Below, one piece after another: positions 1 to 64,000 of a DNA stretch of 64,000 bases. The stretch comes from a virus (lineage: Duplodnaviria; Caudoviricetes). Made by a program: the position numbers and the translations under genes. The DNA is taken from the IMG/VR virus record IMGVR_UViG_3300026094_000002; one strand, given 5' to 3'. The notes under the pieces were generated by a model, which ran no database searches, had not been told where the DNA came from, and saw only the letters and a list, made by a program, of their open reading frames with translations. Numbering within the stretch: the stretch's first letter is position 1; each line of letters starts with the position of its first letter.

Positions 1-201
1 GCCAGATTTTCTGGGATTATCATATTGCCGTCTTTTGTCTGGATCACCCAATATTGAATAGGCTTCTTGTATTTCTTGAAACTTTGCGGTATCACCACCG
101 CGATCTGGGTGATATTTTCTGGCTAATTTTCTATAAGATGATTTAATTTCATCATCTGATGCTGAGCGACTTACACCGAGAACAGAATAATAATCTTTCA
201 C
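1..201 (-). CDS. dnaJ: DnaJ-family chaperone, J-domain (runs off window start)
   Basis: Manual translation from GTG at 201: [61 protein letters not shown], with the HPD motif; absent from the ORF track. Confidence 0.92.
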
Positions 202-240
202 AAATGTAATTATATCAAACTAATCGGGGATAGTAAAGAA

Positions 241-663
241 TTAATTATTATTATCTTGAGTTTTTACAGCACCGTCTAATGCTTCCTGAGATTTTTCGTA
301 ATAACTTTCGTAGGCTGCAATTATTGTTTTTTGCTGTTGAATGTACGCTCTGATATCTGAGATATTCAAACCAAGGTTTTCATATCCTTTGTCTGTTAGC
401 GAAAAAAACACCACTGGTCTTCCAGTTTCTTCAACTTCTGTAAATATTTCTTCTGCGTTTTCTGGAGTTATCAATTGCCATTCCACATCTCGAAGATTAA
501 TTTCATCTGCTTCAGGCAATTCAAGACCCGGTTTCTCTACTGGTTCCGTTGAAACATTAACTGAATCAGGTTTAGAGTCTAATAACGAGCATCCACTAAT
601 CAGAATTGCGAGACTCAAACAACCAAGGACACTCAGAATTTGCTTTTTCTGCTGTGTCTGCAT
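241..663 (-). CDS. outer-membrane lipoprotein, probable o-spanin
   Basis: Signal peptide with lipobox LISGC; overlaps the 3' end of the upstream TM coiled-coil gene; next to endolysin. Confidence 0.7.
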   Translation of the reverse strand: MQTQQKKQILSVLGCLSLAILISGCSLLDSKPDSVNVSTEPVEKPGLELPEADEINLRDVEWQLITPENAEEIFTEVEETGRPVVFFSLTDKGYENLGLNISDIRAYIQQQKTIIAAYESYYEKSQEALDGAVKTQDNNN

Positions 664-1057
664 TGCGTTCCTCCTCTGTTAGTTCTGCACCCGATAGTAT
701 TTCAAAACAGCGATTTGTATCATTAGTTGCACTATTAACGATATTACTTACTAATCCCGGTTTAGCGTTTCCTAATACACCTAAATCATGACGGCGAAGT
801 TTCTCAGCAAGAACATTATTTTGTTTGCGAATATTTGCAAAATCTTCATTTACTTTGCGTAATTCTTCTCTGGACTGTTCATAATTTTCTTGCAGCGTAT
901 CGATAGTCTGTTCATTCATATCAACTGCATTTTCTAACTTCGCGTTATTTTCGGAAAGAATCTGTATTCTTTCTTGCGAATCTTGATAATACCAATAAAA
1001 TCCAGCGGACATAGCGAGCATAACAGCCCCCAAAACCGCTGTGATCTTTAATCCCAT
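596..1057 (-). CDS. probable i-spanin
   Basis: N-terminal TM helix, long coiled coil, C-terminal Cys pair; lies between endolysin and lipoprotein. Confidence 0.7.
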   Translation of the reverse strand: MGLKITAVLGAVMLAMSAGFYWYYQDSQERIQILSENNAKLENAVDMNEQTIDTLQENYEQSREELRKVNEDFANIRKQNNVLAEKLRRHDLGVLGNAKPGLVSNIVNSATNDTNRCFEILSGAELTEEERNADTAEKANSECPWLFESRNSD

Positions 1058-1058
1058 A

Positions 1059-1523
1059 TCAGTAATTTAATCCGTGTGAGTATTGTGTTTTACCATCAAC
1101 CTTGGATGCGGTTAGACATTCTTTTCGGTTTGAACCATCTGCCTTGTATGAAACATGAACCCAGCCTGAGTTTGTATCTCCCGGAGTATAAAACTCAAGA
1201 ATTAACTGATCAAAGTCAAGATTATCAGCAATCCACTCGCATACTTCCGCAGTGCTTGTTCCCATTACTTCTAAATCAACTGCTTCACCCTTAGAATGCT
1301 GTGATGTGGCAGAACCACCAATTGCTTCATTTAATTCAGGGGAACGATACCCAGAAGTGATGACAGTTGGACCAAAATGGTCTCTGATTGGCTGTGCAAC
1401 ATTCTCAAATAGTGCTTTTGCAGCCTCTAAATGTTCATCTCCCGGGGTGTTGTCGATACCTTTGCGTGATGCAGTTTGACTTTTTGTGTATTCACTTAGT
1501 GAAAAGTTTTCTGATAATTTCAT
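1059..1523 (-). CDS. Peptidase M15A endolysin-like protein
   Basis: SGYRS..LN..IGG...SQH..GEAVD and WVHVS Zn-peptidase motifs. Confidence 0.85.
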   Translation of the reverse strand: MKLSENFSLSEYTKSQTASRKGIDNTPGDEHLEAAKALFENVAQPIRDHFGPTVITSGYRSPELNEAIGGSATSQHSKGEAVDLEVMGTSTAEVCEWIADNLDFDQLILEFYTPGDTNSGWVHVSYKADGSNRKECLTASKVDGKTQYSHGLNY

Positions 1524-1535
1524 TCTTTAATCCTT

Positions 1536-2087
1536 TTATATTATACCGGCTTGTTCTTGTATATCGGTTGTGGTTTGATTTTTTTCGTAAACAGATACAG
1601 GTGGGATGCCAGCAGCCTCTCTGACGCTATTTAAGCCTGTTTCAGTTCTTTCTCTATATTTTTTTGGGCTCAGGGGGACCATTTGCTCAATAGCCTCAAC
1701 ACTAAAGGGCATTTCTTGATCACCATATACCACTGTCCAATCTTTGGGTTCAAATTCAGTGAGAGTCTGTAAATCATCAAGAAGTTCTTCAACCCTTTCA
1801 GGCAAGCTTGTTCTTCTTTGCATTTCAACATAAACAACATAGCGATTGTGTTTTATTTCGCCCGGGCTTTTGTCGGCGTCCATTACAAAATCATAACCCG
1901 ACTCAAACCAATTAATTAAATCTGCTGCGGCAGCTTGTGATTTTGTAAGAAAACTTAAGACGGAAATTTTATCATCATCACCCATTTTGCTGGCAAATTC
2001 ATCAATGTGAATTTCTGGTTTAAGCATTTTTTCAAGGTCTTTATAGCCCAGTCCTTCGTTAAACTTCATCTTGTTCCTCTGTATCAT
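1536..2087 (-). CDS. hypothetical phage protein
   Basis: Long ORF packed in operon; probable start at MKFNEG. Confidence 0.6.
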   Translation of the reverse strand: MIQRNKMKFNEGLGYKDLEKMLKPEIHIDEFASKMGDDDKISVLSFLTKSQAAAADLINWFESGYDFVMDADKSPGEIKHNRYVVYVEMQRRTSLPERVEELLDDLQTLTEFEPKDWTVVYGDQEMPFSVEAIEQMVPLSPKKYRERTETGLNSVREAAGIPPVSVYEKNQTTTDIQEQAGII

Positions 2088-2613
2088 TAACGCTGTCGTT
2101 GTATGCTTCTTGATCTAAATCTTCTTCGTAAGCAGAATCAAGTTCCTCCAAATCAATTGTTTGGTCGGCGAGTTCAATACTACCTGTTCTTATATCATTC
2201 ATAAGTTCTCTTGGCATAGAAATTTCAACTAACCAAATTGTTTCATTTACTAACTTAGGCTTACGTGTTCCGGGTCTATAATCACTGGGTTGTTCAACTT
2301 TGACTGGAATTTCTATTGTTGTTTTTTTGTAGCTGACTTCACAATCAAACGGAATTAATCTTTTTCCAGCACGTGGGTCTGGCATTTTTTTCTCAGGCCA
2401 CATAAAGATACAGGCGACACGGTATCTGCCTATTTCAGGACCCTTAACTAATTCGCCCAACTCCCAATTACGGAAAGCATATACATCTAAATCATCAAGG
2501 ACGCGTTCAAAATCAAGAAGTGTTAATAAGGCACCTTGACTCATATATAGGTTACGATTGTTTTCGGCAATCCGCCAATAGTCTGTAGGGCCAGCAAAAA
2601 TATCTGTACTCAT
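2059..2613 (-). CDS. hypothetical phage protein
   Basis: 184 aa ORF with TAAATA immediately upstream. Confidence 0.6.
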   Translation of the reverse strand: MSTDIFAGPTDYWRIAENNRNLYMSQGALLTLLDFERVLDDLDVYAFRNWELGELVKGPEIGRYRVACIFMWPEKKMPDPRAGKRLIPFDCEVSYKKTTIEIPVKVEQPSDYRPGTRKPKLVNETIWLVEISMPRELMNDIRTGSIELADQTIDLEELDSAYEEDLDQEAYNDSVNDTEEQDEV

Positions 2614-2767
2614 AAAGGTATTTATCTATAGTTTTTAATATTAGATAAGAGTTTTCATCAGCGGGATATTTATCTATGGTCTTATAAAATTTATCAGACT
2701 ACTATTATCTGGAAACTATCCTCTAAATACAATTGACCCCGGTCATTCTTATATAGGAGGAAACAAC

Positions 2768-3502
2768 TTGGGTAAAGCAAAGCATTCCACACAACGCAAA
2801 ACCAATTATAATGATTCACCAAATACAATAGATTTTAATCACAATCGCCGAAATCGCCCCCGACATATAGAACTCGTCCCCAAATCTCTAGGTCAAGAAA
2901 AACTTATCCTTGATTTAACTAATTCAGCACAATCAATAACAGTCGCAGTTGGTCCTGCTGGGACAGGCAAGACTTATCTGGCTATGTTAGCAGCCCTTAA
3001 AAACTTTAAAGAAGGTCGCTGTGAAAAAATAGTATTAACACGACCAGCAGTTGGCGTTGAGGGAGAACAACACGGATTTTTGCCCGGAGACCTTACCTCA
3101 AAAATGGAACCATGGACAAGACCATTGCTTGATGTTATGAAAGAATATTATTCTGCTAAAGAAGTCTTGCAGATGATTGAAAATGAAACAATAGAGATTG
3201 CACCATTAGCATATATGAGAGGCCGAACATTCAAAAACTCTTGGATTGTTGCTGACGAAATGCAGAATGCCACACCTGAGCAATGCAAGATGCTATTAAC
3301 AAGAATTGGAGAACATTCAAGAATAGTAGTCACAGGAGATATTGAACAAGCTGATCGTTTTGGTGCAAAAAATGGATTGCTTGATCTTTGTTCAAGATTA
3401 GAAAGTCAAGAATGCAATGGGATAGGTGTAAATCGTCTTCAAGGAAGAGACATACAACGCCATCCCATTATAGATACTGTTCTTGATCTTTATTCAGAAT
3501 AG
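2768..3502 (+). CDS. phoH: PhoH-like ATPase
   Basis: GPAGTGKT Walker A, LTRPAV, RGRTF, DEMQN, GDIEQAD, RHPII motifs. Confidence 0.93.
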   Translation: MGKAKHSTQRKTNYNDSPNTIDFNHNRRNRPRHIELVPKSLGQEKLILDLTNSAQSITVAVGPAGTGKTYLAMLAALKNFKEGRCEKIVLTRPAVGVEGEQHGFLPGDLTSKMEPWTRPLLDVMKEYYSAKEVLQMIENETIEIAPLAYMRGRTFKNSWIVADEMQNATPEQCKMLLTRIGEHSRIVVTGDIEQADRFGAKNGLLDLCSRLESQECNGIGVNRLQGRDIQRHPIIDTVLDLYSE

Positions 3503-3753
3503 TCAATAGAATATTGTTTTTCTAGATCATCTACTACATTCTGATAATGTTTGTAGTAATAATCTCGGACATGTTGCCAATCATGAGATCCTAATTTGCC
3601 ATCCATACGGCATTTTAGGATTTCTTTTTTAGCAAAGTCTAAAACAACATTTGCTGTCTCTTTGTGACGACTACGGTATTTTGATTCAACTTCTACAGTT
3701 TCATCTACTTGACCGTTTGGTCTTTTTATATATGTTACAATAAGATATCTCAT
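3490..3753 (-). CDS. hypothetical protein
   Basis: Overlaps the clamp loader stop (ATGA coupling). Confidence 0.55.
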   Translation of the reverse strand: MRYLIVTYIKRPNGQVDETVEVESKYRSRHKETANVVLDFAKKEILKCRMDGKLGSHDWQHVRDYYYKHYQNVVDDLEKQYSIDYSE

Positions 3754-4667
3754 AAACTTGTTAATTCACATAAGGTTGCAGATAGATTTATTTCAGGGTC
3801 AGCGACGAGTGTATGATTTACTAACCCATCTCTAATAATAAGAATTGCTTGGTCTTGTTTTTCTTGATTACTGCCCCACAGGTCTAAATTATCATACATC
3901 CATCTAAAAATTTCATCCATTTCATCTGCACGAACACTACTGCATAGTAAATTTCTGGCCTCTAAAATCTTTCCCTCTTTAAAAAGATCAACAACTGCTA
4001 AGCGATAATCTTGGCTGCTTCCTTCATCGCCAGATGGTTTTGATAATTTATTATCTGTGGTATTCATTTGACATGTGTTTAGACATTTGCGTAAATCTGG
4101 GTATGTGGCCTTCACATATGTGTCTAATGTTTCAAGGTTAAAATCTACTCCTTCTTCCACAAGAACAGTAGCCACCCTTGCAGTAAATTCTGTCATATCA
4201 ATACGATCAATATGAAATCCCTGACAACGACTATGCAATGCAGGAATAATCTTGTTAGGGTAGTTACATGTTAGTATAAATCGGGCTGATGCATGATATG
4301 TCTCCATAACACCACGCAGTGCCGCTTGTCCGTTTGGAGAAATATAGTCTGCTTCGTCCAATAAAATTACCTTGAAATCACCAAATGGCATTGTCTCAGC
4401 AAAAGAAGTAATTTTTTCCCTAATAGTATCAACAGAGTTTTCGCGGCTGGCATTAATTTCTAATATGTCAAACTCATCAACGCTTAACTCATTAACAAGA
4501 ACTCTAGCCAGCGTGGTCTTACCAACACCGGGAGAACCAGAAAACAATAGATGTGGTATTGAATTAGAATCTACCCACTCTTTAACTTGCTTTTTTTGGT
4601 CTTCATCCCGAAAGACATAGTCATCTACTGTTTTGGGGCGATAAGATTCTACCCAAAGACTCTGCAT
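3750..4667 (-). CDS. sliding-clamp loader (RFC small subunit / gp44-like AAA+)
   Basis: WVESYRP, GSPGVGKTT, INAS, DEAD, CNYPNKII, SRC motifs. Confidence 0.92.
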   Translation of the reverse strand: MQSLWVESYRPKTVDDYVFRDEDQKKQVKEWVDSNSIPHLLFSGSPGVGKTTLARVLVNELSVDEFDILEINASRENSVDTIREKITSFAETMPFGDFKVILLDEADYISPNGQAALRGVMETYHASARFILTCNYPNKIIPALHSRCQGFHIDRIDMTEFTARVATVLVEEGVDFNLETLDTYVKATYPDLRKCLNTCQMNTTDNKLSKPSGDEGSSQDYRLAVVDLFKEGKILEARNLLCSSVRADEMDEIFRWMYDNLDLWGSNQEKQDQAILIIRDGLVNHTLVADPEINLSATLCELTSL

Positions 4668-4699
4668 TTATTCAACTCCGATATTATTAGTGAATGTTA

Positions 4700-5077
4700 T
4701 TATACGCGGAATGTTTCATTATAAACAGGCTCTTCATCCGATACCATAAGAATATCTTTTGGGTCTACCCGACGAATAACCATTTCTTCGCCTGAACCAT
4801 CTATAATTTCTACGCCACGAGTCCAGCGTCCATGATCAACGAGAACCCATTGACCAGCCTCTACATCCTCTTGTTCTGGCCCAACAACTCTGACATATCC
4901 CCAACGAGCACGAATTCCTTCATCTGTGCCGTTATCATTTAGGAGAACAATGCCTCCAGCAGTTTGGCGTTCGTCAAACTGCATATCACTGATAATGACC
5001 CAATCCTTGATTGCATATACATTACCTACATTAACAGCAAAATAAGTTGTTTGTGTTGTTTGAATCTCTTGTGCCAT
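4700..5077 (-). CDS. GroES-like co-chaperonin
   Basis: TAGGIVL mobile loop, G.VRVVGP, GQWVL beta-barrel pattern. Confidence 0.7.
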   Translation of the reverse strand: MAQEIQTTQTTYFAVNVGNVYAIKDWVIISDMQFDERQTAGGIVLLNDNGTDEGIRARWGYVRVVGPEQEDVEAGQWVLVDHGRWTRGVEIIDGSGEEMVIRRVDPKDILMVSDEEPVYNETFRV

Positions 5078-5544
5078 TAAATCTTTTTAACTCCCGGCTT
5101 TTGTTGTGATGCTTTTCTTGGTGGAACAACCTCTTCCTGCTTTACTTCTCTGGCACGAGCAATTGCTGCAGCAAGTCCCTGTGGTTCATCAGTTGGTTCT
5201 TCCTGATTTTCATTATGTATTGTTTCATCAACAGTATCAGCAGTTTTTTCGGTGGTTTTGGTATTGTTAGAATTTTCGGGTTCTTGTTGTTGATACAATT
5301 CAGCGTACTTTTTGGCCTCTTCAATACTGTCTGCCACGGGCTGGTCTACGACATTAGTCTGCTTTTTGTACTGTCGCCCTACACGGCGATTTCTGCTATC
5401 TACTGTTTTGTTATTATTGTCCAATCGGTCACCTCTAGCGTTAACATTCATATTACCTACTGCACGAACTTCTTCGTTTTTCAGTCTTAGTGTATCCATA
5501 TCAATTGTGCGATTATTCGCAGAACGATAATTTTTATTTGCCAT
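5077..5544 (-). CDS. hypothetical protein
   Basis: 155 aa ORF coupled to the GroES-like gene. Confidence 0.55.
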   Translation of the reverse strand: MANKNYRSANNRTIDMDTLRLKNEEVRAVGNMNVNARGDRLDNNNKTVDSRNRRVGRQYKKQTNVVDQPVADSIEEAKKYAELYQQQEPENSNNTKTTEKTADTVDETIHNENQEEPTDEPQGLAAAIARAREVKQEEVVPPRKASQQKPGVKKI

Positions 5545-5568
5545 ATTATTCTCCTAATATGTGTGTAT

Positions 5569-6081
5569 TTAACGCAGAAATTCTTCTGGCTTTAAATCAT
5601 AATACATACTGTCAATGCCATGAACGCCTAACTTATAAAGAACATAACTTGCAACACTTGATCCCCTCCCAATACCCCATATAATGTCATTTTCTTTCAT
5701 AACATCAACAAGATATTTCAAATAACACAAGAGGTCAAAAAGTCCTTTTTTTTGAAATAATAAAAGTTCATGTCCGCATCGTTGTAATTCTGCTTGTGAA
5801 TCACACAGTGACAGTACATGTTCTGCAATATCTAAATTGCGATACTCTTCCGGCATATGCCAGTTAGATTGACACGCTGCATCAAATTCTTCAACGCTTA
5901 CATCTGGTTCTTTATACGGAACAAGATTTATAGGTTCTTCTGTAACAGATGAAATGTTGTCATAATCAACTGATTCATCAACTATGAGACCACCAAATTC
6001 ACCAAGATTGTTGCCTTGCATTATTAAGTTGCAAAGGTCTTTATCATTAAAAATTAGGTGCCCATATTGGTCTTTATGCAT
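5569..6081 (-). CDS. truncated DNA polymerase III alpha (DnaE)-like protein
   Basis: C-terminal WGIGRGSSVASYVLYKLGVHGID matches the DnaE GRGS.AGSLV.Y.LGIT.ID motif; only 170 aa. Confidence 0.7.
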   Translation of the reverse strand: MHKDQYGHLIFNDKDLCNLIMQGNNLGEFGGLIVDESVDYDNISSVTEEPINLVPYKEPDVSVEEFDAACQSNWHMPEEYRNLDIAEHVLSLCDSQAELQRCGHELLLFQKKGLFDLLCYLKYLVDVMKENDIIWGIGRGSSVASYVLYKLGVHGIDSMYYDLKPEEFLR

Positions 6082-6083
6082 AT

Positions 6084-6749
6084 TTACTTGTCTGATTTAT
6101 CAGGATTTTTACCAAAATCAACAAAAACTACTTCACCATTTTTGTTTGTAGATTGTTTTCTATTTGTTTTTGGTTGTTCAGTATCTTTGATATCACTGTC
6201 AAGATATGATTTATCCCAATCAAGTCCAAGAATTTCCCATTTTGGCAGAGTTTCAAAATATACTTCTTGTTGTTCTTCTGTTAGTTGCTCAGAGTCTCTG
6301 ATACTAGCAACAGACTCGTGCCACCATCCTTCTTCTTCAAAAGGACCAATTAATTCATTTTCATTGTGAAGATATTCATATTCTCCACCAACATGACTCT
6401 TGATGGCAACATCAGTAACTTGAATTACGCCCTCCATTATTGCATTTAATTTGCAATAAAGCATCAAACCAATAATTTGATCACTTGGCTCTTCGGGCAG
6501 GACAACAACATCACACCCCATATTATCAATTTCAGGATATACGAAAATAGTATTTTCATCCACAAAAATTGCGTTGTCACAAACGGCTTGAATGAAATAT
6601 ACTGCTCTGTCTATTGCAATATTGTAGTGGTCTGGGTTTTCGCTTTTTGTTAAGAATTCAACCGATATTTCGTAACGGTTTGCTTGTAAATGGTCATTAT
6701 AAAAAATGTTTGAAAAGATGGTAAAATTAGATTTAATTCTCACATTCAT
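6084..6749 (-). CDS. hypothetical protein
   Basis: 221 aa ORF in operon. Confidence 0.55.
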   Translation of the reverse strand: MNVRIKSNFTIFSNIFYNDHLQANRYEISVEFLTKSENPDHYNIAIDRAVYFIQAVCDNAIFVDENTIFVYPEIDNMGCDVVVLPEEPSDQIIGLMLYCKLNAIMEGVIQVTDVAIKSHVGGEYEYLHNENELIGPFEEEGWWHESVASIRDSEQLTEEQQEVYFETLPKWEILGLDWDKSYLDSDIKDTEQPKTNRKQSTNKNGEVVFVDFGKNPDKSDK

Positions 6750-6973
6750 GATATATCAACGTTGTCTTGGTAACTGTCATCGTCTCCGCTTTCTTCTCGC
6801 AAACGCGTTTGGTATTTTGTTTCATATGACTCAATGGCCATTTTAATCTGGTTGCAAAGGTGTGCATTACCACTTGTCATAGCAATGCGGAGTCTGGTGT
6901 AAAGGTCGTTTATTTTTTCGGATAGTTCTTGGGTAGATAACTCGTCAAGGTTTCCGATGAACGGATGTTGCAT
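6746..6973 (-). CDS. small hypothetical protein
   Basis: RBS AGGAG; ATGA overlap with next gene; sigma70-like promoter at about 6990-7022. Confidence 0.55.
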   Translation of the reverse strand: MQHPFIGNLDELSTQELSEKINDLYTRLRIAMTSGNAHLCNQIKMAIESYETKYQTRLREESGDDDSYQDNVDIS

Positions 6974-7028
6974 TTATATCTCCTATATTGATTATTATAT
7001 ACAATATAGAATGTTTTGTCAATGAAAA

Positions 7029-8654
7029 TTACGTAAAGGTAATGTCATTTTTTCCAACACAATACCAGTTAGAATTAATATATTGAAGAGTCACAGTTGA
7101 ACCAACATTGGACAATGCTAAGTTGCCTCCCCAAATTGACCCATTAACAGTAACATTGGTATTTCCTACCGAGGAATTTCCATACACAATTGTTTTATTT
7201 TGTCCATCAACACCTTCATTTAGCGTTAGTTCCAAATCGTCAGATGTAGTAACAACGCTAACAGAAGAATTCAAACTTATATTACCATTTGATGATATTT
7301 CTTCAAATCCATAATAGTATATGGGTTTTCCAACATAAATGGGAACGGTTCCGCCTATTTTTGATGTGTCAAGTTCGCTGACTTCTTGTCCATACAAATA
7401 AAGTGGTGATGGAGTATTTTCTGTTATTAGTATTTCTACATATGCTCCATCGGTTCCTGCATCCCCGGAAACAACAACATTATCAGTATATGGGGATATT
7501 GTTCCACCATCATTTGGTTCAACAGTGGTGTCTGGCTCAGTTGAAAATCTTAAAGGAGCATCTTCGTTGCTTGGATCAGAGATATCAAACCGATACCGTC
7601 TATTTTGCTCAAAAGTCAAACTTAAAGTGTTTTCTGAAGAGTCTTTTATTGGTGTATCATTTATATAAAAAACTTCTTGGAGACCACTACCATCATCATC
7701 AACTGTGACATCAAGATTTGTTGCTGGATATATAAAATTGTCGGAAACATTTATCCATTCATCGTTTTCAAAACGTAGAAAGTCTCCAGTTGATGGGGAT
7801 GTTGTATTGATATCTGTTAAATTATTTAATTCTATAGATCCATTTTCCCACTGAGAATTCCCAGAATTAAAAAGTAAAAAATCACTATCTTGTGGTTCTG
7901 TTAATTCTATATCTGTTATATTATCAATTGAGAGAGAAGAGTTTTCCCATTGAGAATTTCCAGAATTATAAACTAAAAACTCATTGTCTGTGAGATCTGA
8001 AATTTCTACGTCTGATAATGCACTTAAATTTCCAACTATATTCTCTATATCAGTATCAATGTCACTTCTAATAAGATCGCTAATAAAAACGCTTGAACCG
8101 TTGTCAATTGTAGTAAATTTAAATATATAGGTACCAGTTTCAGAGAATGTAATATTGTTATTACTTGTATCTAATCCTATAATATATTCTACTGAAGTTT
8201 CAGATGCTCCTGCTCCGATAGAAGACGGCAGTACAACAGTATGGTCGGTATCTGCAACCGTTATCTGAACTATAAATGAGCATAGCGTATCAACTGGAGA
8301 CAAGTTTTCAAATTCCAGTGTTACATCATCATCTGTTGTAAAAGAAAAGTATGATCCAGCCGAAAAATCTATACTTTGTGTACCGGTTACCGTTCCTAAA
8401 TTAACAACTGTTTCTCTCGTGCCGCGTAGTTCTGCGTTTTCAATGACAGCACCATCAAAATCATTATTCAGTTCGCCGTCAACCAATGCACTTTTCAATA
8501 TGGCTTTTTGCTGTAAGTCAGAAATTTCATCAGCGGCTGCAGCGAGATTAGTCTTTATACTACTAAAATTGTCGCGGAACCCTTGACTATTATTGTCTTG
8601 TCCCGCAACTGGATAATTGCCATCTATATTGGAAGCGTTGATATTGCTTGTCAT
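7029..8654 (-). CDS. virion structural protein (tail/baseplate-associated, acidic beta-rich)
   Basis: N-terminal YPVAGQDNNSQGFRDNF motif; repeated L..LSDV.I....D..FL.YNSGNSQWEN units. Confidence 0.65.
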   Translation of the reverse strand: MTSNINASNIDGNYPVAGQDNNSQGFRDNFSSIKTNLAAAADEISDLQQKAILKSALVDGELNNDFDGAVIENAELRGTRETVVNLGTVTGTQSIDFSAGSYFSFTTDDDVTLEFENLSPVDTLCSFIVQITVADTDHTVVLPSSIGAGASETSVEYIIGLDTSNNNITFSETGTYIFKFTTIDNGSSVFISDLIRSDIDTDIENIVGNLSALSDVEISDLTDNEFLVYNSGNSQWENSSLSIDNITDIELTEPQDSDFLLFNSGNSQWENGSIELNNLTDINTTSPSTGDFLRFENDEWINVSDNFIYPATNLDVTVDDDGSGLQEVFYINDTPIKDSSENTLSLTFEQNRRYRFDISDPSNEDAPLRFSTEPDTTVEPNDGGTISPYTDNVVVSGDAGTDGAYVEILITENTPSPLYLYGQEVSELDTSKIGGTVPIYVGKPIYYYGFEEISSNGNISLNSSVSVVTTSDDLELTLNEGVDGQNKTIVYGNSSVGNTNVTVNGSIWGGNLALSNVGSTVTLQYINSNWYCVGKNDITFT

Positions 8655-8674
8655 TGTTTTACCTTAAAATGTGT

Positions 8675-8839
8675 TTATCGTTCGTCAGTGACCAACCATT
8701 TAGAACAGAATGTCATTTTGCCTTCTCTTCTTTTTTCTAAAATTTTTGCGATCTCTGTTTTATATAATTCTTTCAACTTTGATTTATCATTACCAAGGCT
8801 GGCTTTATACATTTCTTTTAGAATTTTATTTTGTTTCAT
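8675..8839 (-). CDS. small basic protein
   Basis: Likely start MKQNK at 8839, just after the 8844 stop. Confidence 0.4.
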   Translation of the reverse strand: MKQNKILKEMYKASLGNDKSKLKELYKTEIAKILEKRREGKMTFCSKWLVTDER

Positions 8840-8843
8840 TTTA

Positions 8844-11234
8844 TCACCCCAAAATTGTTTGATCTGGGAACAACAAATACTTATCCAGACGATCATCATC
8901 TATATACGAAACTTCATCTATACTACTGACTTCATTCCACGTCTGTGTTTCAGCATCCCAGAATTGTGTTCCTGCACCTTCTAATACATAACGCTCTACA
9001 TCAAAATCAACTTTGTTGAGTTCGCGTCCAATAAATTCACGTATGCGATAAGCGAGTTTTTCTCCTTCACCCGGTTTTACATATGCTATAACCCACGCTG
9101 GGACAAAGCCCAGCGGACGACCATCTTCTTGTTTGCTCGTCATCCAGTCAGGCAACACAAAATCACGCAGTCCGATAGAATCAAATAGTTGATTACGCAT
9201 ATTTACAAGACTGTTTGGATACAGTGTATCTGTTTGGCTTCCATCACGTAATGTAACTGTATTTGGCCATTCAATTTCTTCTGGAATACTTTCTAAATCG
9301 CGGTTAAGAGCAAGATCATTTATCTCACTATAGATAACTTCATATTTCACTGTGCCATCATCATTTAATGCTCTTGCTGTTTTTATTGAACCTAACACAA
9401 TACGTTTCCGAAAATGATTTTGGGACAATGCCGTGACATATTCATCTAATGTTTTTGGATTTAGCCCAAATGCGTGTTGATAGATTACAGAATCTGCAAT
9501 ACCAAAATTTGGGTCATTTCTGCGATAAACGGAATCAGGCGGAATAACATCACGGTTAAACAATAAACCATCAATCAAATCACGATCATTGCGTGGAGGA
9601 AGTGCTTTAATGTATATTGATTGCTGTGGAACCGCATCAGAATAATCTACTGTTACAGAAAAATCTCTAAGGGTAGATATAAATCCATCTTGTGTGAAAA
9701 CTTCTACCGTAAATGCGTAATCTTTTAATAAAGATGAGTCAGGGTCAATCACTGAACCAACACCATTAAATATACCAGCAATCTCGCCAGTTGAAAGTAG
9801 TGTTGTTCCCGGTGGCAAACTTCCTTGATTTAGGCGATAAAACAGTGGTTCATCATAAGATGATTCTGCTACCGTTTCTAACTCACTTATCACACCAGAA
9901 TTCACAGTACCCAAGTTTTCTGGCGATAGCCAAGTTATAAACTTCTCTATCTCACCAATAACTCTTAGTGTAAATGTGTTCGGTTCTGCATCAACCCATT
10001 CTTCTCCATTGAAAACTCTTGGTTTAACAAAGTATTTTTCAGACGATACAATTGTTGCACTATCTAATATAGGTCCATCATCAACTTTTCTGATTTTGAG
10101 TTCTTCGCCTTCTACAAACTCTACAGAAGATGTTTTTTGGACTACGAGCGTATTTGATTTTGGAGAACTGGTTACTACTCCTGTTGGTGTTTCTCCTGAT
10201 ACACTAACTCCATCCTGAGAAACATAATATCCACTTTGAACATTAACAACAATATCGTCATCAAGAACAATCTCATAAAAAATTGAATTTGCTTTTGTGA
10301 CAGTCACATCAAATGAAAAATTACGCTCAACTGCACCTTGGCTAGGTAGATATCCGTACAACCAACCAGTTGATCCTTCAAATTCTAAGCCATCTGGTAT
10401 AGTACCATCTAAAATAAATTCAATTGGATCACCATCAAAATCTAATGCATCAAATTTAAACGCATAATAGTTGTCTGCACGAACAGTTCCTAAGTCGGTT
10501 TCGGTTGTGGTCAAAACCGGCGGTCTTTCTGGAATAACATCGGCAGTTATGAATGTATTGTCACCAGTATTATTTGTATTATCTGATGTCATAGCATCAA
10601 CTGCATATACAAATATTTCAAATGTTCTTATGTTTGATTGTTTCCCATCAGAAACCTCTAATGTAAATTCGTAATTTTTTGAAACACTGTTATTACTGAA
10701 ATCAAAATCAAATTCATCAAATGCAGTAACGTCATATCCATCCCCTTCTGACGGACGGCGAAACGGCTCAATAAACCCTGAAATGTTACCATCCGAACTT
10801 AGTGTTAGGCCCGGTGGCAATTCTCCTGATAAAAGATCTACAGTTAGAGTTTCACCCGGATCAGTGTCTGTATAATCAACTGTAATATCAACTTTACTAC
10901 CATCATAGAATGTGCCTATTCTGCCAGATGATGTTATAAATTCTGGTTCATCTTGTCCTTGAACCGTAAGGTTAAATGTTCTATCTGCTATATTTCCAGA
11001 TTCATCGGTCGCTCTAACAACAAAAGTAGAAACAACATTTTTTGAAACTAAATCTGGAATTCCAGAAATTCTACCATCAGATCTAAGTGTCAATCCCGGA
11101 GGTAACTCTCCAGATATTATAGCATAAGATACTGAACTTTCTGACTCTGCTTCTAAAATTTTGCTATAGATAACACTTTCGGGAATTGTTCCCAAAGAAC
11201 CAGAATTCGTTACCCAACTAAGTACTGCAGACAT
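8844..11234 (-). CDS. virion structural protein with putative Ig-like (He_PIG) repeats
   Basis: Repeated Y....G.LPPG.TL...G.ISG units. Confidence 0.75.
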   Translation of the reverse strand: MSAVLSWVTNSGSLGTIPESVIYSKILEAESESSVSYAIISGELPPGLTLRSDGRISGIPDLVSKNVVSTFVVRATDESGNIADRTFNLTVQGQDEPEFITSSGRIGTFYDGSKVDITVDYTDTDPGETLTVDLLSGELPPGLTLSSDGNISGFIEPFRRPSEGDGYDVTAFDEFDFDFSNNSVSKNYEFTLEVSDGKQSNIRTFEIFVYAVDAMTSDNTNNTGDNTFITADVIPERPPVLTTTETDLGTVRADNYYAFKFDALDFDGDPIEFILDGTIPDGLEFEGSTGWLYGYLPSQGAVERNFSFDVTVTKANSIFYEIVLDDDIVVNVQSGYYVSQDGVSVSGETPTGVVTSSPKSNTLVVQKTSSVEFVEGEELKIRKVDDGPILDSATIVSSEKYFVKPRVFNGEEWVDAEPNTFTLRVIGEIEKFITWLSPENLGTVNSGVISELETVAESSYDEPLFYRLNQGSLPPGTTLLSTGEIAGIFNGVGSVIDPDSSLLKDYAFTVEVFTQDGFISTLRDFSVTVDYSDAVPQQSIYIKALPPRNDRDLIDGLLFNRDVIPPDSVYRRNDPNFGIADSVIYQHAFGLNPKTLDEYVTALSQNHFRKRIVLGSIKTARALNDDGTVKYEVIYSEINDLALNRDLESIPEEIEWPNTVTLRDGSQTDTLYPNSLVNMRNQLFDSIGLRDFVLPDWMTSKQEDGRPLGFVPAWVIAYVKPGEGEKLAYRIREFIGRELNKVDFDVERYVLEGAGTQFWDAETQTWNEVSSIDEVSYIDDDRLDKYLLFPDQTILG

Positions 11235-13102
11235 TATACCCTCCCGACTGCAATCTCAACTGTTCCGCTATTGCCTTCAAAATTTTCTAATGATTTACCT
11301 ATTATGGTTCCGGGTTTGGGGTTTTCTTCTGCTCTGGCGTGTCCATCCCCATTTGAAACAAGAATTGATCCTTTTTTAATTTTTCCAGTAACCAAACAAG
11401 GTACTCGTCCTTGTAGTGCTACAGGGAGAGAAAAACTTTTGTTGTCAGATTCTAATGCTGTGTTCATAAGATATGCTGGATTTGTAGATATTACACCTGC
11501 TACTGCTGCATCTGAATCTATTTTGGATACTGTGACTTCACTTTCTCCACCAAAGGAGACCACAGTTCCCTGAGAATATTCACGATCAGAAAGATAGTTT
11601 TCGGCTAAGTCCGCATATTGAGCAGTTGTAGATGTTCCAGCGAAAATTGACGCACTAAGTGTTGAAGTTGATGGATTGTAAATAAAACCCGGGCTATCAA
11701 CAAATAAAGTATCTACATCTCCAGATGAACCAATCAAGAATGGCACAAAGAAGTTTGCAAATGCTGATGTGTCTTCAATCGGAACCTCACTCCCGGGCCC
11801 TGTGGCACCTTGGGGTCCGGTTGCACCTTGCGGTCCTTCTATACCAGTTGCACCTGTAGCACCTACTGGACCGTCCGAACCTGACAAACCCTCTGGGCCA
11901 GTAGCACCTGTTGGGCCCTCGGGTCCTGTCGCACCAGTTTCGCCCTCTGGGCCAATGGAGCCTTGCGGGCCCTCGATACCAGTTGCACCTGTGGCACCAG
12001 TAGCACCTTCAGCAGCAAACTCGCCCGGGATCCCTGTGGCACCGGTTGGACCGGTGGAGCCTGTGGCACCAGTAGCACCGCCGGGGTCGCCTTGTGGGCC
12101 TTCTGGGCCAGTGGCACCAGTGGCACCAACCCCTGTGGCACCTGTTGGCCCCACTTCTCCCTCGGGTCCTGTAGCACCTGTGGCACCGCCGGGGTCACCC
12201 TGAGGCCCCGTCGCACCAGTTAGCCCGATAGGTCCAGTCGCACCCGTGGCACCAAGACCTGTGGCACCCGTGGCACCGGTAGCACCGCCGGGGTCACCCT
12301 GAGGCCCTGTCGCACCGATTGTTCCCGGGTCGCCTGTTGCACCCATTACCCCTGTCGCACCCGTTGGACCAGTTGCACCAGTAGCACCTGCACCAGTTGC
12401 ACCTTGTGGTCCAGTTGCACCCTGTGGTCCTGTTAAGCCAGTGGCACCAAGTCCTGTGGAGCCTTGGGCACCTGTGGCACCTTGTGCTCCGGTTGCACCG
12501 GTTAGACCTGTTGCCCCCGTTTGTCCTTGTGGGCCTGTTGCACCCGGGACACCTGCAGCACCAGATAAATTAACCGTCCACTCAGAATAAGTTCCAGAGC
12601 CATTTGCTATATCAATTTCAGCCGTCATTGATCCTGTTGCTTCATCATAACTTGAAACAACACCAGTCATATCATTGCTCAAATCATGAACTATTATGAC
12701 TGGTTGCCCTGAAGACCACGCTAAATCTGTATCTACTGTTAATGTTTTTGATCCAGTGCCAATAGTCAATTCTGTTGTTGAGGATGTTGAGTATTGATCA
12801 CCAACTGGTCCCTCAACACCAGTTGCCCCTGTTGGACCTTCTGCCCCAGTTGCACCGATGCCCCCCTGTAGTCCGGTAGCACCTTGGTCTCCTTCAGGTC
12901 CTGTTGGACCAGTTGCACCTGTTGCACCTACACCAGATTGCCAAGCACGGTTGCCATCTGTGTCACTGGTTATAAAAAACCCGGGTCCCGGGGGTACCCC
13001 AAGATCTGGCTCTGCTTGTGCCAAATCTAAAAATTCATACCGGTCTTCACTGACTTCAGTGGGTGATATTTTTTTGACTTTTCCTGATAATAATTTTGAC
13101 AT
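11234..13102 (-). CDS. collagen-like tail fibre with C-terminal chaperone/peptidase-like domain
   Basis: Long Gly-X-Y runs ([10 protein letters not shown]); C-terminal YADLAENY...G.VP..V.G...KG..LV...G.A domain. Confidence 0.85.
11790..12930 (-). repeat. Gly-X-Y collagen coding repeats, GC-rich
   Basis: Reiterated gcacc(a/t)gt(g/t)gcacc units; interrupted by a non-collagen domain at about 12560-12800. Confidence 0.9.
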
Positions 13103-13108
13103 AGTTTA

Positions 13109-13435
13109 TTAATTTTCTGATTCTAATATGCTTAACACCAACTGTATCGCATTATTTTGGCTGCCAGATACGGATATACTTTGGCTTTCCTTTAGTACCA
13201 ATTTCCCCGTCAATAATCCAGAAGAATCATTACTTGGAATGCCACTTTCAAAAGCCAAATAAGTTGTACTGCCACCTGATGTTTCAAGTGCTAATGTTAT
13301 ATTAGATGTATCAGACGTTACATTTGTGGCTTGAGCTAATATAACTATTGCACTAAATCCAATCGGTGCTGTATATATTGTTTCAGTTGTGTCTGTTACG
13401 CTATGTCTAACGTTTTCAAATCTGTTAAGAGCCAT
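13109..13435 (-). CDS. small virion/tail assembly protein
   Basis: 108 aa beta-rich ORF between fibre genes. Confidence 0.55.
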   Translation of the reverse strand: MALNRFENVRHSVTDTTETIYTAPIGFSAIVILAQATNVTSDTSNITLALETSGGSTTYLAFESGIPSNDSSGLLTGKLVLKESQSISVSGSQNNAIQLVLSILESEN

Positions 13436-13438
13436 CTT

Positions 13439-14734
13439 TTATCCTTCAATCGATAGTATGTATGGTGTTAATACGGCGAAGAGTGCTCGGTCAAATGCAT
13501 CCCCTTCAAGTGTTCCTGTTCTGCCGTTAATGGTAAGGTCATCACCAATTTGGAAATTTCCTCGGTGATCTGTGCTGGAATATATTACAGTTCCACCATC
13601 TTCTGTAACCACTTCATTTTCTTGTATTGCTATACCACCAGTTTGTGGTAGTGCATCTTGTAATTGGTTTCCTGCCCCCACAAACTCAAACGTATGAGAA
13701 CTGGCTGTAATTGTGCTTCTTTTATAAAATTTTACAGGTGTATTATCAGAAATCGGATTTACGATTGTATCGCCTATTGTGATTGTCACTTCGCCATTGT
13801 CTAATTCTGTAGTATCAATAACATTAAAAATCGTGGTTCCACCATCAAAACTCACGGATTGATCTATGTTGGGGCGTTCATCTAAACCATCAATAACAAA
13901 TGTTCTGCCAAACTGATCAACACCATTTGTAGCACCGTCATTTTCCATATCAACTTTTCCTCTGGAAAGTAATCCAAAGGTTCCGAAACTGGTGTTACTA
14001 TTTGTCAAACTGCATAAACCACCACTTTCGCATAATATTCCTATCTGTGTGCAAATAGTAAAAATACTAACTAATTGTGCATAACCTTGATTAAGAAGAT
14101 GAACACCTGTGCCACCGGAGTTAAATTGTGTAAAGGCATCTGCAACCATTGATCTGTTGCCTTGGGCCAAACTACCGTCTATTCGCATACCAGTACCAGT
14201 TGTAGTAATACTGGAACAGTTTTGAACATATGGGCTGGTATTAATTGATCCTGCACCTCCGCTGGGATAAGCAATTGCAGAAGCCGGGGAGACATGATCT
14301 CTAAAAGTCATATTGGCGATATAATCAGCGTTTTGTATATGAAATATATCTTGGTCTGTGATTTCTGGTCTTATAGTGACACTACGAAGACTATCGCCTA
14401 CGATACTCAATCGTGGAGGACAAACAATTGGGTTATCTTCTGTGTAATCCCCTGATTTGACAAATATACAAGCACGTCTATCAGTATTTTCATCTAAAAA
14501 TGCGGTTGCTACTTGTACAGCACGTTTAACCGTTAAGAATGCTTTGCCAAGTGAATCACCATTGTTGGAATCATCACCGTTTTTAGAAACATAATAGACA
14601 TTTTCTGCTACACCACCCAACTGTCTATTATATAACTCGTTAAAGTTTTGGTTTGTTTTGTCAAATGCCTCACGAATTGGATCGCCTAATTTGTCATTAG
14701 GTGCAAAACCAATATCGATAAACTGCTGGCCCAT
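13439..14734 (-). CDS. tail fibre/baseplate protein with beta-helix-like domain
   Basis: N-terminal D.LGDPIREAFDK.NQNF.ELY; YYVSKNGDDSNNG; IFVKSGDY.E pectin-lyase-like motifs. Confidence 0.7.
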   Translation of the reverse strand: MGQQFIDIGFAPNDKLGDPIREAFDKTNQNFNELYNRQLGGVAENVYYVSKNGDDSNNGDSLGKAFLTVKRAVQVATAFLDENTDRRACIFVKSGDYTEDNPIVCPPRLSIVGDSLRSVTIRPEITDQDIFHIQNADYIANMTFRDHVSPASAIAYPSGGAGSINTSPYVQNCSSITTTGTGMRIDGSLAQGNRSMVADAFTQFNSGGTGVHLLNQGYAQLVSIFTICTQIGILCESGGLCSLTNSNTSFGTFGLLSRGKVDMENDGATNGVDQFGRTFVIDGLDERPNIDQSVSFDGGTTIFNVIDTTELDNGEVTITIGDTIVNPISDNTPVKFYKRSTITASSHTFEFVGAGNQLQDALPQTGGIAIQENEVVTEDGGTVIYSSTDHRGNFQIGDDLTINGRTGTLEGDAFDRALFAVLTPYILSIEG

Positions 14735-14799
14735 AAGAATAATTCCTTTTCGAATTATTTATGCCAGAACTTTAACTCTTTTGCTTGGAATTTTTAGTT

Positions 14800-15918
14800 T
14801 TAAACTGGATAATTGCGTTTTAACCAGTTGAGTTCATTGCGATTTTTGTTGCGTTCATACCAGCCATTGCCTGTATAAACATTTAAAACACTTTGGAAAT
14901 ATTCTTCATACATTGGGGCAACTTCGTCTAACGTGAAGTTTTCTGCCCACTGACGACAATTGTGTGGGTCTATTGAATCAATGTTTTCCGCAGCCCAACA
15001 GAATTGTTCAAAAGATCTACAGCGGTAGCCAGTAACGCCATGGATATTGTTCTCTGTAAAAGATCCCCAATCAGTGGTAATGGTAGGAGTACCAGAGAAT
15101 AACATTTCAATCTGCACACCACCAAATGGCTCAAGATATTGACTGGCGACAAATGCACCTTTAGCATTTTTCATTAGTGTTCGGCGGGTTTCTACGTCTG
15201 CATATCCAGCAAATTTTACATGAGGTGGGAATGTAAGATTGTCAGGATTTTGTCCTGCTACAACTAAAGTAGCACCAATCTCCTGTGTTGCTTGGACTGC
15301 TATTTCAATTCCTTTGCCGCTATAAACACGCCCTAAAAATAAAAAGTAATCTTGTTTTTTATCTTCAAAATCAAAATCATCTGGGTCAAAGTAGTTTGGT
15401 ATTACTACATCGTACCAATCCTGCTGACACCCACCGACAGCACCCAATCCAAGATAAGCGTGGTAAATTGCATAACTTTCAAAAATTTTCCACCTTGCCC
15501 AATGACCACCAGCATATCCTATACCCGGCTCAACACAAATCATATCTGGGTGGGCATCACAGACAGGTCTTACACCTGCTCCCCAAAACGGCAAAATAAA
15601 GTCATGTTGTTGCTTGCGTTTTCCAACTTCTGCAATAGCATTTTTGAAGAATGTTTGATAAGCATGGTCATTCATATCAAACTTATAGAAGTTTTTACGC
15701 CAATCATAATTGCCGTATGCTTTTTGCAAATCATCATTGGTAGTGACAGTGACGTGTTCTGTGCATTCTAAGTCACTATCTTCGTGGCCATAATGAATTA
15801 CTTCGTGTCCACGACGAGTCATCATTTTGCCGAATTTTACAACTTTTTGGGTATAAGCACATGCATTGTATTCTTTGGAACTAACGGTGTGGGGCAATCC
15901 CAGTATGTGAAATCTCAT
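14800..15918 (-). CDS. GT4-family glycosyltransferase
   Basis: FLGRV...KG and EPFGGVQIEMLFSGTP.I motifs. Confidence 0.88.
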   Translation of the reverse strand: MRFHILGLPHTVSSKEYNACAYTQKVVKFGKMMTRRGHEVIHYGHEDSDLECTEHVTVTTNDDLQKAYGNYDWRKNFYKFDMNDHAYQTFFKNAIAEVGKRKQQHDFILPFWGAGVRPVCDAHPDMICVEPGIGYAGGHWARWKIFESYAIYHAYLGLGAVGGCQQDWYDVVIPNYFDPDDFDFEDKKQDYFLFLGRVYSGKGIEIAVQATQEIGATLVVAGQNPDNLTFPPHVKFAGYADVETRRTLMKNAKGAFVASQYLEPFGGVQIEMLFSGTPTITTDWGSFTENNIHGVTGYRCRSFEQFCWAAENIDSIDPHNCRQWAENFTLDEVAPMYEEYFQSVLNVYTGNGWYERNKNRNELNWLKRNYPV

Positions 15919-16466
15919 ATACCAATATCTATTCTTTCGTATAAATCCTGAAAAATATTCTCAAAGTGACCAAATGCCACAAGTGCTTCATCTGCTAATT
16001 CTGGATAAAGTTTTGATGTAAATCGCTTGTTAAGTGATCCACGATTTTCAAACTTATACCAGTTGCCACTACCGGGTATTTTCTTGGATATTACTTTACC
16101 GCCGTACATATCACCAAGATGCCTGACATATACATGAGAAAATAGATAATTTTTTCTATCAGAGTTGTAAAGCGTTGTAAGATAGTTTAGATATTCTTCG
16201 GTGCTTGGTGATAATTCGGTTTGGTGATTTGGCGATAACTCTTCTAAATCTTGTTTCATTTTAACAGCACGGGGGAGATCTTCAATGTCCTCAAATAATC
16301 CAGCCTGTTCTGCAAGATGTTCAAGATGCTCATATATAGAGAGCATTTCTGCCAAATATATTATATAATTTTTTTCGGTGACTGTGCCATGCATCAAATA
16401 TTGAATGAATGGCAGTGCCTCAACTTGTTTGTGTTTTTCTAAAGTTGCCTCGCGAAGAATACTCAT
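15915..16466 (-). CDS. heme oxygenase
   Basis: LREAT..KH...E proximal His helix; HVYVRHLGDMYGG distal helix. Confidence 0.88.
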   Translation of the reverse strand: MSILREATLEKHKQVEALPFIQYLMHGTVTEKNYIIYLAEMLSIYEHLEHLAEQAGLFEDIEDLPRAVKMKQDLEELSPNHQTELSPSTEEYLNYLTTLYNSDRKNYLFSHVYVRHLGDMYGGKVISKKIPGSGNWYKFENRGSLNKRFTSKLYPELADEALVAFGHFENIFQDLYERIDIGI

Positions 16467-16471
16467 AAAAA

Positions 16472-17041
16472 TTAGTAGTCATTAAGACGGATATTAATAG
16501 CATCCCAATTGACAATACGCCAAAAATTATTGACATATTTCTTTTTGTCCGCACGATAATCTAATGCAAATGAATGTTCCCACATATCAAGCGGAAGCAA
16601 TACATCATTTCTGACAGCGTGATTTTTGATTGTTTTAATATCACCTGAGCGTGAAAGATACACCCATCCAGACCCTTGGATTGACATAGCAGTTTTAAGC
16701 CATTCTTCTTTGAAATCTTCAAAGCTTCCGTGTTTGTCATGGATTAGTGCCAATGCAGAACCAGTTGGTCGATTGTTTTTTCTGGGTGCCTGTAATTGTG
16801 GAAAGAAAAGATTATGCAGATAACTGCCAGCACGATTGAATTCAGGGTCACCTTCGCCAGCATTGTACTTTTTTGCATAGTTTTTGGCCAGTGTATCATA
16901 ATGATATCTTATGGTATCTTCACTCATTACCGGCTCAAGGGCATCCCTTTCATACGGCAGAGGTGCAGTATCAAGACGCTTTGGCTTCTCAACTGCCTCA
17001 ATTAAATTTAGTTCGTTACGGATATTGTTTGCTATATTCAC
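16472..17041 (-). CDS. sod: Fe/Mn superoxide dismutase
   Basis: LPY...ALEP, H, LHNLFF, GSGW, DMWEH motifs; GTG start after ATAAATA. Confidence 0.88.
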   Translation of the reverse strand: MNIANNIRNELNLIEAVEKPKRLDTAPLPYERDALEPVMSEDTIRYHYDTLAKNYAKKYNAGEGDPEFNRAGSYLHNLFFPQLQAPRKNNRPTGSALALIHDKHGSFEDFKEEWLKTAMSIQGSGWVYLSRSGDIKTIKNHAVRNDVLLPLDMWEHSFALDYRADKKKYVNNFWRIVNWDAINIRLNDY

Positions 17042-17065
17042 GATAATATTTATTGTCTATTGAAT

Positions 17066-17094
17066 AAAAAAATGCAGACTCAGAGTCTGCATTC
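17066..17094 (-). terminator. intrinsic terminator
   Basis: ATGCAGACTC-stem hairpin followed by a U-tract on the minus strand. Confidence 0.75.
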
Positions 17095-17111
17095 ATAGTA
17101 GTCATTATGGA

Positions 17112-17297
17112 TTACTTGTCGAGAGCGTTTTTCTCTTCCATAATTTCTTTGCGGCGTTCTTTAATTGCCCCTGCCATATCCTGTAGTGCTTTTCTTGCAC
17201 GAGCGGCAGACGCCTTAACGCCCTTTTCTGTTAGTTTAGCATTTTCATCCAGATATGTCTGGAAGGCTTCTTCGATTGTTTTATGATTATTTGACAC
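17112..17297 (-). CDS. small histone H1-like (Hc1-type) DNA-binding protein
   Basis: KF/LTEKGVKASAARARKALQDM...IKERRKEI pattern; GTG start with AGGAG. Confidence 0.55.
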   Translation of the reverse strand: MSNNHKTIEEAFQTYLDENAKLTEKGVKASAARARKALQDMAGAIKERRKEIMEEKNALDK

Positions 17298-17326
17298 TTT
17301 TTTTCTCCTATGTGTTTTTAATTACT

Positions 17327-17611
17327 TCACCACCATCCGGCTGCAACACCGAATCCGAAAACATTAATGAAACTAAAATAGCCAGTTAATAGCATAACCC
17401 ATGCTGATCCTCTTCTTACCGCAGCATAACATTGTGTTGTACTACCAATAAAAAAGAACGGATAAACAAGCATCATATTTGGATCACGAGCAGTTAGTGC
17501 TAATGATAAACTGGCACTAACTGTAAAAACAAAACTGACCAGTTCAAAACCAAATGCAATTCGGTCAGATTTATAACTGTTTTTCCAAAAATTGATTATT
17601 TTATTTTTCAT
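17327..17611 (-). CDS. small membrane protein
   Basis: Three hydrophobic segments. Confidence 0.55.
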   Translation of the reverse strand: MKNKIINFWKNSYKSDRIAFGFELVSFVFTVSASLSLALTARDPNMMLVYPFFFIGSTTQCYAAVRRGSAWVMLLTGYFSFINVFGFGVAAGWW

Positions 17612-17614
17612 TAA

Positions 17615-17899
17615 TTAGTGAAGTTTAGTATTTGAATTATTAATAATGTTAGATGAAGGTATATCATCTAAATCTATATCAAATTCAGAATCAGTCGCGT
17701 TTTCCAAGTCTGATGCAACCATTATGTGGTTATCATATAACTCAGCAACTTCTTGTGATACACCTAGCATTCTCATAAGGCCACCAACATTAAGTTCTTC
17801 TATCCCAAAAGTGCGTAATACTTGAAAAATTTCAACAATTACATCTTGGAATTCTTCGACTACTTTTTGATCAACGTTCTCGTTATATGCATTTGACAT
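17615..17899 (-). CDS. hypothetical protein
   Basis: 94 aa ORF in operon. Confidence 0.5.
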   Translation of the reverse strand: MSNAYNENVDQKVVEEFQDVIVEIFQVLRTFGIEELNVGGLMRMLGVSQEVAELYDNHIMVASDLENATDSEFDIDLDDIPSSNIINNSNTKLH

Positions 17900-17945
17900 G
17901 ATAGTAGTTATGTCCTATTTGTTGTGGCTATTAATTTATATGCAA

Positions 17946-18725
17946 CTAATCAAAATAGTCTGCAATACTTTTTGACATTGAAAAGTCTTCTACCACTGCC
18001 TGTTGGTCGTATTCAAACTTATACGGACTATCCTGCCAAACTCTGTAGTAAAACTTCTCAGTAGGATACCGCTTATACATATTGCTTGAACCACGATTAA
18101 AACTACTCAAACGAAAAATCTCATTATATTCAGAATCATAAGCAACATATGCATTATTTTCTCCTGATTTATTGGTAGTCGTTTGGAAGTCTGCTGCTTC
18201 TGGAATTTCAAATTCATTTGTTGTGAGTGTAATTGCCTTCATACCATCACGCTCACCATACTGAACAATAAAACTCATTACAGTATTACAGCCATCTTGC
18301 TCACTCTTGGTCCAAACAAAATTCTCATACTCTGAAATTTGTTCAGAAAGAATTTCTTCTGGGTCACCATTATATCCCTGTAAGTCCACGGTTGGGCGTC
18401 TGACTTGTGTCATAATACTCTTGGGAACGCTTAGGTGAACCGGGGTGCCTTCGATACTAATATCAATAAGTGTATTATCTTCCATATTTGTCCTTGAGTT
18501 AATTTTTTTAATGAATTTTAAAGTCTTGTTGCCTTTAACATCAATAGAAACATCATCTGCTTTTACATCTGTAATAGTGTTTGGACTCCCTAATTGTTGT
18601 GTGTTAAAAAATGGGTCTAACCCTCGTGAAATGGCTGTTTCTAATGCTTGTCCTGTTGGGTAATTGTAATCCCAGCAGTTTCCAATGTGATAAAAAATAT
18701 TATTTGCAATTTCTTGATTAATCAT
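17946..18725 (-). CDS. hypothetical protein, possible PD-(D/E)xK nuclease
   Basis: ITDVKADDVSIDVKG resembles the (P)D...(D/E)xK core. Confidence 0.4.
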   Translation of the reverse strand: MINQEIANNIFYHIGNCWDYNYPTGQALETAISRGLDPFFNTQQLGSPNTITDVKADDVSIDVKGNKTLKFIKKINSRTNMEDNTLIDISIEGTPVHLSVPKSIMTQVRRPTVDLQGYNGDPEEILSEQISEYENFVWTKSEQDGCNTVMSFIVQYGERDGMKAITLTTNEFEIPEAADFQTTTNKSGENNAYVAYDSEYNEIFRLSSFNRGSSNMYKRYPTEKFYYRVWQDSPYKFEYDQQAVVEDFSMSKSIADYFD

Positions 18726-18781
18726 ATCCTAATAATTAAGCCTCCATAGTTAAGAGTTAAGGGAAATATTGAGAAAATCAA

Positions 18782-19336
18782 TTATTGATCAGCACGATAG
18801 AACACATGCTCGCCAATTTGGCCGATGTACTGAAATGATAAGTTCCATGATGGATTAACATAGGCTGCATGATAATGTGTTGAACCTTCAGTTATTCCAC
18901 GAAATGTTTTATTTTTTAGAATTTGATAAGCAATAGTTTGTGCATTTCTCCACGATTCCCGATCTTTTGGATCGTCACTCTTGCCATCACAGAACCAAGA
19001 AAATTGGCAACGGTGTTTAACAGGTACTTCTTTTCCAGTGTTTTCAAGGTGCCACTCAGAGACTGGTCCTTGTTGTACAACATCACAGATATTATTTGGC
19101 CACCGCGTATCACGAACACGATTAAGTACAACATCTGCAACCGCAAATTGTCCTGCTGTCATGTCAGAACGTGCTTCAAAATAAATGTTTTTTGCAAGGC
19201 AGCGAATCTGCTCGTGACTTTCATCAATCTCCCAATCGGTGTCATTAACCAATGTATCACTATTGGCAGAGAATGCAGAAATCCAGAATCCCATTGCAAT
19301 TACTACTGCAAAAAATGTTTTCATAATAAAAATCAT
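18782..19336 (-). CDS. SleB-like cell wall hydrolase (Hydrolase_2)
   Basis: CLAKNIYFEAR, V.DVVLNRV, CQFSWFCDG, GSTHYHA, IGEHVFY. Confidence 0.9.
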   Translation of the reverse strand: MIFIMKTFFAVVIAMGFWISAFSANSDTLVNDTDWEIDESHEQIRCLAKNIYFEARSDMTAGQFAVADVVLNRVRDTRWPNNICDVVQQGPVSEWHLENTGKEVPVKHRCQFSWFCDGKSDDPKDRESWRNAQTIAYQILKNKTFRGITEGSTHYHAAYVNPSWNLSFQYIGQIGEHVFYRADQ

Positions 19337-19378
19337 CCATTTATTTAAGTGTGACGGATATAAAATTAAACACTATAC

Positions 19379-19765
19379 TTAACGTCTCATACGCGATATA
19401 TCTTTTGCCTGATCGCCATTGGTAATCGGAACTAAGTTTGATTTATGCATTGTGGCAATGCCTTTGATATAATCCCCATTGTACTCAGGAATTTCACTAC
19501 GACGAGCATTACCAACACCATGCCCAAGACTGGGAACATGGCGTGTTTCTCTACGATAGCCTTCTGAGGGGCGGTAGTGTGTTTTTGGTTTGGCGGTTGT
19601 TACCTGACTTTTACCAAAAACATATTTGACATACTCATCAAAAGACAAGCACTCACTATGTCGCCCAGACTGCTTGAGTCGGCGATTGTGTTCTCTGTGT
19701 TGATTTAACAGGCGAGAACGATGACTTTTTGTTAGTTTGCTTTTCGTCTTCTTTTTGTTAGTCAT
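19379..19765 (-). CDS. basic hypothetical phage protein
   Basis: GIATMHKSNLVPI C-terminal motif typical of T4-like phage ORFs; TTGACA promoter upstream. Confidence 0.55.
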   Translation of the reverse strand: MTNKKKTKSKLTKSHRSRLLNQHREHNRRLKQSGRHSECLSFDEYVKYVFGKSQVTTAKPKTHYRPSEGYRRETRHVPSLGHGVGNARRSEIPEYNGDYIKGIATMHKSNLVPITNGDQAKDISRMRR

Positions 19766-19837
19766 TTTTTGCCTTATATGTTTTTCTAATATATCAGCAG
19801 CAGACTGCTATGTCAAGAAAATGGAATAAATAAATTC

Positions 19838-20623
19838 ATGCAAGAAGTGATTAAGATAGAATTTCGTGAGCGGTGTGCACTTTTTGCACGTATGAGTTCA
19901 ATTGTATATCACGATGTTGATAATGTGGTTAATAAATTAGAAAATACTGAATTTCGGTTAATGAATTCATATGATACCGATGGCTCTCAAGCATTTAGTT
20001 TTATATCTGAAACTGATTTAATTGTTGCGTGTAGAGGAACAGAGCCCGATTGTTGGGCTGATTTAAAAGCCGACCTGCGTGCTTGGCCTAAAAAGTCGTC
20101 ATCTGGTGGTCGAGTTCATAGTGGATTTTCGTGGCACGTATCAAAGATTTGGCCGCAAATTGTTGCTGATTTAGAAACTGCAAAAGCACAGGGCCTAAAT
20201 GTTTGGTTTACTGGTCATTCATTAGGTGGTGCAATGGCAACAATTTTAGCGTCTCGTTGCCGACACGATGAGACACTTCCTGATCCAGTTCAACTCTACA
20301 CTTTCGGTTCTCCAAGAGTAGGATGGCCGAAGTATGTTGATTCTCTTGCTATCAACCATGTGCGATGGGTTAATAATAATGACGCGGTTGCATACTTACC
20401 GCCCCGCATAATGGGATACAAACACCATGGATTTGAATATTATTTGAATGCTTGGGGAAATGTTCGTTCTCCCACATTGTGGCAACGAATTAAAGACAAG
20501 TTTCGTGGTTATTGGTTCGCATGGAAGCAAGGAAAAATTGATTCATTTTCTGATCACAGTATCTCAGATTATGTAAAACATCTTGAGAGACATGCCGAAG
20601 GTTTAGAAGTATTACAAAGATAG
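19838..20623 (+). CDS. class 3 lipase (alpha/beta hydrolase)
   Basis: CRGTE, VHSGF, TGHSLGGA nucleophile elbow, TFGSPRVG, NNDAV, DH. Confidence 0.9.
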   Translation: MQEVIKIEFRERCALFARMSSIVYHDVDNVVNKLENTEFRLMNSYDTDGSQAFSFISETDLIVACRGTEPDCWADLKADLRAWPKKSSSGGRVHSGFSWHVSKIWPQIVADLETAKAQGLNVWFTGHSLGGAMATILASRCRHDETLPDPVQLYTFGSPRVGWPKYVDSLAINHVRWVNNNDAVAYLPPRIMGYKHHGFEYYLNAWGNVRSPTLWQRIKDKFRGYWFAWKQGKIDSFSDHSISDYVKHLERHAEGLEVLQR

Positions 20624-20627
20624 TACT

Positions 20628-22193
20628 TTAATCAATTCTTGGCGGTACTGTAAATGTGTGTGCTGGTGCAGGTGATGGTACTTCCCACTCTAGACCGTCC
20701 GCCCCTTCCCACGCTCTTGCATCTGCATTATTTTTGCCTCGGATACATTGCCATACTATAGCAAGAAACAATAGTTGGGTAAGACCGAATCCAAATCCAC
20801 CTATTGAACTAATCATATTCCAATCTGCAAACTGAACAGAATAGTCTGGTATGCGTCTTGGCATTCCTGCTAATCCTAAAAAATGTTGAGGGAAGAACAG
20901 TACATTCACAAATATTGTGCTGAGCCAAAAGTGCCACTGACCCAGTCTTTCTGAATAACGAGTGCCCGACCACTTTGGGAGCCAGTAATATGCCGCCGCT
21001 AATATTGCGAATACCGCTCCAGTTACCAAGACATAGTGAAAGTGTGCTACAACGAAATAGGTATCATGATACTGAAAATCTGCAGGAGCAATTGCTAGCA
21101 TTAAGCCAGAGAATCCACCTATTGTAAACAAGAATACAAATGCAAGAGCGAATAGCATTGGTGTTTCAAATGTCATAGCACCACGCCACATTGTGGCAAC
21201 CCAATTAAAGACTTTCACTCCAGTGGGAACTGATATCAACATTGTGGCATACATGAAGAAAAGTGTTCCTGCGAGCGGCATTCCTACAGTAAACATATGA
21301 TGTGCCCACACAATAAATGACAGGAACGCAATACTAGCAGTAGCATAAACCATTGAACTATATCCAAACAGTGGCTTACGAGCAAATGTAGGCAATATTG
21401 TAGATATAATACCAAATGCTGGCAGTATCATAATATAGACTTCTGGATGACCAAAAAACCAAAATATATGCTGATAAAGAACTGGGTCACCACCACCGGC
21501 TGCAGAGAAAAATGAAGTACCAAAGTACTGGTCGGTTAATAGCATTGTCACAGCACCAGACAGCACAGGCATAACAGCAATCATAAGATATGCAGTTACC
21601 AACCAAGTCCATGTAAAGATAGGCATCTTCATGAGAGTCATTCCGGGTGCTCTCATGTTTAATATGGTAGCCACAATATTAATTGAACCCATAATTGATG
21701 AAATGCCTAAAATGTGTATTGAGAATATAACAAATGGAAATGCCATGCCTGTTTGTAACATAAGGGGAGGATACATTGTCCATCCTCCCGCAGGACCACC
21801 GCCGGGCATGAATAGTGTTGAAAGTAGTACGGCAAACGCAAATGGCATTAGCCAGAAACTCCAGTTATTCATCCGGGGTAGGGCCATATCAGGTGCCCCT
21901 ATTTGCATGGGTATCATCCAGTTTGCTAAGCCAGTAAATGCTGGCATTACCGCACCAAAAATCATCACAAGAGCGTGCATAGTGGTCATTTGATTATAGA
22001 ATAATGGATCAACCAATTGCATACCGGGCATAAAAAGTTCTGCTCTTATGACCATTGCCATTGCACCACCAACAAAGAACATCAACAAACTCCACAGTAG
22101 GTACATTGATCCAATCTCTTTGTGGTTTGTAGTGGTTAGCCATCGTTTAATGCCGGTCGGCTCTATGTGTTCTGGTTGTGCTACGGTATCCAT
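20628..22193 (-). CDS. coxA: cytochrome c oxidase subunit I, type A1 (aa3-like)
   Basis: 521 aa uninterrupted; [43 protein letters not shown]. Confidence 0.97.
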
Positions 22194-22196
22194 TGT

Positions 22197-22652
22197 TTAG
22201 ACTCCTACTGGTCCTATAAATTGTTTTAATTCTCGTGCAAGACTCTTCTGCTCGTCTGCGTCTAAAAATTCTGCAAATTCTACTTTATCACTTTTACAGT
22301 GTAAAAATAATCTTGTGTGTTTCCACCTTCTTGGTACATTTTCTAATATTACTTCGCACCATATTTTTTCAAAAGAAATAGAACTTGATTTTGTTTTTCT
22401 TCCTTTTTCTAATGTCACTGTTGTTCGGTCTATATGCAGTACATTTTTCTCAAAACTTTTTTCTGCTGAGTACCATAAACTAGCAGCCACAAGTAAAAAT
22501 TCTGCTCCAGCAAATGGCACTATTAACCACAAGCCCAATTGAAAAAAATATAAAGATATAGAGAATAAAACGATTCCTAACAATGCCAAAAATCTTATTG
22601 ACAACCGCCAATCAGATTGAAATGACGGAGAAATAACATAGGTTTTATTCAT
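22197..22652 (-). CDS. DUF2244-like membrane protein
   Basis: I.P..S..W, two TM helices with GLW.I.PFAG.E, EFAEFL..DE...LA.EL C-terminus. Confidence 0.75.
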   Translation of the reverse strand: MNKTYVISPSFQSDWRLSIRFLALLGIVLFSISLYFFQLGLWLIVPFAGAEFLLVAASLWYSAEKSFEKNVLHIDRTTVTLEKGRKTKSSSISFEKIWCEVILENVPRRWKHTRLFLHCKSDKVEFAEFLDADEQKSLARELKQFIGPVGV

Positions 22653-22715
22653 TACGAACTATTTAGACAATACCATTACTATATCCTAAAATAGAGAGGG
22701 AATAAATACCTCATA

Positions 22716-23375
22716 ATGCTTATTAAAGAATTATTTGAAGCAGACAGAACCTATTCTGGAGACCCACTTGAAAAAGGTGGCACATCTATTAAAGGACAAG
22801 GTGCTGCTCCAGTCATCAAAAATCTTGCTGGCAAGGGAATATTCCAAGGTAAAACAGTGCTTGATTATGGTGCCGGAAAGTATGGCAGAAATGCAGAAGC
22901 AATCAAAGCAGCCGGTGGAACTGTCTATGCCTATGACCCATTTCACGGCAGTGGCTCTGATGGTTGGAATAGTGTTGCAGGAACACTTCCAGATAATAAA
23001 TTTGACATTGCATTTACCAGTTATGTTTTAAATGTGGTTCCAGAAAAAACCGAAGACCAAATATTGCGTGATGTAGAATCTCGCTCTAATAATATTTTAC
23101 ACATTACAAGAAATATGGATATATTTCAATCAGTTAAGAAAGCATTAATAAGAAAGGATAGTACGGTTGGCAATTTCTTTTTAGAACAGTTTGCCAATGA
23201 ACAAGAACGCGAGGCATTTGAAGAAGGTACGCTTAATGATGAAACTATATTAGAGTTTTGCAAACACGGTGTCCAGACTTCACGTGGTTTTCAGCGAATA
23301 CCAGAACTTGAAAATAAGGGATATAATTTAAAACAAAATACAGTTGGTTATAAACTTTATACTAGAGGAATGTAA
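22716..23375 (+). CDS. SAM-dependent methyltransferase (possibly DNA adenine)
   Basis: VLDYGAGKYGRN motif I, YDPF, SYVLNVV motif-IV-like. Confidence 0.7.
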   Translation: MLIKELFEADRTYSGDPLEKGGTSIKGQGAAPVIKNLAGKGIFQGKTVLDYGAGKYGRNAEAIKAAGGTVYAYDPFHGSGSDGWNSVAGTLPDNKFDIAFTSYVLNVVPEKTEDQILRDVESRSNNILHITRNMDIFQSVKKALIRKDSTVGNFFLEQFANEQEREAFEEGTLNDETILEFCKHGVQTSRGFQRIPELENKGYNLKQNTVGYKLYTRGM

Positions 23376-23380
23376 ATAAA

Positions 23381-24550
23381 TTAGTAAATTTTGAGAAGAC
23401 TGTTTAATTCAGGATGAGAATCAACTAATTTTTCTTCACGAAATAAATCTATTCTTTTAATTTCAGATTTTAATTCATTAAAATAATCAAAATTAGATTC
23501 ACCATCATTCATAAATTTAATAATATTATTAATATCATCGGTATCGTGAGGTAACAAGGCTTCTTCAATTTTTTCTTTTATGTCTTGCGGCAGATACTTG
23601 ACACAAAATCGTTCTTCAACAATTAACATACTCCAATTAATATGCATTAGGGGATAATGTTCTTTCATCCATCTTATAATTTTTTTAAAGTCTAATATAT
23701 TAAAAACGCTGACAGTCATATTACATGATAATGAGATATTTGTATTTTTATTAGCCAACTGCTCAAATGCATCCAAGTTTTTAACTAATGTATTCCAATC
23801 AGATTTTGATCTTTCATATTCAAATTTTTCAAAGATATTATCTATACTAACCATTATATCAACACTTTTGAATTTTTTCCAACTTTCAATAATATCTTTA
23901 TTTGGTAATATTGTTCCATTAGTAACATAGTCTATTTCAATATTTGAAACATCGCTAGTATTTGAAAATTTTTCAAGTAGTTGAAAGTGCTGATTTATCA
24001 GGAACGGTTCACCACCATAAAAACTTATTTTGGATAATAATGGAAGGTAATTTTCTAAATCCTCCCAAAATACTTTTGATGTTATAGGCCATTGTCCTTT
24101 TTTAAGAATTTCAAATTCAAACGAACTGCGTTTTTCTTCATCAGAATGGGTTTTTAATTCATTTTTTGCCCAGATACTACTTGCCCACGGCCCACATATT
24201 CGACACCGCAAATTGCATATGTTTCCAAATGCAATTGATAAACTGCTAAATTGACTTTGAACATCACCATTAAAATCAGTTTCTTTTTGCCTCAAACTCA
24301 TAATACCATTATCTTCTTCTTGCCAGCATTGAGCACAGGAAATAGGTTTTTTATTGTTTGATAAATCAGAGCGTAATTTTTTTAGATGATTGCTATTATA
24401 AATCTCATAAAAAGAATTTTTATTAACATTAAATTCTAAATTGTTTTTATCTTTAAGCCTATCACCCCAAATACAACATGGTGCTACACTACCATCCGCA
24501 TTAATTTCTAAGTTTTTCCATGGCTTACTACAAAAAGTTTCAGACAACAT
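23381..24550 (-). CDS. radical SAM protein with SPASM/twitch-like domain
   Basis: CNLRCRIC, GGEPF, TNGT; N-terminal C..PW...G.V.PCC and C..CW..E. Confidence 0.88.
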   Translation of the reverse strand: MLSETFCSKPWKNLEINADGSVAPCCIWGDRLKDKNNLEFNVNKNSFYEIYNSNHLKKLRSDLSNNKKPISCAQCWQEEDNGIMSLRQKETDFNGDVQSQFSSLSIAFGNICNLRCRICGPWASSIWAKNELKTHSDEEKRSSFEFEILKKGQWPITSKVFWEDLENYLPLLSKISFYGGEPFLINQHFQLLEKFSNTSDVSNIEIDYVTNGTILPNKDIIESWKKFKSVDIMVSIDNIFEKFEYERSKSDWNTLVKNLDAFEQLANKNTNISLSCNMTVSVFNILDFKKIIRWMKEHYPLMHINWSMLIVEERFCVKYLPQDIKEKIEEALLPHDTDDINNIIKFMNDGESNFDYFNELKSEIKRIDLFREEKLVDSHPELNSLLKIY

Positions 24551-24554
24551 AATT

Positions 24555-26105
24555 TTAATTTATTTCTGCTTGAACTTGGAAGAATTCGAGTTCAGGATCA
24601 TCATCACCAAAACTAACACTATCACTAACATCCATAGAGAAGTTTAAGCCACGCTTTTCTGCTATCTTCTGAACATTATTTAACATTTGCATTGACTTTT
24701 TATGGGGACTTGTAATTAGAGTCTTGCCGTTTTGCATTGCCGATATCAACATATTGATAAATGTTTTTACATCTTCAATATCGTTTTTAAGAAGTCGTCT
24801 ACTTTTACTATTGATACCGATAAGAAAGATTTCTTCTGGTGTTTCATACCATTGCGTCACAAAGTTGCCAGTGCCTGACTTCATTGTTTTTAATTCACCA
24901 TTAGGATAAAACGCTTGTAATGCTTGTTTGCTTTGTTTGGCTAAATCAACAACTTCTGGAGATTTATCACCAAAGTTTTTTTGTGTTAATTCATCATACT
25001 CTTCACTTGAGGTGGATGAAACATCTTCTTGAACTTCGTCGTCAATATCAAAAAATTCTTTGTACTTGTTCCAAGGTGGTTGATATTGTTTAATTTGTTC
25101 TTCCGCTTCTGGCCACCTACCTTTGATAAAATCACGTGCATACGCAAAAGCATAGTATGGATTTTGTTTAATCGCTTCTTCACCTTCTGGCCACCTACCT
25201 TTGATAAAATCACGTGCATACATAAAAGCATATTGTGGGCTTTGTTTAATCGCTTCTTCACCCTCTGGAAATCTGCCACCGATAGCGTCATCGGCATAAT
25301 AATAAGCTTTTCTTGGGTCCTGTTTAATCGCTTCTTCACTTTTGGCAAATACCTTTTTAAGCACTGGATGTTTGGTTCTAAAATATTGCAGCAATTCAGA
25401 GTCTATTCTTTCGTCGTTTTCGTCCATGAATTGGAAATCTTCACCAAAATGAAATTGGAACTTGTTGCTTTGTTTTTTCTCTGGCATCTTGCGTGAAGGA
25501 ATCCACACATATAAAGGACCTTGCTTTGAATAGTTTCTAAACATATTATCTGACTGAGTGGCAGCCGTACACCAACGAGTACCACTACCAATTTCACAAG
25601 AAGCCTCGGTAGTACGTGGAATAATTAACTGTCCCATATCTCCGACATAAAGCACCTCCATATCGTCAATATGTTCATAATCAAGATTCGCATCAACTGG
25701 TTCTTCTAAATCAGTGGCTTTTTTGAGTTTAGTGGCAATTTCTCGCAAATCACGCCAAGTGTATTTGTTTATATCCGTCTCAATACCAAGTTGTTGCTTT
25801 CTTTGCTTTGGTAACTCGTGAAAATCTTGGATATCATTGCGTAAAAACTCATTGATATCTTCAAGCTTCAAACTATTTTTCACAAACTGACGAACAATCC
25901 ATAGAACATATTTTTTATTAGGGGTGGGGTCAACGGATTCTATTCTACTCAGAACATTTTGACTAAGAGCATAAATTTGTTCTGGTGCAAGTTCTTCGTC
26001 TTTAATTCGTGGGTTGTCCAATTTTGCAGTATTCGCGATAGCAGTACCCATTTGTTCAATGGTTTTGTCTCGGTCATACTCAAAAAGAAATTCTTTTGAA
26101 CGCAT
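24555..26105 (-). CDS. hypothetical virion-type protein with 26-aa tandem repeats
   Basis: Start reassigned to MRSKEFLFE after TAAATA; GTRWCTAA motif. Confidence 0.65.
   Translation of the reverse strand: MRSKEFLFEYDRDKTIEQMGTAIANTAKLDNPRIKDEELAPEQIYALSQNVLSRIESVDPTPNKKYVLWIVRQFVKNSLKLEDINEFLRNDIQDFHELPKQRKQQLGIETDINKYTWRDLREIATKLKKATDLEEPVDANLDYEHIDDMEVLYVGDMGQLIIPRTTEASCEIGSGTRWCTAATQSDNMFRNYSKQGPLYVWIPSRKMPEKKQSNKFQFHFGEDFQFMDENDERIDSELLQYFRTKHPVLKKVFAKSEEAIKQDPRKAYYYADDAIGGRFPEGEEAIKQSPQYAFMYARDFIKGRWPEGEEAIKQNPYYAFAYARDFIKGRWPEAEEQIKQYQPPWNKYKEFFDIDDEVQEDVSSTSSEEYDELTQKNFGDKSPEVVDLAKQSKQALQAFYPNGELKTMKSGTGNFVTQWYETPEEIFLIGINSKSRRLLKNDIEDVKTFINMLISAMQNGKTLITSPHKKSMQMLNNVQKIAEKRGLNFSMDVSDSVSFGDDDPELEFFQVQAEIN
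25085..25345 (-). repeat. about 3.3 tandem 78-bp (26-aa) repeats
   Basis: ttctggccacctacctttgataaaatcacgtgcatac is identical at 25107 and 25185; EEAIKQ.P..A..YA...I.GR.PE. Confidence 0.85.
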
Positions 26106-26229
26106 AAAGTATTTATTAATTATAAACATAACAATAAATAGAAGCGGAAAGATAAGTTCTACCTGACATCTGGCAAAGACCGGGGCGACCGCCTTACAAG
26201 TCATCGTTTTACATTAAAGGAATTAAAAA

Positions 26230-26397
26230 ATGATCAATATTGATAGTGTTGGTCGTGTTTTAGTGGAAGCGGTGTCAATCAGTCCCAAAAGACGGAAAGA
26301 AACTGCTCTACAAACATGGACCAGAGTAGAGTATAAAAATAACGCAAGTTATGCGTGGACACAATTAAAGTCAGGTCGATTGCCAGAACAGGTATAA
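26230..26397 (+). CDS. 55-aa hypothetical protein
   Basis: Manual: AAAGGA RBS then MINIDSVGRVLVEAVSISPKRRKETALQTWTRVEYKNNASYAWTQLKSGRLPEQV; terminator hairpin follows. Confidence 0.6.
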   Translation: MINIDSVGRVLVEAVSISPKRRKETALQTWTRVEYKNNASYAWTQLKSGRLPEQV

Positions 26398-26423
26398 AAT
26401 CTTTCTGGCTTCGATATCCCCAA

Positions 26424-26452
26424 TGCCCTGTTTCCCGCAGGGCATTTTAGTA
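26424..26452 (+). terminator. intrinsic terminator
   Basis: AATGCCCTG-tttcccg-CAGGGCATT followed by TTT. Confidence 0.65.
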
Positions 26453-26587
26453 TGTAAATTTTGTTTATTTGTTCTTTATGGTCACAGGTGTTTTTATCTG
26501 TAATCGGTTGATTTTACATATTTTTTATGTAAATATATTATGTGTTGCAATGCAATATATTAGTTCAAAAAGGAATCAATTACAACC

Positions 26588-26824
26588 ATGACATCAATTA
26601 CACAAACATCACACGATACAAATTATTCAATCTCTGAAAAAGTTTCTACTTTTTTTAAAATTTTTTCAATTCGGTTAATTGCAATGTGTGAAACCATTGG
26701 TTCAGCAAGAGCGGCACAACATTTGTTCTCTCAAAATTGTCCTGAACAAGCACGATCTGTCATGACAAATTATCTTCATTCTTCTGAAGAAAGAAAGCAA
26801 ATGATTAAAGAGTTAAAGAAGTAA
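26588..26824 (+). CDS. hypothetical protein
   Basis: 78 aa ORF with AAAAGGA upstream; followed by a 41-aa ORF at 26831-26956. Confidence 0.5.
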   Translation: MTSITQTSHDTNYSISEKVSTFFKIFSIRLIAMCETIGSARAAQHLFSQNCPEQARSVMTNYLHSSEERKQMIKELKK

Positions 26825-26957
26825 GATAATATGAGTAATGTAGAAGAAAAGCAGAGAAAGATTGAATTGGCTGAAAGCCAATATAAGAAAAATTTGTATC
26901 AGAATAAACTCAGATCATTTAGAGTTTTTCCAGATTTTTCATCTGACCACAAATAAT

Positions 26958-26983
26958 AAAAAAGCGGCTTAGCCGCTTTTTTT
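26958..26983. terminator. bidirectional intrinsic terminator
   Basis: AAAAAAGCGGCTTAGCCGCTTTTTTT between convergent genes. Confidence 0.9.
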
Positions 26984-26986
26984 ATG

Positions 26987-27487
26987 TCAGTAATTTAATC
27001 TTGTTGTTGGGATTCCCGAGCGTTCCAAAAATTCTAAACCATTTGCATTACGATAGACTTTTTCATAATATACTTCTTTAATGCCAGCCTGATGAATTCC
27101 CTTTGCACATTCAATACAAGGGGCATGAGTCACAAATAGTGTTGCACCTTTTCCACTTTCTGTTGATTGTGTTAATTTCATTAGTGCATTCATTTCAGCA
27201 TGTAATACCTCTGGCTTTGTTTCTAACCTATAATTTTTCCCGTCCTTGTCCATATACGGATATTGTTCAGATAGATTATCTACACCCTGCCAGTTAGGTC
27301 TGTCATTCTCCATATAGATACGAGTTTCACAACTATTGTCCCATCCACTTGGTGTTCCATTCCAAGAGAATGATACAATATTGTCATTTTTAACAATAAT
27401 AGAACCAACTTGCAATCGTTTGGCTCGCGACAACTTAGCACATTCTCGTGCCACATTCATATAAAAGTCGAGTATTCTTTTTTTCAT
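26987..27487 (-). CDS. dCMP/cytidine deaminase
   Basis: S.AKRLQVG, WNGTPSG, HAEMNA, PCIECAK. Confidence 0.93.
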   Translation of the reverse strand: MKKRILDFYMNVARECAKLSRAKRLQVGSIIVKNDNIVSFSWNGTPSGWDNSCETRIYMENDRPNWQGVDNLSEQYPYMDKDGKNYRLETKPEVLHAEMNALMKLTQSTESGKGATLFVTHAPCIECAKGIHQAGIKEVYYEKVYRNANGLEFLERSGIPTTRLNY

Positions 27488-27497
27488 TTTATTTGTT

Positions 27498-28134
27498 TTA
27501 TGGGGTTTTTAGTTTTTCCAGTAGTAGTTCATGTTGCGTTAAATTTCTACACCAGTATTGGCCTTTTATTGGCACTTTACCCCAACCATCCATATAGATG
27601 TAATTTTCCCAATAAAATTTGAACCATATTGTTTTTCCAGATATTGTACTTTTTTTAGGAAACCATGCAAACTTTTTGATCCACTTTTCTTTAGAATCAT
27701 AGAATGCAGATATATGTTTCATAATATGGTCTTTATCTACCAACAAGTTCTTTTTCTAATTTAAATTGATTTTTTAGCCACCAACGGTGTCTGCGAAAAT
27801 AATCTGATGGGGTTTGGCAGTCAGGTTTCTGTCCAAGTTCAAATAACTCGTCTTGGTAATCAACCCACTTGCGATTAAGCCATACTCTAAATGCTGTGGT
27901 TTTTTGAGTCATTTTTCTCTCCTCTTGGTTTGCTTATTACAAAGTTCCTTGTAATTTATTCATTAAAAAATCTTGTGTGGTATATTTTCTAACAGACCTT
28001 GCGGGATCATGAATTGGCATAGAGTTCCATTCAATTACCAAATAGTATGGACTAAGCCAGCACCACTTTTTTCCATAACATTTTTTTGGTAACCAAGCAT
28101 ACTTCTTCTTTTCGCAGACTTTGTATATTGGCAT
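27498..28134 (-). other. three small ORFs: 27498-27746, 27733-27912 (manual, 59 aa), 27937-28134
   Basis: Tightly packed; first and third share a K.AW.PKK...K..W motif. Confidence 0.55.
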
Positions 28135-28137
28135 ATA

Positions 28138-28758
28138 TTAGCCTACGATGACATTATAAATTTCTTTCCAGTTTTTGACACGAGTTGCGTTGCCATTATA
28201 ATCTGTGTTGTGGTTATGTGCAAGAAGTATGCTATCCAAACCTACTTTAAGACCATCTTCGGCATTGCTGGCCTTATCTTCAATCCAATAACACCTGCTT
28301 TCCCGATACTGTTGAAGAGCATCAAACTTATTGGCTCCGCATGGCAAAAACACATACTTCTCAAAAACTGTTTCGCCAAATAGTTTTTCTAAATTCATGA
28401 CGCGAAGTTTTTGTGAATAACGGTTTTCTGACATACTGGTTATACAGTGAAAGACATATCCATGCTCACGATGTAATTTTTGAACATAATGAATAGCATC
28501 ACGGAAAGGTGGAAGAAAACCCATCATTGCAGATTGATTAAACCATTCAATCATCTGATAAGCATCTTTCAAACCATATCTGTCACCTGCTTTGTACGCA
28601 GCCGAGTCTTTTACTGGATAGCCATTTTCATGCATCCATGTGTCAAAAGAATGTATCCAATCTAACAAGACACCATCACAATCTACGAGAATAATTTTCT
28701 CTCGCAGAAGTTCTGGACTAATCCAATCAATATCAGTTGTTGTCATAATATTTTTCAA
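28138..28758 (-). CDS. HAD-family 5'(3')-nucleotidase-like protein
   Basis: DCDGVL motif I, ITS, K, WIEDK..N. Confidence 0.85.
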   Translation of the reverse strand: MKNIMTTTDIDWISPELLREKIILVDCDGVLLDWIHSFDTWMHENGYPVKDSAAYKAGDRYGLKDAYQMIEWFNQSAMMGFLPPFRDAIHYVQKLHREHGYVFHCITSMSENRYSQKLRVMNLEKLFGETVFEKYVFLPCGANKFDALQQYRESRCYWIEDKASNAEDGLKVGLDSILLAHNHNTDYNGNATRVKNWKEIYNVIVG

Positions 28759-30433
28759 TGTTGATTTCGGGACAATCAGACTCTATAACCGATAGATAAG
28801 ACTCAAGTAGTCCTTGATTATAATCATCTAACAGCATATTAAAATGATCCTGAGCAATTTGCTCAGGATCCCAGCCTGTTACTGTGTCATAAGTAACAGA
28901 TGGTTTTCTATTAATCACTGACCGTCAAGTGCCTTTTGTGCAAAATAAACTGCATCTTCTGTTTCCGGATGCTTGTGAATCATTACGGCACCATTGCGGA
29001 GAAACCACCGAAGATTTTCTGGCGTCGCCGTCTTTCGGTTATCTGGAATCTCAGCAAACCGACTGATCATTGTTTCCCATCGTCGTTCTGATTTTGTCTT
29101 TTCTTTTTGCATCCGAGTCTCCTTACTGGGAGTGTATTTACTTTTGTGGGTTGTTTGATATAAGATTAGTTGGTCAATGCTGCATCTTCAGTTACAGCAA
29201 GTTCCCACTCAATATCTCGCTTCTTGGCTTCAAGATCATAAACTTTTCGCTCAAGGTCTTGAATCTCAGCATTAATCCGGTCACGCTCGTTCCTAAGATT
29301 TTCAATAGTCATTTTAGTTTCCTCTTTAATTTAACGATTACACATTTAAATAAAGTGACTTAATGTCACCACATTTCCATTTTCATTTCATAATCAATAG
29401 CGGCATCATTACTATCATAATCACGAATAGAAGTTGGCTGCATTGCACCCAAATCTCCTGTCATCTCGTCCCTAATCTGCCAAAGCATCTTTAGGGCTTC
29501 TTCATCTTCACCACTCCCATTAGAGAGATCTGATGGATCATCTTTCATACCCAACTCAAGAAGTTGCAGCACTTCTGTTTCGTACTCTACAGATTCTACT
29601 TGACGACCAATCGGGCCACACCATACTTCATTGTTAAGAACCCGATACGCCAAAGCATCTACTGCATAGTCAACTTCTTTACTGTAATTTGGAAAGCAGA
29701 AGTATTGTGGCAAAACTTCTTCAATCTTTCGCATATACTCGCCAATAATATCTTCAATTTCATCTGGTTTTTCGTAATCCCGAAATGCCATTGTATTTTC
29801 CTCGTTGACAGTTGCAGTCTAAGCAGCAACCTTTGTATGATTGTGGGCAAGAACAATACTTGCACGACCGGCAGTATAACAGTTATAACTTCGGACAGGA
29901 GAGTACTTCTGTGGCTTTCCCTCTACAATTTCTACTGTTTCTCCACGCTCTTTCTTGGTGCGAAGGAAAAGAGAAAGATCACAATCTTCTTCCAAGTATG
30001 CAGTCTTGCCCTTGATGTACGAAAACTGAGAAATCTTGTATTCAATGCCCAAGCGATATAGTTCTGCGACTTTTACTGCGAGCCAACCATGTCCTGCGTC
30101 ACTGTGAAACTTGTAAGCCATGTCTATGTCTCTTTTTGCCTAAAGTGTGAATGTATTATAGAAGACTATGATGCAGTCTGTCAAGAAAAAATATTATCTA
30201 TTTTATAAGGAAAAAAGAGTTTCGTCTGTCTTACCCGCATTCCAGCGATCTACTGCGTCTTGCTTGCTGGAGCCATAAACGATTCTGCCACAACCAGTGT
30301 TATGAATTTGACAAACCACATTCCATTCTGTGAAATCGCCGGTGGAATGATCACGCTTACTGGGATAAAGGGTGTCAATCAGTTCCCAATTTGCATTCCA
30401 ATCTTTACCACATTTGATGCAAGGGTCAATCAT
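28733..30433 (-). other. small early ORFs: 28733-28918, 28915-29112, 29166-29312 (manual), 29366-29791, 29819-30121, 30203-30433
   Basis: Each has a GAGG/GGAG-type RBS or coupling; TTGACA promoter near 30185. Confidence 0.55.
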
Positions 30434-31706
30434 TTTTTATTTCCTCTAATGCATCAGCAAACTGATCCACTGCCCATTCAATTTGATCTTCTGTGACAAT
30501 GAGTGGTGGAATCCAGCGAATAACATTGCCACCCCAAGGGCCACACTTGATCATGATTAACCCTTTATGCTCAAGAATTTTCAGCATCTTAGCTGCTCTT
30601 TCACCACCGGTCATAATATCTGTATCCGCAAGGTGAGTTCCAATCATTAGACCTTTGCCAGTTACAGCAACAATTTCTGGGTGCCTACGCTGCAAGAACA
30701 GCAATTTTTCTTTTAGTTTAGCACCCATCTTGGCAGCGTTTTCTACTAAGTTTTCGTCACGAATAACATCCAGAGTGGCTAATCCTGCAGCACAAGCCAC
30801 TGCATTACCACCATATGTGCCACCTTGAGATCCCGGAAAGGCTTTGTTCATAAGTTCTCGTGGTGCAGCCATGAATGATAACTGAAAGCCGCTTGCAACA
30901 CCTTTAGCAGATACCACCACATCGGGCGTAACATTATAGTGTTCAAAACCCCACATTTTACCAGTTCTGCCATTACCTGCCTGTACTTCGTCCATGATCA
31001 GCAAAATGCCGTGTTTTTTACAACGCTCTTCCAGTCCCTGCATGAAACGCTTGCTTGCAGTGATATATCCTGCTTCTCCCTGAATGCTTTCTATCAGCAT
31101 TGCAGCAGTTTCCATAGGCACACTCTGCACCTGCAGGATATAATCAAGTTCACGCAAACAGAAGTCTGCAGCCTCATCCTCTGTCATATTATACCAATTA
31201 GTGTCGGGGAAAGGTGCCGTTACAACGCCACCCATCATAGGCTGCACACCCTGACGAACAGCAGCACTCGAGGTAGTTGTGCTTAGACTTCCCATAGTCC
31301 TACCGTGGAAGCAGCCACGGAAAGCAATAATATTTGGCTTGCCGGTTGCCTGTCGTGCCAGTCGGATTGATGCTTCCACTGCCTCTGTTCCTGCACTTGA
31401 AAAGAATACAGAATTTATAGAATCAGGCAATAATTCACAAATTCGATCTGACAATTCTAAAATAGGGCGATGCTTCATAATAGCATACTGGGCATGCACT
31501 ACTTTATCAATCTGATCCTTTGCAGCCTCAATAACTTTTGGGTGAGAATGCCCTGTGCTTAAAACGCCAATTCCCGAAGAAAAATCCATATATCCCTTGC
31601 CATCTTCTCCCCATACATACATGCCTTCAGCATGATCTACAACAACGTCAGATGTTTGGCGTAGCAGTGGGGAAAGATGATGTTCGTGTTCGCTTGTGTT
31701 TTGCAT
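30426..31706 (-). CDS. class III PLP aminotransferase (4-aminobutyrate aminotransferase-like)
   Basis: DFSSGIGV, SAGTEAVE, FHGRT, ESIQGEAG, DEVQAG.GRTG, SAKG (PLP Lys), GTYGGN. Confidence 0.92.
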   Translation of the reverse strand: MQNTSEHEHHLSPLLRQTSDVVVDHAEGMYVWGEDGKGYMDFSSGIGVLSTGHSHPKVIEAAKDQIDKVVHAQYAIMKHRPILELSDRICELLPDSINSVFFSSAGTEAVEASIRLARQATGKPNIIAFRGCFHGRTMGSLSTTTSSAAVRQGVQPMMGGVVTAPFPDTNWYNMTEDEAADFCLRELDYILQVQSVPMETAAMLIESIQGEAGYITASKRFMQGLEERCKKHGILLIMDEVQAGNGRTGKMWGFEHYNVTPDVVVSAKGVASGFQLSFMAAPRELMNKAFPGSQGGTYGGNAVACAAGLATLDVIRDENLVENAAKMGAKLKEKLLFLQRRHPEIVAVTGKGLMIGTHLADTDIMTGGERAAKMLKILEHKGLIMIKCGPWGGNVIRWIPPLIVTEDQIEWAVDQFADALEEIKND

Positions 31707-31752
31707 AATATTTCTCCGGGTTTATATCTCGGGACCGTACTTATACAATCAG

Positions 31753-31959
31753 TTATTGTTTATCAACTATTACGGTTTCTTGTTCGGTGTCAAAAAACTC
31801 TGGTTCCATTTCTAACTTTTGAGAATAATCAAAAATTTGATAGCCTTGGAGTGCATACCAAGTTATACGTGCAGGTGTTGCCAACATTATCTTGCGATCA
31901 ACAATATTGTTTTCTTGCCATAATTCTATATCGTACAGACGGTGTTCTATATTAGACAA
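31753..31959 (-). CDS. small hypothetical protein
   Basis: Coupled to the upstream membrane gene. Confidence 0.45.
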   Translation of the reverse strand: MSNIEHRLYDIELWQENNIVDRKIMLATPARITWYALQGYQIFDYSQKLEMEPEFFDTEQETVIVDKQ

Positions 31960-32350
31960 TCAACTTTGATCCTATGATAACCCACACAAACACTATGTAA
32001 GTAAGATGATGTAACAATTGATCAAAACCAATCCAGTTCCAAAACCCTTTTTCTTGCGGAGTGAATTGCTTTGACATCTGCATTTTGCCCCAATCAATAT
32101 GATAATGCACGAAAAACTCTATTGCTGCTATAGCAAACATTACAGTGTATTCAACGGGGAATACGAGATAATCAAATGCCACCAACACAGCAAATGTCAT
32201 AACAGCATGGATAAGAGAATGATATATTCCACCCTTTTTACCATAATGACCTTTTTCTACTACCATTTGATAGTTTTGCAGCGGATAATCTGCAACGAAA
32301 TGCTTGATTTGAAATGCAAGCAACAGAATAAAAGCATATTCTAAATTCAT
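31952..32350 (-). CDS. DUF3307-like membrane protein
   Basis: KHFVADYPLQ, HSLIH, HYHIDWGK, GFDQLLH. Confidence 0.8.
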   Translation of the reverse strand: MNLEYAFILLLAFQIKHFVADYPLQNYQMVVEKGHYGKKGGIYHSLIHAVMTFAVLVAFDYLVFPVEYTVMFAIAAIEFFVHYHIDWGKMQMSKQFTPQEKGFWNWIGFDQLLHHLTYIVFVWVIIGSKLIV

Positions 32351-32379
32351 AGGTACCTATTGATTTTGAGATTTAGTAG

Positions 32380-32412
32380 TAAGGAGGCACTTCCTTGTGC
32401 CCCTCTTACTTA
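32380..32412 (-). terminator. hairpin/terminator
   Basis: TAAGGAGGCAC-ttcctt-GTGCCCCTCTTA inverted repeat. Confidence 0.55.
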
Positions 32413-32418
32413 TGTTTT

Positions 32419-33820
32419 TTACATACTCCAGTATGATTCGCTTGAGGGTGAGCAATAATGAGGCGTGTCATACCGCTCTTTGAACTCTTTGCCCGACATA
32501 AAATTAGTGCGGGTTACCCAAGTTACATGCTGCTCAATACGATAAGATGGTGCTGGAAACTTTTCAGAGATTTCGTTTTGTGCCTTAACAACACCGGCGT
32601 CCGAATCTCCGCAGTCAACCGTGACCTCTTTCAGAAACCGCTCACCTGCTTTGGTGCGACCATCTTTTTTATAGATTTCAAAGGTGTATTCCATCTTTCC
32701 GCTCTCTTTGCCATAAGTTGGACTACAGTATAGGGGAGAGTGGGGGGTGTGTCAACCCACGATCTTCTTACTCTACCTCCATAGGAATAACTTCGTAGAA
32801 GTCGTAGAGTGAGTTTTCGCTCAGGATCCTCTCGCCGTACTCCTTGGCCTTGTTCTCATCTCTGAACGACTTTGCATCGTCCTTCCACATGCCTTCCAAG
32901 TTGTATCCGAATAGTACTAGGTAAATCATTCTGTTTATCCTCTTTGCTCTAACTGTGTACAGTATATGCTCTTGAGTAGAGTGTGTCAACCCCTGTCTCT
33001 AACATACCCTCTACCGCCTCTATAGCGGCTAGACCGTTGACATCACACTTATACATTTCGTGGAAAGTGTCAATCTGTTCTTCTGTAAGTTCTTCGCCAG
33101 TATCTGTGAATCGTGCATTTTCAATATACGCATCACAGAGTTCCGGGTAGTCTCGCATATCAATTCCACCAAAACTAACAATTTCAACTTCACGTTCATT
33201 CAATTTCATTTTCAAGTCCTCTTGTTTAATAGTGTCCATACAGCATTGTATGATTGTAGTCTAAGAATGTCAATCCTTTGAATGTTATTCTTTTTACTTT
33301 GAGAAAAAGTTTTCCATTGCCGCGAGAGCATCGTTGACGTTATCGCACTTGACCACATTTCGTTTACTGTCATTGTAGTCAGTCAGTTCCTGACGAGTAA
33401 TGCTGTTGTCACGATAATAAAGGTGGGCTGCGTCTGTGGCATCAACGTATGCCTCTTCACTGCCTGTATTGTTCTCCCAGTAATACTCTGCTTCCTGAGC
33501 ATCGCGGGCAAGATTGAGGTAATTTTCAATGATTTGATTGCGATCCATGATATATTTCCTTTCTTTGCCAAAAGTTCACTTGTAGTATAGGCACACTGAT
33601 TGATTATGTCAATAGTCTTTCAATCTACAAATTCTTCTTGATAATAAAGTTCTTCTTCTTGAAGACGAGCCATATTGTCCTCCATCAACTGTAACTCTTG
33701 ATATAGAGCGTTAAGTTCGCAATCAAGTTCAATAAAATCGGGGTCTATAGGAGAAAGCCCCTGCATTTTTACTTTAATGTTCTCAATCATTTTTTCAATT
33801 TCACTAGGTGTAAAATACAT
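32419..33820 (-). other. small early ORFs: 32419-32694, 32768-32929, 32949-33209, 33294-33548, 33620-33820
   Basis: Promoter plus RBS for each; starts adjusted to RBS-supported ATGs. Confidence 0.6.
32727..33612 (-). promoter_or_regulatory. four consensus sigma70 promoters, each upstream of one small ORF
   Basis: TTGACA-17-TATACT at 32755-32727, 32989-32961 and 33612-33584; TTGACA-17-TACAAT at 33273-33245. Confidence 0.85.
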
Positions 33821-34652
33821 CGTTGTTCTCCGTGTCTGTTTCCTTTTTAAGTGTTTTCACAACATGTGCATAATGCATATTTTTTACTACACCATGCTGC
33901 ATTTTTGCCGATTCTAGAACTATCTTTGCCCATTTAGCCCTAATATTAGGTTCTGTTTGTAATAAATTTTCAAACTCTTTGTCATTTATGTTAAAACTAT
34001 TAAACCCACTTTGATATTTGCCAAATGATTTTAATAGTTGATCTTCGTCAAAACCAGTTTTTGAAATTTTTTCTATCGCAGCAACGCATTCCAATGCCCG
34101 TTCTTGTTCAGTTTTTGCATTTAAATGTTTTTTCTCGTTACTGAGATACCTTAAATTGGCATAGATGTCGTCAATCATTGTTTCCATCTTGGCTCTTAAC
34201 TTAGGCAAAAAGACTTTTTTCATATGAAAATATACACCATGTATGCCTCCAGCAAGTGCATCAAAATCATCAAAATAATATTTCCGCAATTCTTCTTGAG
34301 TAGGTTTTTTTGCCCTAAAATCAGTGCCAAAACTATCTGTCTCTATTGAAAAAAACTTACCTTTCACGCTCATTCCGCGAAGTGCCTCTTTGGCACCACG
34401 AACAGACCAATCCCATTGAGGGAATTTACCTGATTTCATGATTAGTTTAGCCCAATAATCTCCTGTTTCTGCAAAAACTTTAGCAGCACCAGTAGTGTCG
34501 CCATTCGGGAGAATATTTACTATAAAAACATCATCATCAAAATCATTAGATTTTGGTTTAGAAATCGCCTTTACTTCTGCATCATGATCGATATTGACTT
34601 TCTTTAAAAGTTTTTTTACAAACTCTTTGGGAATTTCCGATTCAAAAAGCAT
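33804..34652 (-). CDS. hypothetical protein
   Basis: 282 aa ORF with AAGGA RBS. Confidence 0.6.
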   Translation of the reverse strand: MLFESEIPKEFVKKLLKKVNIDHDAEVKAISKPKSNDFDDDVFIVNILPNGDTTGAAKVFAETGDYWAKLIMKSGKFPQWDWSVRGAKEALRGMSVKGKFFSIETDSFGTDFRAKKPTQEELRKYYFDDFDALAGGIHGVYFHMKKVFLPKLRAKMETMIDDIYANLRYLSNEKKHLNAKTEQERALECVAAIEKISKTGFDEDQLLKSFGKYQSGFNSFNINDKEFENLLQTEPNIRAKWAKIVLESAKMQHGVVKNMHYAHVVKTLKKETDTENNDVFYT

Positions 34653-34683
34653 TGTTAAAATTCCTTGTTCTTAACTTCACATC

Positions 34684-37273
34684 TCATGCTCGTTCTTTTA
34701 GCGGTCTATCTGTGAGTCTTTCAGCCACCCACCGGTGAGACAGAGATTTTTTCCAATCTTTACTACTCCACTCGAAAGTGGGGGCTACCGCCGACTTCAT
34801 TTCTTCCGCAAAGCCTGACCACACACTTTCTTTTATGGTAGTCCATACCAAATCTGGTTCATCTAAATCTGGTTCTGCATCATACCAGCAAGCCATACCA
34901 TCAGCATCCATTGCCCAACACTGGGCCCATTCTGGAGCATGATCCCAATCAACATTTGGATTACTCATCTCTGTTCTCTCTATTTTCTAAAAACGACCCT
35001 AGGGTATAGACAATTTTAAAAGATGTCAAGAAAAATTTATGTCTTTTGCGGAAACTCAATGACGTTCTCACCATCATTGAGTAAGTTTTGACGTTGAATT
35101 TCTAATTGAGCAATTTGTTCTTTAAGTTCTTTTATCTCAGGAGAGACATCGTCAAAGTCAACTAATCCTCCGTCATCAGGAACAAGTGGTTCATTGTCTT
35201 GTTCCCAGAGTCGTTGCTCAATTCGCTCAACTGCTTTTTCAAGGCGGGTTAAACGGTCATTGAAGTTAGCCATTTTGTCACCTACAAAGTTTTCTGTTAT
35301 TGAATTTCTGTAAAAGTGCCAAACCCAAGTCGTGAGTCTGGATTTGTTATGTGTGTTCTGACAACCATTTCGTCATTGTCATTGTATTTTATTAGCCAGT
35401 GTGAATAGGTGGGTATCCAAAAACATATATTAGTAATGGTACTCATCATTCTTTCTGGATAATCATATAATGCATACTGCTCGGCTAATTTTTTATCTCC
35501 TTGAATCAAATACCAAGTATGCCAACGCTTGAAGTATTCTTTTGTTAATATAAAAAAATCAACATGCCAGCGGTCTGTGAACCATTCAGGAAGATTTTCC
35601 CAGTCATACTCGCGGATAATCTGTTCTCGGGGCTGGCGTTTTTCTAATCTGGCTTTATGAGCGGTTTTTAAATCATAGGGTTCATAAAGACGATTAAATG
35701 TTGATTTGGCTTTTTGGAGAAGCATTTCAAGTATTGCTGTCTCTCTTTTTAATTTTAATCATCTTGCCTTCCCAGAATAGGGCAATATAGATATCTTTGT
35801 CATCATAGAATTCTATACTGCCATCAAAATCTGGCACGGCTTCCCACTTTTCTGAGATGGGCTTTAGATAACCGCCAAGAATCGCGTCATCATCATTGAC
35901 CCACACACGCTCGACATTTTTAAGCCATAGTTCATCACCACGGATTTCATATGTATCTAAACACTGCACGGGAGTATCTTTAGTCTGATATTCTTTGCCT
36001 TCATAATAAATCCTATCAAACATTCCCATGATGAATACTCCTGTGTTTAGTAATTGTTGTCGTCATCTAAATCAAGGTCTTGGTCTGCCCACGCAGCCTG
36101 AACGGCTTCATGACGAGTGTCAAATGGTCCGTTTGGGATTTCAATATCATCAACCCAATACCATTTTTCATCTTCCTCAATCATTTTAACGCCAACTGGC
36201 GGTTGTGCACGGTTGCTATTATAAAGCATGTCACCCATTGTAGTTTTTCACCTCCAAAAAATATTTATCGAATTCTATAATAGCAACCACAGATTTAATA
36301 GATGGCATATTCTGGGTTGGGTTCAAATTCAAAGTTAGTTACTGAATCTACCCGGAATGAACGCCATTCATACTTTTCCATGTCAAATACACGGATGACC
36401 TCTGGGTTATCTTTTACAGCGGATTCGCTGACTGGTCGCATGTAGTCTGGAATATTTCGCATTTCAAGGGTGCAAAGCATCTCACGAGTATCACCATTCT
36501 TTTTGGTGAAAGTTACTCGGTAAGCACCCTCACGAAGATTTGCAAGCATGGATTCACGGTTTGTCATTTTGGTTTCTCCAAATTTGTTTAACGAAGTTTG
36601 AATGTATCAGCATTCCTATAGCGTGTCAAGAGATAAATTGTTAATCTAAACTAACAATACGATTATCATCTTCAAGCGTTGCCGGATCTACCCAAGAGTA
36701 ACTATGAGAAATGTGATTTACGCCACGAACAAGTTCATTTTTTAGAATACCCATGGTAGTTGCTTCTTCTCTCCACGGTTTAAAGTGTGTCCAGTCATCC
36801 TCAAAAAAACACATTTCCCATGTATATACAAGTGGACTTGTTAAATTGTTTTTAATACAATACGCAAATATTTCAGTCCAAGGGCTAAGTTCCCATCTGA
36901 ATCCATTGTTCATTGTGCCGTTTTCTATATGGACAAGTGAATTTTTTGTAGCCTTGTTAATCGGGCAGTATTTTTTGGGATAGTCGCCCAACCATAATAA
37001 CTTATCAACGCGTATACTCAATGACCCATAAAATCCGGGATAATACTTTAGTGTGTCAGGTTGGTTCTCTAAAAAATCAACGCCATTAACAGGAGAACAG
37101 TTCCTATTCGGGATTGCCGCAGTTGAGATAAACTCCCAAAAAAATCCTTGAACCTTGATTGCAGGTAGTGCGAGTTTAATATTCTCAATGACACACTTTG
37201 CCAGATAATCTGGAGTTGTTGGCTCTCCAAACTTCTGAACAAACCTGTCTTTTATTTCGGATTTTGTAGTCAT
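34684..37273 (-). other. small ORFs: 34684-34968, 35037-35273, 35297-35725, 35727-36029, 36047-36238, 36295-36567 (SH3/WYL_2-like), 36641-37273
   Basis: Dense packing; 36295 has F.KKNG..R.M.CT and VFD.EK.EWRSFR. Confidence 0.6.
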
Positions 37274-37312
37274 AAAAATAATTTACGACAAAAGTGAGAA
37301 AATGTCAAATGG

Positions 37313-37915
37313 TTATAGTTTTGTTACTTTCTCATATGGAAGAACATCAAAGTCCTCTGCATAATACTCATTAATAAGTTTCAAGGACTTGGAATTAATA
37401 TGTGCAAATGGATCTGGGTCTCTGGCGAGAACTGTTCTACCACCAACTAATGTTGTGGAATTTACTCTTGGCAAATCTTCATCACCGGTAATAAATGGAA
37501 GGTCTTTAAACTGTTCGTTTAGTTTTTCATTACGCAGCAAACAGTCAAACCGGTTATGCTTTAGATAATCATTTTGCTTTGATAATAAATTATTTTTACG
37601 GTCTGTCTTGAGCATGTAGGACAGTAAATCTTCTAATTTATCTGAACCTGCCAATACTCTAAAATCATCGCCCAAATATGTTTTTTCTGTGCTTAACTCT
37701 CTTTTACAAGTAGCCCACCACATAGAAACTACTCTATCATATGGGTTTCTAATTACCGTAAATGAATAAAAGTGTTTGAACTCATCCGGTATTACAGTAT
37801 GATGGTCTTTATATACTTCACCATCATAATGCTTTTTTAAAACTGTATATACCGATCTCGTTCCTGTTTTAGGAATAGCAGTAAAAACAAATTTATGTTT
37901 ATGAGAGATTAACAT
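37313..37915 (-). CDS. sulfotransferase family protein
   Basis: IPKTGTRSV 5'-PSB and RNPYDRVVS 3'-PB PAPS-binding motifs. Confidence 0.85.
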   Translation of the reverse strand: MLISHKHKFVFTAIPKTGTRSVYTVLKKHYDGEVYKDHHTVIPDEFKHFYSFTVIRNPYDRVVSMWWATCKRELSTEKTYLGDDFRVLAGSDKLEDLLSYMLKTDRKNNLLSKQNDYLKHNRFDCLLRNEKLNEQFKDLPFITGDEDLPRVNSTTLVGGRTVLARDPDPFAHINSKSLKLINEYYAEDFDVLPYEKVTKL

Positions 37916-37941
37916 TTCGGCTTATTTAGTAAGTATTATCT

Positions 37942-38679
37942 TTACTCAAAGTCAAAAAAATCTGATAGTTTTTCAGAATCTATTCTTTTTTTGGCGACAG
38001 CAAAGTAATCGGAGTCTAACTCAATACCTGTGAAATTACGACCGGTGGTGACACAAGCAACACCCGTGGTGCCGCTACCCATTGTATTATCTAAAACAGT
38101 ATCACCCAAATCAGTGTATGTTTTGACTAGATATTGCATTAGTTCTAATGGTTTTTGTGTTGGGTGCAATCCTTTATCTTGTTTACATTTAATAATTGTT
38201 TTGGGATATCTTGAACCATCTGGATTGTCTCTGTGCTTTGATTTTGCACTATTATACACCTCACCAATCTTTGCCGTTTCGGAAGAAAAACCAGAGTATG
38301 GTGTGCTATACCACATTTGAGGATTGTATGTTGGTTTTTTACGGTAGAAAACCGCAATATTCTCGTGGTTCTTCAACGGCATAACTTTTGCACACATTGG
38401 ATTTGTTCCCTGTGGTTTTTCCCAAATCCATTCATAACGGTAGTCGTTGATGTTAGATGCAATCAATGTTGTCGTAAATGGTTGAACACTTGTAAAGACC
38501 ATTGCTGCATTTTCTTTGCACACTCTGTAATAATGTTCCCACAATTTATCGAATGGAATTATACTGTCCCATTTACATGCGGTTGTTCCATAAGGAAGAT
38601 CAACCAAAACCATGTCAATTGAATTATCTGGAATTTCTGCCATCATTTCCAGACATTCACCTTGCATCAAATTTACCAT
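37942..38679 (-). CDS. beta-class N4-C/N6-A DNA methyltransferase (M1)
   Basis: DLPY motif IV, HPTQKP, DNTMGSGTTG motif I. Confidence 0.92.
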   Translation of the reverse strand: MVNLMQGECLEMMAEIPDNSIDMVLVDLPYGTTACKWDSIIPFDKLWEHYYRVCKENAAMVFTSVQPFTTTLIASNINDYRYEWIWEKPQGTNPMCAKVMPLKNHENIAVFYRKKPTYNPQMWYSTPYSGFSSETAKIGEVYNSAKSKHRDNPDGSRYPKTIIKCKQDKGLHPTQKPLELMQYLVKTYTDLGDTVLDNTMGSGTTGVACVTTGRNFTGIELDSDYFAVAKKRIDSEKLSDFFDFE

Positions 38680-39194
38680 TCAGATATATCTCGCATTTCC
38701 TTTGTCAACTCAAAAAGTTTTCTGCTTGCAGTCATCCAATCATCATTGTCCGCACTGTTGCCACCTTGTTGTGGATTAAAATATTTACTCTTTAAAGAAA
38801 TAAAGTCATTTTTAGTCATCCATTTAATTACAGGATTTTTTGGGTCTGAGTTAATACCCACAAATATGAGCCTTTCCCAATCTTTCCCCTCGGCAACATG
38901 ATTCATTGTCCAACAATTATCTTTTATAATACCTTTTTTGTGATCACTGTGGGCAAGAGAGAATTTAATTTCTGTGGGGATTTTGTCAATGATTCTGTCA
39001 TGCCCTGCATTATTATATTTTGACGGTTGAATATCATGGTTTTTTTTCATTCCGCGTTCAACATATCTCTCCCCAAACTCACCTTTTTGTTTATTATCTA
39101 AGTATCTATATCCTTCAAATATAGTACCCGCCCACAAATCATTTAAATTTTCTTTAATATATTTTATATCAACTGCATCTTCAACTAAAAACAT
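38673..39194 (-). CDS. putative PD-(D/E)xK restriction endonuclease
   Basis: KGEFGE...GHD......EIKFS; sandwiched between two MTases. Confidence 0.65.
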   Translation of the reverse strand: MFLVEDAVDIKYIKENLNDLWAGTIFEGYRYLDNKQKGEFGERYVERGMKKNHDIQPSKYNNAGHDRIIDKIPTEIKFSLAHSDHKKGIIKDNCWTMNHVAEGKDWERLIFVGINSDPKNPVIKWMTKNDFISLKSKYFNPQQGGNSADNDDWMTASRKLFELTKEMRDISEW

Positions 39195-39227
39195 AACTCT
39201 CCATAATTATTAAATTTTCATCATTTT

Positions 39228-39992
39228 TTACTCAAAGTCAAAGAAATTTGATAGATTGTCTGATCCAATTCTTGCTCTGGCAATCTCAACATATTCAGGA
39301 TCAAGTTCAATACCGATAAAATTTCGATTGAGGTTCGACGCCGCCACGCCGGTAGTTCCAGATCCCATTGTAAAATCCAAAATTGTATCGCCTTCGTCTG
39401 TATAAGTTTTGATAAGATATTCCATCAAAGCCACAGGTTTTTGGGTTGGGTGTAAACCAACTTCGGTGTTAAACTTTTGCCACGAGGATGGGACACGAAG
39501 ATCTTTCAGATTGTTAGTTTTTCTACCTTCAAAGTCACGATAATTTGACGATTTGGATTCAAATGCTACATTATATTTGACCCTATCAAGCCCCGATCCA
39601 GTCCTTGGCTGCATTTGTTTATTATAAGTCCATTTGCCATTACTGAAAACCAAAACAGATTCATGTTCTTTCATAGGTTCTCTTACTGTATTAGCAAAAT
39701 TGCTTCCTCTATTTTTGATCCAAATCCATTCATGACGAAATTTACTAATATTGGAAGTAATTAAAGTTGAAGTAAATGGTTGCGATGCGGTAAAAACCTT
39801 TGCTGCTGTATGTTCGCAAATATATTCAAGCCTATCCCACATTTTCTCTAAATCAATTACAGAATCCCATTTATTTGAAGTGGTACCATAAGGAAGGTCG
39901 GTTAAGACCATATCAACACAGCATCCGCTTTTTTCGTAAATTAGATCAATGCTCTCAAGACAATCGCCCTGCATTAGTGTTATTTCACTCAT
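39228..39992 (-). CDS. beta-class N4-C/N6-A DNA methyltransferase (M2)
   Basis: DLPY, HPTQKP, DFTMGSGTTG. Confidence 0.92.
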   Translation of the reverse strand: MSEITLMQGDCLESIDLIYEKSGCCVDMVLTDLPYGTTSNKWDSVIDLEKMWDRLEYICEHTAAKVFTASQPFTSTLITSNISKFRHEWIWIKNRGSNFANTVREPMKEHESVLVFSNGKWTYNKQMQPRTGSGLDRVKYNVAFESKSSNYRDFEGRKTNNLKDLRVPSSWQKFNTEVGLHPTQKPVALMEYLIKTYTDEGDTILDFTMGSGTTGVAASNLNRNFIGIELDPEYVEIARARIGSDNLSNFFDFE

Positions 39993-40485
39993 CGGTATTA
40001 TCTTTGTTAATGTGGATACCAGTCAAAATTTCATCATCATGATCAATGAATTCTTCTTTGATTGCTATTTTGGCGAGTTCTTCTTCACTAATATAATCCA
40101 TTACTGCTATTGCGATCGTTTCCCAAGTCTCAAATTGGTGGTCAGCAAGTTCAATCATCCTGCCCATTATTTTTCTTGTCATAGATTTAATTTAAAATTC
40201 AAAAATAAAAACCCCCAAGCAGTCCTATAAAGCAACTGACGGGGGCCGTATTAAACTGTATTACGCTACCTGATGGAAGTAAATATCTCCAGCGTCCAAA
40301 TCGTTCAGAATATCTTCATGCTCTTTATACTCTGCAATCGTAAATTCTTCACCGGTATCCACCCACTCTGCATAATCAATATATGCGTCAGCAAAAACAT
40401 CGGCACCCATGATAGCAGCAGCGGCAGCACCGTGACCATCTACTGTGGCAGATACATCAACTTCGCGTCCATTAATAGTAAGCAT
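39985..40485 (-). other. small ORFs 39985-40182 and 40261-40485
   Basis: RBS-supported; hairpin at about 40210-40246; TTGACA promoter near 40593. Confidence 0.5.
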
Positions 40486-40713
40486 GTTGGATCTCTCTAT
40501 ATTGCTAATAGTGTTTAAGTTTTACAATGAAGAACTTTTACTGACAAAGGTCTTCATATTTTGTAGTGTACTTGCGATGCTCTGATTTGTCAAGCCTTTC
40601 TTCTTTGGTAGGCTTTTTGGTGTTAAACACCTTCTTTAAAAAATTGCTAATCATTTCCAACTCCTTGGCTTATCTATGCGTATTATATATGATTATAATA
40701 CGGATATCAATAC

Positions 40714-41793
40714 TTATTGTATATTTTGTTTAGTTTTTTCTAAACAATATCTAATAAATTCATCATGTTTATAATCATGAGAACCAGAAAGATACATCAA
40801 ATGATGAAAATTGTGTTCTAGGATAGGCAAACATTCTTTGTAAACAGTTTTTGGGCCTTTATGCAAAATATTTTCTAGTTCATTCAAAATCATTCTTGAT
40901 CTATCTTCAACACGGTGTTCTAAATCATATGATTCATCAATAATCCCATCAAATGTCTTAAACCCTATACTTCGCAAAAAATCTAAGTAACCCATTGTTG
41001 ATAGTATTAAAAAAGGCGTCATTGTGGCAATTGGTTTGATAATTTTTTCTGTTATAAGATATAATTGCTTGTACTCAGTTTCTGGTACTAGTTCAAAAAG
41101 ACTATTATTATATAAATCCATAGATGGGTTTCCATCTTGCCAACCATGAACAGTAGTTTGCTCACCTATCCAATTGTTATGTGCATCTTCGCTGTTGTTG
41201 TGCATAATTATATGAGAATTATCTAAAAGATTGTTCCGTTGTCGTAACTGATTGGCGAGAATTTTTCTATGCGGTCTACAATGTTTAACGACTGTGGTTA
41301 ATAAAAAAAATTTCGAATCATCTCCTTTTTTTATTTTTTCAGATATTGTAGGAAATCTGGAAAAATCATCTGGTAATGGTTTGATATAATTTTTAATATT
41401 TTTAAATGAGTAAAAAAAAGATTTTTTTACAAGATGCGAATCATGTATTAAAAAAATATTAGAAAAAATAATATTTTTATCTATATAAAATAATATTTTC
41501 TTAAATTTCTGCGATGTTAGAAAGATTGTATTATCTATATCTTGATATACCCATAGTTTATTTTTTTTGTTTTTTAAGAACCTGAATATTGATTTAACAC
41601 CGGCATCCGTATTAAATAAATCTTCTAACATATGACAGTCAAATACGACAAGAGCATCGATAAATTCAGGAATTAGGTAACAATTCTCATCATTATCAAA
41701 AAAATTTATATGTTGAAACTTGATTTTATTATTTTCAAATGATTTTAATAAATTTTCTTTGTTATCAGTGTCTGCTTGGACAAGTATTTCCAT
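40714..41793 (-). CDS. AT-rich glycosyltransferase-like protein
   Basis: ELVPET......TEK..KPI....PF.......L..L...GF.TF...IDESYD motif; start moved to MEIL because a separate 49-aa ORF occupies 41795-41944. Confidence 0.5.
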   Translation of the reverse strand: MEILVQADTDNKENLLKSFENNKIKFQHINFFDNDENCYLIPEFIDALVVFDCHMLEDLFNTDAGVKSIFRFLKNKKNKLWVYQDIDNTIFLTSQKFKKILFYIDKNIIFSNIFLIHDSHLVKKSFFYSFKNIKNYIKPLPDDFSRFPTISEKIKKGDDSKFFLLTTVVKHCRPHRKILANQLRQRNNLLDNSHIIMHNNSEDAHNNWIGEQTTVHGWQDGNPSMDLYNNSLFELVPETEYKQLYLITEKIIKPIATMTPFLILSTMGYLDFLRSIGFKTFDGIIDESYDLEHRVEDRSRMILNELENILHKGPKTVYKECLPILEHNFHHLMYLSGSHDYKHDEFIRYCLEKTKQNIQ

Positions 41794-42007
41794 CTCACCA
41801 CTCATTTCGCATTGCCTTAATTTCTGCTTTCCACGAACGAAGCAGTAACCGAGGAACACCAACAGCAAGTTCATATAGTGTAGTCCATACAAGAACAGGA
41901 ACAAATATGACTGCAATGTATAAACGGTTCATAATTTTTTTCATGGTTTACTCTCCTAAGAAACCAAAGTTTATAATATTATAACAGTGACACAAAAGTC
42001 AACCGTT

Positions 42008-42490
42008 TTAATTGGCTAATCTTCGTGTTTCTTCTTCTGCGGCTTTAAGTTCTTCTTCGGTGACTACACCTTCTGCCAATAATCGTTTTCTATTAGCCAA
42101 GTGTTTAGCATCAATATCTTCTTTTGCACCACCGTCATATGGGACTGCGTAACCTTCTTCAACTAAAATTTCAGTTAATAACTTATCACCAATTTTAAAG
42201 TCACCCAATACTCGCCCAAACTTGCCTCGCATATCTTCGCCTTCTTTATTCAAACGAGTACAGAGAATGACATCACCTTCTAATAATTCTCCAACCCTTT
42301 TACCAGCAAGTTTGCCAAATAGTTTTTCTACTCTGTCTAATGTTCTTGACTCTGGTGTATCAATACCCATTATGCGTACTCTTTCATCTCGCAATATGAT
42401 GTCAAATCCTAAATCAATATCAACATCAACAGTATCGCCATCTACAACATTAATTACTTTTGCCCTGTATTCGTACATGATAATCTCCAA
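42008..42490 (-). CDS. thermonuclease (SNase-like)
   Basis: VVDGDTV, VRIMGIDTPES, GKFGRVLG. Confidence 0.88.
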   Translation of the reverse strand: MEIIMYEYRAKVINVVDGDTVDVDIDLGFDIILRDERVRIMGIDTPESRTLDRVEKLFGKLAGKRVGELLEGDVILCTRLNKEGEDMRGKFGRVLGDFKIGDKLLTEILVEEGYAVPYDGGAKEDIDAKHLANRKRLLAEGVVTEEELKAAEEETRRLAN

Positions 42491-42508
42491 ATTATCATGT
42501 ACTTATCT

Positions 42509-43522
42509 TTAAATATAAATTGTCTCTGCTGGCTGAATTTGTCTCACATCATAGAAAAACAAATCTACAGACGGGATCTTGTCTCTGGACATTTTATGTA
42601 TAACAAAATCAACGCTTTCTTTTGAAAAAAAGTAATCTAAAAATGGACGCAGACGGTTTGAACGCTCACACCATATTCTATAGACATATTTTTCCTCATC
42701 CACCCAAAAATAACTTGCACCTGAATGTGAACTTCCGTTCCCACCACTTTTTCCTCTGGATGTTTTCAATACAGGGTAAAGTGTTTTAGCAATAGGCACC
42801 ATATCATTTTTATACGCTGACTTTTCTGAACGATAATGTGATTGTAGATGTTCTAATTTTAAATCTTCATCATAAAAATCTGGGATAGTTACCAACAAAG
42901 GAAAACAAGCAGAATTAACCGTTTTAGCAGAGAGGTCTTCTCTTAAAAGTCTCATCATCTTTTTTCTTGTGTCACTAACATCACCAGATTTTAATGCTGC
43001 CACCGTGAATTTACTTTCAAAGTGTTTTCTAATATCATCTGCTTTTTCTTTTGCAGCATTACTAGGGTTGTGAAAATGCTTCTCAAGTTCAGAGTCGCCA
43101 ATGTCCAGTGTACCAGATAGCAAAAATCCTTCCAGTATCTGAACAATTTCTACATTGCCAATTTGTTTATTCTTCAACTCACAGATAATAGCAAGAAGAT
43201 CAGATGGAAAAGTGAATTTTCTCAGTGGAGTACCCACATCAAATATATCAAATGGCCAGTCTATTGTTGCATCAATACTTGCATCTCCAGCACTCAAATC
43301 TATGCAATCGATGTCAATTGTAATATCATCATCACTAAACAATGCATCAGATATATCAATCGTGTTTTCTATCTGGTTGTTTGTTAGAGTCAGGGTTCCA
43401 AATTCTGTCCCACCCTTTTTTGTATTTGTCATCATCTGCACCTTTTCTTCGTTGATCACCTTTGCCACCTTCCCATTTACCGCCCATCTTTGTTGTCCTC
43501 TTGTTCTTTGTCTATACGCCAA
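42509..43522 (-). CDS. hypothetical protein
   Basis: 337 aa ORF. Confidence 0.55.
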   Translation of the reverse strand: MAYRQRTRGQQRWAVNGKVAKVINEEKVQMMTNTKKGGTEFGTLTLTNNQIENTIDISDALFSDDDITIDIDCIDLSAGDASIDATIDWPFDIFDVGTPLRKFTFPSDLLAIICELKNKQIGNVEIVQILEGFLLSGTLDIGDSELEKHFHNPSNAAKEKADDIRKHFESKFTVAALKSGDVSDTRKKMMRLLREDLSAKTVNSACFPLLVTIPDFYDEDLKLEHLQSHYRSEKSAYKNDMVPIAKTLYPVLKTSRGKSGGNGSSHSGASYFWVDEEKYVYRIWCERSNRLRPFLDYFFSKESVDFVIHKMSRDKIPSVDLFFYDVRQIQPAETIYI

Positions 43523-46500
43523 TCTGGGCCAAGCGATACGAATACATTTTTACCAAGAACACATTGATACATTTTTGTAGATTCAACATATAACATTTCT
43601 AATATAGATGATTCGTTTATTTTGATAACCAATTTTTGTTTTGGTTCAAACTCCAGAATATCACCATTTTTGTCTATGTCATGCGTTAGATTTCTAACAA
43701 CGCAGCGGGATTCATTACCTATTGACCAAGCCATACTAATCCCAAAGTGCCCTAAAATATTTTCCAAACATTTTTAGGCCATAATCCACACGCTCCGAAT
43801 ATGCATCATATCCTTCTTTGTCAAAATGTCTAGTATCATTAGGACCTTTGTCCATTCTGTAATAAATTATGCCGTCATAGTCGTCATCAACTTCGTTGCC
43901 TTTTACATCAACTTTGGTCCATATAAGATCACTTTCTCCAGTAAAAAACTCTTCTTCGCCGGGCATGTCTTCGGAAATTTCTCTAAAACTCCAGATCATA
44001 GCGTCTAGAACGTAATCCCAGCGTTCAAAATGCTTGTCGTCTACTTCGCCATTTTCTTTCTGCTTTTTGGTAAGTTTGTCGCCATGCAATTTCTTGGGCA
44101 CGTCTTCTAAATCAACAAACGGAGCACCCTGTTTGGTTACGCGTAACTGCTCTAAAACAGGTAGAATAATGTGAGAAAGGGTTTCGTTTGCATTCCAAAC
44201 GTCCCATGGATCTACATGCACTCGTACTTTTTGCTTACGTCGACTCTGAATCAGGTTGATGGTATAATGCAGTACATTCTGCCATCCATCCAGGAACTTC
44301 AATACTGTTCGATCTAACCAATCGTGTTCGCTATCATTGACTTGCCAGTCATACTTACCGTGACGCCACTCTAGGTATCGTTTTTCTATACGCTGGGTGT
44401 TGAACCAGTGCACGTGTTTACCTATGGTCGCTTTCATTCTTCTAATCCTGCATCAACTCGTTGTAAGTATAACTGATACTCTTGTTGATTTATCTTATCA
44501 ACTTCATCTTGCAAAGACTCTCCATGAAACTTTTGAAATTCAGATATCTGCTCTTCTACTGACGTCCATAGGTTGCCTTTTATTTTACTTCCGTGTTTTT
44601 CTAACCATTCTTCATAGGTTAATGTTTTGTTCATTTTTCAAATACCTTCTCAATTGTTCTGTGTATTCTATTTCGCGTTCGCGTTCGGGAGACTGAATCC
44701 ACTTGTCTACATCAACATATATATCGCCGTCATGCGATACCTGAACATAATCAGGATATTTGTTTCTTTTAGTTTTCATGTTTTGGAACCATTTAATTTA
44801 CCAACTCCCATAGGAAAGGTCTTGGTTATATTTTTCATAATTGCCTCAATAAATTATTGTGCTAGACTGAGCACGGTAAGATACTTTTCATATGCATCTT
44901 TCACAGCAGGATTTTCATTTCTAACACGACTTTCGTGTTCGTGTTGGTCAATTATTAGATCTATGCTTTTTCCAAAGTGTTTTCTAATCCACGTATCATG
45001 TTCCACAAGAGCATGAAACTGTGCTTGTGGCATGTGAATTGCGACCATTTGTTCATATTCAATATCTAGAGCAGGATCTGTAATTGCTTCTCTATCACTA
45101 AAAGTTACGCCAGTGTTTTTGACCTTATTAACGCGATAGGGGCTTTCTTCTACACGAGCACGATATTTTTTGGAAAAATTTTTAATAGTATCACCCATCA
45201 CTTTCTACTTTCTTTATTGCTTTGTTAAGTGTGTTAGCATAGTTTAATGCTTGTTGCCGAGAAAGAAAAATGCTTGACTCATATTTTACATAACCACGGA
45301 ATAGAATATTCCAAATCAACCGACTGCGACGCACAGTTTCATTTAGAATGTATGCAGCCCAACTCCACACCCAATAGAGTGCTTCATTATCTACCCGAGG
45401 ATTTTGTTCAACAGTTGTACTCCAAAAGTCGGTTGATACTTCTGTAGTGATATCAACTGAAATCTGTTTTGTTTCTCGGTCTGCTTCTATCCAAATGCTG
45501 TGATAATGATCCTTTGATCCGCAATCACATTCAACTTCATACCACACAGCATCACCATAATCTTTTTTCTTCAAAATGCCTTCGGCGGGTGTTTCACTCT
45601 TCATGATGTTGCCTTTTTTTGTTTTTCCTGACCACACAGTTTTGCCATTAAGACAAATTCTTCATAGGCTTTCTTAACACTCTCGTTGGATAACATTTCG
45701 TCAACCAGAAATTCCAACTCTGATATTGCTGCTTGAGCAACCTCGTGTGGGCTTGGATGTTGCAACCCAACTAAATCATTTCCAAATGCCTCTTTCATAT
45801 TGTCCCATGCTTCTTTCTGCATTGCAGTCACTGGCGTATGACTTGATTTTGCATAACTGTTTTCTACCAGTTCAACGATAATAGCATCACGGGCATATTC
45901 TAACGCAGCAATAACTGCGGCATTATCTGGATCAATGTGATAGCGTGTTGCACCACGACCGGGGGCTACGCGAATCAAGTGTGCACCGTAAGGCAAACTT
46001 TCCATTACATTGCTATCATAATGTGAAACAGGAACAAAATCTCCGTTTTCATCTTTCTTATAATAGGTTTCTTGAATCATTAGACTTCCTTTACATCACC
46101 GTTTTCATCAATTTTTGTATCTTCATACGGTGCTGCAATACGCCGGTATAACTCAAGTTTACAACCCTCTAATGCACCAATACAATCATTGACGTTCTGG
46201 TAATTTAATCCTTTATCTCTGAGATAATTTTGAACAACCACTGTAAAAATATAGTTCAGTTCTCCAGCGTTATCACAACAGTATCCCAAATTTTTTGGCA
46301 AATCTCTGAATATGTCACGCTGTTCTTTTTTAATATAAGGCATTGTTCAACCTATAATTTTGTCATCAATAAAAATTTTCAATGTGTTATTATCGTCTTG
46401 TAGAGAATACTTTGGAATTTCTCTCTTGTCAAGATACCTTACATAACTTCTTTCATCGGCATCAATAACCTCAAGACGATTAATGCCCGACATTGCATTT

Positions 46501-48728
46501 AATTCTTCACCATCAAAGATAGCATTATGGATTGACATATATCCACAGTCTAAACCTCTGCCGTACATTCCAGTGTCAAAACCAAATACTTGGTAAAGTG
46601 TATGACGATAGGAACCTCTGTCCTGACCATCTGCCTTCCAGATTCTCTTACACACTGCGTAGAAGGCGTCTTCTCTTTCTTTCTCGGTAAGACCTTCCCA
46701 CCACGCATCGTTCTGTTTTTCGTATTCATCTTTCGCTGCTTGTATTTCTTCACTTATGTCGGTGAATTTTTGCAGTATATCATCTTTTTCAGTTGTCATT
46801 TTCTCCATCCAATGTGTTTAAATTACGGCTTCTACCAAATTATAAACCAGCAAGTCTTCCATATTTTTAAGGTCATCTACCAAAGATATATCATTGAAGT
46901 AGACCGTGACATTACCCCACTGTGATACATCAGGGACAAGTTTTGTGTCTCGGCTGCTTATAGCACGGCGAGTTTCGTCAAGCGGTGGTTTATCATTCAC
47001 TGTTGTTCGGTGTGGGCAGCAGGTTTCTGGTTTTAGCACAACATATGACTGCACACTAACACGATAACGGTATTGATTGTAGAAAAATTTACTTGGGTGT
47101 ACCGCTTTTATCTTCATTATTCATATAATTTATTGGATTATATACTTCCGTGATACTTTTATGCACAGATTCTAACCACTTTTCATAAACTTGGCTACCT
47201 AATTCTGCTTGCTTTTCAGATGGTATAAAGAGTTCTTTTGCTTCATCTGTTGTCAAATCTAATTCAATATTAATTTTCATTTTTTAATCCTTTCTGGTTT
47301 ATAACCAATTTCGGTAATTGCGTTTTCAACAATTATATCATTAGTCCATCCAACATTTATAGGCTCATCTTCTCTAAACTGCTTAATTGCTTCTTCTAGT
47401 GTAACCTCACGCGAACTAACAATTGTTTCGCCAAGATGTTTCTGTGTAAATTCTTTGACATCTTCGCAAACTACGGAATCTTCTGCATATTCAATCGGAT
47501 CGCATTCAGCATCATCGGGAACTTCTACAACATAACGCATACGAAACTGTGAAATTGCGTCAACCATTACATACTTGCTCATTTTTTAACCTCTTAAATT
47601 GTTGTTAAGCATTAGATTCTTCAAAACAGTTAAACCCAGATTGATGTTCAAAGGTAAGCAGTCCAAATCTTTCTGAACGTGGGTTTCTGCAATATCCATA
47701 ATCATCGTCTATACGGTCATACCAGATACAACCACAACTACAATCTGGATATTCTAAATTTTTGTTTTCCCAACGATCAATATCTCCACCGTACTCGGCA
47801 TAATCTGTGGGTTTCGCTTCTGTATTGACATCATTCATCTTTGACAAATTTTCCATCTTTTACTCGGTATACCTCGCATCCATTCAGAGACGAACGGATA
47901 TAGGTTCTTCCACCATCAATTGTGTTACCATTTTCAAATTGTTTATAGTCATGATGGCTCCGTGAATATTCTAAATCACCATCATCATTTTCTACTAAGC
48001 CAAACTCGAACTCTTCCACTCCATCAGCATTAGTAATCATTACCTGCCCATCGGGATGATAATATAAGCCAAAATAACGATTACCAAACTCTGGATGTGG
48101 TGTTTCACGGTAAAAAACATCTGCAGGTGTGTCACTGAGAGAAAGATCAGTGGTGCATACATACTGTACAGACACACCGTCTTTTTTAGTATAATGCTCA
48201 ACTACCTTTTCAGTTGGAAATACTGGATCATGTTTAATCATTTTTTCAACACCTGCATAAGAGTTTCGTTTTCTTGTTCTACTTCTTCTCGTGCATCATG
48301 CCAGTTATCAGAACAAAACACGAATAACCCATATAAGATTCCACCCAAGAAACAAACCAGTGGCACAATATAAAATAGGGCCAACACCACATGAGCAAGA
48401 GTATATCCCCACAGTGTCGCAGCAAAATGCGTTAATGAAATTGTTCCCAAAACTGTAGCAGTAGTAAGAACAGGCTTTGCAATCTTTTGAAGAAACCGTT
48501 TTTGTACTCTAGTCATAATTACCAAGTCCCCGGGTCTGTGATATCTTTTTCTTTCAGTATGTCTGTGTTAATATCTTCAACCGTTGCTATCAAAACATCT
48601 GGGCCTATTCCGGTCAAGTTGTCTTTTGACCGAAGCCACATGTACCGTGCTTTATCATTTTCTTGAAGCAAATCGTACATTTTTTCTACTTGCTCTCGTG
48701 AAAGTAACATTTTATGGATATCTTTCAT
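43477..48728 (-). other. run of small/medium hypothetical ORFs (43477, 43736, 44434, 44854, 45191, 45601, 46080, 46347, 46818, 47089, 47277, 47605, 47831, 48238, 48519)
   Basis: Overlapping stop/start coupling throughout; no recognisable catalytic motifs. Confidence 0.55.
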
Positions 48729-48748
48729 TGTCTATTTCCTCTATTAAA

Positions 48749-49366
48749 TTATGCAGGACCGGAAGTCAAAACTTTTTTCGCAATCGTTTTTTCAATTCCG
48801 GGATTAATGTGCTTTACATGCGGGACACATACATGCCTGACATAATTTCTGGTATATCGCATTTCACTATTGCTGGAATCTTCAACATACGGCACATTGT
48901 GTCGCTCAGCCCACTGTCTAAAAACACGCTTGGGTGTAAGACGAAATGGACGAATAACTGTGTTTAGACGATTCCACGGAATGATTTTTGGAATGCCATG
49001 CATTGCTGACCAAATCCAAGTCTCAATACAATCATCAAGATGGTGACAGGTGACAACTGGCAAATCGGTATCTTCAGATACGGCATCAATAATACGATAG
49101 CGTTCGTTACGCCAGTGTTCTTCTGGACTTTTATCATCTGGTCGGTTTGGGTTGTCAATATGTCTGACAATAACCTCAATGTCATTTTCCTGACAATAAT
49201 TGACCACACAATCTTGCATTGCAGTTGCTTGAACAGTGCCGTGATTGACATAGAGCACAACAACCTCGTGCTTTCGCTGCAAGAAGTCTAACGCACTCAT
49301 AGAGTCAACGCCGCCGGAACAGGCGAGAATGAATTTGTGTGGTAGTTGACCTTGAAGTTTAATCAT
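48749..49366 (-). CDS. tilS: tRNA(Ile)-lysidine synthetase, compact N-terminal-domain form
   Basis: SGGVDS PP-loop, VNHG, R..RY, HHLDD..ET, RP, EDSSN...YTRN.VR. Confidence 0.9.
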   Translation of the reverse strand: MIKLQGQLPHKFILACSGGVDSMSALDFLQRKHEVVVLYVNHGTVQATAMQDCVVNYCQENDIEVIVRHIDNPNRPDDKSPEEHWRNERYRIIDAVSEDTDLPVVTCHHLDDCIETWIWSAMHGIPKIIPWNRLNTVIRPFRLTPKRVFRQWAERHNVPYVEDSSNSEMRYTRNYVRHVCVPHVKHINPGIEKTIAKKVLTSGPA

Positions 49367-49426
49367 TATCCAGTTTTACAATGTGGCTACTTTCATACAG
49401 TAGGCTACATCATGTAAAACAGAATG

Positions 49427-49768
49427 TCAAGCGGTTTCTTTTGTTCCGTTATCGCTGATAATTTTTTCTAAGGTAAGATAAGGTATGCGTTCATTTGGTA
49501 CATATCTCCAGTAGTGTTTTACATCAACACTGTCTGGTTCCGTCCTATATGTTCCAAAAACTGTGGTAGTGATTCCAATTCTAATAATAACAGCGGGAGT
49601 ACCGTCTAAAATAACTTGATCACCTTCATTGAAATTTTTATCAAGTTTAAAAGCAAGTCCTTTTGCCATTTTGGTTGCTAAGTCTCTAAACCAAAGTGTT
49701 AGTACTAATATAAAAAGACCTGTTAGATACGGTGCTATAAGTTGTTCTAACTCTGCAGTATCAGGCAT
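49427..49768 (-). CDS. MscS-like small membrane protein
   Basis: One TM helix then FNEGDQVILDG..A.I.RIG..TT.F and VPNERI (MscS beta-domain pattern). Confidence 0.6.
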   Translation of the reverse strand: MPDTAELEQLIAPYLTGLFILVLTLWFRDLATKMAKGLAFKLDKNFNEGDQVILDGTPAVIIRIGITTTVFGTYRTEPDSVDVKHYWRYVPNERIPYLTLEKIISDNGTKETA

Positions 49769-49807
49769 ATTTCGCTCCTATATGCCTTATTTATGTAATA
49801 TTATCTA

Positions 49808-51547
49808 TTAATTGTCTTCACCAAACAATTCGTCAATCTCTTCTTGCAATTTTTCTTTGGCTGCATCCTCATCATAAGCATATACATTGTCAATGCTTAT
49901 AGTTGGCTCTGAAATACTGGTAAGTGCATCTAGTATGTCACCCCAGTCACCAAATTGAGAAACATTTATGGGGCGATCATCGGTGAGGGACTCCATAAAA
50001 TCTAACATAAGTTCAATAGATAATCTAAGTTGATATTTTTCAGAACCTTCTGTTTGTACGAAACCATTGTCTCTTAACCACTCACCTAGGTACTTTTCTG
50101 CTTTCGCAGTTGTACCAGAATATATTCCATCAAACAAGGCACTCATAAACATACGACGAATATCCAATGATTCTTCTATCATATCTTCAAAACTGTCAAT
50201 ATCAGCCGTTTCACCGGCATCTTCTCTTGCATATTTTTCGATTTTTTCTTGAACATCCTCGTCTAATTCGTCGTATAACTCTTTTGCATAGCCATCTTCG
50301 CCGAGTGTGCCATCAACCATATTGCTTATGTTTTGATAAGTGTCTGAATCTTCAAAAATATCTATAAGATCTGAAACTGTTCTATCAACTGAAAATTGAT
50401 TACTAATATCGATTAATTCGGAAAATTCACCAATAACAATATATGAATCTTCTCCATTTTTAACTATATCTTCATAATCTAGTTCAGAACTTCGTAATTG
50501 AGATTCAAACGCATTTATGACTTCCTCACTCATTCCCTGTTTTTCATAAATTGCAACTAAACCGCCCAATGCAGGTTTTGCATCTAATAATTTTTCGGCA
50601 ACACCATCGTCTAAATCTTCCATCTCAAAGTTATTTTCAGGCAAATAACCACCGCCTTTGATGCCTTTTACAAAATCTTTTTGTAGTAAATCAATTATAT
50701 ACGGATGATATTTCTCGCTGGGTTTGTCATTACCACGCCCTTTCATTTCTCCCAAATACCCGTTCTGGTCCAAAATAAAGGTAAGATGTGGCTTTTGTTT
50801 TGTTTCACCGACTTTTGAGCGGAAACTTAATATACGATCTCCACCAGACGGTGCACCTGTGTTGCCACAATGACCCATTGCTCTGCCTTCTATTTCACAA
50901 TATTCTCTGTCTAATTTAACCCAAGCGTATTTGCCGTAATCAATAATGATTTGGTCGTCAGGTTCAGGTTCAATTTCCTCACGCTGTTTTTGTTCCCACT
51001 CTCTTTCTGCTTCTTGTAATCGTCTAATAAGTTCAGTTGGATCAAGATTTGCTTCCCATTCTACTGCATTAACTTGGGGAGATTGCTCAAACATGGTAGA
51101 CCAGTGATTCCCTAAAGCTAAAACATTAAATGCACCTTGAAACTCTATTAAATTACTAGTGTTATTAACATAAAAGTCAAAATTTTTTTTGGTTATTTTT
51201 TTATACAGATTTTCTAATTGTTGAACTTGTTGTTTAAGCTCTTCCGCTGATTGTGGTGCGTCTGTACCAGCATCTCTATCAGATTGCACAAACTGCCATT
51301 TATTTTCCAATTCTTGTATTTTTGCATCAATAACTTCACCGGTCTCTTTTATTCTCCACCAGCGAAGCCACCAGATGATACGATCTGCTCTTTTAAGAAG
51401 AGTTCTTACTTCTTTTAGTTTCTCATTGGCTCTTTCTTGACTGATAATATCAGCATTCACCATGGTATCCATGATTTGCTTGTATTGCTGCTTATTCTCA
51501 AACAGGTGTGGCTTTATTATAAATTTGGAAAATTCTTGAAATCTCAT
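49808..51547 (-). CDS. large acidic hypothetical protein with PcfJ-like domain
   Basis: EG.AMGHC, RILSFR, PHLT, EMKGRGNDKP; TAAATA upstream. Confidence 0.6.
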   Translation of the reverse strand: MRFQEFSKFIIKPHLFENKQQYKQIMDTMVNADIISQERANEKLKEVRTLLKRADRIIWWLRWWRIKETGEVIDAKIQELENKWQFVQSDRDAGTDAPQSAEELKQQVQQLENLYKKITKKNFDFYVNNTSNLIEFQGAFNVLALGNHWSTMFEQSPQVNAVEWEANLDPTELIRRLQEAEREWEQKQREEIEPEPDDQIIIDYGKYAWVKLDREYCEIEGRAMGHCGNTGAPSGGDRILSFRSKVGETKQKPHLTFILDQNGYLGEMKGRGNDKPSEKYHPYIIDLLQKDFVKGIKGGGYLPENNFEMEDLDDGVAEKLLDAKPALGGLVAIYEKQGMSEEVINAFESQLRSSELDYEDIVKNGEDSYIVIGEFSELIDISNQFSVDRTVSDLIDIFEDSDTYQNISNMVDGTLGEDGYAKELYDELDEDVQEKIEKYAREDAGETADIDSFEDMIEESLDIRRMFMSALFDGIYSGTTAKAEKYLGEWLRDNGFVQTEGSEKYQLRLSIELMLDFMESLTDDRPINVSQFGDWGDILDALTSISEPTISIDNVYAYDEDAAKEKLQEEIDELFGEDN

Positions 51548-51620
51548 AATTTTAATTGTAGTTTATAAAGTATTTATTTTAAAGCAGAAGTTAATATCCG
51601 AATTACACCTAAATAAAAGT

Positions 51621-52013
51621 ATGAGATCGTTCGCAACTGTACTATTATTAGCCACCATAACTGGTTGCTCAACAATAAAAATTCCAAGTTTTTGGGATCC
51701 AAATCAAGCAGAGTCTATTGTTGATATTCAAATTGCAGTTAATAATGTTGATTGTGATAATCTAAAACAAAATCAAATAACGGCAATAACAGATGAAATA
51801 GAATGGTTCCAAACATACAGCAAGAGTTCCGGTTGGAGACACCAAGATGTTCTACAATTAATCCAACCACTTGATGAAACAGTAGAAGCATTTGAAAACA
51901 GATTTGAGAAAGAGAATTCTATCAATCCTGTATATTGCAATTTGAAAAAGCGAAATATGCAACAACAGAGTGGTAGAGCAGCCGAAGCAATATTAGGGAG
52001 ATTTAAACTATGA
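51621..52013 (+). CDS. lipoprotein
   Basis: Lipobox ITGC. Confidence 0.65.
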   Translation: MRSFATVLLLATITGCSTIKIPSFWDPNQAESIVDIQIAVNNVDCDNLKQNQITAITDEIEWFQTYSKSSGWRHQDVLQLIQPLDETVEAFENRFEKENSINPVYCNLKKRNMQQQSGRAAEAILGRFKL

Positions 52014-52252
52014 GTGCAATGGATCAATTAGAAGAAGTAATGACTTCAGAGAAACGCTGGGCAAGAGAAAGAGCCGAAGTTGCCAAGGCTATTCATCAAC
52101 AATATCGTAGAGGAAATCTCACTGACTCTGAGTATAAAGAACTATTAGAAGATTTAATCAGAACAGATAGATTAGATCAAGATGGCGACGATATGGAATT
52201 ACGCAGCAACTTAGTGTCGGCTGTCAACGGATTATTAAAAGTAATTGGCTAA
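52010..52252 (+). CDS. hypothetical protein
   Basis: ATGA-coupled to the lipoprotein. Confidence 0.55.
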   Translation: MSAMDQLEEVMTSEKRWARERAEVAKAIHQQYRRGNLTDSEYKELLEDLIRTDRLDQDGDDMELRSNLVSAVNGLLKVIG

Positions 52253-52578
52253 CTAGATTTTTTACCAACGTAGGCTTCTTTGCCATAAAAAGCAGCAACA
52301 ATAGCAGCCACAGAGACAAAATAAGTTGGTGCCATATCTCCCAAAATGTCAGGTGCTTTATCAAGACCCAAAAGATTAGCAACTACCACAGCGAACGGAT
52401 ATAAGAGCATTCCACTCAAACTAAACCAAGCCATTTTTCTTTGGGCATCAGATTTTTCATCTTCGTTTTCCAGTTCAATTAGTTTTTCGTAATGAACTAA
52501 TTCTTGTTCTGTGATTTTGCCATCTTTGTTTAAATCAGCAAATTCTTGGAATGAGTTTTTATAAGATTTTTTTGACAA
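52249..52578 (-). CDS. small membrane protein with EF-hand-like loop (holin candidate)
   Basis: DLNKDGKITEQE plus two TM helices and a basic tail. Confidence 0.5.
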   Translation of the reverse strand: MSKKSYKNSFQEFADLNKDGKITEQELVHYEKLIELENEDEKSDAQRKMAWFSLSGMLLYPFAVVVANLLGLDKAPDILGDMAPTYFVSVAAIVAAFYGKEAYVGKKSS

Positions 52579-52608
52579 CTTGAGTCTCCTACTGACTCAA
52601 GTATTTAT

Positions 52609-53076
52609 TCAAAAAGCATCTGCCACTGATGATGCAGCCCATGCTTCTGGTTTTACTTTAGCATCAACTTGACACATACCTCGAATATATCCCAATGCTT
52701 CAGTTATAATTGCAGAACTTTTATGCTCTTTTTCTGGATTAATATCAAGATGTATCTCAATGTCTTTGTCTAAACAATTGTCAACATTATCAATCAAATC
52801 AAGATATAATTGTGATACTTTATACACTTCGGTCATTAAACGAAGACTGGGTTTCTTTTTGTCTAATCCCTTGGCTTCTTCAACCGAGTTTTCATAAAAC
52901 AATTTCCCACCGTGCTTGCTATCGATATGCACAACAATGGCTGTAGTATAAGAAATCATTGGTTTTCGTTCGCTATTGTGAAATACCCGACTATCACAAC
53001 CTACATACAATCGTGTTTCTGGACCACAAGTTTCTAAAAATTTATCGATGTTGTTGAAGTCTATTTTGGTTGTCAC
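52609..53076 (-). CDS. RNase H-like YkuK-family protein
   Basis: YVGCDS, RL.TEV, EIHLDIN, KP.AWAASSVAD. Confidence 0.82.
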   Translation of the reverse strand: MTTKIDFNNIDKFLETCGPETRLYVGCDSRVFHNSERKPMISYTTAIVVHIDSKHGGKLFYENSVEEAKGLDKKKPSLRLMTEVYKVSQLYLDLIDNVDNCLDKDIEIHLDINPEKEHKSSAIITEALGYIRGMCQVDAKVKPEAWAASSVADAF

Positions 53077-53124
53077 AAATATTCCTTTGCCATACTTAAA
53101 GAATTTTGGTAATGCTAAAAAGTT

Positions 53125-54150
53125 TTATAAATTGGGCAATATTAAGCCGCGATAATTTTGCTCGAAAACGGACTCTGCCATTCGTTGGCCCACAACAAAA
53201 TTATGATGTAATTTTTCTTCGTTCTTCGCAATATAGTCTTTAAAATGTTGTAGTGGTATTTTAGATAGCCTATCAATCTCGCCACAAACGTGTTCGATAC
53301 GTTCATGTGGATCTTCTATGTCATCATAGGATTCATCAATCAAATCTGGAAAACTTTCAAATCCCCATTTTCGCAAATCTTTTAGTGTATGTGGAGAACT
53401 CACTTCAATAAATGGTCGAGCAAGGTTAGCACATTTAATTAACTTTTCAGAATAACACGGTCCATGGCCATGAAATACAGTTTCACAATTTATGCTCACT
53501 GCACTTTTTATATGTGGCTGTAGGCTATCAAAAGACATCATCTGCCCAATGTGTGATCCAGCCTGTTCCTGCTCTGGCAATTCCGTATAATCACGTTCTC
53601 TTAAATTTAGAAAACGATTGAAGTTGTAGTACCACTCATGATAATCACACTTGCTATAACTCCAGTGTGTATTATCCAACAACTGTTTTTCTACTAAGAA
53701 TTTGTGTATGTAATAATTGTGGTCATGGCGACTACTACTTAACCGACAAAATGTTTTGTCAATGCTATCAAGGCGTAAATCGAAATCTGAGTTGATTTCA
53801 TATATTGGAGCAATTAGATGGCCGGGCCAGTATCTCCAAACTGAAAACCCATTTCTTTTAAAGATATTGTAGTAATACTCGTCATTGACAAATATTGGGA
53901 TATCTTTAAGACAACTATAAATTCTGTTTAATACAAAATCCCAGTCCCACTCTTTATATGACTCACAATTTTCTTCAAATATAAAGCATATATCTTCTTT
54001 TGGTACGGGTGGGATTTCTTGTCTTACGTCATTATAATTTTCAAAAATGCCGTCAAGTACCAGAGAAAACTCTGAGCGGTCTATTTCAATAGCATTTGGA
54101 AATTGTGCTTGAAAGGGATAAGCAACGGTAAATTCTCTGCGAAAATTCAT
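53125..54150 (-). CDS. glycosyltransferase-like hypothetical protein
   Basis: CETV....SEK..K......PF.......L..L..WGFESF..LIDESYD; TATAAATA upstream. Confidence 0.5.
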   Translation of the reverse strand: MNFRREFTVAYPFQAQFPNAIEIDRSEFSLVLDGIFENYNDVRQEIPPVPKEDICFIFEENCESYKEWDWDFVLNRIYSCLKDIPIFVNDEYYYNIFKRNGFSVWRYWPGHLIAPIYEINSDFDLRLDSIDKTFCRLSSSRHDHNYYIHKFLVEKQLLDNTHWSYSKCDYHEWYYNFNRFLNLRERDYTELPEQEQAGSHIGQMMSFDSLQPHIKSAVSINCETVFHGHGPCYSEKLIKCANLARPFIEVSSPHTLKDLRKWGFESFPDLIDESYDDIEDPHERIEHVCGEIDRLSKIPLQHFKDYIAKNEEKLHHNFVVGQRMAESVFEQNYRGLILPNL

Positions 54151-54156
54151 TAGTGA

Positions 54157-54164
54157 TATTTATA
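54157..54164 (-). promoter_or_regulatory. T4-type late promoter TATAAATA
   Basis: Exact consensus just upstream of the 54150 ATG; another at 61035-61042; TAAATA variants precede many genes. Confidence 0.75.
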
Positions 54165-54170
54165 GAAAAA

Positions 54171-54411
54171 CAGAAGCGGTGAACGAGTAATGAACAAAAA
54201 CAAAAGACATATGCTGATTAACCGTATCAGTGATCCAGCATAAACAATGCACAAATCACAATTTACAAACTGCTTATTTCCAAAGAACAATTTACAAAAT
54301 CAAATAATCACTTTGGAACACTGCAGAAAGTCACGTCATCAACGCGTTCTCTGTTAAAAAATAGTAAGAAAAAACTTACTGGGGTTCATCCTCACTTTTC
54401 AACCGCTTCTG
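54171..54411 (-). ncRNA. candidate ~240-nt multibranch structured RNA
   Basis: Closing stem CAGAAGCGGTTGAA/TTCACCGCTTCTG extended by GAGGATGAAC/GTTCATTACTC; internal hairpins AGTAAG/CTTACT, CAGAGAA/TTTCTG, TTCCAAAG/CTTTGGAA, TATGCTG/CAGCATA; no ORF. Confidence 0.7.
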
Positions 54412-54442
54412 GATGGTTTACCACTCAAAACAGGCTTAACCA

Positions 54443-55021
54443 TCAAAAATCGGAAATCATACCTAAACGAGCAAGAAGTTTTTCTTCATCTTCATCTAAC
54501 TCAATTTCAGTGTCAATGTTAGCAGCAAGAATCATTTCCTGTACTTCCTGCTTGGTACGTTTAAGGTTGGCAAGTTCTAAGCGATATTTGTCAATATCAT
54601 TATCAGTCAGAACGCCTGTGCTAATAGAAACACCACCAAAGCCACCATAATGGCTTGCTTCAGTAGATTCCTGACGCTTTTTAAGACGACCGTTCAAAAC
54701 AGTAGTTTTATCTTGTGGTCGGGCATTTGCAAACTGCGTGTAAAGTTGAATTTGCTTGTCAATCATTGCTGCATCTGCGAGGAGGTCAGAAATACCTTCA
54801 TCTGCATTTGCTCGTGCAACCTTCTTGCGAATATCAAGCATAACGCCAGTTAGTTTATCCCATGTTTTCAAGTGACCATCAAGATTGCTCTTGGCTGTCT
54901 TAACTTGGTCTTCTGCCCACTCATATTCATTAAGTGAAATTTCGGTAGAAAAATCTAAACGATTCATTTCTTCACGAATCTGTGTTTGAATAGCGTGTGC
55001 TTTGCGTAGATTAATTTTCAT
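54443..55021 (-). CDS. 192-aa coiled-coil protein, distantly DIP1984-like
   Basis: Start reassigned to MKINLRKAH because the track's N-terminus lies inside the tRNA-like RNA; helical heptads, C-terminal I.AANIDTEIEL. Confidence 0.7.
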   Translation of the reverse strand: MKINLRKAHAIQTQIREEMNRLDFSTEISLNEYEWAEDQVKTAKSNLDGHLKTWDKLTGVMLDIRKKVARANADEGISDLLADAAMIDKQIQLYTQFANARPQDKTTVLNGRLKKRQESTEASHYGGFGGVSISTGVLTDNDIDKYRLELANLKRTKQEVQEMILAANIDTEIELDEDEEKLLARLGMISDF

Positions 55022-55040
55022 AATGTTTCTCTCTTTTGTT

Positions 55041-55126
55041 TGGCACCCCCTGAAGGAATTGAACCTTGCACCTTCCACCCAACATTAAGGAAGCGGTTTA
55101 GAAGACCGCTGTCGGGAACAGGGGGT
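55041..55126 (-). ncRNA. tRNA-like RNA lacking a D-arm (anticodon loop CUUCUAA, UCU)
   Basis: Acceptor ACCCCCT/AGGGGGT-G-CCA, GCGGT/ACCGC anticodon stem, GGTTCAATTCC T-loop; only 9 nt where the D-arm should be. Confidence 0.75.
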
Positions 55127-55144
55127 AATGATTTAATATTTAAA

Positions 55145-55591
55145 CTAAGTGTCTTCTTCGCCTTTGTCTATAACAAAAGGTGCTCGAATTAGAATCTGTT
55201 CCATATCCACTTCCCAATCATGCTCACCACCAAAGATCCACTCCAAACCTGTAAGACCATCAGCGTCTTCTGTTTCACGAGTGCATAACTGTTCAATATA
55301 ATCTCGTTCTTCGGAATCAAATTCGCCATGGAATTCTACGGATACTGCGATAAGGTCGTCCAGTTCTGCTCCCCATCCATGTTGAGGGTCGCACACTGCT
55401 ACTTCTTCTTCCTCAACCCAATCCATGTCTTCTTCGGGAACAAATCCCTGACCCCAGCGGTAAGTCTCTGTGACATCAAACCCACGCACATTACCTTCAG
55501 GTGTTTTCTGAAACATCTCAACCAAATAATCCACTGATTTCTTTTCAAGTGGATGAATTCGTACTACGGGTTCTTCGGTTTCTTCAATCAC
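55145..55591 (-). CDS. acidic hypothetical protein
   Basis: 148 aa ORF, GTG start. Confidence 0.55.
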   Translation of the reverse strand: MIEETEEPVVRIHPLEKKSVDYLVEMFQKTPEGNVRGFDVTETYRWGQGFVPEEDMDWVEEEEVAVCDPQHGWGAELDDLIAVSVEFHGEFDSEERDYIEQLCTRETEDADGLTGLEWIFGGEHDWEVDMEQILIRAPFVIDKGEEDT

Positions 55592-55628
55592 AAATTTTTC
55601 CTATTTTTTTACTTTTAAAACCATTGAG

Positions 55629-55738
55629 AAGATGACTGACAGGGTGGAGTTGAACCACCGAGCGGAGCTACCTTTTTATCACCGGCCACCGGGTGCACGG
55701 GAATCGAACCCGGCTACTCCCATTTCAGCAGTCATCTT
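55629..55738 (-). ncRNA. 110-nt tRNA-mimic RNA with two T-loops (YrlA-like topology)
   Basis: 10-bp closing stem AAGATGACTG/CAGTCATCTT; CGGG-TTCGATT-CCCG and GGTGG-TTCAACT-CCACC arms. Confidence 0.7.
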
Positions 55739-55754
55739 GTCAATGATAACAATG

Positions 55755-55849
55755 TTTTAGAATAGAGACTGTTCGGTTTTTCCCTCTAAAGGTAAACTTC
55801 CTCCACCGAAAGGAACACCCTGCAGAGTGTTTCAGTCTCTATACTAAAA
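55755..55849. ncRNA. candidate 95-nt closed-stem RNA
   Basis: TTTTAG.ATAGAGACTG/CAGTCTCTAT.CTAAAA with internal AACAC/GTGTT and TTCGGT/ACCGAA arms. Confidence 0.55.
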
Positions 55850-55867
55850 AATTGCATTGATGACACC

Positions 55868-56015
55868 ATAACAATACACACTCATTTTTATTGCCCGATA
55901 GCCTAGGATTTGGCAGGGTCTGTATAGTGCAGTCGGGAAGCCACTCCCGATGGTTCTAGTACATTTACCGTTCATGTCTTGTACACTGAACGCAACCCTG
56001 AGTGTGTATCGTTAT
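55868..56015. ncRNA. candidate 148-nt closed-stem RNA
   Basis: 17-bp ATAACGATACACACTCA/TGAGTGTGTATTGTTAT stem; internal CAGGGT/ACCCTG and TCGGGAG/TTCCCGA arms. Confidence 0.6.
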
Positions 56016-56038
56016 ATTGTCTCCATATTTTTTTTAAA

Positions 56039-56116
56039 TGGTGGGACCACTCAGATTTGAACTGAGACTCACGCGTCTTATGAGGACGGGGTTTTAACCA
56101 ATTAAACTATGGTCCC
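56039..56116 (-). tRNA. tRNA anticodon CAT (Ile2 or elongator Met)
   Basis: GGGACCA/TGGTCCC-A-CCA, CGTC-CTCATAA-GACG, CTCAG-TTCAAAT-CTGAG; lacks initiator features. Confidence 0.9.
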
Positions 56117-56931
56117 AAAAACTTATGTTCATTCAATAGTTGCATTATACTATAATCATACAAATTGTCAACTACTTTTTTATCAATAACTACAAGATTT
56201 GCTGTTAATTGATTCCACTTTGCCCGATCTTGTTCTGTTTCAAATCCTTTTACTTCCAAATAAGAATCATACTCTGGCAAATAAAAATCTGGAAAATAAC
56301 GCCGTTCTTTGCCCTCAAAAATGTAGGGATAAGAACAATGTTCATATTGCCACTCTATTTTATTAAAGTCTAGCCACTCTGCGGTCTTAACTTCCCAATT
56401 ACCTTTTAAGAGAATTCCCCTGTATTCAATTTGTTTAACTCTACCAATAATGTTATTCACCGAATATGATTCAGGATAATCTTCAACGGCTTTCAACATA
56501 GATTTAGAATGATTAGACTTTTGTTCAGTCGTCCATACTCTTTTTTTACTCGCCTCTGATATTTTTTTTCTAGTTTCTTCGGAGACGACAGGCTTTGGCT
56601 GATTTAATCTTTCTGCTTTTAGAAACTGATTAGAACCTTTTCCCTCCTTACCTAACATTCCATATGAAGGTTTAACTTTTATTTTGTCGGGGTTTTCTTT
56701 ACACCGTATTTCATGCTGACGCAAAGATACTTTTGTTTTATAAAGTTTACCACAATATTGACAATTGGCATTTATTACTGGATTGTTATTTTTTCTTGAT
56801 GCATAACGATTTTTACTCTCAATGCCTTTTGAAACCTTTCTTACCAAACTATATGATACTCCTAAAATTTCTGGAATATCTTTTTTGAGGTAGCCTTGAT
56901 TTACTAACTTTATTATTTTTTGATGGATCAT
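56107..56931 (-). mobile_element. free-standing homing endonuclease-like gene (HTH + Cys/His finger + PD-(D/E)xK)
   Basis: CQYC..H...C, NUMOD3-like VSEETRKKISEA, WE......LD...I.W.YE, YFPDFYLP...YLEVKG. Confidence 0.75.
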
Positions 56932-57011
56932 ACAATATTATTTATTGCTGATCTGCTCTAACTAAATTAAGTTACGATTTTAATATTAAATTGTAAAAGA
57001 ACTTTATTATA

Positions 57012-57245
57012 TTATACAGGTTTATTATTCTTTGTCAATACTTTTAAATCATCATCACCAAAAATATTTGGAGCTTGTTCTCCAGCACTGTCCATTTCAT
57101 GATGACGAGGATAGTGCTTTAACAACGAACCAGCCTGACGACGAACGTTTGCTGGTACTCGTGGTGTTTTTTGAGGGTCGAGCAAATCCTTTAAGAACTG
57201 CTCGGTATTTGTTACCGCTCTTTTTCTTTCAAATGGTAAGGTCAT
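57012..57245 (-). CDS. conserved small phage protein
   Basis: MTLP.ER.RAV...FL.DL.DP..TPRVP...R..A..LLKHYP. Confidence 0.6.
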   Translation of the reverse strand: MTLPFERKRAVTNTEQFLKDLLDPQKTPRVPANVRRQAGSLLKHYPRHHEMDSAGEQAPNIFGDDDLKVLTKNNKPV

Positions 57246-57251
57246 TATATG

Positions 57252-57686
57252 TTATCCTTTAGTATCAACTGGCAATAAACCAGCGGCTTCCATTAACATA
57301 CGTTTAACTCTAACATTAGGCAAACGATAACGAAAGCATTCGTCAAATCCCATCATTTCTGCTACTTCAACAACAGCACCAGAACGACAGGCTCCTACCA
57401 CACAATGTACTAAAACATCTTGTTCATTGTCAAGAGCGGTTTTTAGTATCTCAACAATTTGTTGTGCTTGCTCTGTTGAAATTAACTGTTCTTCTGGAAA
57501 ATATTGTGTTGGATTGTCCGCATCAAGAAATGCAAACTGGTGCTTTTCAACAAATACATCTTCGGCAGGTTCTGGGTATACAGGATCTGGTGGATCAGAA
57601 ATCTGAATCAACACCGAACCAATGGGAGATATACGATGATTGCCACGCTGCACATCATGAAAAGAACAATTTTCTATTTTTGGCAT
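57252..57686 (-). CDS. protein-tyrosine/dual-specificity phosphatase-like
   Basis: HCVVGACRS CX5R P-loop; FLD general-acid loop. Confidence 0.8.
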   Translation of the reverse strand: MPKIENCSFHDVQRGNHRISPIGSVLIQISDPPDPVYPEPAEDVFVEKHQFAFLDADNPTQYFPEEQLISTEQAQQIVEILKTALDNEQDVLVHCVVGACRSGAVVEVAEMMGFDECFRYRLPNVRVKRMLMEAAGLLPVDTKG

Positions 57687-57688
57687 TT

Positions 57689-58687
57689 TTATCTGTCATT
57701 TAAATACCGGAAATTATATATTAATTTGTCAACATTGTCAACGTGATTATAATTTTCAATCATTCGCTGTTTTACTGATTCATTTTTAAAACGTTCTATA
57801 CTGCCAGTCATTAATTCTTTATTACTCTCTAACATTTTCCATATTCTTTTTACTGGGTGTATTTCATATTGATAATCAGTGTTTATAATATCATCAAAAA
57901 TGTGAAAGCCTAATGCTTCTAGTTTTTCATATATTTTATATCCACTTACTATAGGAATAGTCAAACCTTTTATTGCATAGATATACTTTTCGCTTAATGA
58001 ACAAGAATTGTCAAGGAAGTCAGGCTCTAACACCAAACTAAAAAAAGTTTTAGAAAAAATTTTTGGATTAAAATATTGGTAAAATCGTTGAGCATTGTCT
58101 TTGTATGTCAGAGAAGAATAAAAATTAATCCATCTTTTTGGCAATTCACTGTATTCTTTAATACTATTTTTATTGTCTAAAAAATCAATATAGTTTCTTG
58201 CAGAAGATCGGTGATTTGATGATTGGCATCTTTGTGTGTAGAGCAAATTTTTTAAATTAACATTGTTTAGCAACCAGCAACTTGTGATTTCTCTGTGTGG
58301 TCTACCTTTATTCATTAAACAATTTAATGGGATATGTTTTTTCTTAATTACATCATCAACTGAAAATTGGTGATTAATGTTATTGTCTTTTTCATACTTC
58401 AAAAAATCTTTTACATCAGAAATGAATAGACTTGGATTAAAATACCCATTATCTTTAAAATCATCGTAATACAAGTAATGATCAAATACAAATTGTTTTT
58501 CTCTGTAATCCACGCCATGTTTATCAAAATAATATTTTATAGAATTAGAATTGTTAATTCTGAAGTCTAATTCAACACATTCAACAAAATTATCCAAATC
58601 TGGTATATGATCTTCTACATAATAAACCTCTGCTGTTAAATCTATCTCTTTAGTATCTGGTGTTATGGTAAAAGTTTTTTTGTTCAT
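57689..58687 (-). CDS. AT-rich glycosyltransferase-like hypothetical protein
   Basis: CLMNKGRPHR, LVLEP....LSEK......PI......L..LGF.IF.DII..DY. Confidence 0.5.
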   Translation of the reverse strand: MNKKTFTITPDTKEIDLTAEVYYVEDHIPDLDNFVECVELDFRINNSNSIKYYFDKHGVDYREKQFVFDHYLYYDDFKDNGYFNPSLFISDVKDFLKYEKDNNINHQFSVDDVIKKKHIPLNCLMNKGRPHREITSCWLLNNVNLKNLLYTQRCQSSNHRSSARNYIDFLDNKNSIKEYSELPKRWINFYSSLTYKDNAQRFYQYFNPKIFSKTFFSLVLEPDFLDNSCSLSEKYIYAIKGLTIPIVSGYKIYEKLEALGFHIFDDIINTDYQYEIHPVKRIWKMLESNKELMTGSIERFKNESVKQRMIENYNHVDNVDKLIYNFRYLNDR

Positions 58688-59298
58688 TTTATAAACGCCC
58701 CAATACGTCCATGAACTTCTGGGTCATGAACAAAAGTATATCTACTTGGTGGTATTGTACTCTCTCCCTCCCATACTGGAATGTATTCCAATTGCCCCCA
58801 ACGAAAGTCAGGATTGTGTCTAAGATGTACTTCAGTTAATTTTCCACCAATAAACTCACAATTGACATACGGATATTCTTTTAAAAAATTTAAAATTTTG
58901 GGGAGTGACACATCATCATTTGTTTTGACCCATTTATCCCAAATAGAAAGATTATGTGCTGCATCCGATAAATTGTTTTTATGCCCTTCAACGCATAAAA
59001 CTTGTTTCCCGTATGAGTAATCAACTGATAGATGCCTACCCGAAAACCATTCACACCAAAAGTGCCCAAATGAGTATTCGTCAGTTTTACTATCTATCCA
59101 CGCTCGTTGAGCACCCAAGCCAAATCCCATAATATGCACACATGGACGAACAATATACCAACCGGGTTGCGGAACAGATATGCCAACTGGACCAGAGGAA
59201 TACCCACACTTTTTCGCAAGAATTAACTTGTCAAATATCCATAAATGTTCAGTGGGTACTTTGTCCCATACCCAGTCATCGTCAATAGAATCATGCAT
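58684..59298 (-). CDS. ATP-grasp-like hypothetical protein
   Basis: Probable start MHDSIDDD; VRP, EWFSGRH.SVDY, N.EFIGGK..EVH.R. Confidence 0.5.
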   Translation of the reverse strand: MHDSIDDDWVWDKVPTEHLWIFDKLILAKKCGYSSGPVGISVPQPGWYIVRPCVHIMGFGLGAQRAWIDSKTDEYSFGHFWCEWFSGRHLSVDYSYGKQVLCVEGHKNNLSDAAHNLSIWDKWVKTNDDVSLPKILNFLKEYPYVNCEFIGGKLTEVHLRHNPDFRWGQLEYIPVWEGESTIPPSRYTFVHDPEVHGRIGAFIK

Positions 59299-59452
59299 TG
59301 GAATATTTATAGAGAAAAAATACCCGTGCCCACTAAAATAACCTCGAATAATTGAGGAGAAAAGTACAATGCTGCACGGCCAAATTGTGGGTTTGTTTTT
59401 CTTTTTGAGAAGTCGTGGCCATTGCAGCCACGACACAATATCCCAAGTTTCT

Positions 59453-60610
59453 TTATGCTGCCTTCTTTTTACTTTCTACAAACTTATATGAGCGGTTGCA
59501 ACGACCGATTTCCATATGAATGTAAAAAGCAGTGTCAAAGTAATCAACCATGGCATCAGAGTTGTTATACCATGCCCGACCACCTTCTGCATTTGCTGGT
59601 GCAGTCTTGATGACATCAAGAATTTCACCAAGAAGATACTGATGATCCCCATAGTTATAAAGATGATGGTGGTTGACCTGTATGTAACCACTGAAGTTGA
59701 CGATATCTCCAGTGATGAAGTTACGTAGTTCAATATCAGAAAAATCACAATCACCAGAAAGAATGGATACAGTAACTGCAAGACCATCATCTTTCCGTAC
59801 AGAAAACTTCATTGTCGGGAACCAGTTCTTGAGTTCATTGCGAATAGCACGGACTTCTTCGGTAGTGATGTAAGCCATTTTCGTTGCCTCTTTTTTTAAC
59901 CAACAAGGATAGTATATCAATACTACTGTAGTTCTGCAAGGGTTTTTTCAAATTCGGCTTTCATGACATAGATTGCATCGAGTGCCCGTTCACGCTCTTC
60001 TTTGTCTTCAATGAGCATATACTTTGCAATATTGCTGTCACAAGCATCAATATAAGACTGAATGGTTTCTTTCATGACTTGTTGCCTCTGCTTTGCCTTA
60101 AGTCTGAGTACGATTATACAGACTACCACAAAGAAGTCAACAGTTAGATATGTTTGCGTTTAGTTTTTATACGCAATATTAGTTGCGTTTAGAATCATCA
60201 ACAACTTCTACATCAACATACTCAGAGTAGTACCCATTTGATGACCCATACCAACGAATAGTCACAAAACCTTTATTTGTGGCGAATTTGTAAAATGTCC
60301 ATGTATATGATTCATCATATTCATTTAGCGGGCCTTCGTCATCACGGTTACTGACTTCTTCTGCCTGAAGTAGTGGAGAACCAATTAAGTCATCTAAGTC
60401 ACCACAAACGTCTTCAATAAACACATCTTCACAGCAGTCTTGTTGATGATACATATGAACATATACTGCATCGCTTAGATACAATTTTAGTTCATCATGC
60501 TTTTTATCAATGTGAGTAATACAATGACCTAACAAGTCATCAAACTTTTCAACTGGTCCAACAAGATGATTAAATGTTTCCAAGGTATTCATGATTAACC
60601 CTCGTATCAA
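59453..60610 (-). other. small ORFs 59453-59878, 59923-60129, 60179-60610
   Basis: RBS and promoter supported; 60179 has HQQDCCEDV.IEDV.GDL. Confidence 0.55.
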
Positions 60611-61029
60611 GGTTTGCGGGTCATTTCTTGTGCACCACTCTCATCTGGCTCAAATCCAAACCGTTTATACCAATTTTTTAACTGACTTGTCTTGGTTGAT
60701 GCATACCCCTTGGCATACAAATGGAGTGGTACTTTGTGTTTTTCAGACAATCTTATGAGATATTGAAGTGCTCTTGTGCCAGCACCAGAACCGGGTTCAT
60801 GAGACTGAATATTTTTAATACGAACTCCGTCACCATCGTATTCTATTACTACATGAGCATTGCCAATAATTCTGGCGTTATTGTTGAATGGGTGCTGAGA
60901 CGTGTTGGCAATCAGTTCTCTCATAAACTGGTCACCACGCTTTCTATTTTCTTCTCCCTGTGCCCCCTGTGGGCCAAACCCACGAAGTTTGATTCTGTTA
61001 TCTGTAATATATTGTTTAGGATTAATCAT
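60607..61029 (-). CDS. GNAT-like acetyltransferase
   Basis: IQS..PGSGAGT..L motif A; L..WYKRFGF motif B; TATAAATA promoter. Confidence 0.7.
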   Translation of the reverse strand: MINPKQYITDNRIKLRGFGPQGAQGEENRKRGDQFMRELIANTSQHPFNNNARIIGNAHVVIEYDGDGVRIKNIQSHEPGSGAGTRALQYLIRLSEKHKVPLHLYAKGYASTKTSQLKNWYKRFGFEPDESGAQEMTRKP

Positions 61030-61044
61030 TTTGATATTTATAAA

Positions 61045-61121
61045 TGGTTCGGGAAGACGGAATCGAACCGAGTCATCTCTGGATTCAAAGTCCAGCGTTC
61101 TGCCAATTAAACTATTCCCGA
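61045..61121 (-). tRNA. tRNA-Gln(TTG)
   Basis: TCGGGAA/TTCCCGA-A-CCA, CTGGA-CTTTGAA-TCCAG, GGTTCGATTCC. Confidence 0.93.
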
Positions 61122-61130
61122 ATAAAATCG

Positions 61131-61940
61131 TTATCCTACGAATGCACGTTCAAGAACAAATGAACAGGGAGTTTTTCTGCCACCTTGTACCCAGTTCTTG
61201 CTTTTTAGGATGTCACGAATTTCTACATTAAAATCCATGTTTCCACAAAGCATGACTTTATCTGTGTCTGGTGCAGCGTCAGTCATTAATATGCCTTTCC
61301 TAATCAAATCAGTAATACGCTGCGTAAATCCACCCCATGTACCATCTTGAGTGACAACAGGAATATAATCTACACCTGCATCTTTTAGAAATTCATCATA
61401 TGCCGCAAGTTCATCAGCGGTTCTCACACTCCAAACAAGGTGAAGATTTTCATACTTTTCCTTGGTAGCGGCGTCTCGTAGCAAACTAATAAATGGGGCA
61501 ATACCAGTGCCTGTTGCCAGCATCCAAAGGTCTTTACCATCGCTTAGATTATCAAGGATTAAACTGCCCGTTGGCTGGTTACTGACATAAACGGTATCTC
61601 CAACTACAATGTTCTGCAACTTACTAGTAAGAGGACCATCTGGAACCTTGATACTATAGAATTCTAAGTAATCGTCACTAGGACTTGAAGTAATACTATA
61701 TGCACGTTTAGGAGCGTCATCAATACTAATCATAGTAAAGTCGCCAGCAGTAAATTCAAAGTTGTCTGGCTTTGTCACTCTAAACCGAAAAAGATTATCA
61801 GTATAATGTTCTACTTCGGTTACAGTCATCAGTCCCTGTTCTTCTGCCAGAAACCGCTGATACTCAACCTGATATTCTTCTTCTGAGAGGTTGTGCCAAC
61901 CTCTACAACCGTCTGGTGATCTGCCACATCCACATGTCAT
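61131..61940 (-). CDS. fpr: ferredoxin-NADP+ reductase with N-terminal CDGSH-like Cys/His domain
   Basis: RAYSI, GPLTSKL, ATGTGIAPF.S, MLCGN, ERAF; N-terminal CGCGRSPDGCRGWH. Confidence 0.88.
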   Translation of the reverse strand: MTCGCGRSPDGCRGWHNLSEEEYQVEYQRFLAEEQGLMTVTEVEHYTDNLFRFRVTKPDNFEFTAGDFTMISIDDAPKRAYSITSSPSDDYLEFYSIKVPDGPLTSKLQNIVVGDTVYVSNQPTGSLILDNLSDGKDLWMLATGTGIAPFISLLRDAATKEKYENLHLVWSVRTADELAAYDEFLKDAGVDYIPVVTQDGTWGGFTQRITDLIRKGILMTDAAPDTDKVMLCGNMDFNVEIRDILKSKNWVQGGRKTPCSFVLERAFVG

Positions 61941-61965
61941 ATGTTTTATTTCCTATTTTAATGTA

Positions 61966-62041
61966 TGGTGGGTGCGGAGGGTCTCGAACCCCCGGCCAGC
62001 GGATTAAAAGTCCGATGCTCTACCAACTGAGCTACGCACCC
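61966..62041 (-). tRNA. tRNA-Lys(TTT)
   Basis: GGGTGCG/CGCACCC-A-CCA, CGGA-CTTTTAA-TCCG, canonical D and T arms. Confidence 0.95.
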
Positions 62042-62108
62042 GTTTTAAAACTTATTTCAATATGTGTAGACTATCAGTAAATGATTTCTCAGTCAATGTT
62101 TTTTTAAA

Positions 62109-63325
62109 TTAATAATCTACAACAGAACGGTACATTGAATATGTCAAAACAGCCAACCCAGCTAATATTTTAACAACCCCAAGATACTCAACTGTCCAGC
62201 AATCAAAAAAACTGCCTGACTGTTGTGCTGCAACACCAATTGCTATTAATATTCCGGCTACTGTTTGTCGCCTTTCGCAAGAGTCTATTCTTGCTTTTAA
62301 TATTGAATTTTCACTCATGATATACCCTGAAGTTCTGCATACTTTTCGTATGATACTTTAAACTCTGACCCACAAGTATCACAAATCATACGCCCCAAAT
62401 ACTCACTGGTTTCTTGTTTAATCATTGGACAGATAATGCCCTGCTCACATGCAGGGCACTGTCTTGGGTCATTTCTAATATCATCTACAATATCAACCAT
62501 GACTACTTTTCCTATTACTTGATAGATCGTAATTTAGATCGTAGTTCTACAACAAAGTATGTTGCAAAAATCAGAAAGTAGATGCCGACTGCAACAAAGA
62601 TAGGAGAGAAAACATATAACCAACTCCAATCAATAACTGCGGTTAGTTTGAGTACGATGAATACAATTGTAAGTGTTTCAAGAAATCCCATTTTTAAATC
62701 CTCTTGGTATATTTCAAGTTATTTCAATATATGCTTTAACAGTTGAGTTGTCAACCCCGGCGTTGAAGACGATGTTCTTTGCCGCGATCATGTGCTCCAA
62801 TTAACCACACGCCACCAAACAACACAAGCATCATAACAGCACCTAATACACTACCCATCCAACCTCGCTCTGAACCAGCCACCGCATCTAGTACGACAGG
62901 GCCGATGAGCGGTAAGGTTCCCGGGTGCGATCCGTATCGTTCAAGATAACCTGAACCAGATATACAATCTTGAATACGCTGTTTGATCATGCTGTAACCC
63001 ATTTTACTTCGTGTTCTGTGACTATTGCCTCTGAACCATCATACTCTTCGATAAAGAAACGAACACCCTCGGGCAACCACGCCACCTGAAGAGCATCTGC
63101 ACCGCCCGGGAAGAAATGGTTGTCACCCTGATTCCACTTCTCTCGTGCTCGCCCTTCAATTGCGTCTGCTTGTTCGCGGTCAAGTACCATTTGGACTATC
63201 TCAGGGTCAAAGATGCACTCTGGGCAGCCTGTGTTCCAAGAAAACCAACCGCCACCAAAGCCCGGCGAGTATAGCACTGCGACTTTTCTTTCACGAATAA
63301 TCTTGTTCATTGACATATCAAGCAT
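62109..63325 (-). other. small ORFs 62109-62318, 62315-62500 (CxxC zinc ribbon), 62751-63002, 62987-63325
   Basis: CPAC...CDTC; 62987 has VAVLYSPGFGGGW. Confidence 0.55.
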
Positions 63326-63392
63326 CCTTTTTAACTAACACTTGTGTGCAGAATACAGGCGAGGGGAGTGCTTGTCAAGTATTATTGTGCAA

Positions 63393-63920
63393 TTATTTGT
63401 AATAAGGATTGCTGGGGTCAGCATCGTTTGATTTGTCAGGCCACCAATCGTTTTCATATTTTTCGCCTTTCTCAAACATACGCTTCATTGATTTAATACG
63501 CTTTTCATATTCTGCTTTTGAAGGCTTAACATTATTAGTAACAACATCGATAACATATTGCAGCGTTACCGCATTAGCAGTAAGTGTAGCACAGCGTCCA
63601 CCCACTTCACCCTTAAGGTGGTCAATTAGGATGCTTTCTGAACTTTTGGCAAATTCATCAGAGAGTTCATGTGGGATATCCAAATCAATATATGAATAAA
63701 CAAAATCGTAATGTGGGGTTGGTGAACTATGAAGGATATATTCATCCAACACTTCAATACGCTTGAATCCATCTTTGTTGTACCAAACTGCACGTTCTGT
63801 TGTTAGTTCGTCAGGTTTGCCAAAAGTTTTTTGTAAGTGTTTAATATAATTTACTGGATCTTGGTTGTTCCACTGAGAAAGTGGATCTTTATCCTCGGAT
63901 AAGATATCTTTTATTTTCAT
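63393..63920 (-). CDS. hypothetical protein
   Basis: 175 aa; TAAATA upstream. Confidence 0.6.
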   Translation of the reverse strand: MKIKDILSEDKDPLSQWNNQDPVNYIKHLQKTFGKPDELTTERAVWYNKDGFKRIEVLDEYILHSSPTPHYDFVYSYIDLDIPHELSDEFAKSSESILIDHLKGEVGGRCATLTANAVTLQYVIDVVTNNVKPSKAEYEKRIKSMKRMFEKGEKYENDWWPDKSNDADPSNPYYK

Positions 63921-63964
63921 ACAGTGTATTTATTAAGATATGGGAGATTGAGAAAGGATATGAA

Positions 63965-64000
63965 TGCTCCGGCGGTAGGAGTCGAACCTACATAAATGAC
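63965..64000 (-). tRNA. 3' part of a tRNA (anticodon outside window)
   Basis: GTAGG-TTCGACT-CCTAC T-arm followed by CGCCGGAGCA acceptor strand. Confidence 0.75.

Follow-up and report, generated by a model that had tools for sequence, protein, structure and literature searches.

A phage-borne coxA gene and its DUF2244 partner as a probable auxiliary metabolic gene pair for aerobic respiration

We describe a gene for the catalytic subunit of cytochrome c oxidase, coxA, which is genuinely phage-borne and lies directly behind a gene for a DUF2244 membrane protein. On balance, we find it probable that the two form a genuine phage auxiliary metabolic gene pair that would give rise to a hybrid phage-host aa3 oxidase. 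The pair is carried in the window, a stretch of 64,000 nucleotides that belongs to a 194.5-kb IMG/VR phage record (IMGVR_UViG_3300026094_000002; completeness about 56%), and comprises the following features.

20628-22193, minus strand: coxA/ctaD, A1-type haem-copper (aa3) cytochrome c oxidase subunit I, 521 aa (open ORF, Pfam, TIGR02891)
22202-22206, minus strand: Shine-Dalgarno-like AGGAG, 8 nt before the coxA ATG and within the 3' end of the DUF2244 gene (read from the sequence)
22197-22652, minus strand: DUF2244 membrane protein gene, 151 aa (Pfam PF10003, E 6.8e-25)
22660-22666, minus strand: CTAAATA promoter-like element, 7 nt before the DUF2244 ATG (phage NTAAATA motif)

The record has a coding density of 94%, with 81% of its genes on one strand, and the nearest relatives of its PolB are PA5oct/MIJ3-type jumbo phages and Salicola SCTP-2 phages. 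It probably represents a large uncultured jumbo phage of halophilic bacteria, the host being assigned from the CoxA and DUF2244 phylogeny and from co-occurrence in one sample, and from these only. Samples of lake water and of soil contain the phage at high depth. No capsid, portal or terminase gene was found among the ten large ORFs scanned, and such genes may sit in the missing part of the genome; a Pfam Gp23 search gave 0 matches in the record, and 0 in the controls too. The genes flanking coxA are of phage type, as the first-pass annotation had claimed: a lipase (phrog_21992), an endolysin-like hydrolase and a phage glycosyltransferase, with T4-like tail-fibre and baseplate proteins as further neighbours. 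The PHROGs database holds no family for either CoxA or DUF2244. A Fe/Mn SOD-like gene is also present in the window, 3.6 kb from coxA.

The plus-strand reading of the coxA region is full of stops, and the ORF is uninterrupted on the minus strand. The first-pass annotation had described an uninterrupted A1-type subunit I of 521 aa at this position; its reading frame and coordinates stand, and its strand had to be corrected to minus. A match to Pfam COX1 covers the whole protein (E 1e-160), and one to the NCBIfam model TIGR02891 (CtaD_CoxA) covers residues 18-519 with 698.8 bits, above the cut-off of 670.75; its scores with the QoxB, CyoB and ccoN models are far under their cut-offs. Residues 16-519 can be aligned to solved aa3 oxidases, and not one of the 18 residues checked for haem, CuB, Mg and the proton channels is missing. 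Among them are the haem a ligands His73 and His386 and the haem a3 ligand His384 (presumably H94, H413 and H411 of Paracoccus, respectively), the CuB ligands His249, His298 and His299 (which we take to be its H276, H325 and H326), the type-A1 motif FGHPEVY with Glu251 and the cross-linked Tyr253, the D-channel residues Asn91, Asp102 and Asn109, the K-channel residues Thr324 and Lys327, the Mg-site residues His376 and Asp377, and the Arg446-Arg447 pair at the haem propionates. All the haem and CuB His, Tyr, channel and RR motifs named in the first reading were located. The six His ligands do not vary among the phage copies or among 64 bacterial sequences, and at all 18 key positions the seven copies of the phage clade agree, wherever sequence covers them. 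Variation among the phage copies clusters at both termini; only four residues (I192, T411, N488 and A511) are fixed in the phage clade and missing from the 64 bacterial sequences, and none of them is among the catalytic or channel residues checked. Judged from its sequence, the coxA product is an intact A1-type subunit I, predicted to reduce oxygen together with subunit II.

The DUF2244 gene comes first in the two-gene unit and ends with a stop codon 3 nt ahead of the coxA ATG. Its product matches PF10003 with 87.9 bits (cut-off 27), carries the conserved G-x-W...PF-x-G-x-E motif in the membrane hairpin, and keeps all of the family-invariant columns (G40, W42, P46, F47, G49, E51 and W98). It shares 81% identity with the copy in a related fragment, L016 (dN/dS 0.094), and 36% with the DUF2244 protein at the head of the Spiribacter cox operon; among bacteria, two Spiribacter-type loci match it best. 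The Spiribacter operon reads DUF2244-COX2-COX1-COX3-DUF2909-SURF1-...-CtaA-CtaB, and DUF2244 is upstream of COX2 there and in many metagenome loci. In the phage and in L016 it is directly upstream of coxA, coxB having been lost between the two. COX2, COX3 or CtaG adjoins coxA in 79 of 80 metagenome loci, and the sole exception is the phage-like L016. Both the DUF2244 partner and the loss of coxB had been missed in the first interpretation of the locus, whereas phage carriage, a viral clade and selection held up, as set out below.

A model of the DUF2244-CoxA complex supports binding of the two proteins, with a predicted ipSAE of 0.75, against 0.00 for the best control, a partner pLDDT of at least 73, and at least 70% of the contacts agreeing between runs. 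The ipSAE pass mark is reached by 58 of 80 solved complexes and by 2 of 110 mismatched pairs, counts that apply only roughly here, as the model used custom alignments. Since none of the solved structures contains a DUF2244 protein, the pass cannot be the recall of a known complex. The predicted site on CoxA covers residues 99-108, 167-220 and 239-246, and may overlap the subunit III docking face of oxidases.

The putative promoter of the unit is also of a phage kind. Upstream of the genes of this phage, no words are more strongly enriched than NTAAATA heptamers (16-19 fold), which occur ahead of 47 of its 242 genes, with the start codon following after either 5-8 nt or about 17-31 nt. They are found ahead of the lipase, endolysin-like, SOD and tail-fibre genes as well, and they resemble the T4 late promoter. 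Going by motif enrichment alone, the CTAAATA element ahead of DUF2244 is a putative phage promoter. Sigma-70 promoter-like and terminator-like sites near the locus were no commoner than in shuffles.

We propose that an ancestor of this jumbo-phage group took the leading part of an aa3-type cox operon (DUF2244-coxB-coxA-...) from a halophilic gammaproteobacterium resembling Spiribacter and Sediminicurvatus; coxB would then have been lost, and DUF2244 and coxA retained as one unit behind a phage NTAAATA promoter. During infection the phage would make subunit I, which houses haem a, haem a3-CuB and both proton channels, and the host machinery would insert it into the membrane and load it with host haem A and copper. 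The two-helix membrane hairpin of DUF2244 would bind CoxA, as a dedicated chaperone or as a small subunit, and phage CoxA would join host CoxB and CoxC in a hybrid cytochrome c oxidase. Terminal-oxidase capacity, and with it proton motive force and ATP, would be kept or raised, and the respiratory chain would stay oxidised while host gene expression is shut down in the long jumbo-phage cycle. In this scheme subunit I by itself is of no use unless the host has a surplus of CoxB and CoxC or goes on making them.

The enzyme might not be a hybrid, as coxB, coxC and the assembly genes could sit elsewhere in a genome of which the record covers only about 56%. No COX2, COX3, CtaG, CtaA or SURF1 gene was found in the 194.5 kb at hand. 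We regard a fully phage-encoded oxidase, with coxB, coxC and the assembly genes in the other 44% or so of the genome, as unlikely. Besides the incompleteness of the record, it has in its favour four distantly related fragments (L003, L004, L097 and L098) where coxB and ctaG adjoin coxA; however, coxB is specifically what was lost between DUF2244 and coxA in the window and in L016, and neither coxB nor coxC is found beside coxA in the lineage fragments L002, L005, L009 and L016. It is also improbable, and a little more so, that CoxA serves to manipulate respiration and not to sustain it, its oxidase activity being secondary. The protein may in that case sequester CoxB/CoxC of the host, haem A or copper, change the levels of oxygen or reactive oxygen species (ROS), or exclude superinfecting phages. 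The supply of one subunit only would fit such a role, as would the ROS genes close by (SOD-like here; peroxiredoxin and cytochrome c peroxidase in L004), but a decoy would not need the residues for oxygen reduction and proton pumping, all of which are strictly conserved, and the four phage-specific residues are none of the catalytic or channel residues checked.

Seven AT-rich phage copies of coxA, from different assemblies, form one clade with 100/100 support, nested in a 96/94 clade with the CtaD of Spiribacter and Sediminicurvatus, to which phage CoxA is 86-89% identical in amino acids and about 72% in DNA. Within the phage clade the dN/dS of coxA is 0.017-0.040, with a dS of 1.6-4, close to saturation of synonymous sites. 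The viral clade and the purifying dN/dS that the first-pass annotation had proposed to look for are both there, and by these ratios coxA is under strong purifying selection in phages. Phages with lipases of only 50% identity still have CoxA proteins that are 92% identical. A neutral or decaying passenger, acquired from a host by chance and unused by the phage, is accordingly a very improbable reading: large phages do pile up host DNA in variable islands, and the context upstream of coxA varies among the relatives (DUF2244, cytochrome b or other), but such low dN/dS values despite nearly saturated synonymous sites, the retention of all catalytic residues in seven copies with variation at the termini, a conservation much greater than that of the adjoining phage genes, and a unit with its own phage-type promoter motif and ribosome-binding site all argue against it.

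The earlier reading had itself raised the concern of a chimera, and independent assemblies answer it. Homologous AT-rich coxA genes with related phage neighbours occur in L002, L005, L009 and L016, whose lipase neighbours are 50-67% identical in amino acids, and contigs from three other studies span the coxA/DUF2244 and DUF2244/methyltransferase junctions. The GC3 of coxA is 0.356, compared with a phage mean of 0.273 (sd 0.052) and with 0.58 in Spiribacter coxA, and its codon-usage likelihood fits the phage, in keeping with the earlier remark that its codons are AT-biased like the rest of the window. This GC3 stands at the 92nd percentile of the phage genes, which may reflect either slightly incomplete amelioration or constraint on the gene. 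Nor is the locus nearly identical to one bacterial genome, an outcome named earlier as evidence against phage carriage: the protein reaches 89% identity, the DNA about 72%, and the flanks differ. Metagenome assembly of the source record, a coxA GC of 0.424 that exceeds the genome mean of 0.367, and the many GenBank 'phage' records that do hold contaminating oxidase genes might suggest a bacterial coxA fragment misjoined into a phage contig, but this is scarcely credible, and refuted for practical purposes, given the same arrangement in at least four other assemblies, the bridged junctions, the phage-like codons, the 72% or so of DNA identity beside 87-89% of protein identity to the nearest bacterial gene, the absence of bacterial flanking genes and a tight neighbour spacing (3 nt and 4 nt).

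The closest cellular counterparts, the CtaD proteins of Spiribacter and Sediminicurvatus, share the ligand and channel residues and the upstream DUF2244 of the phage locus. The phage record differs in having no coxB, coxC, SURF1, ctaA or ctaB, in its lower GC3 and saturated synonymous sites, and in its phage promoter motif. Among phage systems, psbA of cyanophages, which encodes the photosystem II protein D1, is the classic 'core subunit' auxiliary metabolic gene. Like coxA, it is a single gene of host origin for a highly conserved, catalytic membrane protein out of an energy complex with many subunits, and a large myovirus-type phage carries it; assembly with host partners is established for psbA and would apply by extension to CoxA. 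The two differ in serving photosynthesis and respiration, respectively, and coxA is accompanied by a second gene, DUF2244. Moreover, D1 turns over rapidly, and phage psbA is expressed and incorporated; for CoxA the same would have to hold. The analogy is offered as a hypothesis, since it assumes a fast turnover of bacterial subunit I in infection. Another phage terminal oxidase that drains electrons to oxygen is the cyanophage PTOX/alternative oxidase (PF01786), which is, unlike CoxA, a di-iron quinol oxidase; because it works alone as a single protein and pumps no protons, it needs no host partner subunits.

A NOD-like norB of an oxygen-minimum-zone myovirus is likewise a lone catalytic subunit of the haem-copper superfamily on a T4-like scaffold, with a function judged from residues and purifying selection (Gazitua et al. 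2021, PMC8115048). It belongs to the nitric oxide reductase/dismutase branch, and is known from a single scaffold with 57-62% identity to cellular proteins, whereas the gene described here encodes an oxygen reductase of type A1 and has a viral clade of several members. The amoC gene of large freshwater phages of 155-338 kb, which also occurs in marine Thaumarchaeota viruses, again encodes one membrane subunit of an energy or respiratory enzyme and groups with the copy of the predicted host (bioRxiv 10.64898/2026.06.18.733297); it differs from coxA in its enzyme and pathway, and its transcription has been studied in situ. A putative viral coxA has been named, at the level of a list, in two automatic catalogues of auxiliary metabolic genes from 2026, once together with coxB (bioRxiv 10.64898/2026.04.10.717577) and once by itself (PMC13149639); neither gives the genome context, phylogeny, residue or selection analysis of coxA that is presented here.

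We found no credible coxA in 50,697 GenBank phage records, and the first-pass annotation had likewise known of no characterised cultured phage with this gene. The 13 tblastn hits were bacterial contamination, fragments or unverified. Of two Acinetobacter 'phage' contigs, the one inspected is bacterial, its cyoABCDE adjoining ribosomal protein genes; the entry for Mycolicibacterium phage J1, UNVERIFIED and filed under 'Microviridae', is 25 kb long and has its coxA in fragments; Flavobacterium phage 6H holds just a 55-aa piece; and the other hits are unannotated records and fragments bearing the names of well-studied hosts.

The related fragments hold further respiratory genes. Cytochrome b adjoins coxA in the jumbo-phage fragment L005, and L003 and L004 carry coxB-coxA-ctaG with an alternative oxidase (the PF01786 gene adjoining the cluster in L003), peroxiredoxin and cytochrome c peroxidase (both in L004). 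The PF01654 profile, for cytochrome bd subunit I, gave 0 matches in the 194.5-kb record and in five related viral records. A giant-virus MAG with intron-split cytochrome b, cox2 and cox1 and a GC of 27% (L099) was excluded as probable mitochondrial contamination. One might speculate, and we do so tentatively, as we think it somewhat doubtful, that an exchangeable 'respiratory-chain kit' is spread over jumbo phages whose hosts are aerobic and partly halophilic Proteobacteria, with different relatives carrying CoxA and DUF2244, cytochrome b of complex III, CoxB and CtaG, alternative oxidase and ROS-detoxifying enzymes. The kit would replace core subunits of host complexes III and IV in infection, and DUF2244 would be a hitherto unrecognised assembly factor or small subunit of aa3 oxidases that binds subunit I. 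Such a kit, if real, would parallel, on the side of respiration, the photosynthesis genes that cyanophages carry.

That phages take over energy metabolism has been amply documented in photosynthesis and scarcely in aerobic respiration, from which most heterotrophic hosts draw the bulk of their energy. The gene pair offers good support for a phage that keeps the catalytic core of complex IV under strong selection. It also gives a first functional lead for DUF2244, a widespread family that heads many proteobacterial cox operons: given that DUF2244 and subunit I are all that the phage has kept, and that binding between them is predicted, DUF2244 may serve aa3 oxidases as an assembly factor or subunit that has been overlooked, a role that can be approached in ordinary model bacteria. 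The pair further offers a concrete system in which to ask whether terminal-oxidase capacity limits phage production, and it may bear on how much of the oxygen consumption in saline lakes and soils is estimated to be driven by viruses.

The first-pass annotation had described coxA as an intact, 521-residue A1-type cytochrome c oxidase subunit I retaining its metal ligands, cross-linked tyrosine, proton channels and arginine pair. This observation is correct, because the functional residues are all present and their columns are nearly invariant; only the strand needed correction. The window corresponds to G000:C1:31021-95020, reverse strand, within a 194,522-bp IMG/VR virus record (CheckV completeness 56%), and the two genes at the centre of the analysis are:

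20628-22193, minus strand: coxA, an open frame of 521 codons (the plus strand is packed with stops)
22197-22652, minus strand: DUF2244 gene, 151 aa (PF10003, E 7e-25), ending 3 nt upstream of coxA

CoxA matches Pfam COX1 over its full length (E 1e-160) and exceeds the cut-off of the NCBIfam equivalog TIGR02891 CtaD_CoxA (698.8 bits, cut-off 670.75); the models for quinol oxidases and for cbb3 oxidases score far under theirs. Residues 16-519 align to solved aa3 oxidases (plant 7jro, Paracoccus 1ar1, Rhodobacter 1m56, bovine 1occ), and 18 functional residues were found, including the haem a, haem a3 and CuB histidines, Glu251 and Tyr253 of the FGHPEVY motif, Asn91, Asp102 and Asn109 of the D-channel, Thr324 and Lys327 of the K-channel, His376 and Asp377 of the Mg site, and the pair Arg446 and Arg447. 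Seventeen of the 18 columns show no variation among the 7 phage-type copies (where covered), the 64 bacterial sequences and a second viral lineage with 2 members; at the one remaining column, His376, 8 of the bacterial sequences have Gln instead.

The AGGAG ribosome-binding site of coxA sits inside the 3' end of the DUF2244 gene. Among all the loci fetched, the best bacterial matches of the phage DUF2244 protein are two Spiribacter-type loci, with which it has in common a C-terminal ARELxxxIGP motif. The operon order in Spiribacter is DUF2244-COX2-COX1-(38 aa)-COX3-DUF2909-SURF1-...-CtaA-CtaB, so that the simplest history is capture of the operon head, DUF2244-coxB-coxA, followed by loss of coxB. 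In 79 of 80 metagenome loci taken as a control, COX2, COX3 or CtaG adjoins coxA, the one exception being the phage-like L016, which has the same DUF2244-coxA order and a DUF2244 protein 81% identical to that of the window (dN/dS 0.094). The two Spiribacter-type operons L006 and L017 carry a 38-aa ORF between COX1 and COX3, and lack CtaG at the position it takes in most other gammaproteobacterial loci. According to the suggestion of one paper (PMC2817789), DUF2244 combines two membrane helices with a PH-like domain of the bacterial type. When the phage CoxA and DUF2244 proteins were modelled as a complex, ipSAE was 0.75 (best control 0.00). Of 80 solved complexes 58 reach that mark, as do 2 of 110 mismatched pairs, these counts being approximate as custom alignments were used. 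The partner pLDDT is at least 73, contacts agree by at least 70% between runs, and the modelled interface sets the membrane hairpin of DUF2244 (residues 11-66) against CoxA 99-108, 167-187, 202-220 and 239-246. DUF2244 has no match among PDB chains, so the model is not the recall of a solved complex, and it supports binding of the phage CoxA by the phage DUF2244.

Both genes lie behind TCTAAATA, which ends 7 nt before the ATG of DUF2244. In the 60 nt before the gene starts of this phage, no words are more enriched than NTAAATA heptamers (CTAAATA 19-fold, ATAAATA 18-fold, TAAATAC 16-fold), and 47 of the 242 genes of the record have one within 80 nt of the start; no enrichment of sigma-70-like sites was found around the locus. 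The same element precedes the divergent methyltransferase, the lipase, the endolysin-like gene, the superoxide dismutase (SOD)-like gene and one tail-fibre gene. Examples in the window, and the SOD-like gene, are:

22660-22666, 20624-20640 and 19337-19350: NTAAATA elements
16472-17041, minus strand: divergent Fe/Mn SOD-like gene, behind NTAAATA, 3.6 kb from coxA

Distances to the start codon fall into two clusters, 5-8 nt and about 17-31 nt, the latter often with a Shine-Dalgarno sequence; the shorter spacing implies near-leaderless messages for about half of the NTAAATA genes. The element resembles the T4 late promoter, TATAAATA, and from the genes sharing it we infer a probable late timing. 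As to the SOD-like gene itself, its C-terminal domain is recognised by Pfam (E 3e-23), its N-terminal hairpin domain is matched only partly, and it scores well under the NCBIfam cut-offs.

Other viral fragments carry further respiratory genes. L005 (4 kb, 38% GC) derives from a related phage and has metallophosphatase and lipase homologues downstream. Its cytochrome b occupies the slot that DUF2244 has in the window, and would give this group of phages a second respiratory core subunit. The features of this and the more distant fragments are:

L005, 2-1243, plus strand: full-length bc1-type cytochrome b (PF00033 and PF00032), ending 10 nt before coxA
L005, 1254-2822: coxA
L003, 642-6472, and L004, 1-8794: alternative oxidase (PF01786), 356-aa ORF, ClpP-like gene, DUF454 gene, coxB, coxA, ctaG
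L097, 4753-7656: cox module
L097, 9928-10365: plastocyanin-like gene (phrog_515), about 2 kb downstream of the module

L003 and L004 form the second viral CoxA lineage, on a long branch; their CoxA proteins are 93% identical to one another and 72-74% to that of the window. In both, an aminotransferase gene comes ahead of the alternative oxidase. Downstream of ctaG, L003 has methyltransferases; L004 has a 150-aa ORF and a peroxiredoxin there, with a di-haem cytochrome c peroxidase about 5 kb beyond them. These fragments also hold a phage dNMP kinase, a RuvC-like resolvase, an exonuclease and homologues of four proteins of our phage; as these include phrog_27048 and the endolysin-like gene that adjoin coxA in the window, the island is roughly syntenic with it. 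The viral contigs L097 (134 kb, 37% GC) and L098 (38 kb) show the unusual order coxB-ctaG-coxA, with a CoxA 49% identical to that of the window and a plastocyanin-like gene nearby; the module of L097 could be a third viral one, independent of the others. CheckV completeness of the cox-bearing fragments is 8-37%, implying genomes of about 200-360 kb, and just a handful of carriers came out of pattern scans covering 2.9 million IMG/VR contigs; cox genes thus recur in genomes of jumbo-phage size, yet are rare. One candidate was rejected: L099 (IMGVR_UViG_GVMAG-S-1091232-121_000001; 27% GC), with a split cytochrome b, cox2 and cox1, resembles a mitochondrial fragment binned with a giant-virus MAG.

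The best-supported reading is a core-subunit auxiliary metabolic gene. The phage would contribute subunit I and its binding partner DUF2244, and the host YidC/Sec insertion, haem A (CtaA, CtaB), SURF1, copper chaperones, CoxB and CoxC. Such a hybrid enzyme is plausible because CoxA is 86-89% identical to the subunit of the putative host. Terminal-oxidase capacity would be sustained or raised through a long infection, which would keep up proton motive force and ATP, hold the chain oxidised and limit ROS; the SOD-like gene and the ROS enzymes of L004 would fit this last theme. We consider the mechanism as a whole somewhat probable. One might instead suppose an oxidase encoded entirely by the phage, its partner cox genes lying elsewhere in the genome, as coxB and ctaG lie beside coxA in L003 and L004. 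COX2, COX3, CtaG, CtaA, SURF1 and cytochrome b are all absent from the record at its 56% completeness. We consider such an all-phage oxidase unlikely. That a subunit with its ligands and proton channels in place manipulates respiration, instead of sustaining it, appears quite improbable.

Another reading would make the gene a neutral passenger, a host gene taken up by chance and without use to the phage. Spiribacter CtaD (87%) and that of Sediminicurvatus halobius (86%) are the closest named cellular proteins, and a metagenome contig of 64% GC with a complete Spiribacter-type operon reaches 89%. In a maximum-likelihood tree of bacterial and viral CtaD, the 7 phage-type sequences form one clade (support 100/100), nested in a clade with Spiribacter and Sediminicurvatus (96/94) and, with weak support (85/44), sister to Spiribacter itself. 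Inside the phage clade dN/dS (Nei-Gojobori) is 0.017-0.040, with dS of 1.6-4, and the 96 variable positions are densest at both termini. Both the viral clade and the purifying selection looked for are thus found. Between phage and Spiribacter, synonymous sites are saturated while the proteins remain 86-89% identical. The phages are old relatives, since the lipases of the window and of L002, a 59-kb IMG/VR contig, share 50% of their residues (CoxA, 92%). Together, the low dN/dS, synonymous saturation and age of the phages exclude a recent neutral passenger, and any such origin is very improbable. The phage CoxA is very likely genuine, selectively maintained and probably catalytically competent.

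CoxA belongs to the phage. Coding sequence makes up 94% of the record, and 81% of its genes lie on one strand. The phage-type flanks noted at first pass are borne out: among the genes around coxA are those for a class-3 lipase (phrog_21992) and an endolysin-like hydrolase of the cell wall, for T4-like proteins of the tail fibre and baseplate wedge and for a phage glycosyltransferase (phrog_3408, E 7e-199), together with radical SAM genes that match PHROGs; three tRNA genes lie farther along. Elsewhere in the record are a phage ATP-dependent protease and a family-B DNA polymerase, whose nearest matches are those of PA5oct and MIJ3, jumbo phages of Pseudomonas (48%), and which also matches Salicola phage SCTP-2. 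AT-rich coxA genes with 89-93% protein identity occur in six other assemblies (L002, L005, L009, L016, P0004, P0112), with a homologue of the adjacent lipase in L002 and L005 (50-67% amino-acid identity). Logan contigs from runs of three other studies span the coxA/DUF2244 and DUF2244/methyltransferase junctions, and one from a fourth run, possibly that of the source sample, spans lipase/coxA. The codon-usage log-likelihood difference of coxA (0.165; phage mean 0.182, sd 0.062) fits the phage, in line with the AT bias noted at first pass, and GC3 is 0.356 (phage 0.273, sd 0.052; Spiribacter coxA 0.58). Given these homologues, bridging contigs and codons, there is next to no chance of a bacterial coxA wrongly joined into a phage contig.

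Elsewhere in the window, a contig from a run of another study links 23362 to 24553 with 7 other letters between, and is without exactly the radical SAM/SPASM gene (23381-24550), pointing to a presence/absence polymorphism among close relatives of the phage. Window and record differ at eight single positions (1340, 3544, 3559, 28489, 28504, 44210, 50681, 61166), none within coxA or DUF2244.

Cyanophage psbA and PTOX are among the nearest described cases. The others are a NOD-like norB, carried by a myovirus of an oxygen-minimum zone (PMC8115048), and amoC of large phages (bioRxiv 10.64898/2026.06.18.733297). Two 2026 surveys name coxA among automated viral AMG calls, with no further analysis (bioRxiv 10.64898/2026.04.10.717577; PMC13149639), the former also naming coxB. 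PHROGs holds no family for CoxA, our literature search turned up no study analysing an A-type oxidase subunit from a phage, and no credible coxA was found in 50,697 GenBank phage records; the earlier remark was that none is known from a characterised cultured phage. Phage coxA is a well-supported addition to phage auxiliary metabolic genes, and its pairing with DUF2244 offers a fresh, testable lead on DUF2244.

Follow-up and report, generated by a model that had tools for sequence, protein, structure and literature searches.

Directly behind a DUF2244 gene, the phage record IMGVR_UViG_3300026094_000002 from IMG/VR carries coxA, encoding subunit I of an aa3-type cytochrome c oxidase, which raises the question of what DUF2244 does beside a lone oxidase subunit. 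The record comprises 194,522 bp with a G+C content of 36.7% and a CheckV completeness of 56%, and it is a virus record that includes tRNAs and a baseplate gene. The window referred to below is the stretch of 64,000 nt of this record that was analyzed. The question extends beyond one phage, as DUF2244 is a family without assigned function that occurs in approximately 28% of sampled Pseudomonadota genomes (85/301). No experiments on, or function for, any DUF2244 protein were found in the literature. The original prediction was that the phage had kept only these two genes and that DUF2244 is an insertion or assembly factor of subunit I. An action on subunit I gained independent support in our analysis, and we regard this interpretation as partly supported. 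With a probability of about one half, DUF2244 would be an early-acting chaperone or stabilizer of new oxidase subunit I, co-expressed with the phage CoxA for a hybrid aa3 oxidase late in infection.

Genomic features of the DUF2244-coxA locus

The ORF ahead of coxA matches the DUF2244 profile with an E-value of 6.8e-25 and 87.9 bits (cut-off 27). The match covers the whole domain (profile positions 9-136 of 138), and the protein has two predicted N-terminal transmembrane helices with the TM2 motif, followed by a soluble domain, which bears out its assignment to the family. PF10003 is the only Pfam family matched, NCBIfam returned nothing, and the models of CtaG/Cox11, Surf1, Sco and CtaA/B do not match the ORF. 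The family-conserved residues P9, W15, G40, W42, P46-F47-x-G49-x-E51, G84 and L130 are all retained in the phage protein. In the transmembrane part of DUF2244, the sole conserved polar feature is an acidic residue that follows P-F-x-G in TM2, and the protein has no obvious metal- or haem-binding motif. The phage CoxA matches the CtaD_CoxA equivalog model over its full length (positions 1-503 of 504; 698.8 bits, cut-off 670.75) and shares 87-89% amino acid identity with CoxA of Spiribacter.

The junction of the two genes, read directly on the minus strand, is GGAGTC-TAA-ACA-ATG, with the two genes in the same frame and the 3-nt gap that had first been noted. The Shine-Dalgarno sequence of coxA lies inside the end of DUF2244, suggesting that translation of coxA may be coupled to that of DUF2244. 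Read-through of the TAA stop would give a DUF2244-CoxA fusion. This in-frame arrangement is probably incidental, since a 1-nt gap is found instead in close relatives.

Genes for subunits II and III and for CtaG had been reported missing from the window, and the same holds for the rest of the record: models of COX2, COX3 and CtaG/Cox11 found no match in the 194,522 bp. The coxB and coxC genes could lie in the missing part of this ~56%-complete record. When 111 ORFs from seven bacterial cox clusters were compared with the phage, homologues were present for DUF2244 and CoxA alone. The features of the locus are listed in Table 1.

Table 1. Positions of features at the DUF2244-coxA locus and in related phage contigs
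Feature	Sequence	Position	Strand	Remarks
Cell-wall hydrolase	window	18782-19336	-	TAAATA 5 nt ahead of ATG
Class-3 lipase	window	19838-20623	+	convergent with coxA, 4 nt between stops; TAAATA 5 nt ahead of ATG
coxA/ctaD, aa3-type cytochrome c oxidase subunit I	window	20628-22193	-	521 aa; TIGR02891
TAA stop, ACA and coxA ATG in one frame	window	22191-22199	-	
DUF2244 gene	window	22197-22652	-	151 aa; Pfam PF10003
GGAG Shine-Dalgarno of coxA	window	22202-22205	-	within last DUF2244 codons (Gly-Val), 8 nt 5' of coxA ATG
Intergenic region	window	22653-22715		63 nt
CTAAATA box (core TAAATA)	window	22660-22666	-	7 nt 5' of DUF2244 ATG, no Shine-Dalgarno between
Second TAAATA box	window	22703-22708	+	7 nt 5' of ATG of divergent methyltransferase-like gene
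Methyltransferase-like gene	window	22716-23375		divergent from DUF2244, on the + strand
Radical SAM/SPASM protein	window	23381-24550	-	
Class-III aminotransferase	window	30426-31706	-	shares 77% identity with its counterpart of the relatives, which lies between DUF2244 and cytochrome b
katG to metallophosphoesterase module	L095	1-6829		same layout in L098
sdhA/frdA-like flavoprotein of G001	L001	510-2279		FAD_binding_2 + Succ_DH_flav_C
Endonuclease III gene of G001	L006	6209-6901		beside the flavoprotein gene
coxB-coxA-ctaG of G003	L003	3584-6472		
coxB-coxA-ctaG of G004	L004	1-1658		

A conserved TAAATA box ahead of DUF2244

The intergenic region upstream of DUF2244 contains two back-to-back TAAATA boxes, neither followed by a Shine-Dalgarno sequence. 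The CTAAATA motif described earlier just ahead of DUF2244 is the minus-strand one, and an xTAAATA box is kept 6-9 nt ahead of the DUF2244 ATG in 11/11 loci of the phage clade. In locus L096, it takes the form of the canonical T4 TATAAATA. CTAAATA is depleted in the window (4 copies vs 13 expected). The record has 14 copies, of which 10 lie between genes, sense-oriented and 5-70 nt ahead of an ORF start. TAAATA occurs 47 times in the 60 nt upstream of the 227 ORF starts vs 4.3 expected, with a sharp peak at a distance of 5-8 nt (23 genes). The placement of the motif is more than chance. A box resembling TATAAATA that is sense-enriched before gene starts has the properties of a T4-type late promoter, and the best reading of the sequence is that the box acts as such a promoter and would give a leaderless or near-leaderless mRNA. 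The same box, in the same layout, precedes the gene of a gp6-like baseplate wedge subunit (957 bits), which makes the label "late" plausible.

Related phage loci carry a variable module

A HMMER search against 1.84 billion representative proteins retrieved 839 relatives of the phage DUF2244. They include one phage-type cluster at 61% identity; the next match shows 36% identity. Phage-type DUF2244 proteins fall into fifteen 90%-identity clusters that share 61-98% identity and 49 invariant residues. They originate from viral and metagenome contigs, several of whose names suggest brines and salterns.

The gene order behind DUF2244 varies among these phages. The window phage, L092 and L093 have DUF2244 directly followed by coxA. 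L095 and L098 carry katG (catalase-peroxidase), DUF2244, a class III aminotransferase, cytochrome b (413 aa), coxA and a metallophosphoesterase, and L099-L101 represent cut-off versions of this layout. In L094 (=G001), L096 and L097, DUF2244 is followed by cytochrome b and the contig ends there. The block from katG to the metallophosphoesterase is a respiratory and oxidative-stress island. Its cytochrome b is full-length and has neither Rieske nor cytochrome c1 partners. The aminotransferase is found 8 kb away from DUF2244 in the window phage, indicating that the module has been rearranged. Its 418-aa counterpart in the relatives, encoded between DUF2244 and cytochrome b, was also considered as a candidate HemL; it proved to be a class-III aminotransferase of the ArgD/GABA-AT type, with no HemL model among its 25 best NCBIfam matches.

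In every phage locus that is long enough (the window, L092, L093, L095 and L098), coxA lies downstream of DUF2244. The expected conservation of the pair was observed in this looser sense, while the aminotransferase or cytochrome b stands directly downstream of DUF2244 in several relatives; DUF2244 is paired with a module, not strictly with coxA. The proposal that phages kept only these two genes fits the window phage and its two close relatives L092 and L093. It does not fit the clade members that also carry the aminotransferase, cytochrome b and katG, nor unrelated phage contigs that hold coxB-coxA-ctaG without DUF2244. The latter are the phage-like contigs G003 and G004, which encode PhoH, exonuclease and baseplate-like proteins and have no DUF2244 in the available sequence. 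Their CoxA is 72-74% identical to that of the window phage, and they represent a second, different way for phages to carry cox genes.

The variable module brings up the possibility that DUF2244 serves haem-bearing membrane proteins in general (cytochrome b, CoxA and perhaps CydA) or haem delivery. Cytochrome b follows DUF2244 in six phage loci, directly or past the aminotransferase, another haem enzyme (KatG) is encoded upstream in relatives, and NOX2, the client of the structurally similar protein EROS (see below), is a di-haem b protein. However, cytochrome b lies beside DUF2244 in no bacterial locus examined, the cytochrome b gene of Spiribacter is located on a separate contig, and the window phage has DUF2244 with neither cytochrome b nor katG in its 194,522-bp record. 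We regard such a general role as decidedly unlikely.

G001 is phage-like, with ribonucleotide reductase, exonuclease and structural proteins. It also carries a lone sdhA/frdA-like flavoprotein gene, beside which no iron-sulfur or membrane subunits were recognized. An "sdhCDAB operon" initially suspected in this contig was rejected, as the sdhA/frdA-like gene stands alone and its 230-aa neighbour is endonuclease III. Larger, distant relatives retrieved via the baseplate wedge protein (57-58% identity) lack both coxA and DUF2244; among them are a complete genome of 328 kb and one of 316 kb that is 91% complete. No DUF2244 was found in GenBank phages. GenBank phage matches to CoxA are below 47% identity. 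Two carry a cyoB annotation; all others come from records without annotation, several of them just 2-17 kb in length. These matches are probably host-derived quinol oxidase genes.

Origin and selection of the phage genes

A quick maximum-likelihood tree unites the 11 phage DUF2244 proteins in a single clade (SH-aLRT 100). This clade has a long stem and joins Spiribacter and Arhodomonas (98), pointing to a single origin beside this host clade. The same genera provide the closest relatives of the phage CoxA and of the phage cytochrome b, which shares 87-88% identity with that of Spiribacter. Since the Spiribacter cytochrome b gene is not on the contig of the cox genes, the phages have brought together, behind DUF2244, single core subunits taken from separate host operons. 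GC3 values of the phage DUF2244 and coxA are 0.22 and 0.36, compared with 0.5-0.9 in the closest bacteria. Such phage-like values indicate old, ameliorated genes and argue against contamination or recent pick-up. The genes are host-derived, ameliorated, under selection and located in a real phage genome, as is characteristic of phage auxiliary metabolic genes.

Phage and Spiribacter proteins are 88% identical in CoxA and 33-35% identical in DUF2244. The latter value is at the low end of the bacterial range, as the DUF2244 identity of bacterial pairs whose CoxA is 85-90% identical has a median of 44% (range 32-72%). DUF2244 evolves fast everywhere. The window phage and L092 share 99% identity in DUF2244 and 92% in CoxA, and L092 and L093 share 81% and 97%, respectively. 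These mosaic identities suggest recombination between DUF2244 and coxA among co-occurring phages.

Among the phage copies, the dN/dS of DUF2244 ranges from 0.06 to 0.19, indicating purifying selection. This bears on the idea that the DUF2244 ORF is mainly an expression device, a promoter-proximal leader cistron for coupled translation whose protein is dispensable. A G-rich DUF2244 ending (GGAGT or GGAAT) that provides the downstream Shine-Dalgarno sequence indeed lies 5-10 nt before the next ATG in all phage loci, whichever gene follows, and the gaps are only 1-5 nt. The low dN/dS and the invariant residues of the 15 phage clusters, which include the family-wide TM2 motifs, speak against a dispensable protein and render this idea highly improbable.

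Gene neighbourhoods of DUF2244 in Pseudomonadota

The best 80 species-level bacterial loci, headed by two Spiribacter genomes and one Arhodomonas, were examined for their neighbourhoods. Approximately 69 of these 80 closest loci show the order DUF2244-coxB-coxA(-ctaG) on a single strand, and the same DUF2244-coxB-coxA order was found in most of the bacterial metagenome loci L102-L120. As the best-80 set over-represents Gammaproteobacteria, 301 Pseudomonadota genomes were additionally sampled evenly. DUF2244 was detected in 85 of them (84 with one match and one with two), and neighbourhoods were scored with 5-kb flanks in 80 loci (L151-L230). DUF2244-coxB-coxA was found in 11/80 loci. In 13/80, DUF2244 comes after a lone ctaD-like gene of the same strand, and the 5-kb flanks contain no coxB. 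In 39/80, DUF2244 lies divergently beside endonuclease III (nth), and the remaining 17/80 have none of these three neighbourhoods. The spacing between DUF2244 and nth is ~30-260 nt, and this conserved neighbourhood has no obvious respiratory link. CtaB was also tried as a neighbour of gammaproteobacterial DUF2244 genes away from cox; a UbiA-family protein was present in 1/10 tested, and the others were unrelated.

The two cox-linked classes (11/80 and 13/80) indicate that the linkage to subunit I is real and exists in two gene orders, one of them without subunit II, and that it is not universal. The view that DUF2244 genes often lie next to proteobacterial cox operons is accurate for many members (~69/80 of the closest loci and 24/80 in the even sample), while ~70% of the evenly sampled loci are found elsewhere. 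Oxidase subunit I (E<=1e-100) is encoded by 85/85 genomes with DUF2244 vs 132/216 genomes without it (Fisher p 3e-15, uncorrected for phylogeny). A further candidate for a cox-linked DUF2244 gene is PA0104 of Pseudomonas aeruginosa, a hypothetical gene that a preprint places ahead of coxBA; its transposon phenotype was ascribed there to effects on cox expression.

These neighbourhoods also bear on an alternative in which DUF2244 works in the membrane apart from oxidase biogenesis. It might use its PH-like domain to sense lipids or the state of the envelope, or have a phage-specific task, and would owe its cox neighbourhood only to descent from the host. Proteins with PH-like folds serve many different functions. 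Of the 80 evenly sampled loci, 56 (~70%) have no cox gene within 5 kb, including those beside nth, and in phage relatives an aminotransferase and katG belong to the same block. Against this, two independent gene orders tie DUF2244 to subunit I, none of the 85 genomes with DUF2244 lacks oxidase subunit I, and the phage has dropped coxB, which lies between both genes in the host, and has retained DUF2244 under strong purifying selection. We consider a role apart from the oxidase unlikely.

Predicted structure of DUF2244

The AF2 model of the phage DUF2244, built from a 60-sequence alignment, has a mean pLDDT of 91.8. It consists of a strand (residues 3-7), two helices (12-38 and 44-66), six strands and a terminal helix (132-146). 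DUF2244 is thus predicted to sit in the inner membrane, with an N-terminal strand that leads into a transmembrane hairpin, a PH-like beta sandwich on the cytoplasmic side and a helix at the C terminus. In structural alignments, ordinary PH and PTB domains cover residues 1-7 and 68-151 and leave out the hairpin, which indicates that a transmembrane hairpin interrupts the PH domain behind its first strand.

A structure search against 48,161 PDB representatives gave EROS/CYBC1 from the NOX2-p22phox-EROS complex (8kei_D) as the top match of the phage model (Z 8.7, 134 aligned residues, rmsd 3.4). No other match reached Z>=8, and no other one extended over the hairpin as well as the PH domain. Foldseek gave a TM score of 0.55 for the same chain. 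A separate AF2 model (pLDDT 93.4) was made for a distant bacterial member, which is ~25% identical and belongs to the class in which ctaD precedes DUF2244. Its top match is also 8kei_D (144 aligned residues, rmsd 5.1), again the only whole-length match, with Z 9.7. Scores in this range (8.7-9.7) exceed the usual background of structure searches only moderately. The hairpin-interrupted PH domain, a trait of the EROS/CYBC1-Ycf4 family, is present in both models.

A PDB profile search and a Pfam scan revealed no sequence-level link between DUF2244 and EROS, Ycf4 or the PH families of bacteria. The DUF2244 profile matched no PDB chain at E<=10, and the Pfam scan of 60 DUF2244 members gave chance-level matches, with Ycf4 and CYBC1 absent among the 25 most frequent families. 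A search of the ESM Atlas yielded only the DUF2244 family itself.

Instead of assisting assembly only transiently, DUF2244 could be a stoichiometric component of the mature oxidase with an accessory or regulatory role, similar to subunit IV or a supercomplex tether, with which the phage CoxA has co-evolved. The synteny and phyletic evidence supports such a subunit to the same extent as a chaperone, and the long phage stem and the fast evolution of DUF2244 would fit co-adaptation with a partner. EROS can likewise remain on haem-loaded NOX2-p22phox. On the other hand, most DUF2244 members are unlinked to cox genes, and the negative PDB profile search means that no solved oxidase has a DUF2244-type subunit. 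An accessory subunit is in our view not a likely explanation.

Proposed role in subunit I biogenesis

Three lines of evidence support an action of DUF2244 on subunit I: the lone ctaD-DUF2244 pairs in bacteria, the presence of subunit I in every genome with DUF2244, and the EROS-like fold. A physical binding of DUF2244 to CoxA, the timing of its expression and an effect on assembly are inferred. The phage would have obtained a two-gene auxiliary metabolic unit, subunit I and its dedicated helper DUF2244, from a Spiribacter-like (Ectothiorhodospiraceae) host lineage. One near-leaderless bicistronic mRNA would be transcribed from the T4-late-type TAAATA box, and coxA would be translated by coupling via the Shine-Dalgarno sequence inside the end of DUF2244. 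The hairpin of DUF2244 may then pack on the transmembrane helices of nascent CoxA, with the PH domain capping its cytoplasmic face. In this way, apo-subunit I would be kept stable and cofactor-ready up to the point at which host factors provide it with haem a and CuB and the host CoxB and CoxC join. The outcome would be a hybrid phage-host oxidase that sustains respiration late in infection. In relatives with cytochrome b in the module, DUF2244 may serve that di-haem subunit too.

The strongest objections to DUF2244 as a chaperone of subunit I are the many members unlinked to cox genes, the phages that carry coxB-coxA-ctaG without DUF2244, the ~56% completeness of the record and the purely computational basis of the analysis.

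The window phage represents a natural minimal experiment, in which only subunit I and DUF2244 have been retained from the whole cox cluster. This minimal pair and the EROS-like fold lead to a concrete chaperone hypothesis for the family, which can be tested by standard genetics and biochemistry. It bears on a poorly understood step, the holding of bacterial subunit I before insertion of haem a and CuB. If the hypothesis is true, bacterial oxidase biogenesis would be tied to the chaperones Ycf4 of plants and EROS of animals. The supply of a core subunit together with its helper by a phage would also be extended from photosynthesis (psbA with hli) to aerobic respiration and to hypersaline systems. 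A broader and more tentative possibility is that DUF2244, Ycf4 and EROS form one ancient class of hairpin-in-PH chaperones, each serving the cofactor-loaded core of one redox complex, namely haem-copper oxidase, photosystem I and NADPH oxidase. The bacterial branch of this class would be used by jumbo phages of halophiles to install their own CoxA, and in some cases their own cytochrome b, in host complexes. The proposal of a PHb domain in DUF2244 was already known (PMC2817789). New are the synteny counts for both gene orders, the finding that sampled genomes with DUF2244 always encode subunit I, the variable module in which phages combine DUF2244 with cytochrome b, and a predicted split PH domain that resembles EROS.

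Comparison with known systems

Several known bacterial aa3 assembly factors, including CtaG/Cox11, Surf1, Sco/PCuAC and CtaA/CtaB, act on subunits I and II before the oxidase is completed. DUF2244 resembles them in being encoded within or next to cox operons, and differs in that it matches none of the models of CtaG/Cox11, Surf1, Sco and CtaA/B.

DUF2244 has been proposed as a possible membrane-anchored PHb domain without strand beta-1, and no function was proposed (Xu et al., 2010; PMC2817789). The relationship to bacterial PHb domains (DUF1696, DUF304, DUF1200) is reflected in our models, to which the Shewanella PHb structure 3hsa aligns at Z 6.2-6.5. Unlike in that proposal, the models place beta-1 ahead of the hairpin, giving a split PH domain.

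The closest structural parallel is EROS, in which a transmembrane hairpin is inserted in a PH domain and which is similar in sequence to the photosystem I assembly factor Ycf4 (PMC9767466, PMC11161758, PMC5379978). EROS binds the immature 58-kDa NOX2 ahead of haem incorporation and shields newly made NOX2 from degradation, and it can stay on haem-loaded NOX2-p22phox (PMC9767466, PMC11161758, PMC5379978). EROS/CYBC1 and the DUF2244 models share a rare architecture, in which the first beta strand leads into a two-helix hairpin, the rest of the PH domain follows in the cytoplasm and a helix closes the chain. Both termini are cytoplasmic. The likeness lies in the predicted fold; the PDB profile search and the Pfam scan detected no similarity in sequence. 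EROS, Ycf4 and DUF2244 are each linked genetically to a redox complex, namely to its membrane core, which is rich in cofactors. The proposed client of DUF2244, however, is a 12-helix haem-copper oxidase subunit and not NOX2 or PsaA/B.

Among phages, the nearest analogue is the combination of psbA and hli in cyanophages. In both cases, the phage carries the gene for a fast-turnover core subunit of a host energy complex together with that for a small membrane helper, and the host supplies the other subunits. In contrast to psbA (D1 of the photosystem II core) and hli, the DUF2244-coxA unit concerns respiration, involves a helper from an uncharacterized family and a halophilic heterotrophic host, and is known here from its genes.

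Follow-up and report, generated by a model that had tools for sequence, protein, structure and literature searches.

What is encoded by a 292-nt stretch of a phage genome whose sole open reading frame is a mechanical one of 46 amino acids that starts with TTG? The stretch (54151-54442) lies between the stop codon of a gene for a 192-aa protein and the start of the next gene. We studied it within a window of 64,000 nt (the whole stretch of DNA that was analysed, from whose first letter positions are counted), which belongs to a 194.5-kb virus record from IMG/VR. Because the completeness of this record is estimated at 56%, the virus is a jumbo phage. It has tail-fibre and baseplate genes of the T4 type; in the window, the GC content is ~37% and the minus strand holds nearly all of the genes. 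Searches with the locus against 50,697 phage records, using both blastn and tblastn, gave no match. Our answer, which we hold with slightly better than even confidence, is that the gap encodes a stand-alone structured RNA and that this RNA and the neighbouring protein form a trans-acting RNA-protein particle with a 7-nt register.

A gap among tRNA genes

On the minus strand, a promoter is followed by tRNA-Met, an ORF-free stretch, a 148-aa ORF, an RNA that resembles tRNA-Arg(UCU), the 192-aa gene, the 292-nt gap, and the gene at 54150-53125. The features that matter here are:

56144-56171, minus strand: perfect sigma-70-type promoter, TTGACA-16-TATAAT (12/12 matches), which precedes tRNA-Met
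56039-56116, minus strand: tRNA-Met (ARAGORN)
55044-55127, minus strand: tRNA-Arg(UCU)-like RNA, directly upstream of the 192-aa gene and in the same transcription unit
54443-55021, minus strand: gene for the 192-aa all-helical protein (P0001), with its stop codon overlapped by hairpin P1 of the RNA
54161-54448, minus strand: structured non-coding RNA of ~285 nt, a full-length match to covariance model R1 (271.7 bits)
53125-54150, minus strand: next gene, whose start bounds the gap

The promoter is likely to be the start of an operon that ends with the structured RNA. It lies inside the 3' part of an ORF for a 274-aa endonuclease-like protein (56107-56931, minus strand; phrog_15137), and the end of this ORF overlaps tRNA-Met by 10 nt. 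Directly 3' of tRNA-Met, and in the same operon, are ~400 nt (55623-56021, minus strand) without a credible ORF. The tRNA-Arg(UCU)-like RNA has an encoded CCA. It scores 34.6 bits with the tRNA-Sec model, which is below the cut-off of 47, and it was not called by ARAGORN. Relative to the canonical tRNA-Arg that is found at the same place in a related contig (L002), it is missing ~10 nt of the D-arm and has 19 more nt in the variable region. The tRNA-rich region also includes a small ORF with an HCxxGxxRS motif (57252-57686, minus strand), which by eye is of the Cys-phosphatase type, and a gene for an RNaseH_like protein (52609-53076, minus strand; PF04308, E = 7e-20).

A structured RNA with UG dinucleotides at a 7-nt phase

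A sequence-only reading of this DNA had described the gap as an ornate RNA with a closing stem of ~24 bp and at least four nested hairpins, and the folding results agree. Read as minus-strand RNA, the gap folds with an MFE of -82.6 kcal/mol (z = -3.68), and none of 100 shuffled sequences folded as well. The arms of the ~24-bp closing helix are at 54389-54411 and 54171-54193, and the helix encloses G/U-rich single strands as well as the hairpins. The minus-strand fold also contains the hairpin GATGGTT/AACCATC that had been pointed out at the stop codon. From 5' to 3', the parts of the RNA are:

54412-54444, minus strand: P1, the 5' hairpin GAUGGUU...AACCAUC, with a nested inner hairpin; it overlaps the stop codon
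54385-54411, minus strand: 5' strand of the closing helix, with the conserved internal loop AGA.GAG (inverted repeat I1)
54270-54326, minus strand: long internal hairpin with a CUGC...GCAG base; helices 8-9 covary, and UG....UUG is kept in the loop
54243-54269, minus strand: single-stranded phased UUG array, in an unpaired junction of the consensus structure
54209-54242, minus strand: 3' hairpin UAUGC...GCAUA; helices 10-12 covary
54171-54196, minus strand: 3' strand of the closing helix, with the conserved ACUUG (from the fold, the covariation, and the conserved letters)

In the internal loop of the closing helix, AGA.GAG lies opposite ACUUG. These letters are conserved outside the helices, as are the UG or UUG repeats and a UUUUG that precedes P1 and forms the 5' end in 30 of 44 RNAs. 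A U-run follows the closing helix in the window (54163-54170), and a run of at least four U is found at this place in only 22 of 44 family members. The direct repeats in the gap are only 12-18 nt long, with two copies each, and the fold beats shuffled sequences on both strands. The last codons of the 192-aa gene and the 5' end of the RNA are the same letters. In the terminal T-run of the gene (TTTTTGA, 54443-54449) there is one T more than in two relatives (L002 and L004), so that the protein stops two residues before its close relatives of 193-194 aa, which end in ...SDFDG or ...SDFGD.

Among relatives whose proteins are 59-90% identical, there is an ORF-free gap after the gene in all contigs. 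We aligned the gaps of 8 relatives using MAFFT only (alignment A2), in which 13 of 66 consensus pairs change on both sides, and built the covariance model R1 from this alignment. Apart from the window, 29 other loci contain full-length matches to R1, with scores of 228-304 bits, and the model matches all 21 of the contigs that were retrieved by a DNA pattern derived from the RNA only. We then considered two larger alignments that were fitted to R1, which inflates their pair counts: in A3 (24 distinct close copies), 96.3% of cells are paired and 37 of 66 pairs show compensatory changes, and in A6 (44 diverse copies, including those beside protein relatives at 32-40% identity), 90.8% are paired and 64 of 66 pairs show compensatory changes. 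As controls for A6, slid alignments were 30-44% paired, and none of 500 shuffles reached as high a value. Within A6, every one of the 13 pairs of P1 (helix 1) has a compensatory change, while helices 2-4 are 93-98% paired with compensatory changes in 20 of 21 pairs. A2 is free of the bias from fitting, and so is A8, a MAFFT-only alignment of the corresponding gaps from six cultured Caulobacter and Brevundimonas phages, in which 22 of 54 pairs are compensatory and the architecture is the same. Both of these agree with the structure from A3 and A6. Thus, the covarying structure that the sequence-only reading had anticipated beside homologues is present. A scan of the well-occupied columns of A6 for additional covarying helices, such as pseudoknots, returned the known helices only.

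Because the fold is kept with compensatory changes in dozens of relatives, its conservation is far beyond chance. The strand of the RNA is fixed by the many conserved G-U pairs (which would be A-C on the opposite strand) and by the fact that every significant match is on the strand of the gene. We rejected the small ORF in the gap because of indels in the loops and because of the covariation. A simple terminator was also rejected as a reading of the gap; besides the U-run in half of the members, what bears on a terminator or a 3' UTR is that the RNA lies before the gene at 32 of 58 distant loci (see below).

The RNA matches no family in Rfam 15, in keeping with the earlier failure to assign it to one. 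When the window was scanned with cmscan at the gathering score, only three tRNAs were found. A scan of 53900-56200 at E ≤ 10 gave nothing credible on 54151-54442: the only overlaps with the gap were SNORD87 (21.7 bits, E = 0.5) and the edge of a match to TeloSII_ncR30 (54436-54516, plus strand, 13.8 bits, E = 3.9). In the loci of five relatives, such scans picked up tRNAs and otherwise only chance matches. The families that the RNA does not match include ROOL, GOLLD, YrlA, tmRNA, 6S, and OLE, and ARAGORN found no tRNA or tmRNA in 54151-54442. The RNA is not described in the literature that we searched on structured RNAs of jumbo phages, non-coding RNA of CcrColossus, DIP1984, or septicolysin. 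A 2023 catalogue of candidate viral RNAs, whose motifs are of 29-151 nt only, may include single hairpins of the RNA (PMC10690425). We also noticed a second, partial match to R1 in a related contig (L010:2590-2644; model positions 180-234, 16.7 bits), in an ORF-free gap beside tRNA-Leu.

The unpaired parts of the RNA are marked by UG dinucleotides, mostly as UUG, at a regular spacing. In the array, UUG is found at 54268, 54261, 54254, and 54247, which is exactly every 7 nt (RNA positions 181, 188, 195, and 202). The loop of the long hairpin has UUG at 54303, 54297, 54290, and 54283, with spacings of 6, 7, and 7 nt, and two more UUG (54203 and 54197) come after the 3' hairpin, in the 3' junction. 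At least four UG at exact 7-nt spacing are present in 49 of 66 distinct RNAs, and the longest chain of UG at period 7 has a mean length of 3.94 in these 66 RNAs, as compared to 1.92 in shuffled sequences. For periods of 5, 6, 8, or 9 nt, just 0-2 of the 66 RNAs have such a chain. There are five phased units in a relative at 35% protein identity and six in CcrColossus, and the phased UG letters are among the few unpaired letters that are conserved. The three motif copies that the sequence-only reading had listed (TTTGTAAATTG twice and TTTGTGCATTG once) are indeed on the minus strand, but its repeat unit, the 11-mer UUUGU(A/G)(A/C)AUUG, is not what has been conserved: the conserved unit is instead the UG at an exact 7-nt phase. 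Having at least four short motifs at a fixed phase in single-stranded RNA is the principle of the TRAP leader.

The neighbouring gene and its product

The association of the RNA with the 192-aa gene, which had been suggested from the single locus, was recovered from both search directions. Starting from the RNA, the gene is directly upstream in 19 of the 21 contigs that were retrieved by the RNA-only pattern; the other two contigs end before the gene could appear, so all 19 testable contigs carry it. Starting from the protein, a profile-based scan of viral contigs gave 80 loci, or 77 after leaving out near-copies. A full-length match to R1 is present on the same strand at 58 of these 77 loci (32-40% identity), and at 11 of the 19 loci without a match there is a chain of UG heptads, with 4-6 units, ~95 nt before the start codon. 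The RNA comes after the gene at 26 of the 58 loci and before it at 32, mostly within 25 nt. The proposal that it is specifically a 3' element therefore does not hold, and an autoregulatory 3' UTR is weakened as an explanation.

What flanks the pair varies widely from locus to locus, and Clp protease, an RF-1 domain protein, radical SAM enzymes, curli genes, and tRNA arrays are among the neighbours. The two gene orders cluster on the protein tree, where only 3-5 changes of order are needed. The pair has therefore outlived at least one such change, followed by long divergence. In one distant relative (L007), the RNA is preceded by a gene for a 124-aa RF-1-domain protein, similar to peptidyl-tRNA hydrolase (L007:2337-2711), and two tRNAs and a gene for a 516-aa radical SAM protein come after the protein gene (L007:3822-5372). 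In another relative (L004, a 106-kb contig), the module adjoins a tRNA array (L004:4286-5639) that includes a tRNA with the anticodon UUA, which reads the stop codon UAA, and another with an 8-nt anticodon loop (GUAG). This suggests that decoding of a stop codon or of four-base codons is possible in that phage.

The pair also reaches cultured phages. Using tblastn with more distant members of the protein family, we found the gene in the Caulobacter phages CcrColossus and CcrPW, in several Brevundimonas jumbo phages, and in the group of Pseudomonas phage PA5oct. Six records of Caulobacter and Brevundimonas jumbo phages have an unannotated gap of ~285-315 nt after the gene, and the gaps from cultured phages fold far better than shuffled sequences (z = -5.3 and -6.4). 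In CcrColossus (JX100810), the gene is gp272 and the gap lies at ~201299-201582. R1 itself reaches CcrColossus only weakly (11.6 bits, E = 0.025).

PA5oct is a different case. Its homologue, gp180 (MK797984, 107445-108008), was found at 26% identity to one member of the family (P0050), and no structured RNA adjoins it: the downstream stretch has z = 0.16 and contains an 84-aa ORF that by eye is glutaredoxin-like. A search of the PA5oct genome with R1 gave nothing convincing, as the best match (12.2 bits, E = 0.195) covers 60 nt and is away from gp180. The four published ncRNAs of PA5oct are also located away from gp180 (PMC7318152). The record for gp180 carries an ESI-MS/MS note, which we read as detection of the protein in the virion. 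Because gp180 lacks an adjoining RNA, we did not transfer the label of virion protein to the family.

A similar arrangement caught our attention in phage T5 (NC_005859), where ~360 nt after T5.085 (which is annotated as a tail fiber protein) are unannotated (43142-43504, minus strand). This gap has a closing stem of ~20 bp (z = -5.41) and, by eye, A-rich repeats ~7 nt apart. Comparing T5.085 to our protein family with hhalign gave no relation (probability 0.5%), which leaves homology with the T5 pair without support.

The protein family is large, with at least 1725 clusters at 50% identity; a word-indexed search gave 49 clusters of relatives. The AlphaFold2 model of the 192-aa protein (mean pLDDT of 87.8) is all-helical except for two short strands. 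Among solved structures, the top match from both Foldseek and VIA-align is 3KDQ, a protein of unknown function from C. diphtheriae, which we take to be DIP1984. Foldseek gives a probability of 0.99, E = 0.1, and TM scores of 0.48/0.58; VIA-align gives Z = 9.6 over 142/152 residues at an rmsd of 5.9, and for helical proteins a Z below ~13 may reflect the arrangement only. Among predicted structures, the matches come from large phages and giant viruses and are uncharacterised, and a mostly viral cluster that bears DUF6847 is a weaker match in shape (TM 0.49/0.60).

At the level of sequence there is no such likeness. NCBIfam gave no match to DIP1984 or DUF6847 at E ≤ 1. The Pfam model of DUF6847 (PF20935) does not match the 192-aa gene, and it matches just 1 of 30 relatives, below the cut-off (E = 0.049); in a six-frame search of the whole genome, it matched a different ORF (13.2 bits). 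Searches of the protein against Pfam, NCBIfam, and PDB sequences gave only weak coiled-coil noise, and PHROGs gave one weak match, to a family of unknown function (phrog_25230, E = 6e-4). The sequence-only reading had seen a resemblance of the protein to the DIP1984-type helical pattern: the top structural match, 3KDQ, would be in keeping with this, and the sequence models do not place the protein in the family. Domain-library searches identified no recognised RNA-binding domain, and searches by sequence and by structure found no nuclease match for the all-helical bundle.

That the protein would associate with itself, as had also been proposed, is consistent with structure prediction. The predicted homodimer has a score of 0.66, while the best control has 0.02; of the proteins solved as pairs of one chain, 20 of 30 attained this mark, as did 1 of 23 solved as single chains. 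Across three runs, at least 97% of contacts agree and the pLDDT of the partner is at least 86. The protein is thus predicted to form a symmetric homodimer. It is mildly acidic (pI of 5.1; the family median is 6.0), and its invariant basic residues (K2, R6, R112, K115, K154, R155, and K157) lie outside the predicted interface.

A proposed particle and its alternatives

We propose that the RNA and the protein probably form an RNA-protein particle that has not been described before. The RNA shares its strand, and very probably its transcript, with the tRNA operon and the neighbouring gene; it would then be excised, with the long closing helix bringing its two ends together. The folded RNA displays UG (mostly UUG) at a 7-nt phase in single strands, with four to six copies in one junction and further copies in the hairpin loop and the 3' junction. 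Copies of the protein might then bind side by side along this array, one binding unit per 7 nt, with the folded parts of the RNA nucleating the binding, and the resulting defined particle would act in trans during infection. Here, co-transcription and excision, the physical binding, and the 7-nt register of binding are what we infer. A discrete RNA, as opposed to a cis element that depends on its position, is favoured by the size of the RNA, its closed architecture, its self-contained and conserved ends, and its ability to lie before or after the gene. From the strict linkage we take the neighbouring protein to be the partner of the RNA, and the 7-nt phase hints that repeated protein units bind next to one another. 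Counting against the particle are that the protein is mildly acidic and lacks a recognised RNA-binding domain, and that the PA5oct homologue has no adjoining RNA.

The close adjacency of RNA and ORF is just as compatible with an element that acts in cis on the mRNA of the protein: an operator for autoregulation, an attenuator, or a stabiliser. Protein in excess would cover the array and alter translation, termination, or decay, and a separate particle would have no job. The details of placement fit this to some extent: P1 overlaps the stop codon in the window, where the U-run after the closing helix looks like that of an intrinsic terminator, and when the RNA is upstream it ends ~18-25 nt before the start codon. 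There is also a precedent in the gene 32 operator of phage T4, which combines a folded nucleation site with an unstructured stretch of repeats; gp32 coats its own leader cooperatively, with a site size of ~7 nt per protein. However, a mechanism that depends on position is hard to reconcile with an RNA that lies after the gene at 26 loci and before it at 32, the terminator-like U-run is missing from half of the 44 members, and, at ~285 nt and with as many as twelve covarying helices, the RNA far exceeds what known operators need. We consider a cis-acting role to be rather unlikely.

A second alternative keeps a trans-acting RNA and does away with the binding partner: the RNA might be a decoy that captures a host RNA-binding protein by way of its UG repeats, or an RNA-only assembly of the ROOL and GOLLD kind, with the neighbouring protein merely co-inherited or a helper. 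The lack of a known RNA-binding domain in the protein fits this idea, as do the repeated short motifs in loops and linkers, which resemble sponge RNAs (CsrB and RsmZ soak up CsrA). The location of the RNA in phage tRNA clusters fits it as well, since ROOL and GOLLD are reported to lie there often (10.1101/2024.12.08.627333). But the linkage to one protein family, seen from both search directions, has persisted through a swap of gene order, changes in the flanking genes, and divergence to 32% identity, and such linkage would not be expected of an unrelated neighbour. We judge an independent RNA to be unlikely. It is far harder still to see the gap as a DNA element in which inverted and direct repeats would make up an origin, iterons, or a site of recombination. 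Both strands out-fold shuffled sequences and short direct repeats are present, as would be seen for such an element, but the pairing is maintained by compensatory changes as the sequence drifts, the G-U pairs that are conserved point to one strand, the element always has the same orientation as the gene, and it is not obvious what a 7-bp phase would mean in duplex DNA. A DNA element is therefore very improbable.

The RNA-protein particle that we favour shares features with several known systems. ROOL and GOLLD (RF03087 and RF01998) are also phage-encoded and multi-branched RNAs of unknown function that are often beside tRNA genes. In contrast to our ~285-nt RNA, with its one linked protein gene and its phased UG, they are ~580-800 nt long and form RNA-only cages. 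The TRAP system (with the Bacillus trp leader) and the HutP system (with the hut leader) are similar in that a short motif recurs at a fixed phase in single-stranded RNA. In these leaders, the repeats are read by an oligomer, one site per subunit; TRAP is a beta-rich 11-mer ring that reads (G/U)AG at a spacing of 5-6 nt in an mRNA leader. Unlike TRAP, our RNA has UG every 7 nt inside a closed fold, and the protein is helical and encoded by a linked gene. The gene 32 operator of T4 shares a folded element beside unstructured repeats and the phage setting, but it is a 5' leader and overlaps the ribosome-binding site, whereas our RNA is also found after the gene and is far larger. CsrB and RsmZ resemble it in having many short motifs in loops and linkers and a dimeric partner (CsrA; in our case the dimer is predicted). 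They differ in that their motif is GGA, without a fixed phase, and in that the partner gene is not adjacent.

In type III toxin-antitoxin systems such as ToxIN, an RNA gene and a protein gene are likewise inherited as a cassette, and their products assemble into an RNA-protein complex, as we propose for our pair. ToxI consists of tandem 36-nt units that are cut by its endoribonuclease partner. Neither tandem repeats of ~36 nt nor an endoribonuclease gene was found at our locus, where the RNA lacks long tandem units and the protein is helical and not a nuclease. For 3KDQ and DUF6847, any likeness would be in the fold and not in the sequence. Finally, phage tRNA operons are known to include RNAs that are not tRNAs: rnaC and rnaD are stable RNAs from the tRNA cluster of T4, and RNAI, RNAIII, and RNAX of T5 are annotated in NC_005859. 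We know of no report of a protein partner or of a phased array for any of these.

More broadly, and more tentatively, we suggest a widespread and undescribed class of viral ribonucleoproteins, which we would put just short of an even chance. In this class, a 3KDQ-like (DIP1984-type) dimer would polymerise in a 7-nt register on a closed, possibly circular RNA that is encoded alongside it; the RNAs would come from tRNA operons, in phages that range from jumbo phages of halophiles to those of Caulobacter. Classes of structured RNA that have such covariation and a dedicated protein partner are rare, and the earlier cases (Y RNA with Ro60, OLE with the Oap proteins, and tmRNA with SmpB) have each led to new biology. 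The RNA and the gene are present, unannotated, in phages that are cultured and genetically tractable (CcrColossus, CcrPW, and the Brevundimonas phages), and the exact 7-nt phase is a sharp and cheap prediction for binding. The RNA model would also fill a recurrent "empty" gap in the annotation of jumbo phages.

What the first reader, a model, noticed from the sequence alone, without database searches (positions are those of the whole stretch)
55041..55126. D-armless tRNA-like RNA whose missing D-arm is replaced by 5'/variable-region pairing
Seen: a perfect 7-bp acceptor stem with encoded CCA, a T-loop and a 5-6 bp anticodon stem with loop CUUCUAA (UCU, Arg). Only 9 nt (GTTCCCGAC) stand where the D-arm should be, and they are complementary to the long 3' variable region (CCCGAC/GTTGGG, or TTCC/GGAA). 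A UGG lies on the 3' side where it could contact the T-loop. It sits about 20 nt upstream of the coiled-coil gene, so it is probably co-transcribed with the protein-RNA unit. Inference: a non-canonical tRNA, an anticodon-nuclease decoy, or a processing signal.
Basis: partly seen in the sequence, partly recalled or inferred. Interest (0 to 1): 0.66.

Follow-up and report, generated by a model that had tools for sequence, protein, structure and literature searches.

The report
Phage arginine tRNA with rewired D-arm
This 86-base phage gene is very probably a working arginine tRNA that does not fold into the textbook cloverleaf, because half of its D-arm sits after the anticodon arm and pairs back; the design recurs in well over a hundred phages and bacterial tRNA arrays, standard tRNA finders miss it, and I found no paper describing it.

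Summary
The element is real (minus strand, 55126 to 55041) and is not a decaying tRNA. It belongs to a widespread family: 161 distinct phage sequences plus 31 hits in bacterial genome contigs, all lower bounds.

The replacement helix covaries at all 6 pairs (69 double changes against 21 in shuffles). A second short helix crosses it, so the fold is a pseudoknot. The acceptor/T branch is 8/4, not 7/5.

The relocated GG acts like a D-loop. The base after it is A in 125 of 126 Arg-anticodon members and in 3 of 35 Tyr/Ile/other members, matching the ArgRS determinant A20.

The closest relatives carry a normal tRNA-Arg(UCU) in exactly this slot. Rewired and normal UCU genes never co-occurred (0 of 56 clusters). 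AGA is this phage's commonest Arg codon.

Best reading: a charged, translating tRNA-Arg with re-threaded core (about 0.75). Expression, charging and 3D shape are untested. It is not specifically linked to the downstream coiled-coil gene.

This scan has already reported the same family on other genomes; I reached the reading before looking.

The parts
55041..55126 (-). Rewired (strand-swapped, pseudoknotted) tRNA-Arg(UCU) gene, 86 nt including encoded CCA
55119..55126 (-). Acceptor stem 5' strand (8 nt; 8/4 branch)
   Evidence: pairs with 55045-55052; the 8th pair forms in 67 of 76 non-redundant subtype members with several pair types
55111..55116 (-). 5' strand of the replacement D-stem (CCCGAC); inferred equivalent of canonical positions 22-25, continuous with the anticodon stem
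   Evidence: covariation at all 6 pairs; the equivalence is inferred
55092..55110 (-). Anticodon arm: 5-6 bp stem, loop CUUCUAA, anticodon UCU at 55102-55100, A37 A38
   Evidence: sequence; covariation
55088..55090 (-). 5' strand (CCU) of the short pseudoknot helix P3
   Evidence: covariation with 55071-55073; not stable on its own in nearest-neighbour folding
55078..55083 (-). 3' strand of the replacement D-stem (GUUGGG); inferred equivalent of canonical positions 10-13, relocated behind the anticodon arm
55074..55077 (-). Relocated D-loop remnant U-G18-G19-A20 (elbow contact and ArgRS determinant, inferred)
   Evidence: the base after GG tracks Arg anticodons; identity rule from PMC9976931
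55071..55073 (-). 3' strand (AGG) of pseudoknot helix P3
55053..55067 (-). T arm: 4-bp stem and T-loop UUCAAUU
55041..55052 (-). Acceptor 3' strand, discriminator G (55044) and encoded CCA (55043-55041)
   Evidence: CCA is encoded in 152 of 161 members
56144..56171 (-). Perfect sigma-70-type promoter (12/12) upstream of tRNA-Met; likely start of the transcript that carries the element
   Evidence: consensus match only
54443..55021 (-). Downstream neighbour, 192-aa coiled-coil ORF (PHROG 25230, unknown function); marks the tRNA slot but is not a dedicated partner

Best explanation
It is a phage elongator tRNA-Arg that reads AGA (and probably AGG), built with a re-threaded core. The chain runs acceptor 5' strand, one D-stem strand, anticodon arm, linker, the other D-stem strand, D-loop GG-A, short pseudoknot helix, T arm. 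In canonical numbering the joins 9-10, 21-22 and 45-46 are replaced by roughly 9-22, 45-10 and 21-46; these positions neighbour each other in the L-shaped core (established tRNA structure, own knowledge). SHOWN: the helices, their order, the 8/4 branch, conservation, identity elements tracking the anticodon, and replacement of the canonical isoacceptor. INFERRED: transcription from the upstream promoter, processing by host RNases, an L-shape with G18/G19 docking on the T-loop, charging by host ArgRS through the relocated A20 plus C35/U36, EF-Tu delivery, and supply of AGA decoding for an AT-rich genome. SPECULATIVE: the rewiring is kept because it escapes host tRNA-cleaving defences.
For: (1) Replacement helix: 90.2% of cells paired, 69 double changes against 21.4 shuffled and 8-17 for slid partners; it ranks with acceptor and anticodon pairs in structure-blind mutual information. 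(2) P3: 23 double changes against 7.5; mean length 2.89 bp against 1.98 with shuffled partners. (3) Base after the relocated GG: A in 125/126 Arg members (UCU, CCU, ACG, CCG) and 3/35 others; this holds with patterns that fixed neither anticodon nor that base (92/93 against 1/30) and within each subtype. A20 is the main bacterial ArgRS determinant (PMC9976931). (4) All 35 non-Arg members (Tyr, Ile, one CAU, one Lys) have A73, while Arg members vary; all 16 Tyr members have G1-C72. (5) In subtype B the relocated segment is a full D-loop: U8 in 55/55, A14 in 54/55, and a covarying 15:48 pair. (6) Relatives colinear on both sides carry a canonical tRNA-Arg(UCU) in this slot. (7) Rewired and canonical UCU co-occur in 0/56 phage clusters against 17/64 otherwise; for Tyr 0/14 against 42/106; 0/25 bacterial arrays; no canonical UCU gene in five complete or near-complete phages. 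(8) AGA is 38.5% of Arg codons here. (9) 8/4 tRNAs work in E. coli translation (PMC5389517; its text was searched, the result itself is partly own recollection).
Against: There is no experimental evidence of expression, charging or decoding. The Fisher counts are inflated by relatedness; independent contrasts number only a handful. P3 is only 2-4 bp and has zero probability in single-sequence folding, and the T stem itself has probability 0.12-0.18 there, so the fold relies on tertiary contacts that I could not model. In this subtype the D-loop remnant is only 1-2 nt before GG, so the canonical U8-A14 and 15-48 contacts cannot be mapped. Some irregular tRNAs with good identity elements are charged but not used in translation (PMC5389517). 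The genome record is about 56% complete, so a canonical tRNA-Arg elsewhere in this phage is not excluded.
Confidence: 0.75

Rival explanations
1. It is a tRNA mimic that is charged or bound but does not translate: a decoy that soaks up or inhibits host anticodon nucleases or tRNA-sensing defences.
For: Unusual fold; phage and mobile-array distribution; concentration in Arg, Tyr and Ile, some of which are known nuclease targets (own knowledge: colicin D cuts tRNA-Arg, retron Eco7 effector cuts tRNA-Tyr). There is precedent for charged but non-translating irregular tRNAs (PMC5389517).
Against: A decoy need not exclude the canonical gene, yet the two never co-occur. It fills the one gap in otherwise near-complete tRNA arrays and takes the canonical gene's slot. 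The 12-bp branch, CCA, T-loop, A37/A38 and synthetase determinants are all kept.
Confidence: 0.14
2. It is a working tRNA, but simply D-armless with a long variable arm (like mitochondrial tRNA-Ser or an allo-tRNA); it may then be charged with serine, giving AGA-to-Ser misreading.
For: Best Rfam match is tRNA-Sec. The 8/4 branch and G73 are shared with allo-tRNAs, some of which have AGA/AGG anticodons (PMC5389517).
Against: The 5' linker covaries with the 'variable region'. The model with the replacement helix is 6.6 kcal/mol better than the long-arm model. There is no long variable stem for SerRS. Position 73 is not fixed at G in UCU members (A 29, G 43, U 34, C 3), while A20 is fixed.
Confidence: 0.06
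3. It is a processing signal or RNA part of the downstream coiled-coil protein-RNA unit.
For: It ends 19 nt before the coiled-coil ATG and is probably in the same transcript. Any tRNA at this place would create a cleavage site.
Against: Ten homologous loci have ordinary tRNA-Arg, -Leu or -Ser upstream instead. The other family members are not next to this gene. A processing signal would not need anticodon-matched identity elements.
Confidence: 0.03
4. It is a decayed tRNA pseudogene or a chance fold.
For: Folding z-score is only -1.74; ARAGORN and Rfam reject it.
Against: 161 distinct homologues with compensatory changes in every helix. It is 79-85% identical to rewired members elsewhere and only about half identical to the canonical gene of its closest relative.
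Confidence: 0.01

Closest known systems
Canonical bacterial and phage tRNA-Arg(UCU) (Rfam RF00005), e.g. the gene in the same slot of relative L001 and T5 tRNA-Arg
   Same: 12-bp acceptor/T branch, CCA, anticodon loop, T-loop, GG followed by A20, genomic slot, place in tRNA operons
   Different: No D hairpin 5' of the anticodon arm; the D-stem is made from strands on either side of it; the D-loop lies 3' of it; pseudoknot; 8/4 instead of 7/5; below the RF00005 cut-off
allo-tRNAs, (8/4) tRNA-Ser/His and tRNA-Sec (Mukai et al. 2017, PMC5389517; Rfam RF01852)
   Same: 8/4 branch, 5-6 bp D-stem with minimal loop, 6-bp anticodon stem, occurrence in phages and Acidobacteria, some AGA/AGG anticodons
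   Different: Those are cloverleaves with a D hairpin and a long variable stem and have Ser/Ala/Cys identity. Here the D helix is split around the anticodon arm, there is no long variable stem, and identity elements follow Arg, Tyr or Ile
D-armless mitochondrial tRNA-Ser (reviewed in PMC7609411)
   Same: Short connector in place of the D arm; still a decoding tRNA
   Different: The mitochondrial arm is lost and the connector is unpaired; here the arm is kept in pieces, with the GG and a covarying helix; bacterial rather than organellar translation
Circularly permuted tRNA genes (red algae, archaea) and tRNA-like domains of tmRNA, Y RNA (YrlA) and plant-virus TLS (own knowledge)
   Same: Show that the L-shape can be reached with a different chain order or with pseudoknots
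   Different: Permuted genes mature to a normal cloverleaf; the mimics lack a decoding anticodon or are parts of larger RNAs. Here the gene ends are normal, the inside is re-threaded and the anticodon is intact

Membership tests
Canonical tRNA (RF00005) | Cloverleaf with a D hairpin between acceptor and anticodon arms | tested here: not met
   the linker forms no hairpin; ARAGORN and Rfam gathering negative; ARAGORN called 2 of 197 family copies
Canonical tRNA (RF00005) | 12-bp acceptor plus T branch, discriminator, CCA | tested here: met
   8 + 4 bp, G73, encoded CCA
Canonical tRNA (RF00005) | 7-nt anticodon loop with U33 and purine 37 on a 5-bp stem; T-loop consensus | tested here: met
Canonical tRNA (RF00005) | L-shape with G18/G19 to T-loop elbow | not testable with these tools
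   GG is conserved at a fixed distance before the T arm (partly imposed by my search patterns); no RNA 3D tool available
tRNA-Arg identity class | A20, C35, U/G36, discriminator A/G/U73 | tested here: met
   A after the relocated GG, anticodon UCU, G73; tracks Arg across the family; rules from PMC9976931. That the relocated A occupies position 20 in space is inferred
tRNA-Arg identity class | Aminoacylation with arginine and decoding of AGA | not testable with these tools
   needs experiment
allo-tRNA / (8/4) tRNA (Mukai 2017) | 8/4 or 9/3 branch | tested here: met
   81 of 90 subtype-A members
allo-tRNA / (8/4) tRNA (Mukai 2017) | tRNA-Sec-like D stem-loop with tetraloop and a long variable arm | tested here: not met
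   no D hairpin; the variable region pairs with the 5' linker
tRNA-Sec (RF01852) | UCA anticodon, 13-bp branch, score above 47 bits | tested here: not met
   UCU, 12 bp, 34.6 bits
D-armless mitochondrial-type tRNA | D arm replaced by an unpaired loop, D-loop GG lost | tested here: not met
   the linker is paired with covariation and GG-A is retained
T5 stable RNAs (RNA I, III, IV, 1, 2, 3) | Same sequence or architecture | tested here: not met
   no T5 RNA scores above ordinary tRNA background with the family model or passes the parser; sequences inspected

The most novel reading that the evidence does not exclude
This is a natural, ribosome-active tRNA of bacterial translation with a non-cloverleaf, pseudoknotted chain topology. 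It is a topological isomer of tRNA used by many unrelated phages and tRNA arrays for Arg, Ile and Tyr, charged by unmodified host synthetases, and possibly selected because it resists tRNA-targeting anti-phage nucleases.
Probability: 0.6. Interest if true: 0.9.

Novelty: new variant of a known kind. Interest (0 to 1): 0.8.

Why it matters
Outside mitochondria the cloverleaf is treated as universal for decoding tRNAs. A natural re-threaded tRNA that host synthetases, EF-Tu and ribosomes accept would show that only the 3D shape, not the chain path, is required, and would offer a new scaffold for tRNA engineering. Phage tRNA inventories made with ARAGORN or tRNAscan would be systematically missing Arg, Ile and Tyr genes, which affects studies of codon supply and of counter-defence against anticodon nucleases. 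It is directly testable because culturable laboratory phages (Felix O1-like wV8, Klebsiella and Aeromonas T5-like phages) carry family members.

Tried and rejected
- Exact-pattern scans with the window's own sequence found nothing in IMG/VR; degenerate architecture patterns were needed.
- Some hits were canonical tRNAs (mostly Glu) whose D-loop matched. These and 16 parser false positives were removed by hand.
- The pattern forced GGA, so the A20 test was repeated on patterns and loci free of that bias.
- Vibrio KVP40-like blastn hits cover only 41 nt at the start of the coiled-coil gene and are uninformative.
- ARAGORN at relaxed score gave noise.
- No ArgRS gene was found in the record (record about 56% complete). 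The Gp23 search rang nowhere, controls included, and says nothing.
- Sequencing runs: no RNA holder listed; this is no evidence either way.
- Synteny of T5 tRNA-Arg with the rewired gene of a T5-like Klebsiella phage could not be shown.
- Ten literature searches and three papers read by keyword found no description of this topology. The library lacks most subscription and older papers, including the Russian T5 tRNA literature, so prior description is not excluded.
- Rejected readings: 7/5 branch, TTCC/GGAA pairing, allo-tRNA membership, tmRNA fragment, dedicated partner of the coiled-coil gene.

Full report
OBSERVATION. The element lies on the minus strand, 55126 to 55041, in a 194.5-kb phage record (GC 36.7%, estimated 56% complete). 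Numbered along the RNA: acceptor 1-8 with 75-82; U9 U10; strand 11-16; anticodon stem 17-22 with 30-35 and loop CUUCUAA; linker 36-43; strand 44-49; U50 G51 G52 A53; 54-59; T stem 60-63 with 71-74 and loop UUCAAUU; G83; CCA. Strand 11-16 pairs with 44-49 in the MFE fold with probabilities 0.98-1.0, and no D hairpin can form in 8-17. ARAGORN and Rfam at gathering score miss it. The best sub-threshold match is tRNA-Sec, 34.6 bits against 47, with the D region unaligned.

FAMILY. blastn found homologues in Nitrincola phage 1M3-16 and Aeromonas phage AhSzw-1. The first already has a C-G to U-A change in the replacement helix; the second has tandem CCU and UCU copies. Ninety are like the window (subtype A: linker 9-10 nt, 84-92 nt long, 81 of them 8/4). 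Seventy-one are subtype B (linker 7-8 nt, 77-86 nt, all 7/5). Named phage records with similar sequence include Felix O1-like, T5-like and T4-like phages and phages of Vibrio, Acinetobacter, Klebsiella and Streptomyces, mostly unannotated or labelled tRNA-OTHER. A scan of GTDB genomes gave 31 subtype-A hits; 25 of them lie in tRNA arrays, mainly of Pyrinomonadaceae and Verrucomicrobiales. ARAGORN called 2 of 197 copies.

STRUCTURE. Structure-blind mutual information ranked replacement-helix pairs among the acceptor and anticodon pairs, with up to all four Watson-Crick types. On a 51-sequence alignment the helix had 90.2% of cells paired and 69 double changes, against 21.4 in shuffles and 8-17 for slid partners. 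A third helix joins the linker after the anticodon stem with the bases after GGA (window C37-G56, C38-G55, U39-A54): 75/76 paired at the best column, 23 double changes against 7.5, mean length 2.89 against 1.98 bp. Its strands interleave with those of the replacement helix, so the fold is a pseudoknot. In subtype B the relocated segment is a recognisable D-loop: U8 55/55, A14 54/55, and a 15:48 pair that is A-U in 50, G-C in 2, U-A in 1 and G-G in 2. I infer that the D-stem 5' strand and D-loop have moved behind the anticodon arm, which reconnects positions that are neighbours in the tRNA core. This was not modelled in 3D.

IDENTITY. With patterns that left the anticodon free, the same fold appeared with UCU, CCU, ACG and CCG (Arg), UAU (Ile), GUA (Tyr), one CAU and one CUU. 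The base after the relocated GG is A in 125/126 Arg members and 3/35 others. The figures are 92/93 against 1/30 for unbiased patterns and 17/17 against 2/20 for new loci clustered at 80%, and the association holds within each subtype. A20 is the main determinant for bacterial ArgRS, with C35, U/G36 and a relaxed base 73 (PMC9976931). All 35 non-Arg members have A73 while Arg members vary. Relatedness inflates these counts; there are only a few independent contrasts, but they agree.

CONTEXT. A perfect sigma-70 promoter at 56171-56144 precedes tRNA-Met, three stem-closed RNAs, an acidic ORF, this gene and the coiled-coil gene, with no minus-strand terminator-like site in between. The closest relatives are colinear on both sides (84% and 78% DNA identity) and carry a canonical tRNA-Arg(UCU) in this slot. 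More distant relatives have tRNA-Leu or -Ser there, so the position is a tRNA slot rather than a partnership. Rewired and canonical UCU genes co-occur in 0 of 56 phage clusters, while 17 of 64 other clusters have the canonical gene; for Tyr the counts are 0 of 14 against 42 of 106. There is one co-occurrence, for Ile. None of 25 bacterial arrays and none of five complete or near-complete phages has a canonical UCU gene beside the rewired one. This record has six canonical tRNAs and no Arg among them, and AGA is its commonest Arg codon at 38.5%. No ArgRS gene was found in the record.

MECHANISM. Most likely (0.75) the gene is cut from a polycistronic transcript, folds into a tRNA-like L with the relocated GG on the T-loop, is charged by host ArgRS and decodes AGA. 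The helices, identity pattern and replacement are shown; expression, charging and decoding are inferred. Rivals are a non-translating decoy (0.14), a D-armless or allo-type tRNA with serine identity (0.06), a part of the downstream protein-RNA unit (0.03) and a pseudogene (0.01). Resistance to host tRNA nucleases is a possible reason for the design but has no direct evidence here.

COMPARISON AND NOVELTY. It works like a tRNA-Arg but fails the cloverleaf test for RF00005. It shares the 8/4 branch with allo-tRNAs but not their D hairpin or long variable arm (PMC5389517). It differs from mitochondrial D-armless tRNAs, which lose the arm. A keyword search of a 2020 review of non-canonical tRNAs found no mention of phage, pseudoknot or permuted forms (PMC7609411), and ten searches found no description; older or subscription papers could not be checked. 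Earlier notes of this scan describe the same family in at least eight other places. They are unchecked AI notes, I recorded my reading before seeing them, and they are not counted as evidence.

VERDICT. Real, conserved and apparently undescribed in the literature searched: a new topological variant of tRNA. Interest 0.8.

Noticed in passing
window 55619-55752 (-): Stem-closed RNA with two T-arm-like hairpins and no anticodon arm (folding z = -3.5). The relative L001 has a different RNA with several T-loops at 1620-1790 in the same interval.
   Followed up: partly
window 55755-55852 (-) and 55862-56021 (-): Two more stem-closed structured RNAs between tRNA-Met and the acidic ORF. The first folds with z = -4.4; the second is conserved in L001 (78%). 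No Rfam match.
   Followed up: partly
window 54171-54440 (-): Non-coding stretch after the coiled-coil gene whose ends are complementary; it lies in the block that is 84-87% identical in relatives.
   Followed up: no
L247:14774-14848 (phage T5) versus L054:6714-6795: T5's canonical tRNA-Arg(UCU) shares its first 9 nt and 29 of its last 30 nt with a rewired subtype-B gene, which suggests that the two topologies interconvert by exchange of the inner segment.
   Followed up: partly
L258-L288: Rewired tRNA-Arg(UCU) sits inside large tRNA arrays in Acidobacteria (Pyrinomonadaceae), Verrucomicrobiales and Hydrogenophaga genomes; whether the arrays are mobile was not examined.
   Followed up: partly
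L042:660-750, 2889-2968, 3991-4082; L207:2107-2349; L004:1399-1577: Single phages carry two or three rewired tRNAs, sometimes in tandem and of both subtypes (UCU, ACG, GUA; UCU, CCU, CCG).
   Followed up: partly
L013:12674-12757 (-): Odd tRNA-like gene with UAU anticodon that fits neither subtype; excluded from the counts.
   Followed up: no
window 56107-56931 (-): Endonuclease gene (PHROG 15137, E 2.7e-32) directly upstream of the tRNA unit; its 3' end overlaps the promoter and the first bases of tRNA-Met. Possibly a homing endonuclease that helps swap tRNA-region cassettes.
   Followed up: no
window 55145-55591 (-): 148-aa very acidic ORF without Pfam or PHROG match, directly upstream of the rewired tRNA and absent from the same interval of L001; the two may have arrived together.
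   Followed up: partly
window 61131-61940 (-): FAD/NAD-binding oxidoreductase gene between tRNA-Lys and tRNA-Gln.
   Followed up: no
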